From contig OX597831.1 of NCBI GenBank assembly GCA_951406725.2, positions 44,888,001 to 44,952,000 of the forward strand: 64,000 bases of DNA, in the 5' to 3' direction. Made by a program: the position numbers and the translations under genes. The DNA comes from Octopus vulgaris (Eukaryota). The notes below the pieces were generated by a model, which saw only the letters and a program-made list of their open reading frames with translations, made no database searches and had not been told where the DNA came from. Positions 1 through 64,000 of the stretch are shown piece by piece (position 1 is the first letter of the stretch; each line of letters begins with the position of its first letter).

Positions 1-128
1 ATACATATATAATTATACACACACACACAAACACACACACACACACGCACATTGTACTCTGCACAGTTGTACTCTGCACAGTTGTACTCTACACAATCAT
101 CAGCTGGATGATTATTTTGGTAGAATAA

Positions 129-345
129 GGCGGCGAGCTGGCAGAAACGTTAGCACGCCGGGCGAAATGCTTAGCAGTATTTCGTCTGTCGCTACGTTCT
201 GAGTTCAAATTCCGCCGAGGTCGACATTGCCTTTCATCCTTTCGAGGTCGATAAATTAAGTACCAGTTGCGTACTTGTGTCGATCTAATTGACTGACCCC
301 CCGCCCCCAAATTTTCGGGCCTTGTGCCTAGAGTAGAAAAAGATT
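129..345 (+). mobile_element. tRNA-derived SINE with Nin/Deu-like central domain
   Basis: Head GGCGGCGAGCTGGCAGAA, B-box-like GAGTTCAAATTCC and core GTCGAC..GCCTTTCATCCTTTCG.GGTCGATAAATTAAGTACCAG. Many further copies occur in the window. Confidence 0.85.
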
Positions 346-438
346 ATTTTGGTAAAATGATGTCTACAACAGGTGTACACTCGTTTCACTTTCAAAGATT
401 TTCAAGCAGTAAAATAAAGATGGTTTAATCTTATCTTA

Positions 439-742
439 TCTTTATATATAAAAGTGAAGTTGTGTGAGTGTCTGTCTCCTACGATTTAGATTCCTAACTA
501 CTCCCACATTTTGCGGTGCAGTTTAACCAAAACCGGGTATCTTATAGTCGTGATTCATATCGAGCCCTTCTGGGTATTAGCGCGCGTCTACGATGAGTCT
601 ACGATTAAAAAAAAAAATTACCATAATTTTTTCCCATTTTTAATGCATTTTTTTTGCTATTATATAAGGGAAGTAACTCTCTAAAAATGCTTATGTAGTT
701 ATTTCACTTACAAACCCGAGCAACGCCGGGCGATACTGCTAG
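439..742 (+). mobile_element. Non-autonomous Helitron
   Basis: Starts A|TC, ends CTAG|T. GC-rich hairpin CCCGAGCAACGCCGGG (715-730) lies just upstream of the 3' end. No TSD. Same family as 8783-9998. Confidence 0.85.
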
Positions 743-1252
743 TCTAATATATAGTTCAGTTTTGTGTCAGTAATTCAAACAAAATAAAATAGAAGACGTT
801 TAGATAGAAGTTCTCTTTTCTATTAAGGCACAGATGCTGTTAAAAGATATCGAGGACGGTAAGGAACGGCACATTGCGGTATCATATATTAAAAAAAAAA
901 AGGTGGCGCGGAGGCAGGAGAAAAACTAAACAAAAAGTAAATAATTTTAAGAAAAGTTATCGAAAAGAAGAGAAGGAGCTGCGGGCTACTCGTGGAATCT
1001 TCCCAAAAACTACGGTCACCCTGATGGGCACCCTCTCCTAAACGTCCTCCTCCGATCAACATAGGATTACAGGGCAGGTCCGTTCACTCGGGCATGCTCA
1101 AGATATTTGCTGAAAAGCAGCGTTTCTCTCTTCATCTTCATCTTCATTTTCCTTTCCAAGTCAAGCATTTCTTCACGGTAGGATCACCCCACCTCACTTA
1201 TTTTTATTGCTTTTTCCTTCTGTTTTTTCTTTCTTTCTTTCTTTTTTTCTGC

Positions 1253-2183
1253 CAAGGCAAGGCGAACGTTTCTAGTCATATACATTATTATTATTGGTAA
1301 AAAGATTCAAAGTCTTACAGCTGTTTCTGGGATATCCCAGAGTATAGGATATTCCGGCATCGGAGACAAATAGGGTATAGATTAATGAAATGATGACATA
1401 GAGGATGGGAGTAAAGGAAGTGGAAGCACTCCGTCGGTAACGACGATGAGGGTTCCGGTTGATCCGAATAAACGGAACAGCCTGCTCGTGAAATTAACGT
1501 GTAAGTGGCTGAGCACTCCACAGACACGTGCACCCTTAACGTAGTTCTCGGGGATATTCAGCGTGACACAGAGAGTGACAAGGCCGGCCCCTTGAAATAC
1601 AGGTACAACAGAAACAGGAAGTAAGAGTGAGAGAAAGTTGTGGTGAAAGAGTACAGCAGGGATCACCACCATCCCCTGCCGGAGCCTCGTGGAGCTTTTA
1701 GGTGTTTTCGCTCAATAAACACTCACAACGCCCGGTCTGGGAATCGAAACCGCAATCCTATGACCGCGAGTCCGCTGCCCTAACCACTGGGCCATTGCGC
1801 CTCCACAGTAAAGGAAGAAGGAAATGAAGAAGGAGAAGAAAAAAGAAGCATAAAAGTTAACAGTTCAACTTTCCGATCTTGTAGAAATAAGTCCATAAGT
1901 CCTTACGCAGGATTGCACCTAAGGACTTATGAACTTATTTCTACAAGATCGAAAAGTTGAGCTGTGAACTTTTACGCTTCTTTTTTCTTCTCTTTCTTCA
2001 TTTCCTTATTACTTTACTCTTGTCCTCTATGTCGTCATTTCATTAATCTGTACCCTTCTCCTTTTCCCTAGTTGTACCCGATGACGGAATATCCCACACT
2101 CTGGGATATCCTAGAAACAGCTGTAAGACTTTGAATTTTTTTTCCAATAATAATGATGTATATAACTTGAGATGTTTGCCTTG
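1253..2183. repeat. Foldback palindrome of a Penelope pLTR-like sequence, interrupted by a SINE
   Basis: 1253-1420 plus 1818-1905 is the reverse complement of 1920-2183, with the loop at about 1906-1919. The arms carry a degenerate hammerhead CCGATGA..GATATCC..GAAACAGCTGTA. Confidence 0.75.
1421..1806 (-). mobile_element. tRNA(Arg)-like SINE, full length, with TSD
   Basis: Minus-strand head GGAGGCGCAATGGCCCAGTGGTTAGGGCAGCGGACTCGCGG...GGTTTCGATTCC. The 11-bp TSD AGTAAAGGAAG is at 1410-1420 and 1807-1817. Confidence 0.85.
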
Positions 2184-2382
2184 CGTTAACGTTTGATGTC
2201 CTCTTTAACAATTATATATTTGCTATATTGGAAATCTGCAATGGCTCAATAACTACCGACCCGGCTATAACCTTGGAGCCCTAGTAATCCGTTACAGCTC
2301 TTACAAAGCGTACCTAGTCGTTTAGATCACCAGTGAACTAAACCCCGATATTTTGTATATATATATATATACACACACACAC

Positions 2383-2537
2383 GACGGGTTATTTTTCAGT
2401 TTCCGTCGACCAAATCCAATCACAAGGCTTTGGTCGGCCCGAGGTTATAGAAAACATTTGCTCAAGGTGCCACGTAGTGGGACTGAACCGGAAACAATGT
2501 GGTTGGGAAGCAAACTTCTTACCACACAGCCACACCT
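2383..2537 (-). mobile_element. SINE head (family of 60621-61030)
   Basis: Reverse complement of GGTGTGGCTGTGTGGTAAGAAG...GGTTCAGTCCCACT...GACGGAAACTGAAA. Confidence 0.75.
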
Positions 2538-2830
2538 ATTCAAACAGCAACGCCTGCATGCCTTTCAAGGAAAAGGGCACCAAGGACAAAATTATTAATG
2601 ACAATTCAATATGTTGTCTCTCCGCCCCCAAACGCTTGTTTATAACACCGAGATTTTGTGAGTTAAACATCTGCTGGTTCTATTGATTTGAGCGATCAGA
2701 CTTTTGCTGACGTCAGACTTTGACAGCATGCTGTTTATGTAATTATTTTTAACATGAAAATACAGTGGTTCGGATTCGCTTCTTAGGCCGTTAGTTGGTG
2801 TTTGGCCCGTTAATTGGTGTTCCTGCTGCA

Positions 2831-3145
<315 letters not shown>

Positions 3146-3194
3146 TTATCTATATTATTATTTGTTTGAACGCCACGCATACATTTCCAAGTAA

Positions 3195-3800
3195 GTTTCT
3201 CTTAATCCTTTTGATGCGACCCTACTCTATACGGTTTTCTCTCTCATCCTTTCTCTATTTTCCTTTTTTCCTCTCCTTCAGAGTTCTCTATCTGACTAAG
3301 GGCGCCCCCTCTTTCACCTTTACTCATTCTCGTTGCTCACACGTCACCATCGTCCATCTTTCTTTTCCTCATGTGATCATCTTTGTTTTCTTTCAGGGCT
3401 GTCCTAAGGACTGGACGTATCCTATATCTCTCTCATCTATCCTTTCTCTTGTCAAAGAAAATATTTCTCCAGCGTTCGCTATTTTACCTCCGTTCTGGTC
3501 TAACGACCTTCCATGTTTTTTTTCGTTCGGTTTCCTTGTATGTCTCCACTGTCCTGATTTTGTCCCCAACTTTGACACTCCATAAATCCCAAATTTTATT
3601 TTAGTACTTAGGGGAGCAACTGCCCTTGGAAACTCATATTGTCGTTCAATACTCGAAATGAGTAGTAGATAGACAACCGACAACTGATGAAGGGTCGTTC
3701 TTTACGTTACTTTTCATGTTTTCCATTTGTTTCTCTCGTTGTTTGCGTATTGAACTCATTGTTTTCGTATTTCATGTTGTTTACTACTGGTGATGTCCTG
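3195..3800 (+). repeat. Unclassified pyrimidine-rich interspersed repeat, probably a retroelement terminus, with hammerhead-like motif
   Basis: Bounded by TA microsatellites. Contains CCCTTGGAAACTCAT...ATGAGTA...CTGATGAAGGG (3623-3694). Confidence 0.4.
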
Positions 3801-3892
3801 TACACATATATGCCTCTGTGTGTGTGTATAAATATATATATGTGTGTGTGTGTGTATGTATATATATGTATAAATATGTATAAATATATATG

Positions 3893-3925
<33 letters not shown>

Positions 3926-4229
3926 GTATATATGTATGTATATATGTATATATGCATATATATATATAAATTATATTATCACACACACACACATATATAT
4001 GTCGTAATTGTTTATTTTGATCGTTTTATTTCATTTTATCAATTACCGTTTTTTTATAATTGTATTAATTTCTAATTTATCCCTTTAATTTTTATTTTTT
4101 TATCTTGTATCTTATTTTTATTTATTTTTATTATTCAAAAATTTTTTATTTCTGTATTTATTAATTTTATTTTTTCATCTTGTATTTTCCCTCTTTTCTC
4201 TATTATTTTTATCAATCTTTATTTTATTT

Positions 4230-5425
4230 TATATACACACACACGCACACATACATATACACACGTACATACACACACATACGCGCACGCGCGCACACAC
4301 ACAAACGCACATATACCTCCCGCACACACCACACACACACACACACAACACACATATACACACACACACATGTACATACACACACATACATACACATACG
4401 CATACACACACGCATACACATACGCACATACACGCGCATACACGCACATACACGCACATACACGTACACACACACGTGTACATGCACACGCACGCACACA
4501 TACGCGCGCGCGCAAACGCGCGCACACGCACGTACACAAGAACACACATATACCTTCAGACACTCAACCCTACGCACACACTCACATACACACACGCACA
4601 CACACAAGCACACATACGCACACACGTATACATACACACGCACTCACTCATAAGCACACATTCACGTAGACAGACATGAATGCACATATACATCCCGCAC
4701 ACACCACATACACACAATACACACATACATGTACACTCACTCACACGTACATACACGCAAACACACACATTAACACACGCCTACACACATGCTCATATAC
4801 GTACACAAACACACGCACGCATACATACACACATATACACGCGCACACACCCAACTACACGCATATGCACGTACACACATACACACATACACAAACGCAT
4901 ACACGCGCGTACACGCACAGGAACGCACATATATCTCCACACACAACTCCACGTACACACAAGAATACACACACCCACATACACGCAAACACATATACAC
5001 GCACACATGCATATACACACGCACACACACACGCACACACACGAACTTGAATACGCATATACCTCCTTCACACACAACACACGCACACAACTCACACAGA
5101 CATGCACACACATATACAGCCGTACATGCATGCACACAATTACATACACATGTGTATACACACACGCACATACACGTACACACACACAGGAACGCACATG
5201 TACTTCTGCACACGCAACCCCACACATAATCCCATGCACACACACACATACACACACGCACATACACACGCGCGCACACAAACACACGCACACACACACA
5301 CACCGACGCACACACATGCACACACGCACATACACTCACGCGCGCACACATAACACACACAAAAAGCACACACACACACACAACATACACAAACACGCAC
5401 ACACATACATACACACACATGCACA
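4230..5425 (+). repeat. Long degenerate CA/CATA/CACG low-complexity tract
   Basis: About 1.2 kb of imperfect CA-based repeats preceded by a T-rich tract. The architecture resembles the 3' UTR of the Neptune element (37090-39290, opposite strand). Confidence 0.85.
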
Positions 5426-5547
5426 CCCTTCAGAGTGCCAGTCAAATACCTTTCTACTGACCATCTACGCACATGTGGAGAAACACACAACTACACAAAA
5501 GACCACCACTACTCTTACAGTAGCTGCTGAATTCTTCCTACATTAAC

Positions 5548-5691
<144 letters not shown>

Positions 5692-6058
5692 TTGAGGGAA
5701 TATTATTCCTAACTTACAGGGAAAAATTCAATTTAAAAATACTAAATCAAATTTCACAAATATAATATATATATATAAATTTAAAAAAAACACAACTTTT
5801 ATCAATTCAAGATGAAAAATTAAATTACACCATCTAGAAAATTACATATAATAGAAATATTAGATATTGATTCCAGTATTTATGGCTTGTACTAGCATTG
5901 TGTATATTAATTGATTTTAAGGTTTTAGTATTAATTGCTTAATGGGTATTAGACTGTACTTGGATGTTTTTTTAAAATAAATATATTAATTAATAATCTG
6001 ATTTAATGTATATAGTTTAAAGTGTTGTATTTAGTTTTCACTTAATGTATATTTAGTA

Positions 6059-6103
<45 letters not shown>

Positions 6104-6440
6104 GAATATATTTATATTTTAAAAGATTATTTACGTATATTTATTAATTAATTATTTTCTTATTGTAGCTATTTTTAACCTGATGAGTGGCTATATTTAT
6201 ATTGAAGTGATTTTACTACTACTGCTAATATTTTTACTATAATCATTTCTTAAATATAGCCACGAAACACGTGTCATTATTCTAGCAAATGCATACGTTT
6301 TATTTATTATTTTGCAAATTACTTAATCATCGGTATATTATTTTTTATCTTATATTTAAAATTTTCTATTATATGTAGATGGTGTAATTTCATTTTTCAT
6401 TTTGAATTGATAAAAGGTGTTTTTTTTCTAATTTATATAT
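5692..6440 (+). mobile_element. Penelope-like pLTR with inverted partial copy
   Basis: 5770-5870 is inverted relative to 6345-6440. 5692-5770 is the reverse complement of 57745-57823. 6120-6440 is homologous to 55950-56265. Contains a hammerhead. Confidence 0.7.
6176..6279 (+). ncRNA. Type I minimal hammerhead ribozyme
   Basis: CTGATGA, 13-bp stem II GTGGCTATATTTA/TAAATATAGCCAC, GAAA, palindromic ACACGTGT, GTC cleavage triplet. The first pair of stem I is mismatched in this copy. Confidence 0.8.
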
Positions 6441-6852
6441 ATACATATATATGTATGTATATATATATATATATATATGTAAGTATGTATATATATAGAC
6501 AGTAACTGCTCCATAACTCATTTAGAGAATTATTATTGCTGTCGAACAGATTTTCGAAATCAGCAAATGTATTTTGCTTGAAAATCTATATATAAATATC
6601 CTGCAGAGTGAGTTGTTCGTCGAGGAAGCGGTGCCTACCATACGTTGATAATAGGCAAACACCTTGAAACCTAGGTCCGTGTGTGGTTTCCGCTTCATCG
6701 GGGAATTATCTCCCTTTGCAAGATAGAGGACGCCGTGATGGTGTCAAGCCTATCTGGCGACGTTGATGTTCGCCTGGGGCTAAATGCAACAGTAACACCC
6801 CCACCACCCTGCCCTGTCCCTAGCCATATTCAGATGGCTTTAGTCCCTTATG

Positions 6853-6910
<58 letters not shown>

Positions 6911-7175
6911 ATATGTCTAAAGGCGGTGCTCCAGCATAGCCGCAGTCGGATGACTGAAACAAGTGAAAGAGTAAATATATATGTATATATAAATATTTAT
7001 ATACTAATATGCATATATATATATACATATATGTACATATAAATATACACACATACATATATGTATTTATAACTATATATATATACTTATATGTACATAT
7101 ATACATATATATACGTGAGTGTGTATATAAATGCATATATATGTATAGATATATAAGTATGTATATATATGTATA

Positions 7176-7234
<59 letters not shown>

Positions 7235-7237
7235 GTA

Positions 7238-7277
<40 letters not shown>

Positions 7278-7278
<1 letters not shown>

Positions 7279-8035
7279 CGGGAAGCTTTATGAAAATAAA
7301 CAAAAGACGAAGGCAGGTGGAAAACAAACGAACAATTGTATTAGTATGGCGCTCAGGAAATATAAATAAAACAAGTCTTTAACGTTTCGAGCCTACCCTC
7401 TTCAACAGAAAGATACACAGAGAGAGAAAAACACAGAAAGAAGGAGAGAAAAAAATGCGTGCAGTAGCTAACGAATCAACATGGCGATCTGATTTCGGCC
7501 AGAGGTCAAAGATCAAACATGAGACGCGAGAGCGAAATAAGGGGAGATAATAGGGTTGATAAAAGGGTTGAGGGACCAGCTAAAAGTGCGTGGGAGGGGT
7601 CTGGATGTGTGTATGTATAGGGTTGGTGTATGTATTAGTATGTATAAGGGTGTGTGTGTGTGTGTGTGTGTGTATGAGAGAGTATTAGTGCGTAAGATTG
7701 GTCTGGACGTGCGTATGTATGGGGTTGGTGTATGTATTAGTATGTATTAGTATGTATTAGTACGTATTGGTATGTATAGGTGTGTGTGTGTGTGTGTGTG
7801 TGAGAGAGTATAAGTACGTATGCGGGATCTGGACGTGTGTATGTATAGGGTTGGTGTAAGTATTAGTATGTACTGGTATGTATTAGTACGTATTAGTATG
7901 TATTAGTTGGTGTGTGTATTAGTATGGCACATCACATATGATGTGATGTGTAAAGTCATGTGGTGTAGTGAGGAGAAGAGGGGGAGGGGGAGAAGAGGGG
8001 GGAGAGAAGGCGAGGGGAAGAAGAGGGGGAGGAGA
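7278..8035 (-). mobile_element. Penelope (Neptune-type) 3' UTR/pLTR fragment
   Basis: Reverse complement of 11030-11480, including the hammerhead-like motif GAAGAG..GGCTCGAAACGTTAAAG. Confidence 0.75.
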
Positions 8036-8656
8036 ATATATATATATACATTGTGTGAGAGGGAGAGAGAGTGAGGTGGAGAGGAAAAGCTTGGAAGCCT
8101 CTTGTGAAATAATTAGACCTGAAGGTATCACAAGGATTAAAATCGCATATACTTTTAAATTATTTTTTAGGTGCCAACGGATTGTGAGGCCCCCTGATTA
8201 GCTCGTACATAAACCCGTTACTGACTTAGCTAAACTGCTTTATGCTTTGTCTCCTTGTTTCAAATAGGAGACATGTTTCCTATTACATTTCTCATTAAAT
8301 TCATTTATAATCAATTAAAATTGCAATGTCATCTCTACTTTTATTTGTTTTTAACAGAATTAGTCAACGGGAAAACGATTGTTCTAAACACCAGGGTGAT
8401 TAGATCAATCATTTTTATTAGTTTAATACTACCTCTCATCTTTATAATCTGCAATATTTTAAACGATAAACATGTTACCCCAAATCTCCGATAAGGCGAC
8501 GAGATGACTAAATCATAGCAGTATTGTAAAAAAGTTCACTTCGCAACCTCGCGTTTTCTGGATTCGATCCATTTTGCATGCAGTAACTTTGACTAACATT
8601 CTGATATTATAGTGTCCGAGCAGTGAAACTGGGTTGACGGAAAGTGTCTAAGCTTG

Positions 8657-9998
<1,342 letters not shown>

Positions 9999-10016
9999 TA
10001 TGTATATATGTATGTC

Positions 10017-10124
<108 letters not shown>

Positions 10125-10129
10125 ACGAC

Positions 10130-11478
10130 CATGACTTTGAGACTCAGTCTCAACGTATGGCTCACCACTTCATCCTACGTGGATACCCCCTCACAACTAT
10201 CCACACCGCCCTTGCCAGAGCACGTTCTGTGGACCGTGTATCTGCTCCCTCTCCCCGAACCCGCCCTGTAGTCTCCCGCCTCCCTTTTCCCCTCCCTTAC
10301 CACCCCACGACCCTACCTCTCCAACGCACCATTCTTCGAGCTTTCCGTCATCTCCAGTCTGACCCGTCCACTTCACACCTCTTCCCTAACCGACCCCTCC
10401 CCTCTTTCAAACGAGCCCATAACCTTCGAGACCTTTTGGTCCATGGCTCCTTCCCTGACCCTACCTTCCAACCTGGCTCTTTTCCCTGCTCCCGCCCACG
10501 TTGCCCCACTTGCCCTTACCTCTCCAACACCACCCTCCTCACTGGCACCCATCACCGACCCTTTCGCATCATCAACTCCTTCACATGCACCTCCAACAAT
10601 ATTATCTATTGCGTCTCTTGCTCTCTCTGCCATTCCTTGTACATCGGACAAATGGGACGCCGCTTGGCTGACCGGTTCGCGGAACACCTTCGTGACATCC
10701 ACCTTGCGAACGACACACCGGTCTCACGCCATTTCCGCTCCACCGGTAACTCCTTGCAACACCTGTCTGTGTTCGGTTAGTCCTTACACAGAGGCCATCC
10801 GGATTCCCGTTTGCGCGTGAACAAGAATTAATCTTCTCTCTTCGCTCTTATATGCCATTTGGTCTCAACTCTCCCCCTCCTCATCTAACCTCCCCCCAAC
10901 CCCTACTTCTCTTCAGTCCTTCATCCTTTCACCCCTACTCCTCTTCCCTTCTTCCCCCTCCTCTTCTCCCCTTTCTTTCTCCCCCTCACCCCCTCCCATC
11001 TCCCCCCTACCTCCTCTCCCCCTTCTCCTCTCTCTACACTACACCATACGACTTTACACATCACATCATATATACATACACACGTCTAGACCTCTCATAC
11101 GCACTAATACTCTCTCATACACACACACACACTCTTCTCATACACACACACTCTTATGTTTGAGCGGGGGTCACTCAACCCTATTATCTCCCCTAATTTC
11201 GCTCTTGTTTGATCTTTGACTTCTGGCCGAAATCAGATCACCATGTTGATTCGCTAGCTTTTGCACGCATATATTTTTTCTCTCCTTCTTTCTGTGTTTT
11301 TTTCTCTGTGTATCTTTCTGTTGAAGAGCGTAGGCTCGAAACGTTAAAGACTTGTTTCATTTATATTTCCTGAGCGCCATACTAATACAATTGTTTGTTT
11401 GTATTCCACCTGCCTTCGTCTTTTGTTTATTTCCGTAAACCTGCCTTCGTCTTTTGTCTATTTTCATAAAGCTTACCG

Positions 11479-11480
<2 letters not shown>
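10130..11480 (+). mobile_element. 5'-truncated Penelope-like element (Neptune-type): thumb, GIY-YIG endonuclease and pLTR
   Basis: ORF 10157-10780 has CSRPRCPTC, SFTCTSNNIIYCVSCSLC, YIGQ.GRRLADRFAEH and PVSRHF, followed by a stop/frameshift. Hammerhead-like motif at 11316-11350. Confidence 0.9.
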
Positions 11481-11562
<82 letters not shown>

Positions 11563-11683
11563 TAAATATAAGAGGGAATTTTTTAACCACTATGTGGAAA
11601 CCCTTATGCTAGAAGAAGATCCGCTATGGTCTCAACCACTAAGAATATATGTATATATATGTATACATATATGTATGTATTAT

Positions 11684-11895
11684 TTTACTTGTTTTCAGTC
11701 ATTTGGCTGCGGCCATGCTGGAGCACCGCCCTTAAAGGGCTTTTTAGTCTAAGAAATTGACCTTAGGGCATATTCTTTGTAAGCCCAGTAATTATTCTAT
11801 CAGTATCTTTTGCCGAACCGCTAAGTAACGATGACGTAGACACACCGACATCTGTTGTCAAGCGATGGTAGCTGGTCAAACGCAGACATAAAGAC
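11684..11895 (-). mobile_element. SINE 3' portion (CR1-type tail family)
   Basis: Reverse complement of GGCGGTGCTCCAGCATGGCCGCAG..TGACTGAAAACAAGTAAA. Confidence 0.7.
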
Positions 11896-11908
11896 ACATA
11901 ATTTTTGA

Positions 11909-11960
<52 letters not shown>

Positions 11961-11967
11961 GTTGTTC

Positions 11968-12041
11968 AGGTCACTGCTTGGAATCGAACTCGGAATCTTG
12001 GGGCTAGTAGCCCGCGCACTTAACCACTACGCCATATGCCC
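11968..12041 (-). pseudogene. tRNA-like short repeat / tRNA pseudogene (anticodon position ACT)
   Basis: GGGCATATGGCGTAGTGGTTAA...GAGTTCGATTCC has A and B boxes, but the acceptor and T stems pair poorly. It is followed by an (AAC)(AAT)n tail. Confidence 0.6.
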
Positions 12042-12056
12042 GTGTTAAAAACAATG

Positions 12057-12120
<64 letters not shown>

Positions 12121-12124
12121 TGAT

Positions 12125-12278
12125 AACATCGAAAAATACCTTAGAGTTGAGAACCCAGGTTCGAAATTTCCCCAAGACACCTGAAGAAGGCTGGAGGGTA
12201 TATCAGCTGAAACGTTGTGTTAACAACAAACAAGATGAGGACGAATATCCGTCGAATGTAAACAATGTAAATAATGTC
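12125..12278 (+). mobile_element. Penelope pLTR fragment with hammerhead-like motif
   Basis: CTGAAGA.GGCTG..CAGCT.GAAAC at 12181-12214, adjacent to (AAT)n. Confidence 0.6.
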
Positions 12279-12339
12279 CGTTTCATCACGTTAATCCCAC
12301 CTGTCCACGAACGGGACACGCAAACACGCACGCCTCGGA

Positions 12340-12710
12340 GGGTTTGCGTCGAACGAATCGACTCTAGGATCCTTTTTCTACCTTTTTTTTTTTAACGTCT
12401 GGTACTTATTCTACGGGTCTCTTTTGCCGAACCGCTAGGTTACAAATTATCAAACGGAAACAAACTATCAGCAGTTGTCCAGCGCGTGGAAAGTGGAAAA
12501 CGCAAACACGCACGCACGCACATTCGCGCGCGCGCACGCACACACACATGTATGCATTTACACGACAGGCTTCTTTCAGTTTCCGTCTACCAACTCCATC
12601 CAGAAGGCCTTGGTCAGCTCGGGGAAGACAATTGCCCAAGAGCGGTCATACAGTCGGACTGAACCCGGGATCATGCGATTGGGATGCAAACTTCTTACTA
12701 CAGCCATGTG
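12340..12710 (-). mobile_element. Degenerate composite SINE (family of 60621-61030)
   Basis: Head at 12560-12710 and body at 12340-12480, separated by a CA/CG tract. Confidence 0.6.
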
Positions 12711-12761
12711 CAAAGCAACAAAATATATTCTAATGAATTCAATGTTTGTAACATAATGCAT

Positions 12762-12802
<41 letters not shown>

Positions 12803-13072
12803 CATGCATGTTTCGTTTTGTCGATGTATATCGACAAAAGATGTAAACTCCGGTGAAAACCCAGAAAAAAGAGAAAATTAGCGCTTTACGTGCTTTACAA
12901 AATCCCTTGAGATATTTGTTTCTCATCGAGTTACAGAAACTCCTTCATGACCCATTTTATGACCAGATATGCTCTGAACCTGGACTAGCCAGTTAGAAGC
13001 CTGTATACAATGAAGATATTGTTCACAAACTGCAATATATAGTTAATGCAGTCTGACAGACCGACAGAAGTC

Positions 13073-13176
<104 letters not shown>

Positions 13177-13991
13177 CAGTCCTGCAGTGAACATTACATC
13201 ATTCATTGGTATGTAGACAATCTGAGGGTCATTTAGCTGCTAATTCTAACAGGTCGAGTCACCGTCAAGAGTCTGTCTTGTTGACTTGTGAAACGTGATT
13301 TGTTAGTTATTCATAATAACGACCGGATAGATTTTTTTTCAAAAAATCATTTATTTGGTTTCCAAGAACGAACTGGAAGAGAGAAAGAAAACAAGGAAGG
13401 AACGAAGAAAGGAAGGAAGGAAGGAAGAGAAAAGTACGAAAAGCTTGTTTATTTCTATAACGCCATTGAAGATATATTCGCCTACATAGACTTTAACTTC
13501 GTATCTACTTAAAAATGATGACCTATAGCTGTCGACCGGTTAAATGTAGCCTATGGCTACATGACCATGGTTTACTGAAATGAATAGGGACAGTCTGTTT
13601 ACTTAGCTCTTTGGTACAGCCGGTATGTGCTGATTCGATCTTTACAGTAATAAAAATAGATTTAGCTTTGTTATTGACAGTCAAACTTTTGTCTTTAGTG
13701 TTGTTATATTTTTGTTGTTGTTGCACAGTGAGATAAAATTGTTCTGCACGCATTTGTTCATTGACCGAGCATTGCTAACTTGTGGAAGCTATGTCGAACG
13801 TTTGCTGTCGCGTGGACGACGGATCTTGCATGCAGCCAAGTCCATCGTGAATCTCTCGCAGCTATTTATTCGTCAGGACGAGGAGGATACTCACCAAACC
13901 ACCACCACCAACAACAACAACAACAGCAGCACCACCAGCACCAGCACCAGCGCCACCACCACCACTACCACCAGCACTACCACCAACAGCG

Positions 13992-14330
13992 AAGAGGCGC
14001 AATGGCCCAATGGTTAGGGCAGCGGAATCGCGGTCGGAGGATCGCGGTTTCGATTCCCAGAACGGGCGTTGTGTGTGTTCATTAAGCGAAAACACCTAAA
14101 GCTCCACGAGGCTCCGGCAGGGGGTGGTGGCGACCCCTGTTGTACTCTTTCGCCCAAACTTTCTCTCACTCTTTCTTCCTGTTTCGTGTCCCCGACTTCC
14201 TACGCAACCGCTGAGCCTGGATGCACATTCATCCATCCGTCGATGCTCTCGGTGTCGGGGGTTGACCTGCTTTCTCTTCTGCGGGTCTTACGAATAGCAA
14301 AGGACCACATTTCGGATTTCTCCCACTACA
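13992..14330 (+). mobile_element. tRNA(Arg)-like SINE with alternative tail
   Basis: First ~185 nt match the head of 1421-1806. The 3' part differs. Inserted in a CAC/CAA trinucleotide tract. Confidence 0.8.
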
Positions 14331-14789
14331 GAGGCGTGATCTTGCGAGCTCTGGGACGAAGACCGCTTCGCTCAACAGCAACAGCGCTCAACAGCAACCA
14401 CCAACAGCACCACCACCACTACTACCAACACCACCACCACCACCACCACCACCACCACCACCACCACCACTATCACACGAAGGAACGGGACGAAGTATGG
14501 CGAAGTCTCTGAAGGGTGAGAGCATAAGAGGAGGAGGGTACAGAGACACATCCAAGGATATAACAAAAGCAACAACAAGCACAAAAGCCACAACTACAGC
14601 CTAATTGGCAAACACTCCACAAACAACAACAGTAGCATCATCATCATCATCATCAACATCAACAACAACAACAATAAAATAACAATATCAGTAGCAAAAC
14701 AACAAGAAAACACAAATACAACAATCAAAACTGAAACAGCAAATACAAAACGTCTCCATCGACTTCACTGTTTTAAGTAAAAACAAAAG

Positions 14790-16915
14790 TGAGTTGATGG
14801 AATATTTAAAAAAAAATAAAAATAAAATCGAGAAAAGGAGAAGAATTTGAGGATATCATTCTCAAAACGCTAAAACTGCTAAAACAATTCGGGGAAAATA
14901 CCCGGCTAGTGTGGGGATTAAAAAAAAAGATTTTTAGAAGAGATTTTTACAAAAAGTTTGTCCGTAGGGAAGTCCAGAACATCTAGACTTCTCGAAGATC
15001 AATTGAGTGTTCTCCCCTTTGCTTTCTCCAACAATTATGGCTGTGCTGAAATTAGATGTGTGAATGTGGATAGATTTGTGTCAATTTGGAGACAAGGTCA
15101 CTTACTCAACATTTTCGAGATCGCTCGGTATAGATGTGGCAGCTATCAGGAGATGAAGGTTTCTAGAATGCACACACTAGCGCCCGTTTTCGACAACTAT
15201 TAGATATTCTCATTTTGTGGTCAGTTAGAAATTAGTGCTATTCCGAAAATCTTTATATCTCAAAGTACGGGCAAAGTTCTTGAACCCGGACAGTAAGTTG
15301 GTGGTCCTGGACGTGAACCGCAGCGAAGATGGCACCTTTAGACTGGTGACCGTTTATACCATGACAGGAGCAGGAGGATCAGATTTCTTCAGATGTCTAT
15401 AAACATCCCTGGAAATGCCTTGCTCTTTATTACTAGTGAGCGAGTTGAATTGTATTTTGAACGAACAGGGTGACTCTGTGAAGCTAGTGCAGGGCAGAAG
15501 GTGGTACAAAAGTGTGGAACACCTGCTCAGAAACTTCCCGTTGCCTGACGGGTACCGACTGGATTTCTCTGATGTGCTAGTACGGACATGGAACCACCAC
15601 ACTGTGGGTCATTCAGATCATATCTAGAAAGAGTATTTGTTAGCTCAGTGGATAGGAATAACGTAGATGAAACTCCAAAGAGTTAGCAACAGGAAGAAAC
15701 AGATTAGGGAGAGAACTATTTTGCAAACTAAACGCTTCATGACCGACGTTTTAGCAATGTTTGGTCATTTCTTCGAAAGCTGCATTATAAAAACTAAAAC
15801 TGTGGAGCTCAAACACGAATGAACAAAAACCGTGAGATGAGCCCGCACAATGGTAACAAAACCACGATCAGGTTCTTGACAGACCGGTATGGGCGTATGC
15901 TACTCGGTTCCGAGCGCTTGTGTGCGTCTTTCCGGTAGTACTTCGCGTGACAGTTAGGGGAGGGTTGATGGGCCGGTGACAGTACCAGACCACCGGTAGT
16001 GGACATGAGATTCTGGGAAAAGCCGATAACAACTACTGACATGAGGGAAGCGATGAGCGGTTGCACAAGGCGCAAACTACCCGGTTCGGATGATCTGCCC
16101 CATGAATTCAACGGGTTTAGCCAAATTTGTTTGACGGCCTTTTGACAGATATCTACCGTAACTAGCAGCAGAACGGGAAAATTCTAGTATTGTTAGCCAG
16201 GGAGTAAAAACGCTGCTTAGGAAGAACGCCGACAAAGGAGACGTACTAAGTAACTTTTGGTCCATAACTGTGCTAAACACAGAATTTAAGATTTGGGCCA
16301 AGATGTTAACGAAAAGGTTAGTGCTTGTCGTCGGTCATTTGGTTGGGGAAGCACAAATGTGCGCGATCCCGAAGAGGTCTATCCATGACGATCTCCACCT
16401 CATGCGATACATCATGCAGAGAGCTGGCTTGAAAGCTGGTTTCAGTGGGAGTTCTGATCAATTTGGATCAGTCTAAAATATTCGATTAGCTCACCCATCG
16501 TTACCCATCATTACTTGGGTGCCGTCTTGAAATCACCCGGGTTCGGAGCCGTTTTCAGAGGTTGGATCGCTGCAATGCACAGCGGTACCTTCTCGGTGAT
16601 CAAAGTAAACGGGAACCTGTCGAGACCGTTTTGCATTGCATGTTTGGTGTTGTCAAGGCAGCTCGTTCTCATTTTTTCTGTACGTGCTGACTTAAGGCCA
16701 CTGCTGCGGATGTTGGAAATGGGACCTGGGAAGGCAGTGTTGGTGTACGCAGACGACGTTACTGCTATGGTGTTGGACACATCCGTGGTGGCAGTGGTCG
16801 TCACTATTCTAAAGAAATACAAGTCGATGACAGGACCCAAAATCAACGCCAAGTAGGTAGGCTTGCAGTTGTGCACCTGAAGAGACAGGTCCATGCCATC
16901 AGATAGCATTGTAAA
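14790..16915 (+). mobile_element. Degraded L1/Tx1-type LINE (endonuclease and RT remnants)
   Basis: Fragments LVVLDV...FRLVTVY, FRPITVLNTEFKIWAKML-like, AQMCAIPKRSIHDDLHLMRYI and YADD, with many stops and frameshifts. Confidence 0.75.
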
Positions 16916-17054
16916 TCGTGTATACACACTGTAACCTGGGTATACATTTTGCCATTTTTATTTTCATTTCATTCTACATAAATCCCCACACTTTATGTCT
17001 ATCTTTGTATTGCCCCCCCCACCGCCATCCGTCGTCCTGGTGGCAAATAAAGGA

Positions 17055-17056
<2 letters not shown>

Positions 17057-17110
<54 letters not shown>

Positions 17111-17114
17111 TAAT

Positions 17115-17168
<54 letters not shown>

Positions 17169-17197
17169 AATAATAATAATAATAATAACAATAATCA
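17057..17197. repeat. (AAT)n/(AAC)n microsatellite
   Basis: Direct inspection. Confidence 0.95.
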
Positions 17198-18608
17198 TCG
17201 TCGTCGTCATTGGAACAATTGTAACTTGCTTTGTTTACGTATTCTATTGGTGCTGACCAATCCTTTTTAGCCGTTGAAAGAACAGTTTAAAACGGCCTCT
17301 AGCTTGTAAGGAGAACTTGCAGATCTTGTTTTGACTCGTTGCTTTATTTATTTGTATATATTTTTTTAATATTTAATATTATATATAATTAAGTTTGGTC
17401 TGCTTTGCTCTAACTGCCGCAATCTGGTGCAATGCTGTTTTTCGACATATTGTCTTTTGTCTTTCGTCAGGGCCAATGGTTCCAGCCGTTTCCGTCTTTT
17501 TTCCCCCTCCTTCCGCCGGCTTTCTAAGTGAACATCTTTAAAACTCGACCCGTAAATCCAGATTTCGTTGCAGACTGTCACTATGATGGCTATACACAAA
17601 TACCCGCATGCTTACATACAAGATTTTGAATCAGCATGGCTATTCAACAAAATACTCGCCAATTTGTAGAAAGTGTTTCTCTCCAATTGCATTAGTATTT
17701 TGTTGTTTAAGCCAAAGCAAAGCTTCATCGAGTAGACCTATGATCAAAAACATTGAAGCCTTCTACTTGTTTCAGTTATTTGGCTGCGGCCATGCTGGGA
17801 TACCGCCTTCAAAGGTTCAGTGAAACAAACCGTCTCCAGTACTTATTTTTTCATATCTAATATTAATTCCTTCGGTGTGTCTCTAGGCGAACTGCCAAGC
17901 CACGGGGAAGTAAACGAGCCAGCACCGGTTTTCTTTTCTTTTCTTGTGTGTACCAGGGACCACTAAAATAGTAGGGCGAATGATCTGAGGGAAATTTAGT
18001 TGCTATTTTGTGATCGGTCCAATGGTCACTTTGAATAGTGTTTTTTTTTTCAGACCTTCTGATTGCTCCAGTCTAGCATTTTGATTAAATATAGAATTAC
18101 CGTGCGATATGTGATATGAGGGAGATTTAGCTACTATTTTGTGACATATTCAATGGCCACATAGAGTAGTCTTCCCCTCCCCCCCTGGTCTTTTGATAGT
18201 TCAGTCCAGTATTCAAACATCGAATCGGCCAATATTTCCCCTTAAATCTTCCTTTGGTGTTATTCAATGGCAGGCGATCTTTAATTTAAATTCCTCAGCA
18301 CGCTCTGAAATGACATGGTGTGGGTCCTGGGAGGGCAATGGCTCCGCTGCCATCACTAGGAGGTGGGATGGCAGACCTCATTGGGTGACATCAAAATAAC
18401 TCTCTATAAAATTTCCGGTGTCTAATTAATGTATGTCATATTGTAATAAAGTTTAACATTAAATCAATATCATTTCAATGTATTTCTCAAACGGTTTCAC
18501 TTCGATTTCAGTTTTTCTTAGCGAATACTCACTTGAACCCCGCACAGTTTATTGTAAATCTGTGCATCTGTGTATTAGTGTGTGTGTGTGTATGTGTGTG
18601 TGTGTGTG

Positions 18609-18687
<79 letters not shown>

Positions 18688-18688
<1 letters not shown>

Positions 18689-18885
18689 GACGCGCAGCAT
18701 AGCGGTTAGAGTATTCGGCTCGCGATCATAAGGTCATCACTTCACTTCCTGATGTTGCGTTGTGTCCTTGAGCAAGACACTTTATTTCACGTTGCTCCAG
18801 TCCACCCAGCAGGCAAAAAAATGAGTTGTACCCGTAATTCAATGGGTCAGCGTTGTCACATTCTGTGTCCCGCTGAATATTCCCG
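18688..18885 (+). mobile_element. tRNA-derived SINE with V/CORE-like body
   Basis: Degenerate tRNA head, then GTTGTGTCCTTGAGCAAGACACTT. 3' part (TGTACCCGTAATTCAA...CGCTGAATAT) is shared with the tail of 1421-1806. Confidence 0.65.
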
Positions 18886-19097
18886 GTTTTCTAGCCGTCA
18901 ACAAAAATGAATTTAACAACCTACAAGCTGGATAACAGAACAGTAAACAATCTGTGTATAAGAACAACTCGTAAGTTGTATCTTACATTGTAACGATGAA
19001 AAAAAAAAGGGGCCTTTTCAACTAATGATAATTTTCTTCCTCTCATTTATTTGCTACATATATAAATCGTTACAAAAACACAAACTTGTTATTAGTC

Positions 19098-19126
19098 TAT
19101 CCATCCATCCATCCATCCATCCATCC

Positions 19127-19210
<84 letters not shown>

Positions 19211-19228
19211 GCCTGCGTGCGTGCCTGC

Positions 19229-19314
<86 letters not shown>

Positions 19315-19476
19315 GTCTATCCATCTCCAAGAGAGAATCACTGCGCAATGTGTTATATTTCTTGATTGGGACTCGTGATGGAGGTGCTGCAAACTCAAGA
19401 GGTACCCTGTGTGACACACTCATGCTTCACCAATGGGACCACCACCACCACCACCACAACCACCACCACCACCACC

Positions 19477-19556
<80 letters not shown>

Positions 19557-19590
19557 CACCACCACCACCACCACCACCACCACTACTACT
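19098..19590. repeat. (CCAT)n/(CTAT)n and (CAC)n/(TAC)n microsatellites
   Basis: Direct inspection. Confidence 0.95.
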
Positions 19591-19954
19591 AAGCTGCTGC
19601 TAAGCTGCTTTTCTCCATCTATTCCACGTTTCTGTGCTATTTATATACATTCAATGATAGTGTCTTTTAAAACCATATGATGTATGTTTTATTAATCAAT
19701 CTTCAACTTTTCATCATTATTATTAAATTTAGAATTCTCTAAAGTGTGAGCCAGACATTGTAACAACTATGTCGTTCGATCTGCCTGGAATCGTATTCTA
19801 TTTCCTTATAAAAGAAAGAAGACACATTAGAAAATGTAGTCCAGGATATGTCATGTCTTGGATACTGAAAATATCAGATAGTCACGGCTGAAATATATTT
19901 GGCTACTTTCCAACTTTTTATTTACTAGAGGAATTGGTTAGCATAACATTATTT

Positions 19955-20560
19955 TGGCTCAAGGCCAGCAATTTCAGAGTAGGAGCGTAAGTCCATAACA
20001 TCAAACCCGGTGCTCAAACTGGTACTTGTTTCATCGACCTCAAAACGTTGAAAGGCAAAGTCGACCTTGGCAGAATTTGAACTCTCAACGTAAAGATGGA
20101 CGAAATACCGGGAAATATTGTGCCCGGGGTTCTAACGATTCTTATTTCTTTATTGCCTACAAGGGGCTAAACATAGAGGGGACAAACAAGGACAGACAAA
20201 TGGATTAAGTCGATTATGTCGACCCCAGTGCGTAACTGGTACTTATTTAATCGACCCCGAAAGGATGAAAGGCATAGCCCACCTCGGCGGAATTTGAACT
20301 CAGAACGTAGCGGCAGATGAAAAACCTATTTCTTTATTACCCACAGGGGGCTAAACACAGAAGGGACAAACAAGACAGACAAACGGATTAAGTCGATTAT
20401 TATCGACCCTAGTGCGTAACTGGTACTTATTTAATCGACACCGAAAGGATGAAAGGCACAGTCGACCTCGGCGGAATTTGAACTCAGAACGTAGCGGCTG
20501 ACGAAATATCGGTAAGCATTTCGCCCGGCGTGCTAACGATTCTGCCAAGCTCGCCGACTT
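19955..20560 (-). mobile_element. Cluster of Nin-domain SINEs, including an internally duplicated copy
   Basis: Three successive GAAAGGCAAAGTCGACCTCGGCGGAATTTGAACTCAG-type cores. Confidence 0.8.
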
Positions 20561-21759
20561 AACGTTAATCCTATATTACATGCTTTAATGCGCTAAAAAA
20601 TTTTTCTTGAATATGAACAGCTTACACTCATGTATAATTCGAACTATTTTATACTCGAATTTAACTTAAAAAGCATGGTTTTTGCACCAAGATTTAACAT
20701 TGAATCAGGGCTGCGACTTATACACGAATATTTTGGACAATAATTCTTTCACAAAAGGAAACAATCGCCTAATTTCTTGCCCCTTTCTTTATCCATAAGG
20801 TAATGGTAGCAATGCCGAAAGTTCGCCGAACATCTATTACACCCGTCTCACGAGTTTAATAGTTTATTTTCTAATCTTTTAGTAAAAAAAATTTTTTTTT
20901 AAATTGGCTGTCGGTGCTAGGAAAGTAACGATTTTTCATTAGATGTCCATTTGGGGCTGACTTTAGGTTAAACTACCATTATTAGGGTATTTAAAGCCAA
21001 AGACATCTAGTTTTGTTTTTCACGGACAATGAACAGACTAAGCTTTTTCACGGACAATGAAATGACTTTGATTGAAGCAAAACTGGAGCTTGGCTCTATC
21101 ATCAGCTGACACTACCTACCATCCATCTCCCAGAAGGTAACATGATTAACTAGCGAGATGAACAAGCAATTTTTTTCGTGTGAGTGTATGTGTAGAGGAT
21201 AACCTTATACAGGGTACAAAGCTGTCACAAAGTACAATCTGTATCTGAGTACAAACTGTAACGAACTAAAACTATGACAGAGTACAAGTTTTAACGAAGT
21301 ACAATCTGTGACGGTAATGAGACGTTTTGGTGGAGCCGTTTTGGCGCCGCCTAACAGGCGCTAATTCGATGCTGACTTATTTGACATCAGACCTTTTAAT
21401 GTTTTTCCCGTTCTTTCTCTCCTCTCTTTCTCTTTCCCTGTTTATGTGTGTGAGTATATTGATCTCTACGCATATGAGGTGAGGGAGAATGTTCATGTTA
21501 CGTGTTCATTTCATAAATTATAATCTCTCTTATTTTTCTCTCATTTCTCTCTCACTCACTCTTTATATCCGTATGTGCCTATTTCTGCACGCGCGCACAA
21601 CCGTGTTTGCTTCCAGCACCGAGAAGTACTGTTGCCAAAAATAGGCCGACTGTCCAGCCAGCCGTGCCAAATCGTTAGCGTTCATACAGCTGCGCCCAAT
21701 CGTCTCCTTCTGATCTGATACAGTGTACAAATTACAATATTGTAATGGGAGCTTAAACA

Positions 21760-21915
21760 TGTAATGGCGTAAGCTCAGTAAGAAGATACAAACTGTTTGT
21801 GCTTAAAACGAGATCAGATGGAGCTAATTCTTTTGATATAGTAATGGGACCGAGTGACTCAGCTCTGGTAACGGATATCGTTGGAATATACCTCTTATTC
21901 CACATCTGAATTCCC
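21760..21915 (+). mobile_element. Penelope (Hydra-type) RT fragment, inverted near-duplicate of 23521-23625
   Basis: Encodes DGANSFDIVMGPSDSALVTDIVGIYLLFHI and ends at the same point as the 23521 copy. Confidence 0.75.
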
Positions 21916-22224
21916 ACTTCTTTTGAAGTACATCTAAAAGTACATCTAAAAGTGGATTTGAAACTATTGATTTTCTTTTCTGAAGCACATGACACCAACC
22001 ATCATATTTTTCCTTTTATTAATACTAAGGGACAAATATAAACAGCTGACTCGGCCCTAGTGTATTAATGGTAAATATTTTATCAACGACAAAACCTTTA
22101 AATGAAAAGTCAGCGTTGCTGGGATTCGAATTCAGGCTTATAAAACAATGAAGGAGGTCCATCAAGGGAGTGAATCCAATTTCTTAACGTCTTCGAAAAT
22201 TCCTCAAATAATCTCTTCTACAAC

Positions 22225-22660
22225 AGGAAGAAAGTATGAAATTTGATGGGGTAAGGTGAGTCAATTACATAGACCTCAGTATTCAGCTGGTACTCATTTC
22301 ATCGGCCCCGAAAGGATGAAAGACAAAGATTACCTCAGCGGAATTTGAACTCAGAATGTAAGGACGGACGAAATGCTGGCAAGCATTTTACGCGGCGTGC
22401 TGATCATTCTGCCAAATCCTGTAATAATAATAATGATATTGGTTTCAATTTTTGGCACAAAGCCAGCAATTTCAAGTGAGTGGGTTAAGTCGTTTACATC
22501 GATTCTAGTGGTCAACAGGTACTTACTTTATCAACCCTGAAAGGACAAAAAGGCAAAGTCGATCTCAGAGGAATTTGAACTCAGAACGCAAAGAAAGGCG
22601 ATAGAAAACGGCGCATCTTTGTCTGGCGTGCTAACGATTCTGCCAAATCGGCCTCTTGCA
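22225..22660 (-). mobile_element. Two tandem Nin-domain SINE copies
   Basis: Conserved core at 22290-22355 and 22518-22590. Confidence 0.7.
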
Positions 22661-23324
22661 AATTCCCGTAATGATAATATCAATGGAAAAAAAAATACTG
22701 AAACAATGAAAAGGCATTGAATGGAATTCTTTATTTATAAATTCGATTTTCGATAGGTTTATTTCTGCCCAGAATCGTAGCAGACTTGCAATTACTGCGC
22801 TGGTTGCTATTCAACTTTTGGTTCCAAGACAAGTTTTCGCTCCATTTACCACGAAGCGCTCCAGAGGAACCTGACAAATAAAGCATAAAGTACATGTGTT
22901 GGTTATTTTTGAGGTTATTGACTATTTCCTATAAATCTTTCCTAGACAGTCGTTCATTGAAGTGTTTCTTCATAAGTTATTGATGTTTCTCAATTCCTTT
23001 CCCGTATCCTGAAGCAATCGGCATCAATACTAGATGTACTGGCGATTTGCGCTTCTTTTTTCATTTTTTTCTTTTGTTTCTTTTTCCCTCTTTTTTTAAT
23101 TATGTGGCTTGGTTAAGTTCAAGACGTTAAGCTTTCTCCATCTAAACACCAGAAAGCGAAGAAGATTGATCCCTTAAGAAAAGCGATTTATGACTCACAA
23201 CATTCACTATAACCAGTATAGCTAGAGGTAGTCATAGCAAGGCACTAAATCTGCAAAATCAGTGGAGCGCCAGACCAAATAAATGCCATGCGACATTTAG
23301 ATGCATATCATTCATTAGATTCTG

Positions 23325-23495
23325 AGCTGGTAGAATCTTCACCGCCCGGATCAAATAGCTAACAGCATTTCTTCCGGCGTTTTATGTTCTGAGTTCAAAT
23401 GCAGCCGAGGTTGATTTTGTCTTTCATCCTTTCGGAGTCGACAAAATAAAGTACCAGTTGAGTATTGGGGTCGGTGTTATTTACTGGCCCCTTGT
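23325..23495 (+). mobile_element. Nin-domain SINE
   Basis: GAGCTGGTAGAA..TTCTGAGTTCAAAT..TTTCATCCTTTCGGAGTCGAC. Confidence 0.7.
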
Positions 23496-23520
23496 ATAGA
23501 CCCCGCCACCATTATTTGTG

Positions 23521-24930
23521 GGAATTCAGATGTGGAATAAGAGGTATATTCCAACGATATCCGTTACCAGAGCTGAGTCGCTCGATCCCATTACTATATC
23601 AAAAGAATTAGCTCCATCTGATATCGTCCATAGCTTGTTGTTGTAATTAATAACGGTTTGACGAACTGTTAAAATTATGTCTACATCTGACTTAGATAAG
23701 CTAGACGTTTTCATTGCGAATATGAGTGCTTTGTTTAGTATTATAGGGTTAATTATGGAGTTGTAGCTATCTACATTTAATTGTATAAATTTGGATTTTT
23801 TAGTTTTCTCTGCTTTCACAAACCATCATATAACCCCCTGAGTGTCCGACCATAAGGAAATTCTAATCTTATTTTTTAGTTTGGGCATTATTTTGTCTAT
23901 GATGTTTTTACTTATACGTCCAATGTCTGATTTTAATGGGCATATTAATCTTACTTTAGGGTCACTATCGAAGTTATTTTTGTGCTCTTTAAGGTTTATC
24001 CTAGGTTTTCTTGGGGCAAATGGTTCAGTCGTATCGTCCATCTCTAGAGTTTTTACTATTTCTAATCCTTTGTAGTTTATATTAGTTAAGATGTTGCTGA
24101 GTGTATGATTGTATTTGCTAAGCATTTCTTTTTTGACTAAACTATTACATAATGTGGTGTCTAGAATATAAAAGTTACTGGTTTTGTCTGCGGGTACAAT
24201 TATTCCGTTTACATCTTTAAAGACCTCCAGTACTTTTTTCAATTTCTGCTTGTTTTCGTTCTTCTTTGTTGGGCATTTCCTGAATTTGATTTTCTGTATT
24301 ATTTCGTATTGTTCTTCCTCGAATTGTGTTAAGTGTTGATTTGTTAGTGGGTCTCTTGCATTTATATCCTTCTGGTGTTCCTGTTTGCTATTTTCCTTCT
24401 CGTGGAAGAATGCTTTCCATCTCATTCTTCTTATGAAGGAGCTTGTGCTGGCTGCTAGTTGTTTTAACTATTCACTTTTGGTTGGTATGCGGATGTCCTT
24501 TAGCGAGAAGTCTAGATTTAGTTTCTCCATCTTTTGACTGTCCGTAGTACTATAATGTAAAAAGCCACTTCGTCCGGTTACCTGGTTTTTGTCAGTGTTA
24601 GTCATGGCATATTCCATTAGGAACGTGGTAGAGTACGATATAAAGCTCGTCCACTTTCATAATTGCCCAGTACTATCCCGTAGTATTATTATATACTTCC
24701 AAGTTTAAGTTTGAGCATTCATCGCGTGTGAATATAAAATTGAAGAAATTGGAGTCAATAAGAAGGAGTACAGTTGGACAGTTGAAACACAACTAGATCT
24801 CATTATGTAAATAAACAGTTGCATGATCAAATGCCTGTATTGCTGGAGAACCACGTTGCGTCGAAACAATTGTAGCGATTAAAGAATAACTGTCCAACCA
24901 TACTCATTGTTGATTCTAATTTCTTCAATT
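23521..24930 (-). mobile_element. Penelope-like element (Hydra-type), 5' half, degraded
   Basis: ATG at 24530 (MEKLNLDFSLK), then MRWKAFF, PADKT, KEHKNNF..PKVRLICP..SDIGRISK and SFDIVMG. A degenerate hammerhead-like GTCGAAACAATTGTA lies on the opposite strand near 24860. Confidence 0.85.
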
Positions 24931-24960
24931 ATATATACATATATATACATACATATATAC

Positions 24961-25102
<142 letters not shown>

Positions 25103-25274
25103 TCTATCAGCAAAAGTGACCGATAGAATAAGTACTAGGCTTAAATAATAAGTCCTGAGGTCGATTGGTTCGACTAAAGGCGGTGCTTCAGCATGGCCGC
25201 AGTGAAATGACTGAAACACAAAAAAAGAATACACACACACACATAAATAAATATACATATATATACATATATAT

Positions 25275-25325
<51 letters not shown>

Positions 25326-25589
25326 CATATATATATGAATATACATGTGTATATATATATGCATGTATTTGTTTATATATGTACGTATATGAATATATAT
25401 ATATGTGCGTGTGTGTATGCATATATACATATATATATGCGTGTGTGTGTGTGTGTGTATGTGTGTGTGTGTGTATGCGTGCATAAGTGTGCGTATGAGC
25501 GTTGTTTGGTATGATTTATTATTTTATTCCCTTTTATTGGATTCTTAATAAAGTTGTCGTCTCTTCTATAATTAGCGAACATTTAATTC

Positions 25590-25900
25590 ATCGCTCTATC
25601 CTTTGTGAATTGGTTTGTGTATTTTTAACGTGTGTAATGTCCAATGTTATTTTTGCATGGTATTTATACCTCAAATCTTCCGCGGCTTAGTCTGCTAGTC
25701 TTTTAGAATATCCCTTGTTAACGAGTGTTTGTTTTCTTCTCTGGATTTCTTTATTTAGTGCCACGTTTGTAGAAGACAATCTGAATGCGCTTCTAAGTAG
25801 GAATTTCATTATCGACATTTTGTAGCTGTGTAGATATTGACTGTCTCCGTACAGTGACATATATTTGTTTGTGCCTTTGGCGTACATGGACATAATGTGT
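25590..25900 (-). mobile_element. Penelope-like RT thumb fragment
   Basis: YAKGTN..SYKMSIMKFLLRSAFRLSS...EIQR.KQTLVNKGYS resembles the PLE thumb motif (K.TN...RA..ICS...NGYP). Confidence 0.55.
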
Positions 25901-25926
25901 CTATTATTTTACGAAGTATGAAATTA

Positions 25927-25963
<37 letters not shown>

Positions 25964-26328
25964 GAGTGAGAGAGCAGTTCATGCCATCAAAGTGATGCTG
26001 GGGTAAAATATACGAAGCCCAATATACCCATCATGACTACCCGTCTGATAAAGGTACACCAGGCACATGCATCACAACCATATGTGCGCGACATGGTGAT
26101 CTCATATCAAGATAAACAGCACATGACCTTGTAGGTGGGGCCCAGTTAGAATTTTCTTCAGGTTGAGTAGCCCATCCCGCTCAAAAGGTCCCTGAATAAG
26201 GGTTGTTTAAGGATGTTGAAAGAACCACCCATGTTTCCAGAGGTGAACTATTCAAACCCCAAAGAATCCCTCTCAACACATGGCTATGATGCTCCCCCAC
26301 TACTTCTGCTCGTGATCAGAGATGCACA
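25964..26328. repeat. Unclassified interspersed repeat embedded in (ATT)n
   Basis: Complex sequence bounded on both sides by ATT microsatellite, as expected for a microsatellite-targeting retroelement fragment. Confidence 0.4.
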
Positions 26329-26331
26329 TTA

Positions 26332-26362
<31 letters not shown>

Positions 26363-26390
26363 TATTATCATTATTATTATTTATTATTAT

Positions 26391-26422
<32 letters not shown>

Positions 26423-26477
26423 AAGCTACTACTATCATCATCATCATCATCATCATCATTATCATCATCACCACCAC

Positions 26478-26522
<45 letters not shown>

Positions 26523-28642
26523 TATCATTATCATCATCATTATAATAATTATTATTATTATTATTATTATTGTTGTTGTTGTTGTTATTGTTATTATTGT
26601 TGTTGTTGTTGTTGTTAAGGTGGCAAGCTGGCAGAATCGATAGCATGCCGGGCATTCACTACATTCACTTCCTCACGTCTCCATCGCTGTCGTCCTTTTT
26701 CTCTTTCTATTATATCTTCTTACTGTTCCTCTCTGATCTGTGCTCTATATCTGCGCTTCCTTTTCTAGGGCAGCTTGTAACCGTGTTTCTTGTAAATCCA
26801 GAATTTAGGTTAAATTGACCCTTATAAACAAATATCAATTTTGTAAGCGAGCAGACGATAAATAATTGCACTTTTGCGTATGCCATGGCGGCTGTAAAAA
26901 ATTAGTCCCCAAAAAAAAAAGCTTTTCAGTAGCAACACACCACCACCACTGTTGTCCGCCTCTCTCTCTCTCTCTCTCTCCCTCTCTCAATATAGCTGCC
27001 TCCCCTGTCCATCTCTCTCTATCTACCTTTTCACATCAGTTTAACTTTTTAACGATGTAATAAGTATTCCTTTCCCACTTCGTTGCGCATCGTAAACACT
27101 TCTTTCTCCGTCTTTTTCTCTCGTCGTCTCTTATCTCTCGTTCTTCGCCTCTACCTTCTGCTTACCACGTGACTATTTAGCCTAAGTCTATTAATATTAA
27201 TCGCCTTTCTCCACTTCTTCCTCTAATCTTTCTTCAAACCTGCCTCTCTTTTTCACTCTTACACCACCTCTCACTCGCCCCACCTCCACCTCTTTTACTA
27301 ACTAATGTATAACGGGCGAACGAAGAAGCAGCGGCCAGGCCTGACCTTTCTTTCTTGGTTCGACTACCATCTGTGCAACATCTATATTCCTCCCTGTGCA
27401 TGCTAAATCTTATGTCCCTGCTGTAAGGCTTTACTTCCACACACGCCAGCTTAATTTAACTCATCCTTAGTCGAAAGATACCTGCTGTTATGTCCTGTTA
27501 ATTGCATTTGTATTTGTGTAACATTTCTCTGCTTTTTTTCCGTTCTTGTTTTCGTGTACATTCACTGCTTTCTTCCAAAGAATTTAATTCTCTTAGCTTA
27601 GTTTTTCCTTGGAGCTGGCCAGATTCGAGTATAACCAGCCAAAATTGCAAAGATAATCTGGAACTTGACTGAAGAAAGAAGTCTCCGAATGACCCGTCCT
27701 TGTTTTCTTTGTATCGTCTGTCTGGATGTCTTGCGTTCTTGTCACATTTTTGTATTTTTTATTATATAGATGTATATACGCATATGTATGCGCGCGCGCG
27801 TGTGTGTGCGTACACACATATATATGTATTATTATATATGCACACACACACACATATGTACGTACATAAATATACAAACGCTCAAATATTTAGAATGGAT
27901 ATGTGTTTGTTGGATCATTCGTGTACGAGTGTGTATGTACTGTATGAGTGTGTGTGTGTGTGGGGGGCATTTTTTTAATGCTCTTTTTCTGTTCCCGTTA
28001 TCGGACTTCAATCGGACCGAGGCTCCGCCTTCAATGGTTTTCTTCGATTATATCGATCCCAGTATTCTTTTTCAATATAATACTTACTTGATCGATCTCT
28101 ATTTACTGAATGGCTAATTTCTCTTTCCGCATAAATGAACATCACTCAACAAAATTACTTTTCATCGCCGCCCCGATTTACTTCCTCACACACATACCCA
28201 CATGTCCTTCACAACCCCTACACACAATCACACATACGCACGCGCATATTTCGTTATAGCAATGAAAGAAATACATGTAGTAAAATAGCCATCAATGTAT
28301 CATTCATAATATATAAACATTGTCGATAGGCCTGAGATAACATCTCTTTTACACGTGCTATGCTAAAAATAGTGTTTATACTTTAAGTATGATAGCTAGA
28401 AGGCTATTTTAATTTAATACTACTTCAATTGCGTACACGGGATTTTTATTCAGACGGGCGGCTGTTAACAAAATCAGCAAAAGTTTTATTCACTTTTGCC
28501 TATATCAGAGGCAACGAATTCTAGTCTGAGTATGTGGCTGACTGCGAGTAGGCACCATTAAAAAGGCCTCAAAATGTCGAAATGTATCTGGCGTTCTCAC
28601 TGGCTACTCTTAGTAAGAATTTTCATCTCCCTCTGGTATTTA

Positions 28643-29209
28643 TTGGGTTGTCCGGAAAGTTCGTGCCGATTTTTTAAAGGAAAGAAAAAGGTCAATGAAT
28701 ACTTGCCATTACATTTTTAATTAACCAAATATGAACTATTTTGTTGCACAATCCGTCTCCATCTTTCCTTTAACTTGAAAATACCCTCTTCCCAGAATTG
28801 AGGTGGTTTCATGGCAAAGAATTCATCAAGGTATCTTTTTACGTCATCTAAGGAATTGAAATTTTTACCATTAAGACTATTCTGCGGAGACCTGAATAAG
28901 TGGAAAAACGAAGGAGCAATATCTGGTGAATATGGAGGGTGGGGTAACACATCCCAGCTGAGTTGCAGCAATTTTTGTCTGGTTCCCAATGCACCAAGTG
29001 CCGAAAATGAACTTTCTCATCTTCCATTTTAAAGGGTTACAGAATTAACACAGGTTATAGGAACATAAACCTTCTTCCACGAAAAGATAGCTTAAACTGT
29101 GCTCTAAATGGAGGTGTAGTCAAATCCTATTTTATGGACTCAACCACGTTCTAAAATAAGTCGAAAGGTAAGCTACTATAAATCGGCACGAACTTTCCGG
29201 ACAACCCAA
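28643..29209 (-). mobile_element. Internally deleted mariner (567 bp) with perfect TIRs and TA TSD
   Basis: TIR TTGGGTTGTCCGGAAAGTTCGTGCCGATTT at both ends. The N-terminus MEDEKVHFRH is fused to the C-terminus HPPYSPDIAPS.FHLF. Confidence 0.92.
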
Positions 29210-29726
29210 TATAATGCTTTTAACGCAGTTCTCCTGTAAGAGATATTATCTCAGGACAAATACCATAATATCTGACCTGTTGAGTACATATACCGAATTT
29301 TTACATAAAAGTACATATACCGGATTTTTATTCAGCCAAGCAACTATTTGCAACATCAGTGAATGTTTTATTCTTTGTTTTGTAGCTCGCTGAGAGTACG
29401 CGCTATTGAAAAGACCCCATATGTTGAAATGCATCAAGAATTCTCGTTGGCAGCTGTTGGGAAGAATTTTCTTCACCGTTTGATATTTATTGTTTTTTAG
29501 CGCAGTCCATCTATAAAAGATGTTCTCTCGGGACAAATACCGCAGTAACTAGCCTATCAGCAGTGTTTATACTTTAAGTATTATACGTTGATGGCTGTTT
29601 AAATTTAATACTGTTTCAATTGCGTCTACCAGACATGTAGTAGAATTTATTTGCTCGAAACTGAGAATCCATTCTGTCGGTACATCGAGGGTCTTTTTAA
29701 TGTGTGGGATTCTTCAAGTAACAAAC

Positions 29727-29935
29727 ATTGGTTTCAAATGTTGGCACAAGACCAGCAATGTCGGGGTAGGGAGGGGGTAACTCGATTACATCGACCCCAG
29801 TACTCAACTAGTACTTATTTTATCTAACCCGGAAATATGAAAGGCAAAGTCGACCTCGGCGGAATATGAACTCAGAACGTAAAGACAGACGAAATACCGC
29901 GAAGCATTTTGCCCGGCGTGCTAACGATTCTACCA
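29727..29935 (-). mobile_element. Nin-domain SINE
   Basis: Core GAAAGGCAAAGTCGACCTCGGCGGAA. Confidence 0.75.
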
Positions 29936-31913
29936 AAAATTTTAATTGCTAGACATTTCTGCACTTTTATTTATTTTTATCCTGTAAGAGTAAAGGGATG
30001 TCAAAGGCAGTAATGGGAAACCGCTTGAGACTTCTACGGGCCTTCCCAGACTGATGAGACGGTTGTGACTGACGTTAAGTCTGGACATTTGCAGGTCAAT
30101 TTCTGTAAGGAAAACCTCACCGGAAAAAATGCCGAAGGATGCAATTTTTTTAATGTTATTATTGTGGGATCGCCAGGAAAGATCGTCAGAGATCTTGAAC
30201 ATTGGATTATTGTGACTTTAACCCTAGAGGCCCAAGGAAGAAGAGGCAGCTTTTAGTATGTTGTTAATGTGGAATCAACAGGAAAGATCCTCAGAGATTT
30301 AAAACCCTTATGTTGTATCTTTAAGTGTTTTGTCCTGGGGCAAAGGCTAGTCTTTGGAGAAAAATTTCTGCTATGCCATGATAGCGAAATTGCCAGAAAA
30401 GATAGTCAAAAATCTTGAATCTTGGATTATTGTGACCTAAACTGTACTGTCTTGAAGAAGAATGCCAGTCTTGAACTCCTCCAGTGTCCCAAATCGATTG
30501 CTGGTTCGATAGATGAACATTCGTTTCGTCTTCGGCCAACTGAGAAAATACAAAATTTCTGATGGCGACATACCAGCTACTGCAGATCGATCACGTTCCA
30601 TTCTGATTTTGGACAAAACTATATCTCTTAGCTTAAAGATGAATTCAGAACTTGAAAGAAAACTAAAAAGTCTTTAAAACGATATGAAATAGTGATAAAA
30701 TTGCCACTTTTTTAATGTTAAACTAAGAACTTCAAAGATGCTACAGAACTTTTAGATCACCCTGTAAATTGCCTAAAAATATTTTGTCACTTAGCGGAGT
30801 ATGCCCCTTTCAAGGTTCCCGAGATGGAGAAAGGGAAGGAGGAAGGCATCCTCAAACTGGAGACTTGACTAGAAGCTTGTAACAGAGTGGGCTCTACTAA
30901 AGATACCCAAGGGCCTGTGTTAGTCCGGATGACAGATTAAGTCTACCATTCATGTAGATCACAGCGTAAACGTATAAAGCAAAGAGGCGAATCAAATACC
31001 GTAAGGTATCTCATCAATGCTCGTTTTGCTATCAATAGTCCATTGTCCTAGACTGCTACTTTATTTCATGCAAATGGGAAAGATAAAAGGTAATACTGAT
31101 CTCGGTAGGGAATTGAGCTTAGAACGCTAGAACTACGATAAATACTGCATAACATTTCGTCTGACTCTCTAACACTTCTGCCAATTCAACACCTTGAGAG
31201 TGTTGGTAGACATGACAGCAAACAGATCGATAGAGTATCTTGGCGCACATCAACCTGTGGGTCAGAGACAGCCTCTTCAGCTATGATTAATTTCGATGTG
31301 TTATGTTTTCACATGTTGAATAATCAATATGAGAAATAATTTTCTTCAACAATGTTTATCGATAACACAAAGCATTCTTTAGTATACATGATGTACACTT
31401 TGTTGTATGCATGTTAAGTGTTTGAATCAAGAAGTAATGAAAGACGAGAGCTGAAATATCTCGTATAAATTTAGGACATTGGCTCCGGTTACAACAGGAA
31501 TAACCTCTTTGAGAACAATTTGAGTGATGAGAATTATCTTACAAACACAAGCCTGAAGAAACATAGCTTATGGCCACAATAAGAAGACTCCTAGACATCT
31601 AAACACCATAGTTTTATAAGCGTTCTAAAAGATTCTAGAATATTTTACGAAGCCTTTAGAAGCGAAAAGGAAATTTTCTTTTTGTTAATAAACGTCCATC
31701 AAAAACTGGCTTCAATGGACAAGAAAAGACGTCACTAGGTGTTATAAAAAATTTCTGGAATATTGCCAAAATTAACTCTGGTCACCGTTATGAAATATAA
31801 CATAATTGGTAGTGACAATCATTTCCTGTCAATATTATCAAATAAATTAATATTATTCGCCAGCAGTTTTGACTTACCGATTCGAATTTTAGGAAAACTA
31901 TCGATTATAGTAG

Positions 31914-32370
31914 ACAAGCAGTTTAGCCCGGCGTTGCCCGGAATAAAGTTAGGATTACTAAGCTAATCAAGCGCTTTGTTTCAAACCAAACTAAGTTACA
32001 CCGACGTCAAATTTAAGCGAAATCCATTGAAATTGGTAAACGTTTGGCTGAAAATGGGTTGCAGATAATTTGATTGAGAAATCCCATAAGGAATCGGTTT
32101 ATCGATTTTTCCACTCATCGATTGTTTTTTTTTCTTCTTTTTTTGAGAACTTAAAGCATTCAAAGATGCCATGAGTCCTAAGTAACGCCGGCATCAAGTT
32201 TGAACAAAATATGTCAAAACTGGTAAAAGTTATGTTGAAAAAGGGGTGTAGCCAATTTTAGTGGGAAATCCTATAAGGAACCGGTTTATCGATCTTCATC
32301 CTGATTGAATGGAAAACCCCATAAGGTATCAGTTTATTGATTTTTCATTGCTGATTCAAAAAAATCTATA
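31914..32370 (-). mobile_element. Degenerate non-autonomous Helitron (second family)
   Basis: ACAAGCAGTTTAGCCCGGCGTTGCCCGG closely matches the reverse complement of the Helitron 3' end at 715-743. Internal repeat AAATCCCATAAGGAATCGGTTTATCGAT occurs three times. Confidence 0.6.
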
Positions 32371-32630
32371 TTTATACTTTAAAGTTAGTTTCACACCCAA
32401 CCCAGTTCTGCAGAATCAGTGTTAGGATGGGAACGCATGGGTTGGGAGTTTGACCGGTAGAAGTGAACAAGTTGCACATGCCGGCCCTTTCTAACGCACC
32501 CCACCCCCGTCATCTTAACCTTAACCTAAGCCTAAGCTAACCTAGCGAAAGGGGGATAGGGAGCCTCTAAAGGGCAGTGATTAATCTCGATCTAGCCCTA
32601 ACCCCTCCTAGAAGTACTATCAGTCAAGGC

Positions 32631-32815
32631 TGCATCGAAGATATGCATTGGAAAAGGTTGCATCGAAAGTTTGCACTGGATAAGGATGCATGAAGGTTTG
32701 CATTTGAGATCTGCAGTGAAGAAGGTTGACTCAAAGATTTGGATTGGATAAGGTTGCATTAGAGATGTGCATTGGAGAAGGTTGATTCGAAGGTTTGCAG
32801 TGGAGATCTGGTTGG
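32631..32815. repeat. Degenerate ~29-bp minisatellite
   Basis: Recurrent TGCATCGAAG..TTTGCATTGGA.AAGGT units. Confidence 0.6.
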
Positions 32816-33179
32816 AGTAACTTAGGAAAACTTACTAACAGCCTTAACAAAAAATAAGGGGCTTGGCCCTTCTAGCCTAACTTTATGAGAAACTTGGCCA
32901 AGCGCTGATATCGGCCGAGTGAGCATTGTTGTCGGAGAAGTCTGCATTGTCCAATAATGAAGAGGAAGAGTCCATGAGTCATGTTGCTATGGTTTGAGAA
33001 TATGTCCGGCTAATGCTTCCGGATCACCTGTTTATAACCACATAGGATGCAATGATGACTTGTTCTTTCTACATCTATAAAACTTTGCTATAGACAACAT
33101 TGCGTGCTCTGCCCCGAGTAGCATACACAAAAGGAGCGTTTCTACTCCCCACACGGGAGCAGGCCACATAGTTGCCAAT

Positions 33180-34130
33180 ATGAAAAGCTCGGCTTTCCCA
33201 AATGGATGCCTGCCACCGATATTGTTTGTCCTTGGTGACTTCGTGGATTTCTTCCTTCCTGAGCTATCGAACTTTCGGGTGCAGATAAATGGAGTTCTCT
33301 CTGCGGAGACGAATGCATGCAGCGGCGTTCCCCAGGGGTCGGTGCTGGGGCCAATACTTTTCCTTCTCTACATCAACGACCTGCCAGATTTTCTTGATGG
33401 AAGAGTTCTCCTATTTGCAGACGACGTCAAACTTGTTTCGCCTAGGAATCAATACGACATACTCCAGTCGTCGCTGAAATTGAGCATGAAATTGAGCGGA
33501 AGAATGGGATCGGCCCTTGAGCGCCTCAAAATGCAACCATTCGCCAATAGGTTCACCTCCAAACTCTCCCTTAACTATTGGCCACAAACATCAACATCTT
33601 AAGATGGTCACTGAAGAAAAGGATCTTGGCATAATGATCGATACTACTTTCAAACCACCGCGGCAGTGTATCGAGGCGGCGAACAAAGCCAGAAGGAATC
33701 TTTTCCTCATCCATCGATCCTTTGCCAACCTTTCAATGGACGTCTTTCGGCCTATATACGTCACTCTAGTTCGACCCATCCTCGAATATTACATCCACAC
33801 CTCAAACCCATATCTCCAGAAAGACATTCAAGCACCTGGAACGGGTTCAGCACTTGGCCACCCGAATGGGCGCGGGCTTGTCTAAGCTTGCGTAAGAGGA
33901 GCATCTCCAACGGCTGGCATTGCCTTCACTCGAACGACAGAGGATGCAGGGAGATCTCATCCGGCTTTCAAAATCTTCAACGGACATGTAAACTTACCAT
34001 TTGTGGAGATTTTCACCCGTGCGCCGGATAGAGGTCTTCGTGGGCATGATCGCAAACTCTGTCTCCGACACTTTCATTTCAACAGACGGAAGGCCGCATT
34101 CTCCGTCCGTATCGCAGCCCCGTGCATAAT
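33180..34130 (+). mobile_element. CR1-group LINE RT fragment, frameshifted
   Basis: SGVPQGSVLGPILFLLYINDLP, FADDVKL, EKDLGI, YVTLVRPILEY and GLRGHDRKL. Confidence 0.9.
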
Positions 34131-34780
34131 CCAAGCGAATTCTTTGATCCCACAACTCAAGTGCAGAGACACAACTTAAAATTAATATCATGGAAGTTGA
34201 TATACTTGCGGCTATTAATGATTTAGTCTCAAACTCAGCATCTGTACCAGGTAGTATTCCAGTTATATTGCTAAAAAAAGTGCAAAAACCACCTCATGAG
34301 ATCATTAAAGGTACTATTTCAAAAGTCGCCAGATACCGCCATATTCCCAAGACTATTGAAAGAAGCTATAATAAAACCTATATAGGTACAAAGGAGGTAG
34401 CAGTGCTAAAGCTAAAAATTACAGACCTGTTGCCCTCACGTCTTACACATCTAAAATTATCCAACGCCTTGTCCGAAGACAAAAAGTAATAACATACCTG
34501 GAGAAAAACAACTTAGATGACACTCGGTATAGGTTTCGGACTGAACGAAGTTTCCTGTCACAATTCTTACAGCATCATAACACTACCTCTAATAATCTCT
34601 TAAGGGGAAAGATCATTGACTGTTAATACCTTGATATTGTTAAGGCGTTTGACAAGACTGATCATGGAATCATCTGTCATAATTTAAGAAATCTTGGTAT
34701 CACAGGAAAAGTCGGAGTATGCTTCTTTAACTCCATATACGGTAGGGATCAACCTATTACTGCAAATAGAAACTTCTGAG
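34130..34780 (+). mobile_element. Older CR1 LINE fragment related to 56267-57744
   Basis: Remnants of RPVALTS and LDIVKAFDKTDHGIICHNLRNLGITGKVG, matching the 56302 ORF. Confidence 0.75.
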
Positions 34781-35022
34781 AATGATACTTCCTGAAAAGT
34801 TCCGAGGTTGAGAATTCCTGGAAAATTCAGAGGACCTCCTGGAAAGTTCCGAGGACGATTCCATGGAAAGCTCCGAGGATGAAACTTCTTGGAAAATTCC
34901 GAGGACTTCCCGGGAAGTTCCGGTGTTGAGTCTTCCCGGAAATTTCCGAGGATGAGACTTCCTGGAAAGTTCCGAGGATGAGATTCCCTGGGAGGTTCCG
35001 AGGATGAGACTTACTGGAAAAT
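34780..35022. repeat. Minisatellite (TTCCGAGGATGAGACTTCCTGGAAAG-like units)
   Basis: About 9 imperfect units visible. Confidence 0.8.
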
Positions 35023-35190
35023 TCTTTTTTCTACTGAATCAAATCTCAGTAGAATTTATGCCAAAATTTTGCTATGGTTCAGTCCTCTTCAAAAATGTTA
35101 AAAGTTTTCAATTTGGTCAAGAAGTGAATTAGCGACAAGCTCGGGAAAATGGTGCGTGTGAGTAAACCGTAGTTGAATGATTAAAAAGTA

Positions 35191-35411
35191 CAGCAATCCC
35201 TCGACTATCGCGGGTGTTACGTTCCAAACCCGTCTACGTGATAGGTTTAAATCCGAGAAGTAGAAACAGTACTGTATATATTTTTATTATTATTTTTATT
35301 ATTTGTATGTATTTATTTTATTATAAATGCAAAATAACGCCACAGAGCAATCGACGTAAGCTTAAATAATAAACCGCGATAGGTGAACCGCAATATGGCG
35401 AGGGATTATTG
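35191..35411. mobile_element. Tc1/pogo-type MITE
   Basis: TIRs CAGCAATCCCTCG / CGAGGGATTATTG with TA on both sides. Confidence 0.7.
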
Positions 35412-35564
35412 TATATACAGTGATTCTTAGCCAATGTAGAATCAGTAGCGTATACGTACATATATATATATACATACATACATGTATGTACACACATACA
35501 CACATACACACACACTCAATATGGTTGTATGTATTGATTCTATGTTGGTTAAAAATTTACAAAC

Positions 35565-37560
<1,996 letters not shown>

Positions 37561-38827
37561 GTATGTATGTATGTATGTATATGTATGCGTGTGTGTATGT
37601 ATGTATGTATGTGTATGTGTGTATGTATGCGTGTGTGTATGTATGTATGTGTGTATGTGTGTGTATGTATGTATGTATGTATGTATGTGTATGTGTGTGT
37701 ATGAATGTGTGTGTGTATGTATGTATGTACGTACGTATGTATGTATGTGTGTGTGTATGTGTGTAAGTGTGTGTGTATGTATGTATGTACGTATGTGTGT
37801 ATGTATGTATTTTTGCATGCGTGTATGTATGTATGTGCGTGTGTGTACATATGTATGTTTATGTTTGTGTGTGTATGTATGTATCTATGTATGTAGTATG
37901 TATGTATGTGTGTGTGTGTATGTATGTATGTGTGCATGCGTGTGTGTGTGTGTATGTTTGTATGTATATATATGTGTGTGTATATGTGTGTGTGTATATA
38001 TGTATATGTGTGTGTATGTATGTGCGTATGTATGTATGTATGTATGTGTGTGTATGTGTGTGTGTATGTGTGTGTATGTATGTATGTGTATGTGTGTAAG
38101 TTTGTGTGTATGTATGTATGTACGTGTGTGTTTATGTATGTGTGTGTATGTATGTGTGCGTGCGTGTGTGTGTATGTGTGTGTGTATGTATGTATGTATA
38201 TGTATGTTTGTGTATGTATGTATCTATGTATGTATGTGTGTATGTATATGTTTAGATATGTATGTATGTGTGTATGTGTGTGTATGTATATGTATGCGTG
38301 TGTGTATGTATGTGTGTGTGTATGTGTGTAAGTGTGTATGTATGTGTGTGTATGTAAGTGTGTGTGTGTATGTATGTATGTACGGGTGTATGTGTGTAAG
38401 TGTGTGTGTGTATGTGTATGTATGTATGTATATGTACGCGTGTGTGAATGTATGTATGTGTGTATAGTATGTGTGTGTGTATGTATGTATGTATGTGTGC
38501 ATGCGTGTATGTGTGCATGTGTGTGTCTGTATGTATGTATATGTATGTGTGTGTATGTATATATGTGTCTTTGTATGTATGTGTGTATGTATGTGTGTAT
38601 GTGTGTGTGTATGTATATATGTGTCTATGTATGTATGTGTGTATGTATGTGTGTATTCGTGTATGTGTGTATGTGTGTGTATGTATGTATGTATGTATAT
38701 GTATGTGTGTGTATCTGTGTGTATGTGTGTATGTATGCGTATGTGTGTGTATGTGTGTGTATGTATGTTGTGTGTGTGTATGTGTGTATGTGTGTATGTA
38801 TGTATGTATGTATGTATGTATGTATGT

Positions 38828-38858
<31 letters not shown>

Positions 38859-41800
38859 CATGTATGTATGTGTGTGTATGTATGTGTGCGTGCGTGTGTG
38901 TGTCAGTATGTGTGTGTATGTATGTGTGTATGTATATGTATGTAAGGTACATGTGCGAGTGTGCGCTTACGTGCGTGTATCTGTGCGTCCCAGCTAGGTG
39001 TTTATAGGAGTGTGCGTATCTGTATGAGTATTGTCCCTGGTGTGTGTTCACGGGCATGTGTGTGTGTGTGCGCGTGGGGTGGGTGGGTGTTTGGGTGTGT
39101 GTATGGGTGTGGGAGTATGTGTGCGTACATGTGCATGTACGTTGTTTGAGTGTGGTGTGTTGGGAGTAGGTGTGTTCGTGGGTACGTGAGTATGTGTGTA
39201 TGTATGTGACTGCATAAGGACAATTATAAAAATTAAAAACAAAAAAAAATAATAATTAATAAACAAAAAATAAAAGATGCGTGGGGAGAAGTGGAGCGCA
39301 GTCACTAAGAGGAGGGGGCTGTGTTGAGTCCGTGTGGGGTTAGAGTCCGTAGAAGGAATATGAACCGTTGCTCCAAGTGAAGCCTAGATTGGGGAGAGCC
39401 GTTGTGTGGGGCAAGATCAAACACCGAGATGTCATCGTGAGAATGGCTGGCCGAGTGGAAGTGCCGTGCGACGGGAGAATTGGAAAGTAGACGAACATCC
39501 CGCAGATGCTCGGCGAATCGGTCTGACAACCGGCGTCCCGTCTGTCCTATATACAGCATCCTACAGCGGTTGCATTTAATGCAGTATATGAGTCCAGACG
39601 AGGTGCACGTAAAGGAATACCTGATACGTACAGTTCGCCGGTTGGAACCGGTGACAGCAGTGGTGTTGGCGACGAAGGGGCAGGTGTTGCAGCGGGATCT
39701 GGAGCATGGGAAGGATCCGAGTGGGGCCGAGGGGGAAGAAGGGAGGGTGCTACGGACCAGGAGGTCGCGTAGATTCCGGGCTCGTTTGAAGGACAGGGGT
39801 GGGTTGGGAAAAATGGGGTGGGTCGTGGAATCAAGCTGGAGACGACGGAAGGCACGAAGTATCTTCCGACGAAGGGGTAGAGTAGAGGGGTGGAAAAGGA
39901 GGGGAAAGGGGTGCGGTTGGGAGGTGGGTGATTGGAAGGAGAAAGGGCGGTGGTGCGGTCGATGCGACGAGCGCGGACGAGGGCGTTCAAGACCAGGGTA
40001 GGTGGGTATCCTCGAAGCCTGAACAGGCGGGCCAGGTTTTGAGACTGGGTCTCTAAATCCTGGTCGCGGCTGCACAAGCGTCGGGCGCGGAGGAACTGGG
40101 AGTAGGGGATAGCCCGTTTGGTGTGGAAGGGATGGGAGGAGGAGAAGTTGAGATAGAGGTGGGAATCCGTGGGTTTGAAGAAGGCGGAGGTGGTGAGAGA
40201 GTGGGAGGGGTGGTCGATGCTGAGTGAGATATCAAGGAAGTTAACGGAAGTATTGGATATGGTGGAAGTGAATTGTAGAGAGGGGTGGAAGTTAGAGAGG
40301 AAAGAGACGAAGTGGCAGAGTTCTTCGCGGGAAAGGGAGTTGGCGCCTATACAGTCGTCTATGTAACGACCGTATAGTTCTGGGGTCGGCCCGGAGAATT
40401 GGGAGAATACTTGGGCCTCAATGTAGCCAACAAAGAGATTGGCGAAATTGGGACCCATTCTCGTCCCCATCGCAACCCCGGACACCTGTTGGTACGTTTC
40501 CCCGGCGAACGTGAAACAGTTGAGGGTTAGGACGAGCTCTGCCAGGCGTAGGAGGGTGGGGGTGCTAGGGGTGGGGTCGGGGCGACGGTCGAGGAAGTGT
40601 TGGAGAGCTAGGAGACCGTCGTTGTGGGGAATTACTGTATACAGTGATTTGATGTCAAAGGTGAAGAGGTGTGAGGGGCTGGAAGGGAAGGAAAAGGAAT
40701 TGAAGAGACGGAGGGCGTGGTTGGTATCATGTATGTGGGAAGGGGGGGCTTTGACTAAAGGGGACAGGATACGGTCGAGGTATAGGGAAATGTGTTCAGT
40801 GGGGCAATTAGAGGCGGAAACGATGGGGCGGCCAGGGTTATTGGGCTTATGAATTTTGGGAAGGAAATAAATGGTGGAGGTGCGGGGTGTGCGGACGATG
40901 AGGTTGGTGGCGTTGGGGTGGGAGCAGAAGAGGAGATGAGTTCGCGGATAGTGGAGGACACTCGCTGTTGGTAGGAAGAGGTGGGATCAGAGGGGAGGAG
41001 GCGATAGAAGAGGGAATTTTGAAGCTGGCTGAGCGCTTCCTCCTGTAGAGATCCGCGCGCCACACCACCACTGCTCCGCCTTTGTCCGCCGGTTTGATGA
41101 CAATGTCATTGCGGCGACGGAGGTGGCGAAGGGCAACCAATTCAGCCTGTGTGAGGTTGTCTCGGAGAGGTCTTTTTAAAAATTGAACCGGTTTACCAAC
41201 GCGTTGCAGTCGTTCACAAACGGGTCTAGGCTACTGAATTGGCCCGGGGGCGGCGTCCAGTTGGATGGGCGGCGCCCCAGCTCCAAAAAGCAATCCTGAT
41301 TGTCGTGACGCTGCGGAGACGCGTGGTAGAAGGCGCAAAGTTTGAGGCGGCGCAGGAACTGGTTGACGTCCGTCCGAGTCTCGATATCGTCACAGTGGCG
41401 CGTGAGAGGCGTGAAGCGGAGTCCCTTACTGAGGAGAGAGCGCTCGGCTGCGGAGAGGGGGAGATTGGGGGGTATAGTGACAACAGTGCGAGGAAGCGGG
41501 CTGGTGGGATGAGTGGGGTCGGGAAGAGGGGGTGCAGATGTTTGGGGAGGAGAGTGGGGGTGGTTAGGTGAAGTGGGGGTAGGCGTAGAAAGGTCAGGTT
41601 GGGGGTGTGTTGGTGCGTGGAGGGGGAAGGGGGAGGGGTGGAGAGAGTCGGGGGAGCTGGAGGATGTGGAGGAGAGGGGAAGGAGGGAAGGAGGTGAAGG
41701 GTTGAGGAGGTGGTGGAGTTTTTTGTTTTTTGTGTGTGTGAGGAAATTATGAAGCTGGTGGTTGAGATTAAGAATGAAGCGGAGAATAGGTTGGGTGATG

Positions 41801-42458
41801 AGTGGAGGGCAGAGGGAGGAGAGAAGAAGGTAAGCTTGGGGAAGTAGGTGGTCAAAGGAGTGGAGGAGAGAGCGGGTGGAACGGATGGTAGCACGGATGA
41901 GGAGGCGGGAAGTGCGGGCGGGGGTGAGTTCGATGAAGGGGGAGGAATAGGGGGTGGTGTGGAATTTCAAGAGGAAGCCACGGGGTGTGACGTGATAGCG
42001 GAGGCAACGGCTGAGGAAGGAGAGATGGCTAGAGTGGCGAGTTTTTTTAAAAAGTAAGTGAGAGAGTTTTTTTGCGGGTTGTAAACATTGGGGGGGGGGG
42101 GGAGCGAGAAAGCGGCTAAGAAGGGATTGAAGGTGTTGGACGAACGAGTGCAAGTCAGGCATGTTGGGAAGTGGTGAATGTGTATGTAGGTGTAAGTGGT
42201 GGTAACACAAGTGGAAGAATGGAGGTGGAAGAAGAAAGGTAAATAAGGAAAAAGGAAAAGTACAGGGAGATATGTTCAGGAAAAAAGTTCAGGAGAAAGT
42301 TAAATAAGAGTCACGGACAGATTTTTTTGATTTCCAATCACGAGTTCAGTGGCGTACTCCGGAAGGATGGTAACAGTAATCCGTAGGTGTAAAAATCCAG
42401 GAATTGGTATCCAAGGCGCTCGGTATCCGTGTGAGCGTGCAGTATATAAAGTTAATCC

Positions 42459-44466
<2,008 letters not shown>

Positions 44467-44747
44467 CTACATATATGTATATATGTGTATATATACGCAT
44501 ATATATTTTATTATATATATATATATATATATATGCGCACACAGGCATACATACAAGAACACCTATAACCGGCTATATGAAATTACAATTACGATTCAAA
44601 ATCAATTTACTATAAATGTCGAAAAAAAACTTAAATCAAGAATGAGTATTAGTAGAAGGAAAACAACCTGTATACCCAGGGTAAATTAATTAAGGGTAAC
44701 AAATAATAATAAATTTAAATAAATTAAAAAGACATGTCCGTTTAAAA

Positions 44748-45050
44748 CAGTGTTTCCCAAACATTTTCGGGCTTCCACCCCCTTGACACCCACGCCACAT
44801 TCCTTGCCCCCCACCCCAACTAACCATCTCAAGCCTAGACCTCTCTCTATAGCAAATTCAAAGCCACTGTATTTAACGAATAAAACGTAACCTAACGAGC
44901 CCATTATTTTGTTGTTTTTACATGAATTATCACCCCAATTTTTACATGAATCGCTACCCCATCATCGCCCCACTTTTCTTCAACGCCCCCTTGGAACTTT
45001 CCACTGCCCCCAGGGGTAGGGGGCAATACTTCCCACTTTGAGAATCACTG
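44748..45050. mobile_element. hAT-type MITE
   Basis: TIRs CAGTGTTTCCCAAA / TTTGAGAATCACTG. 8-bp TSD GTTTAAAA / GTTTAGAA. Confidence 0.8.
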
Positions 45051-47857
45051 GTTTAGAATAAATACTTTTATAAAGAACTAACATCGGAATCTTGGGGGTG
45101 GTACTATTTTTCCAACTTGTTTCATATTTATGTTGTAACCCGCCCCTTTTTAAGAAAGTTTGAGCCACTCTCTAGAAGTAAGAAGAAGAAGAAATAGCTG
45201 AAAGAAATGGAACTCTATCCATTGGATTTTTCCTTAAAAAAACATACCTATCCCGGCGCAGAAGCAATGCCTCAAAAATCTTATTGAAAAAATACGGAGG
45301 ATTTTATCCGAAGAATGAGATGGAAAACTTACTTCTTTGACACGAAACAACAAATTAACGGAAACAAATATGGCCTTAAACTTTCTAAACACCCACCCCA
45401 CCCCACCCACCTACCTATTTCGGAATTAGAAGCTTTTGAAAAAGATCTTTTCGAGCTTATTTGAAGAATAAAATTCCGCAAATTCAACAATCCACTCCAG
45501 AGAGAGAGAGAGAAAAAATTAGAAACGTAAAGAACTCGGATAAGATCTTCGTAAACTCCGACAAAACAGAAGACCTAAACGCGGCTGACAAAGATTTTAT
45601 AAGCGTCTACTTTCGAATGGCATTACATACACTTACAAAAAAGATAACATGAATGTATATAAAGAAGTGAATTTGGAAGTAAGAAGAACTGCTAACAATC
45701 TTAAAGTTAGTGATAGGATAGAATATCTCTCCCTACGCCAACCCTTTATTACCCTGATGGACCACAAACAAATTTCAATAGAAACCCTAAATGTAGACTA
45801 ATTAACCCAGCCGAAACTGAAATATGCATTATTTGCAAAAGCATTTTAGATTCTATTTTTAAGCAAGATAAATAGAGAATTAAATTTCCGGATTTGGGGA
45901 AATAGTAAGCCAGTGATAGATTGGTTCAAAGGAATTAGCCATAAGTACAACTGCAAATTTACGCAGTTACGTTATTGTTGACTTATACCCGTCAATATCC
46001 ATGCTTTTACTTCTTAAAGCATTAGTCTTCGCCAAGCAGTATGTAACCATCGATAACTCGGATTTAGATATTATCCTGCATGCAATGAAATCCCTCCTTT
46101 TTCCCGATGATTCCACCTAGGTTAAAAAGGGCGAGGAATCTCTATCCGATGTACCGATGGGGGCATATGGTGGGGCGGAGTTGTGTTTGTTTATAAGAGC
46201 TTATATTTTGCTTTAACTGCATCGAGATTTTCCTTTTATAGATGCAGGATTATACAAGGATGACAGTCTTATAGTTACCTGTAATTTAAACGGCCATGAA
46301 TTAGATAGACTTAGGAAGAATCTGATTACTTTCTTCCAAAAAATGGGCTTATGGATTACGATAGAAAGTAACCTTAATAACGTAGATTGTTTTAGATATC
46401 AACTTAAATTTGCAATTAGATAAATTTAAACCCTACCGTAAGCCCAATGAAAAGCTATTTCATATTAACAAAGAATTAAATCCTCCACCCGTAATTCTTA
46501 AGAACCTAGTTGGCAATATAGGAAGGCACATATCATCCATATCTTCAGACGAGACAGTATTTCAAAATGCCGTGCCGTATTATGACAATGCATTGAGGAA
46601 CAGTGGATTCTCGGAGTAGATCCAATTTATTCAAACTACTTCTAGTAATAATAGACCACGTAGAACTAGAACTAGGAAAGTTTTGTGGTTTAAACCGGCA
46701 TTTAATATTGCCGAAAAAGCAAATATAGGTGAGGAATTCTCAAAACTAGTTTCTAAAAATTTTCAAACTAGCCATAAGTTCTATAGAATTTTTAATAGGA
46801 AAACACTGAAGGTTAGCTATTCTTGTTGTAAAAATTTCGCCTCTTTTATTAATCAGTATAACACAAAAATTAGAAGCAACCACAGTGCCGAATTTAACCA
46901 GAAGAATTGCAAAGTTAAGAGTTGCTGTCCGTTGCAAGGAAAATGTCTTGAAAAAGGAATAGTTTATAGAGGTAAAGTACGAATAGATGGCTCACAAGAA
47001 TATAAAACATACACAGGGGCTTCGGGAAATTCATTCAAGACCAGGTTTTATTTCCACTGAAATTTTTTCCGACACCCCGAGAACAGGACAGCAATAAGTC
47101 TTGCAAAACATGTATGGCTATTGAAGGAAATTGACACCTGTCCTTTCAATATCAGCTGGAGAATTTTGAAAAAAGCAGCACCATATAAACATGGAGCATA
47201 TAGAAGACCAATGAAGTGCAATCTTTGCCTCTCAGAAAAATTCTTCATCCTGTTCCGGGCTAAACATGCATTGAACCACAGATGAGAACTTTTAAATTGC
47301 TGCAGGCACGCTACGAGGTTTAAAATGTGAACCGAAAAAATACTGTATAGGTAAAATTTTTAACTTTCGAAATATTTTTTGGTGGGGGATTTGGCTTTTA
47401 CACCTAAAATATAGACATCTTTTAGTATTACAATGCTGGTAAATATTTCGCCTTCATACTTTACATTCGACTTTTTAAGAAAGCCTTCGACTGTTTCACA
47501 AATATAAATTAAAATTTTGTCGCATTAAATTTTAATTTTAACTCATTTTTACTCATTTTTCATATTTGAATTTTAAATTATTATTTCAAATTTAAATATA
47601 TATTTTATTTTTTATAGATTTATATTACATCTAATTATATTATTTTTTTCCTTCTACTAAAGCAAATTTTTGATTTAAGATTTTCTTCGATTTTTATAAT
47701 GATATGATTTTAAATCGTAATTGTAATTTCATATAGCCGGTTATTGAAAAGACCGTTAGTTAAAGGGACCAATGAAACAAAATCATTTTCAAATATGTAT
47801 CTATCAACGTAATTGTATATATTATGCATATAACCATATTTTGTTCCATTCTCAACC

Positions 47858-47903
47858 AAAACTGTCCGACGAACGGGAACGTGAAACTTTGAGTAACAGT
47901 TTT
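47858..47903 (+). ncRNA. Type I hammerhead ribozyme variant in pLTR
   Basis: Stem I AAAACTGT/ACAGTTTT, core CCGACGA (U4C), stem II ACG-GGAA-CGT, GAAA, stem III CT-TTG-AG, GTA triplet. Confidence 0.65.
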
Positions 47904-47931
47904 TGTGATGTCTTTGCAGCTTTATTAATAA

Positions 47932-48009
<78 letters not shown>

Positions 48010-48318
48010 TGTGCGTGTGTATGTATATATGTATGTATATATGTATGTATTTATGTATGTATGTATATATAAAATATATATAAGCATATATATAAAATAT
48101 ATATATATTAAATATACATGTATATATTAAATATATATGAAATATAAAATTAGTGTACATTTATACACAAAAGAGGTGACCCTAACAGGGCATCTCACAC
48201 CACTAGTGTATATAAACGTACACTAATTTTATATGAAACATGTTGTTTATTGACAATTCTATGCATGCTAACCACTGGTAGAAAAATTTCTCTAAATTTC
48301 CTACCCCATCTCTCTCTA

Positions 48319-48371
<53 letters not shown>

Positions 48372-48411
48372 ATATATATATATATAATATATATATATTT
48401 ATATATACATA

Positions 48412-48477
<66 letters not shown>

Positions 48478-48508
48478 GTATATATATATATGTATATATA
48501 TGTATATA

Positions 48509-48542
<34 letters not shown>

Positions 48543-48578
48543 AACGTATATATATATATGTATATATATATGTATATA

Positions 48579-48627
<49 letters not shown>

Positions 48628-48834
48628 GCACACATATGCAGTTTTACGAATGTCAGTAGACCAATATTAGAGGAGAGACCTTAACTGTGTCTCCTTTACC
48701 CCTACAAACTATTCACGTTCTAAAGGTTCGTCACACTTTAAATCACTTCTCCGTTCATAATGAAGTTACTGATGAGTTCCTCTCTGTATGCGATGAATTC
48801 ATTTCGTACAGGTGGGCTGCGCGTTCAATTCCGA

Positions 48835-49019
48835 TTAATGGTTACATTGTATAATTTTTTCGATCAGAGCGCTTGACGGAAAATCGATAGCAATAAAACC
48901 AAACCGTTTCTTGGGTTTATTTTCTCTTAAGTATTCCTCGAGTCGCCAGTTGATACGATCAGCTACGGCATTAGGATAAGCTCCAGAGCTGGCTCCGCTG
49001 GTAAAGGTTACATAAATAA
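48835..49019 (-). CDS. Bacterial-type PI-specific phospholipase C, last coding exon
   Basis: Polypyrimidine tract plus TTTGCAG acceptor at 49020-49021, phase 1. Encodes (V)IYVTFTSGASSGAYPNAVADRINWRLEEYLRENKPKKRFGFIAIDFPSSALIEKIIQCNH*, the expected PI-PLC C-terminal barrel strands. Not in the ORF track. Confidence 0.9.
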
Positions 49020-49693
49020 CTGCAAACAGGAAAAAAAATACAAGCAGTTATAAATACATCGATATTGTTCATATTTATTGTCGTTGTCGTCGTAAAATAA
49101 TTTAATATGCACAATGCAGTGAGAATGAATTTTGAGTAACCGTTAGCTTAGTGTAATTTTATTTTATTTTAAGGTATGGATGACTTAAATTTACCTTAAA
49201 CCTCCCCGTTCTTCTAAACACCTACAAAATATCTAACTCGCTTTGTAATTATGAGTGCGCCTAACCCAACGTGTGCGTATGCTCACATTTTTGCTAACGC
49301 TTCTATGAGCGTGTGCACTCGTGCCATGCTGCTTGCCCGAAGGCGTTTATACATCCATATAGGTTAACGGTTATTTTCAATACTATTCTCGCTGGATTAA
49401 GTGTTCGCTTCTCTTTTTGTCTTCTGAAATTTTATGTTTGGATCTTCTATATATATGAAGAATTTTCCTCCGTCTGGCTGTTTTTCTCTCTGCAAAACGA
49501 AGAGTTACATTATGGAACAGTCATTTTAACGAGATTTTTTTTTTATTTATCACCCGACGTGACACGTCCGCACCGCCGGATGCTCCTGTACCAGTTTTTT
49601 GTGTGTCCCACAAGAGGAGTCGAAGCTGGATGTGTCGAAACAATTGTGATTAATAATATATTCTCGTATATTCAATCTTCTGTGTTTTATTTG

Positions 49694-49876
<183 letters not shown>

Positions 49877-49877
49877 A

Positions 49878-50177
49878 GTGGAGGCACAATGGCCCAGTGT
49901 TAGGGCAGCGGACTCGCGGTCGTAGGATATCGGTTTCGATTCCCAGATTGGGCGTTGTGAGTGTATATTGAGCGGAAATGCCTAAAAGCTCCACGAGACT
50001 CCGGCAGGGGGGGGGTTGATCGCTGCTGTACTCTTTCACCACTCTTTCTCCCACTCTTTCTTCTGTTGGCCTGCTCGCTTAGCCAGCGGGGTGGCGTCAT
50101 TCGAAGGCTAAAACAATGCGAACGCATTGTGACCAGCGATGTGTAACAACGTCTGATGGTCTGGTCGGTCACGTGAT

Positions 50178-50185
<8 letters not shown>
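49878..50185 (+). mobile_element. tRNA(Arg)-like SINE with a third tail type, intronic
   Basis: Head shared with 1421-1806 and 13992-14330. Inserted in (TA)n. Confidence 0.8.
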
Positions 50186-50217
<32 letters not shown>

Positions 50218-50529
50218 TAAACGAAAGACGGAAGATGGAATATACGAGAATTTTTATTGCTAATCACAATTGTTTCGATCCCTCACGGGTGGGATATTTA
50301 ATATCTGTTTCAGGAGCATCCGGCAGTGCAGGTGTATCTCAACGGGTGATAAATAGATACTCGTTAAAATAACAATTCTGCAAATATCTTCTCATTTAGT
50401 AGGAAGAAAAGCAGCAGAACGAAGGAAATATCTCCATTTATACAGAAGATCAAATATAAAAGTATCGAAAATAACCGTTAACAGACATGGATGTATAAAC
50501 GACCTCGCGCAAGTTGTATGGCGCGTGCC

Positions 50530-51190
50530 GACATCGGACATGTCCCTAATCTCTCAGAGAAGACTAAAAATCTATATAGGATAGACACTCACACTTATGA
50601 CAGGCTGTTAGGAAACAATATTTCACAGAACTATAGGCACACTTCCCCACATACATACAACGTCAACAGTGAAGTCACACAACTAGCTGACGATTTAAAT
50701 CCGAGCAAACACATACTGAGGAACATCAACAACATAAGGAGAACCACCAATGTCTCCCTATGGCGTAGTACCAATGAGGTGGTTGCAGGGTTTAATACCA
50801 ACAAGGGGAGAGGCAGAACGAGGTTCACTAAGTTCTACAAAGTTGATTTTTATCCGTCTATATTTGAAGGGTTACTGATCAAAGACCATTCCTTCGCTAG
50901 GGGCTTCACTGACATTAGCGACAGGGATACAGTTGTCATTATGCATGTCAGAAAAACAGCGCTGTTCAATAAAGGTTCGGCCTGGGTCAAGCAATCCGAC
51001 CCCGTGAGCTCTTTTGACGTAGCGATGGGGCTTATGACAGCGCTGATGTATGCAACCTCATCGATTTGGATATCCTCGTTGCCCTTAAGAAGTTCCCCTC
51101 TGTTCTCTTTGGTCTCTACAAGGATGACGCCCTAGCCATCTCTAGAGGAACCAACGGGTACATCCTAGATAGGCTTAGGAAAGAGTGGGG
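50530..51190 (+). mobile_element. Degraded Penelope (Hydra-type) RT fragment within the PI-PLC intron
   Basis: EKTKNLY, SLWRSTNEV, DFYPSI, SFDVAMG and LYKDDAL. Related pLTR pieces in opposite orientations lie at 49540-49695 and 50216-50330. Confidence 0.75.
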
Positions 51191-51390
51191 CTACATTTCA
51201 TACCGGGTCTATTAACAGCTTTGTTAGGGGCCTGAAATAGGGCACAGTACGATAGGTACTACACCAATTGTAACTACTGTTGCTGAATTGTAGATACCTG
51301 GAAATATGCACTTTAGAGTACAATGGGTATGATACCATGCAGTAGGTACTCTGTAGTAGTTAGTAAAGGCATTAGTAAAATCCAACTTAC

Positions 51391-52033
51391 CGGAACTTCC
51401 CTCGTCCTTGCCGGAAGTGTCAAGCTGACGTTTGACATGCTGCCATTTCTCTCCTATATGTGAGCCCAGAATTGTAGGCACATGCCAGTGATCCTCAATT
51501 GAGAACAAACCACCTCTGTAATTCAGTCCATACGCGGATCCCGGGAAATTTTGCAAGATAACAATTTTGCCACGGATATCTCCAAGAATGGGAATAGAAG
51601 AGAAGGAACTCGAAATTCGACCATCCTCGATATATTTTTGAATAGAGACTTTGAGCGTTTCTTCATAGGAACGGCTATTTTCAACCGTTTGATATTCCTC
51701 TTTAATACGCATAAAGATCGTCTCTGTGGGGTAGTCTGTTAAAAAGCGAAGGGTGTCTCTCAGAACATTGTCAATATCAGCAAATTGGTATTTGACTCCG
51801 TGATGTATATGTAGCCCATTACGAAAATGCCGACAACGAATATCTAAGAAACGTATGCCTCCCAATAGCTGTGGATATAACTCCCAGCATTGACACGCTA
51901 TGAGGTTTCCGCCGTAAAAAGCCATTGTGTTGTGTGTGCCTGGCACGGTTAAGTGTGCTACAGACGTTTGATCTGAGAGTTTCGACATCCAGTTGGGGAA
52001 ATTGGTTTCGGGTTCACTGAAACCGGAGCCCAT
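51391..52033 (-). CDS. Bacterial-type (Bacillus-like, Ca2+-independent) PI-specific phospholipase C, main coding exon
   Basis: NWMS.L.D....LTVPGTHN, QLLGGIRFLDIRCR, HHG, PTETIFMRIKEE and LGDIRGKIVIL. GTAAGT donor at 51390-51385. First ATG at 52033 (the ORF track begins at a TTG). An upstream coding exon cannot be excluded. Confidence 0.9.
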
Positions 52034-52597
52034 GATGGGAACGTGATGCTCCTTTCCCTGTAGTCTCCCTAGTCTATAACCAACCGGAAACCGGAGGCAA
52101 TTGATATATATATGAAGATGATGTTTCGACACAAGGGTACAAAGTGAGTGCCACAACTACACTGCTGAACTGCAATGGATGCACTCATTAACAGCGATAA
52201 AACGTTCTTTTTATTTCTTTTTCTTTATATTATTTTCCCCTCCAATTGATTTTCAACTTGTGACTATTAAAACACAAACGTGCGATGTGAACCGCTTGTC
52301 ATCCCTTGGAATAGTGACGGTGTTAAGGTTTTGCTCATTTAGATAAGAGTCTGTGCGTTCTATTGGAATTTTCTAATATATCGTTGCTATGAATCACAGC
52401 CTCATTAGGAATCCACTTGTCCGCTTTTAACATTGAACAGAACAGAATGAAGCCAAAACATCAGAACCTGGTTTCGACGTCAGTTCGCCTGTCTCGCATG
52501 TCTTCCCTGTAACCAAAATAAAAAAAGAATATATCATCCTCGTACATCGTAGCTTTGACAGATTTGACAGGAGAGTCAAGGAAAACACGCGCGCGCA

Positions 52598-52640
<43 letters not shown>

Positions 52641-52705
52641 ACACATACACAAACACACACACGCGCGCGCGCTTATGTATGCATGCAAGCATGTATATGT
52701 ATGAA

Positions 52706-53115
52706 GGCGGCGAGCTGGCAGAAACGTTAGCGTGCCGGGCGAAATGCTTAGTGGTATTTCGTCTGCCGCTACGTTCTGAGTTCAAATTCCGCCGAGGTCG
52801 ACTTGGCCTTTCATCCTTTCGGGGTCGATTAAATAAGTACCAGTTACGCGCTGAGGTCGATGTAATCTACTTAAACCGTTTGTCTGTCCTTGTTTATCCT
52901 CTCTATGTGTAGCCCCTTGTGGATAGTAAAGAAATAGGTATTTCGTCTGCCGCTACGTTCTGAGTTCAAATTCCGCCGAGGTCGACTTGGCCTTTCATCC
53001 TTTCGGGGTCGATTAAATAAGTACCAGTTACGCACTGGAGGTCTATGTAATCGACTTAATCCGTTTGTCTGTCCTTGTTTGTCCCCTATGTGTTTAGCCC
53101 CTTATGGGTAGTAAA
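52706..53115 (+). mobile_element. Nin-domain SINE with duplicated 3' portion
   Basis: 52733-52935 is repeated at 52937-53115. Confidence 0.85.
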
Positions 53116-53149
53116 AAAATGGGTAAGCATGTATATGAATATATGCATG

Positions 53150-54137
53150 TGTTACGAAGGTGGGGACCTCCGATTCGAACTGTTACGGAATCCCTCACAC
53201 ACAGGCCCGTTCGATGCAGCGAATAAGCTACGGAAACTCGGAGAGGAGAGGAGAAATACAACAACAACAACAGCAGAAGCACAGAGAGATACAGAGGCAA
53301 CCGAGAGACACAACGAGGCAAGGCACAACTGGCTTACATTTAACACTAGTTTATGACAATCAATTGTTACACATCAAATACATTTCAGATACATTTAAAA
53401 GAGGACATGCACGTGACAACTCAATGCATCATACGGGTATACCACAGATCAAAGCATTTAAACATGCAAGTAACAATATAACAGTCCGGAGACAACAGTT
53501 CTATTTCAAAACACATCAACAAGTCATATACAGTTCGAAGGACATTAAAGGCCTAACAGTTCAATGTTCATTATACAATGTTCGTAACACAACAATTCAC
53601 GTTACAGTTCAAAGTCTTTAACGACTACATCAGAGTCCTTCTTTTTCTCTCTCTTTCTTCTTTCTCTTTTTTTCTTTTACAGTCTCTTTACATCGTAACA
53701 CGTATCAATACAATTAAATACCTTAATTCCTAATTAGAATAGCCAGTGTCCCATATTGTAGTTCCTCTCTCCCAGTGCTGCTAGCTCCAACTTGCCAAAC
53801 TCTTGCCCCGAATTCCCAACTGCTCGCTTTGACGACCGAATACCAACTATCCCTCTATCTCACTACCCTCAATCTGTCTCTTCCCACTAATATCCTCTCT
53901 ATCTGCTCTCAGCCCTACTGCCCATCTCTATCGGCGCTGCTGCTATCATTCTCTCATGACAGCTCTCAGATCGCTTACTCTATCTTTCTCACTGCCACTA
54001 GATTCCTCCTTGGCCCTCACATCTCCAAAAGCCATTACTCTTCCAGTAAACAAAGGGCTATCGCTTTTTACTCCAGACCTGCAGGCGCCACTCCCACAAA
54101 GTGGGTCAAGAAATACTGCACTAGCCGAACCATAACA
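53150..54137. mobile_element. Solo LTR (988 bp)
   Basis: Termini TGTTA...TAACA. 4-bp TSD CATG at 53146-53149 and 54138-54141. Confidence 0.7.
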
Positions 54138-54349
54138 CATGCATTTATTGATATACGTACGTATTTAAATATGAATTAGAAGTAGCTCGAAGGATAGAAA
54201 CTATATCGACCACACAAACACAGTTGCTAGTTCGCCGGAAGGATGCTCTTATAGACGTAAAAGAATCTATTCTCATCAATTCTTCTGGTGATGAGTATAT
54301 AAGTATATCAATATATATCTATATGTATCTAGGTGGGGGGGGGGTAAAG

Positions 54350-54830
54350 TGTAAGCACCATTGTTTCCGTTTTTTTTCTTTCTTTTTTCTTTTTCAAAAA
54401 TGTCTTCGAATGGCTATGCTTTCGTTCGTGAAGATTACGATTTTGCAAAAACAGCAGGTTCTTAAAATTGTAATATCCCCACTCCTCACACCAATTTTAA
54501 AAATTTGTCACTTATTCGAAATGGTTTTTTAATCCATGCAGATAAATACGGAGATTACGAACCTGGAAAAAAAGTTTTTGAATTTGAATTTGAATTTTTA
54601 TTTGGAAACACCTTATACTCACTTCCCAACTTTCCGCTTTCAAGAAGCTAAAAATTCCGTATGCTTTACGTCTGAAACAGCAGACGAAAATATATTAAGC
54701 AATCAGAAAACTCGATAAGCTAGAAACAATGGCTAAATGTCTAGAAGATATTTTTTCCTCTCATTTAACGACCTTTATTTAAAAAAAAAACACGATAAAC
54801 GACGTAATCACCCGCATTTTTTCAGTTATT
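54350..54830 (+). repeat. Old DNA-transposon-like repeat, inverted homolog of 61620-62050
   Basis: Shared blocks ACGACGTAATCACCCGC, CTCATTTAACGA, GCTAAATGTCT, GAGATTACGA and TTGCAAAAA in reverse complement. Confidence 0.6.
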
Positions 54831-54837
54831 TTATATA

Positions 54838-55940
54838 TTGGGTCATCCTATAAATAATGCGGTTTTTTTCAATTGCATGAATTAAAAATCGGAGGGGGCA
54901 GGATAATCTACTTGCATCAACTTGCTATAAAAGCAGGCAGTATTTTTATCGTGTCCCTTATTCTTAGTGCAAGTTTTGAAGAGTTTGATTTTAACAGTTA
55001 TTTTTTCAAAGTTATAATGGAAGTGACAAAAGAGCATATTTGGCATATTTTGCTTTATGAGTTCAATAAAGGCAACAATGCAACGGAAAGTGCGAGGAAT
55101 ATTAAAGCATTATATGGGGATCGGACAATAAGCGTAAGCTAGTGTCAAATGCAATTCCAGAAATTCCGAACAGGAAACTACATCCTAGAAGACGAGCCTC
55201 ATCCTGGAAGATTTGTAGAGCTTGACGAGGACTCCTGCAAACCCTGGTGGAACAAAATCCCATCGTAACTGTTGAAGAACTAGCAGAGAAGCTTGGATTT
55301 GGATTCAACCATTCATCGACACCTGTGTGCCATCGGAAAAGCCAGCAAATTGGATCAATGGGTTCCTCATAAACTTTCTTAGTCTAATCGCGCGCAATGA
55401 GTGAATGTGTGCTCTTCTTTGTTGTTACGTCTCACGAATGAACCATTTTTGGACCGAATAGTGACTGGTGACGAGAGATGGGTTCTCTATGAAAATGTCA
55501 ATCGCCGAAAACAATGGGTAGGGAAAGAAGAAACACAGGCACCCCAAGCTAAAGGAGGTCTTCACCCAGGTAAGGTGCTGCTTTCTGTTTGGTGGGATAT
55601 GAAAGATTTAGTCCACTTTGAACTTTAAACCCAAACCAAACGATAACAAAAGAGATCTACTGCGAGCAGCTTGAGCAGCTTAAGCCAGTGCAAGAAGAAA
55701 AATGACCATCTTTGGTTTCAAGACGAAAGGTGTTCTTCCATCAGGATAATACTCTGCCACATACAGTGAAAATGACATTCCAAAGGCTAGAGCAATTTGA
55801 ATAGGAAATGATGCCCCACCCACCATATTCGCTGGACATTGCCCCATCTGATTATTATTTATTCCGAAATCTTCAAAATAATTTGGATGGAAAAAATATG
55901 AATTCTGTAGACGAAGTCAGAACAGTATTGGAGGAGTATT
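54838..55940 (+). mobile_element. Mariner transposon, degraded, 3'-truncated
   Basis: TA plus left TIR TTGGGTCATCC. ATG at 55018 (MEVTKEHIWHILLYEF), WVPH, IVTGDERW, KVLLSVWWD, HQDN and HPPYSLDIAPSDYYLF, with stops. Confidence 0.9.
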
Positions 55941-55995
55941 TCGTATTTTACAAGATTATTAATTTATCTAATTAATTATTTTATTGTTTTTTCTT

Positions 55996-56090
55996 TAACC
56001 TGAAGAGTGGCTATATTTATATTGAAATGATTTTACTATTATTACTACTATTATCATTTCTTAAATATAGCCACGAAACTCGTGTCGTTA
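55996..56090 (+). ncRNA. Type I minimal hammerhead ribozyme
   Basis: Stem I TAAC/GTTA, CTGAAGA, 13-bp stem II, GAAA, CTCGTG, GTC. Predicted cleavage after 56086. Confidence 0.8.
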
Positions 56091-56266
56091 TTCTACCAAA
56101 TATATACGTTTTATTTACTTTTTTTGCACATTACTTAATTTTTACTATATGTTTTATCTTATATTTAATCTTTCTATAATATGTAATTTTTCTAAATGGT
56201 ATAAATTAATTTTTCCTTATTGAATTGATAAAATGTTGTTTTTTTTCTAATTTATATATATATATA

Positions 56267-57744
56267 GACCTATCTCTCTGACCTCACACATCAGCAAGGT
56301 CATGGAACGAATAGTCAGAAGGAAGCTGATCACCTTCCTTGAAGAGAATGACCTGCTGCCCGACACCCAACATGGTTTCCGACCAGGGAGAAGCTGTTTA
56401 ACTCAGCTCCTACAACACTATGACTGGGTGCTGAAACGGCTACTCAACCACTCAAATGTGGAAGTGATATATCTCGACTTTGCAAAGGCCTTTGATAAAG
56501 TCGATCATGGAATGATATGTCACAAACTGCGTGATCTCAACATAGTTGGAAAACTGGGAGAATGGCTTCATGACTTTCTGAAGGATAGAAGTCAGGTGGT
56601 AGTAGCCAATGGGGCCACCTCCATTAACACACAAATAGTGAGCGGTGTTCCGCAGGGCACTGTTCTGGGACCACTACTGTTCATAATGGCCCTCTCAGAC
56701 ATGCCCTCAGTCACGCAGAGAGCCACGATCACAAGTTATGCAGATGATACAAAAGTCTCACAGGCAATACAGAACCCTGAGGACACTAAACACCTGCAAT
56801 GTGAGCTGGACGAAATATACAAGTGGGCTGAAAAGAATAGCATGCAGTTCAATGCTGGAAAGTTTCAAGCTTTATACTATCAGCATGCAAAACTGAATGC
56901 AATACCCAATGAATACACTGGACCCGGAGGGATTGCAATCCCAGAGGCACAATCAGTGCGTGACCTTGGTATTCACATGAGTGATGACGCGACCTTTCAT
57001 GTACATGTTGCTAAACTGACAATGAAATGTAGACGGCTGGCTGGCTGGATTCTTAGAACCTTTAGAACAAGAGAACAAGAAACCATGATGGTCCTCTGGA
57101 AGACACTTGTCCTAAGCCACTTTGACTATTGCTCTCAGCTATGGTCACCATCCAGTGTCAAGTTGATCACAGAACTTGAGGCGATCCAACGAAGCTACAC
57201 AAAGAAGATAGCCTCTATGCAGAATGTAAGCTACTGGGAAAGACTCAAGAGATTAAAATTATATTCCCTGGAGCGTAGGCGGGAAAGATATGCCATAATA
57301 TACATCTGGAAGATCCTGGAGGGAAGTGTCCTGAACTTTGGCATCGAGAGTTACGCAAATGCCAGAACTGGGCGCCACTGCGTGGTGCCTAGGACTCCAA
57401 ACCTGCCATCAAGATGTAGGACAAGATTCTGTGATAGCCTGGGCTTCCGAGGCCCACAGCTCTTCAATATCCTCCCGAAGAACCTGAGAGACCTGCATGG
57501 GGTGGATACAAATGTCTTTAAAATGAAGCTGGATCTCTTCCTGTCAGGTGTCCCAGATGAACCAACTTCACGGCAGGAGGGGCAGATGAGGGCAGCTGCA
57601 TCGAACTCTCTCATGCACCAAATAGCAGTTGCTAGAAAGCCTCCATGAAGTGAAACCAAGTAGCAACACCAAATGGCGGTGCCCCAGCATGGCCACAGCT
57701 CATAAGCTGAAACTAGAATCAATCAATCAATCAATCAATCAATC
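56267..57744 (+). mobile_element. 5'-truncated CR1-group LINE with uninterrupted RT ORF
   Basis: ORF 56302-57648 has QHGFRPGRSCLTQL, YLDFAKAFDKV, GVPQGTVLGP, YADD and SLERRRER. Short 3' UTR and (AATC)n tail; inserted in (TA)n. Confidence 0.95.
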
Positions 57745-57834
57745 ATATATTATATTTTGTGAAATTTGATTTAGTATTTCTAAATTGAATTTTTCCCTGT
57801 AAGTTTGGAATAATATTCCCTCATATTATTATTA

Positions 57835-57886
<52 letters not shown>

Positions 57887-57909
57887 CATCATTATTATAT
57901 ATATATATA

Positions 57910-59191
57910 CGAGGGGCGTTCAATAAGTAATGCCCCTGACCCACTTCCCATAGCAGTAGAGCAACGAAACTTGGCACAGGTATTAGTCTTTTTCAGCATA
58001 GAAACAACCCAGAGTTACGCATTTCTCCCATCGTTTGATACAGCTCTGGAGACCGTTTTCATAGAAGATCCTAGCTTGGTCCTCCAACCACGACGTGACT
58101 TCAGAAATCAAGGCTGCATCATCTGGGAAACGCTTTCCTTTCAAAAACAACTTCATGGCTGGGAAGAGGTGAAAATCAGAGGGTGCAAGGTCAGAAGAGT
58201 AGGGGGATGGGGGAAGTGTTCATAGCCGCACGCCTGTGCTTCTGATCTGGCGACACGCGAGTTGTGGACCGGAGCGTTGTCCTGCAGGTGGAGGATGCCT
58301 TTGCTGATCTTGCCCCGCCTCTTGGTTTTGATAGCTTCTCTTAATTTCCTCAAAAGTGAAGCATGATAGGCTCCTGTAATTGTGGTACCCTTTGCCAGGA
58401 AAGCTGTCATCACTACTCCGTCCTGGTCCCAAAAGACTGTGAGCATGACCTTGCCAGCGGAGGGCTGCACCCTTGCCTTCTTTGGAGGAGGTGAGTCATG
58501 GTGCTTCCACTGCATTGACTGGGCTTTGGTCTCTGGATCATGGTGAAGGACCCAGGTCTCATCCTGTGTAATCAGTCTTTTGAAAAATTTTGACTCATCT
58601 TCTTGGCACATCCCTAAATTCATCCTCGAGCACTCGACGCGTTCTTGCTTCAGGAAAAGTGTGAGCAACCTGGGAATCCCTCTGGCAGACACCTTTTGCA
58701 TATGCAAATGGTCATGAATGATAGTTTCCACAGACTAATCTTGACCTCATGGGCTATTTGGCGAATAGTTATGCGTCCATCTTCCAAAATGGCAGCCTCA
58801 ACTTGACGGACAGATGCCCCATCAATGGCAGAAGGGGTGCGACCAGATCTGGGAGCTGTTTCCACAGAGTTCCCACCATGTTTGAATTCACGATGCCAGC
58901 ATTTTACAAGGTCATATGATGGGGCATCATCACCATAAGTTATTTTCATTTCATCAAAAGTCTCCTGTGGTGTGCGTCATTTCAAATACAAAAACCGGAT
59001 CACTTCTCGACACTCAACAGGCTCCATTTCCCACTTGACTCATTTCAAACACATGTAAATCAGAAACCACTATTTGTTCGGAGCTGTAATTTGCCACTTA
59101 ATCTATAGAGATATAAATAATTACACATGCAAAATCTCAGGTAGATCAATCAACGGCAAGTGGGTCAGAGGCATTACTTATTGAACGCCCC

Positions 59192-59194
<3 letters not shown>
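57910..59194 (-). mobile_element. Full-length mariner (irritans-like), inactive
   Basis: TIRs CGAGGGGCGTTCAATAAGTAATGCC at both ends, 1285 bp. ATG at 59027, early TGA and frameshifts. Motifs ITQDETWV, SAGKVMLTVFWD and LQDNAP. Confidence 0.95.
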
Positions 59195-59259
<65 letters not shown>

Positions 59260-59261
<2 letters not shown>

Positions 59262-59490
59262 GGTCTTTGTTTCTGTGTTTGTCCCCTCACTATCGCTTGA
59301 CAACCGATCTTGGTGTGTTTATGCCCCCGTTAATTTGTGGTTCGGCAAAAGAGACCAATATTAGGCTTACAAAGTATCAGTCTTACAAAGAATAAGGCTC
59401 CGGGGGTCGATGGCTTCGACTAAAAACCCACTAAGGCGATGCTCCAACATGGCCGCAGTCAAAATGACTGAAACAAGAAAAAGAAAAAAA
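59260..59490 (+). mobile_element. SINE 3' portion (CR1-type tail family)
   Basis: Matches 60838-61030. Confidence 0.75.
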
Positions 59491-59573
59491 AGAATACTTT
59501 TAAAATTGGACTTTAGCCGTGTTTGTTGATCCCCAAAAGATTTTTCTTCGATTTTGTATTCTCATAACTTTCC

Positions 59574-59860
59574 GACCCACTTGCCGTTGATTGATCTAGA
59601 TTTTGCATGTGTAATTATTTATATCTCTATAGATTAAGTGGCAAATTACAGCTCCGAACAAATAGTGGTTTCTGATTTACATGTGTTTGAAATGAGTCAA
59701 GTGGGAAATGGAGCCTGTTGAGTGTCGAGAAGTGATCCGGTTTTTGTATTTGAAATGACGCACACCACAGGAGACTTTTGATGAAATGAAAATAACTTAT
59801 GGTGATAATGCCCCATCATATGACCTTGTAAAACGCTGGCATCGTGAATTCAAACATGGT
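59574..59860 (+). mobile_element. Inverted duplicate of the 5' part of the neighbouring mariner
   Basis: Near-identical reverse complement of 58876-59166. Lacks the TIR. Confidence 0.9.
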
Positions 59861-60620
59861 ATGCGTATTGTACACCTCCACCAAAAAAGAGGGAAAAAAA
59901 TCATTAAAAGATATCTATTTTTCTAGATGCTATGAGAAAATAAAGTCGGTGTGTGTAGGTAGACCCTTTTTTATGGTAAATAAGTTTCGGTATGTTTTTC
60001 CTTAATTTTGGAGGTTATGTATCTCGTTCCACTTGGCCGCTTCTGGTGTCTTCTCCCTTTCTATCACTGCCAAACTAAACTTCTCTTCCAAAGAAAGAGT
60101 GGCATAATTTCTTTCTTTAAATTATTCATTTGAATGTTTGAGTGTTGCTGTTGCTAAGCAACAAGACGGGTAAGGATGATAAGGTGATGGTCTAGGACTT
60201 AGGGGCGGGAGACCCCATACCTTAGAAAAAAAACTTTTGTCGTCTTGTTGTAGTCGAGGGCTCTTCGTTGACGCCCGACACCACTGGGAGGTGGCCCTCG
60301 AAGTCGCTGGAAATGGAGATCTCCAGGTCCAAATTCTTGAACGGCTGGATGTATGAAAAGAATATGTTGTCACAAAAATGTGATCATTGATCAGTTACTA
60401 AACGTAGATTTAATTTAATTTTATACACACTTTGCTGTCATTAGACAATTGCAAACATGGTATGTAGAGATAACTTATTTTAACCCATTCGTGCCCACAT
60501 TTTTTAAAATTTGATTTATTACCATATTTTTTTATACAACTTTATCTGATACTAAATATAAAAAAAAAATTTTATTACAATATTTGAAAGACACTCCTGT
60601 CTTGATGACAAACTAAAGAT

Positions 60621-60788
60621 ATAGGCGCAGGAGTGGCTCTGTGGTAAGTAGCTTGCTTACCAACCACATGGTTCCGGGTTCAGTCCCACTGCATGGCATC
60701 TTGGGCAAGTGTCTTCTGCTATAGCCCCGGGCTGACCAATGCCTTGTGAGTGGATTTGGTAGACGGAAACTGAAAGAAGCCTGTCGTA

Positions 60789-60822
<34 letters not shown>

Positions 60823-61030
60823 CGTGTGTTTGTGTGTCTGTGTTTGTCCCCCTAGCATTGCTTGACAACCGATGCTGTTGTGTTTACGTCCCCGTCACTT
60901 AGCGGTTCGGCAAAAAGAGACCGATAGAATAAGTACTGGGCTTACAAAGAATAAGTCCCGGGGTAGATTTGCTCGACTAAAGGCGGTGCTCCAGCATGGC
61001 CGCAGTCAAATGACTGAAACAAGTAAATGA
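60621..61030 (+). mobile_element. Full-length composite SINE: tRNA-like head, internal microsatellite, CR1-like tail
   Basis: Head GGAGTGGCTCTGTGGTAAG..GGTTCAGTCCC, internal (TA)n(TG)n, and tail GGCGGTGCTCCAGCATGGCCGCAGTC..TGACTGAAAC. Confidence 0.85.
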
Positions 61031-62087
61031 GTAAAAGAATTTAAAAAAAAAGAATATCTCAGAAAAATACAGGTATTGCAGAAATATGATGGATTATCCT
61101 TCTGGTCTTAAAAAAAAGGACCATAGGAGCTAATGGGCTATTACAATATTTATGTGTACATTTCCATAAATGTCTTTCTTGCGCACTCAGACCGATCCCT
61201 CACCCCTACACATACACGCACACAGACATAGTTCTTAGAGGATCAACAATCATGGCTTACGTGTTTAAGTTTTTCTTATTTTGGAATAAAGAAAGGTACG
61301 TAAAAATAACTTCATTTGATACAAAACTTCACTCACGCACGCACACACACACACACACTTCCAGACAGAAGCTGGTTGTAGATAAACATAGTTCAATACA
61401 ATTGTGATTGGGTAAAATTTCAGTACGAATTATTTGCTATTTCTATATAAACACAACATAAAAATAATGTGACTTGGCATAAAAGAAAAAAAAAATTGGC
61501 AATCTTCACTTGAAATCAACTTTTTTTATGTTTTAATTTGTGATGAGCGAATTTAAAAACCTTATTTTCGTATGAACTTAAAATATTTTTTTTCAGAAAT
61601 CGCACAAAATATATAAAACACCAAAAATTGCGGGTGATTACGTCGTTTTTCTTCAAAAGAAACGAAGGAAAAAAGGATCGTTAAATGAGAAGAGAAAGAT
61701 ATTTTCCAGACATTTAGCTGTTGTTTCTAGTATATCGGGTTTTCGGCTGGAGGTTTGATACTTTTTCGTTTGCTGTTTCAGGAGAAATCTACGCATGTGT
61801 AAAGCATACGGTGGTTTTGCCTTTTTGAAAGCGGGGTGGTTTGAGGAAGGGAATGGAGTGTTTTCTAAAAAAAATTAAAATTACAAAAATAAAAAAAAAA
61901 TTTTGCAGGCTCGTAATCTCCTTCCGTATTTTGCTGCGTGGACTAAAAAAAATTGTAAAAAGTGAAAAATTAAAATATTGGTACGGGAAGAAGGGAAATT
62001 ACAATATTGTAAACGTTGTTTTTTGCAAGGTCGTAAGCCCCTATATCGAAAACAATAATTCGGAGAAATTTAAAAAACAAAATATTT

Positions 62088-62260
62088 AACAAAAACATCT
62101 GACCGTCTGCCAAGCAAATGGAGAGCAGTAATTGAAGTAGATGGTGAATATGCTCCGGAATAATCATTTAAAGATGTTTTTGTTACATGTTGTTGTTTTT
62201 GTTTTGTTGAATAAAATTTGTTGAAAATAAAAAAGCCGCAATAATTATGCACCAACCCAA
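62088..62260 (+). mobile_element. Mariner 3' end fragment
   Basis: Encodes RLPSKWRAVIEVDGEYAPE*. Right TIR CCGCAATAATTATGCACCAACCCAA followed by TA. Confidence 0.75.
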
Positions 62261-62283
62261 TATATACATTCAGCACCCCTTCC

Positions 62284-64000
62284 TGTATATGTATATGGAA
62301 AGAAGAAATATATTACCACGCAGGGAAAAAATATAGGAGGATTTGTTTTGGGATTTGAAAATGCACCTGAATCAAAAAAATGTGTAGTCGTTTTTTAAAT
62401 AGTTATTCACATACCAAACTAGTTTCGACAATTTTTTGCTTATCAATGGTACGAATATACAAAAAAAAAGGGTGGGGTTAGGAGATCTTAAAGTTACAAG
62501 GTAAAAATTGTATACGTGTATATGTATATGGAAAGAAGAAATATATTACCACGCAGGGAAAAATATAGGAGGATTTGTTTTGGGATTTGAAAATGCACCT
62601 GAATCAAAAAAATGTGTAGTCGTTTTTGAAATAGTTATTCACATACCAAACTAGTTTCGACAATTTTTTGCTTATCAATGGTACGAATATACAAAAAAAA
62701 AAAAAAGCTGGGGTTAGGAGATCTTAAAGTTACAAGGTAAAAATTGTATACGTGTATATGTATATGGAAAGAAGAAATATATTACCACGCAGGGAAAAAT
62801 ATAGGAGGATTTGTTTTGGGATTTGAAAATGCACCTGAATCAAAAAAATGTGTAGTCGTTTTTGAAATAGTTATTCACATACCAAACTAGTTTCAACAAT
62901 TTTTTGCTTTTCAATGGTACGAATATACAAAAAAAAAGGGTGGGGTTAGGAGATCTTAAAGTTACAAGGTAAAAATTGTATACGTGTATATGTATATGGA
63001 AAGAAGAAATATATTACCACGCAGGGAAAAATATAGGAGGATTTGTTTTGGGATTTGAAAATGCACCTGAATCAAAAAAATGTGTAGTCGTTTTTGAAAT
63101 AGTTATTCACATACCAAACTAGTTTCGACAATTTTTTGCTTATCAATGGTACGAATATACAAAAAAAAAAAAAGCTGGGGTTAGGAGATCTTAAAGTTAC
63201 AAGGTAAAAATTGTATACGTGTATATGTATATGGAAAGAAGAAATATATTACCACGCAGGGAAAAATATAGGAGGATTTGTTTTGGGATTTGAAAATGTA
63301 CCTGAATCAAAAAAATGTGTAGTCGTTTTTGAAATAGTTATTCACATACCAAACTAGTTTCGACAATTTTTTGCTTTTCAATGGTACGAATATACAAAAA
63401 AAAAGGGTGGGGGTTAGGAGATCTTAAAGTTACAAGGTAAAAATTGTATACGTGTATATGTATATGGAAAGAAGAAATATATTACCACGCAGGGAAAAAT
63501 ATAGGAGGATTTGTTTTGGGATTTGAAAATGCACCTGAATCAAAAAAATGTGTAGTCGTTTTTGAAATAGTTATTCACATACCAAACTAGTTTCGACAAT
63601 TTTTTGCTTATCAATGGTACGAATATACAAAAAAAAAAAAAGGCTGGGGTTAGGAGATCTTAAAGTTACAAGGTAAAAATTGTATACGTGTATATGTATA
63701 TGGAAAGAAGAAATATATTACCACGCAGGGAAAAATATAGGAGGATTTGTTTTGGGATTTGAAAATGCACCTGAATCAAAAAAATGTGTAGTCGTTTTTG
63801 AAATAGTTATTCACATACCAAACTAGTTTCGACAATTTTTTGCTTATCAATGGTACGAATATACAAAAAAAAAGGGTGGGGTTAGGAGATCTTAAAGTTA
63901 CAAGGTAAAAATTGTATACGTGTATATGTATATGGAAAGAAGAAATATATTACCACGCAGGGAAAAATATAGGAGGATTTGTTTTGGGATTTGAAAATGC
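62284..64000 (-). repeat. Tandem array of ~234-bp units (alternating A/B dimer), each with a hammerhead ribozyme; retrozyme-like
   Basis: GGAAAGAAGAAATATATTACC recurs at 62297, 62530, 62766, 62998, 63233, 63466, 63702 and 63934. The array continues beyond the window. Confidence 0.95.
62404..62457 (-). ncRNA. Type I minimal hammerhead ribozyme, U3-A8 variant (first of 7 complete copies)
   Basis: Minus strand reads TATTCGTACCA-TTGATAA-GCAAAAAATTGTC-GAAA-CTAG-TT-TGGTATGTGAATA. Predicted cleavage (GUU) between 62417 and 62416. Confidence 0.7.

Follow-up and report, generated by a model that had tools for sequence, protein, structure and literature searches.

Our analysis of a 64,000-nucleotide stretch of the Octopus vulgaris genome (contig OX597831.1, forward-strand positions 44,888,001 to 44,952,000, hereafter the window) revealed a tandem array which, in our judgement, was quite probably formed when the terminus of a Penelope-like element (PLE) was amplified in place by DNA duplication, and which carries an inherited, probably slow and dimer-dependent hammerhead ribozyme. 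The array occupies the right end of the window.

Positions 62284 to 64000, minus strand: tandem array of a 232-236-bp unit, each unit consisting of the PLE 3'-terminal ~226 bp, a few flank bases and a 4-nt linker.

TRF described this stretch with a period of 232, 7.3 copies and 97% matches, together with a second period of 468. Seven full units and a partial eighth, with unit lengths of 232-236 bp, lie within the window, and the array extends 379 bp beyond it to end at G000:C18:44952379, which gives nine units in total. The unit is non-coding and low in GC (31%). A homogeneous satellite of about 234 bp had been proposed here by an earlier sequence-only reading; the array itself was confirmed at this place, but it is not simply homogeneous and contains T-tract and N7 subtypes. 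The longer T-tract type is common to units 2, 4 and 6, the N7 change U>A is common to units 3 and 5, and unit 3 carries in addition C11.1>U. Most likely the two N7 changes are one event, copied through a two-unit duplication, and together with the T-tract types they indicate that the array grew partly by two-unit steps. The motif variants had earlier been presented as falling on tolerated positions; the changes are there as described, but they represent only about two events, too few to show selection.

A generic type I hammerhead scan of both strands of the window gave nine matches, seven of which are the seven complete array units, all on the minus strand; the remaining two are isolated, have a stem I of 5 bp and are at chance level. 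The array motifs are as follows.

Positions 62404 to 62457, minus strand: type I hammerhead motif of unit 1 (U3 at 62446; predicted cut 62417/62416).
Positions 62636 to 62689, minus strand: hammerhead motif of unit 2, from the type I scan (U3 at 62678).
Positions 62872 to 62925, minus strand: hammerhead motif of unit 3, with N7 U>A and C11.1>U (U3 at 62914).
Positions 63104 to 63157, minus strand: hammerhead motif of unit 4, from the type I scan (U3 at 63146).
Positions 63339 to 63392, minus strand: hammerhead motif of unit 5, with N7 U>A (U3 at 63381).
Positions 63572 to 63625, minus strand: hammerhead motif of unit 6, from the type I scan (U3 at 63614).
Positions 63808 to 63861, minus strand: hammerhead motif of unit 7, from the type I scan (U3 at 63850).

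The U3-A8 core, G10.1-C11.1, the GAAA box, the palindromic stem III and the GUU site were present in 7/7 of these units. Stem I consists of 7 bp, a 2-nt bulge and 4 bp, the bulge forming loop 1, while the stem II region of 13 nt holds about 4 bp with a bulge, without an extra 5' base, and is closed by a run of A as loop 2. This anatomy, and the occurrence of a minus-strand type I U3-A8 hammerhead in every unit, had been read correctly from the sequence, as had the position of the cut, predicted in unit 1 between 62417 and 62416, the latter being the first base 3' of it. It had also been anticipated that standard searches would miss the motif, and Rfam indeed returned no hammerhead family match for 58000-64000 at E<=10. 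Elsewhere in the window, a lone stretch at 46743-46766 (-) looks similar to the core and palindrome but has hardly any stem II and lacks stem I; the similarity is likely due to chance.

The missing Rfam match, the two isolated chance-level matches in the window and the weak folding z-scores given below would all fit a hammerhead-like motif that arose by chance in AT-rich repeat DNA, a reading that became scarcely credible when the motif was followed through the genome. The core pattern has 246 exact genome-wide matches versus 0 for the reversed control, and the 100 matches listed are singles or inverted pairs. Among the PLE loci fetched, 15 of 19 contain the U3-A8 motif, in four forms: the array form, a sister form with a different stem II, a young form with different stems I and II and a different palindrome, and a third form (L123:1667) in which the stems differ again. 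In the aligned forms U3, U4, G5, A6, A8, A9, GAAA, C15.2, G16.2 and U16.1 are invariant, N7 and H17 vary, and U3-A8 is the only core seen across these four subfamilies of one PLE lineage. Stem cells pair at 95% across the forms versus 21-51% in slid controls, and 6/9 stem pairs change on both sides. Covariation reached 0.60 versus 0.19 +/- 0.06 after shuffling and at most 0.25 after sliding, values that describe a set of 7 related sequences from four forms and are not a probability. The stem III palindrome changes on both sides between subfamilies with its self-complementarity kept, and two-sided change occurs within the old family too, where 17 of 36 copies have the array palindrome and 4 and 2 have two other self-complementary forms.

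The position of the motif is equally constant. In L074 some 1 kb separates it from the preceding endonuclease-like frame, which is on the ribozyme strand, and in L107, L109 and L123 it follows the ORF at a distance of 0.2-2.1 kb, so that four PLE subfamilies of this genome carry it behind an RT-endonuclease ORF with compensatory stems. With an invariant core and compensatory stems I and III at the same place in all four, chance resemblance is regarded as refuted, and the earlier assignment to a minimal hammerhead of the Penelope pLTR type is borne out. The array motif is, as judged from sequence, a PLE pLTR dimer-type (minimal type I) hammerhead. From the covariation and the published PLE motifs we infer that the parental PLE lineage kept a dimer-dependent hammerhead under selection. 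The third form, at L123:1653-1710, has a 2-bp G-C stem II and lies 220 nt behind a PLE ORF that is 57% identical to the young family.

A genome search with one unit yielded 926 candidates, and the 40 that were scored gave 51 matches, 15 of them in a local gene cluster at 92-100% identity and 36 elsewhere at 76-88%; with 40/926 candidate copies scored, a younger subfamily may have escaped notice. The dispersed copies are not of unit length. They have a common 3' end, followed mostly by TA-rich repeats, run 5' for variable lengths of up to more than 2 kb, and in several cases carry an inverted partial copy at the 5' side, which characterizes them as 3' ends of old PLEs, single or inverted, whose cores have decayed. 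The two longest (L073 and L074) have 2.4 kb in common, including broken RT-motif and endonuclease-like frames on the ribozyme strand; a search for a PLE with the same pLTR had been recommended, and these old-family copies, which carry the motif behind the frames, are what it produced. The decayed frame shows 67-69% identity to the sister family and 60% to the ORF of a young PLE family.

Many intact 776-aa ORFs of this young family were found (150 scored of 12186 candidates; RVT_1 E 1.8e-7), and its ORF contains a C-x4-C-x2-C linker; an intact ORF of the array's own family was not among the same 150 scored of 12186 candidates. The endonuclease in the PLE frames is presumably of GIY-YIG type, an assignment made from sequence motifs. 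Pfam gave nothing above the cut-off for the five open frames of the decayed element and detected no endonuclease domain in the decayed frames or in the young ORF, and a PDB sequence search with the young 776-aa ORF gave 0 matches. The young, Neptune-like PLE is represented by L107:2710-7200 (G000:C18:59021500-59031499) and L086:421-2748, where a 2-kb microsatellite-rich 3' region ends in the U3-A8 motif. In this family two extra bases separate stem II from GAAA, a 37-nt core stretch occurs in 666 identical copies, often as inverted pairs, and a three-copy tandem lies at C2:55956679-55968369. For studies of PLE ribozyme function the motif of the young family is a better substrate than the array.

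The text of PMC8557442 reports features of this kind, namely 5' truncation, inverted 5' copies, microsatellite ends and a CX2-5CxxC linker, from PLEs and from the Neptune clade, and their match with the octopus copies identifies the unit as a PLE terminus. By these sequence features, the array unit corresponds to the terminal ~226 bp (pLTR region) at the 3' end of a PLE copy that is old, dead and 5'-truncated, and its parent would be Neptune-like, a clade assignment made by linker and RT motifs alone.

The Penelope reverse transcriptases of the window had been suggested as mobilisers of the array. The RT frame at 39550-40986 (-) was rejected in this role, being 29% identical to the RT of the array's family and belonging to another one. 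It and a second, putatively PLE-like frame at 23829-24467 (-) belong to other families, and neither is detected by Pfam.

The manner in which the array arose is recorded at its junctions and left edge.

Positions 62497 to 62522, minus strand: first unit-to-unit junction, composed of the element end, four MITE TIR bases, a 4-nt linker and a restart inside the PLE 3' region.
Positions 62269 to 62287, minus strand: remnant of a MITE terminal inverted repeat (~17 bp plus TA); the ~210-bp MITE is whole at the paralogous L031:6418-6647.

The MITE is a TA-flanked TIR element which we presume to be mariner-type. A search of the whole genome (2.8 Gb, up to 2 mismatches) found the junction nine times, eight times in the array and once in a paralogous dimer, and nowhere outside the gene cluster. 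Same-strand core pairs at a 218-248-bp period likewise number nine genome-wide and lie in the same places, and no other array of this period with the exact 13-nt core end exists in the genome. The mobilised retrozyme or circular-RNA system proposed earlier, for which a search for dispersed arrays had been recommended, is not supported: the junction is restricted to the cluster, and the dispersed copies are old PLE ends. The four MITE bases follow 0/16 of the dispersed 3' ends examined, and a 42-bp inverted repeat at a paralogue begins with them.

Six sites in the cluster hold the element, in 1, 1, 1, 1, 2 and 9 copies. At 44956634 and 45037476 there is one copy with a longer PLE 5' part, the same MITE-type end behind it and no junction, and at 44956634 the MITE is whole, with 42-bp inverted arms. 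Four sites, the array included, share both flanks and hold 1, 1, 2 and 9 copies, and two blocks of the cluster with 98-99% identity are distinguished by a single unit. A LINE-like element that contains long open frames (758 aa) has inserted into a MITE some 370 bp to the right of the array (L031:2754-5810, G000:C18:44952753-44955810); it shows 99% identity to two partial copies in the cluster.

These sites point to a history in four steps. A 5'-truncated PLE copy inserted a single time close to a PI-PLC-X gene, with the MITE arriving later at the TA run behind it, and the block then multiplied along with the gene cluster to give the six sites, two steps that can be followed at the sites themselves. 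As the junction suggests, a DNA-level tandem duplication, taking ~226 bp of the PLE end and four MITE bases with a 4-nt linker, would have followed in one site lineage, and unequal crossing-over, partly in two-unit steps, may have led to nine copies here and two at the paralogue, with one left or restored at the others.

Alternatively, a multimer could have been made at the RNA level, by rolling circle or by PLE partial-tandem synthesis, inserted whole and later collapsed to one or two copies at the paralogues. PLEs insert as partial tandems according to the text of PMC8557442, and in this genome a PLE copy of the sister family (L118:3062 and 3505, -), whose two hammerhead motifs lie on one strand at a distance of 443 nt, is a PLE-made partial tandem, which makes an RT-made first duplication from read-through RNA possible as well. 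The junction, common to two paralogous sites, predates their split, and it was found in assembled contigs of runs X1, X2 and X8, with three organism labels, which agrees with such an early multimer and excludes an assembly artefact. An RNA-level origin of the whole array is nonetheless distinctly improbable: the junction contains bases of the locus's own downstream MITE, the two sites that retain the longest and most ancestral PLE copy together with the MITE contain a single unit and lack the junction, and the units differ by 0-4% from each other versus 22% on average from the dispersed copies, so that the array copies are far younger than the insertion.

Does the motif still matter at this locus? 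The comparison used 36 dispersed copies, 3/39 stretches having been dropped as unalignable to the unit and the near-duplicates L020 and L028 both being counted; substitutions were counted outside the T-tract and end columns. In these copies conservation of the 11 core bases is 0.88 versus 0.85 +/- 0.03 at base-matched positions (p=0.12), and the whole motif is intact, by the criteria of the analysis, in 2/36. Random decay of the core without covariation had been named beforehand as the pattern that would refute the retrozyme proposal, and core decay is what the dispersed copies display, the whole 11-base core being kept in 7/36. Across the 15 local copies, 4 changes fall in the 42 motif columns versus 20 in the 166 others (p=0.45), and one of these changes breaks stem I at a paralogue; both comparisons have low power, the local one with its 24 events. 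Conservation of the unit does not exceed that of its flanks (about 96% versus 96-100% of aligned columns).

The amplified copy itself is unusually intact, with 0/42 differences from the family majority inside the motif and 19/151 outside (Fisher p=0.007); when only columns with a 60% or 75% majority are used, p becomes 0.044 and 0.071, and all these p-values are inflated because the finding was picked for its intact motif. This intact state counts against the reading of the motif as a passenger and cannot be fully explained. As far as the sequences tell, there is no sign of mobilisation or selection at the array locus, where the motif appears to be a passenger.

Folding predictions suggest that two units would be needed. 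The monomer is not special in energy relative to shuffles (z -1.43 and -0.23), its predicted fold pairs both core boxes with each other, and its stem III (P 0.001) cannot form. In all six neighbouring pairs the palindromes are predicted to form the 6-bp stem III duplex between units with P 0.60-0.96, as had been supposed, and the predicted two-unit fold contains cross stem I and the stem III duplex. In 6/6 dimers the open, active core is predicted to cost 3.8-6.6 kcal/mol more than the minimum-energy fold, with P(10.1-11.1) <=0.022, in a model that ignores tertiary contacts. The hammerhead is an inherited one, and any minus-strand read-through could let neighbouring palindromes pair, with slow cleavage at GUU; by these models, dimer cleavage of array RNA is possible and probably slow. 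The N7 change U>A (62914 and 63381, -) weakens the predicted inactive pairing of the core boxes, and in the pair starting at unit 5 the open core comes to lie 3.8 instead of 6.6 kcal/mol above the minimum, which is probably incidental.

The same predictions bear on the idea that the array is a newborn working retrozyme, duplicated as DNA, transcribed from the minus strand and cleaved as dimers into 232-236-nt monomers or circles that are yet unspread. All nine units retain the core, the founder motif was unusually intact, and neighbouring palindromes pair readily; unit size and the 31% GC fit the non-LTR retrozymes described in the text of PMC7229834, and two consecutive full-motif units agree with the structural part of the definition of "active" in the text of a recent preprint (10.64898/2026.07.22.740005). 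We nevertheless consider it unlikely, given the energetic cost of the active core, the circular monomer, which at -17.4 versus -20.0 +/- 4.0 for shuffles is no more structured than these, the lack of any junction-bearing copy elsewhere in the genome and of an intact family ORF among those scored, and the poor cleavage of PLE minimal hammerheads in vitro reported in the text of PMC4209133.

Four runs were compared with the single-copy paralogue L011:1200-2000, all as assembled contigs, with X1 and X2 taken to be RNA by guess. X1 and X2 contain unit-sized contigs (265 and 267 nt) with the tandem joint and leave the right flank uncovered; X9 bridges the flank, and X8 is also without cover. Since the unit-sized contigs fit a circle and a low-depth nine-copy array equally, nothing is drawn from them. 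The ribozyme strand of the unit contains no AATAAA or ATTAAA, and the unit no B-box-like match.

A broader version of this idea, in which we place a small degree of belief, would see in the array a retrozyme at birth: the terminus of a dead PLE, silent as one copy, would have become cleavage-competent once duplication gave it a dimer partner, and read-through RNA would yield 232-236-nt monomers or circles. If true, nature would have supplied a dose series in the paralogues with 1, 2 and 9 copies, and the upstream RNA of the PI-PLC-X gene nearby might be affected by the cut.

Positions 48838 to 52033, minus strand: PI-PLC-X-domain gene with two coding exons (52033-51392 and 49023-48838), one of four tandem paralogues.

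This gene provides the context by which the duplicated block is recognised. Its coding start is 10.2 kb from the array, which is on the 5' side and on the same strand, and all four paralogues have an element copy 5.8-13 kb 5' of the coding start on the gene's strand. Such an arrangement, with a founder motif that was intact, is what one would see if the element had been exapted as a cis element, a copy-number-dependent cleavage switch in a long 5' leader or upstream transcript of the PI-PLC-X genes that is silent at one copy and cuts at two or more. The shared position, however, follows from block duplication, stem I is broken at one paralogue, the motif changes at the neutral rate, and no 5' exon was found beyond the array with eight protein queries, which mapped coding exons; we regard an exapted switch as very improbable. 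The other paralogues lie at G000:C18:44967272-44975271, 45018069-45022876 and 45047163-45054283. Proteins with 98-100% identity to exons of the cluster carry the label Octopus vulgaris. After cephalopods, the next relatives, at 32-53% identity, include PI-PLCs from frog, fish and Bacteroidota-type bacteria, and a recent expansion of the genes is possible.

The reading we prefer, in-place duplication of a PLE terminus, makes this a modest finding: both the ribozyme variant and the transposon class were known, and the amplification was of an ordinary kind. It illustrates at base level how a retrozyme-looking satellite can arise from a PLE end without an RNA step, a warning to pipelines in which any tandem hammerhead counts as an active retrozyme. 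It also provides a test set for what PLE hammerheads do, since a single motif is available in 1, 2 and 9 copies alongside the young family of intact PLEs in this genome.

The U3-A8 PLE hammerhead is not new. Natural U3-A8 covariation was reported in 2011 (PMC3088659), and minimal hammerheads of this kind, with ~1,300 such matches in S. mansoni, were described in Schistosoma PLEs (Cercyon) by Cervera and De la Pena in 2014 (PMC4209133), where the PLE motifs cleaved weakly and as multimers only, as given in the text of that report; a review covers hammerheads of such kind (PMC6765202), and the giant squid genome paper lists 235 hammerhead-1 loci in its text (PMC6962438). A published description of the octopus motif was not among the papers that the literature searches listed, and the supplements of PMC4209133 and PMC8557442 may list one. 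Compared with the PLE pLTR hammerheads as set out in the text of PMC4209133, the octopus motif shows the same type I topology, U3-A8, palindromic 15.2-16.2, G10.1-C11.1 and place in the PLE terminal repeat, and both occur genome-wide mostly as single or inverted copies. The 2014 consensus in that text has a stem II of 7-8 bp and an unpaired base between 9 and 10.1, with variants outside the consensus also given, whereas the octopus stem II has ~4 bp with a bulge and no extra base between A9 and 10.1; the octopus copy differs further in its amplification into a local array and in having U3-A8 as the sole core in four subfamilies. The resemblance to Neptune PLEs, as portrayed in PMC8557442, would extend to an RT followed by a presumed GIY-YIG-type endonuclease, and includes C-x4-C-x2-C in the young ORF, 5' truncation, inverted copies and microsatellite ends, the clade being assigned by motif alone.

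With the metazoan non-LTR retrozymes (Cervera and De la Pena 2020, PMC7229834) the array shares its form, a non-coding, low-GC tandem unit of ~234 bp with a type I hammerhead in each. These retrozymes, by the account in that paper's text, have canonical hammerheads, thousands of genome-wide array copies and circRNAs that were shown, while the octopus unit, known here from DNA, is confined to one gene cluster and has a motif of the PLE minimal type; the form of a non-LTR retrozyme is present and mobilisation to unlinked loci is not. The nearest parallel is the preprint of Li, Clavereau and Pollet (2026, 10.64898/2026.07.22.740005), whose text proposes local amplification of a PLE terminus, through unequal crossover, to form tandem repeats, the same route as proposed here, and in which 8/9 predicted dimers were without cleavage and most families had at most seven units. 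That work, to judge from its text, rests on co-occurrence and trees, mainly in vertebrates, whereas in octopus the steps are visible at one locus, from paralogues with 1, 2 and 9 copies and from a junction that includes flanking DNA, and the array offers a clear snapshot of the published model of how a retrozyme satellite is born.
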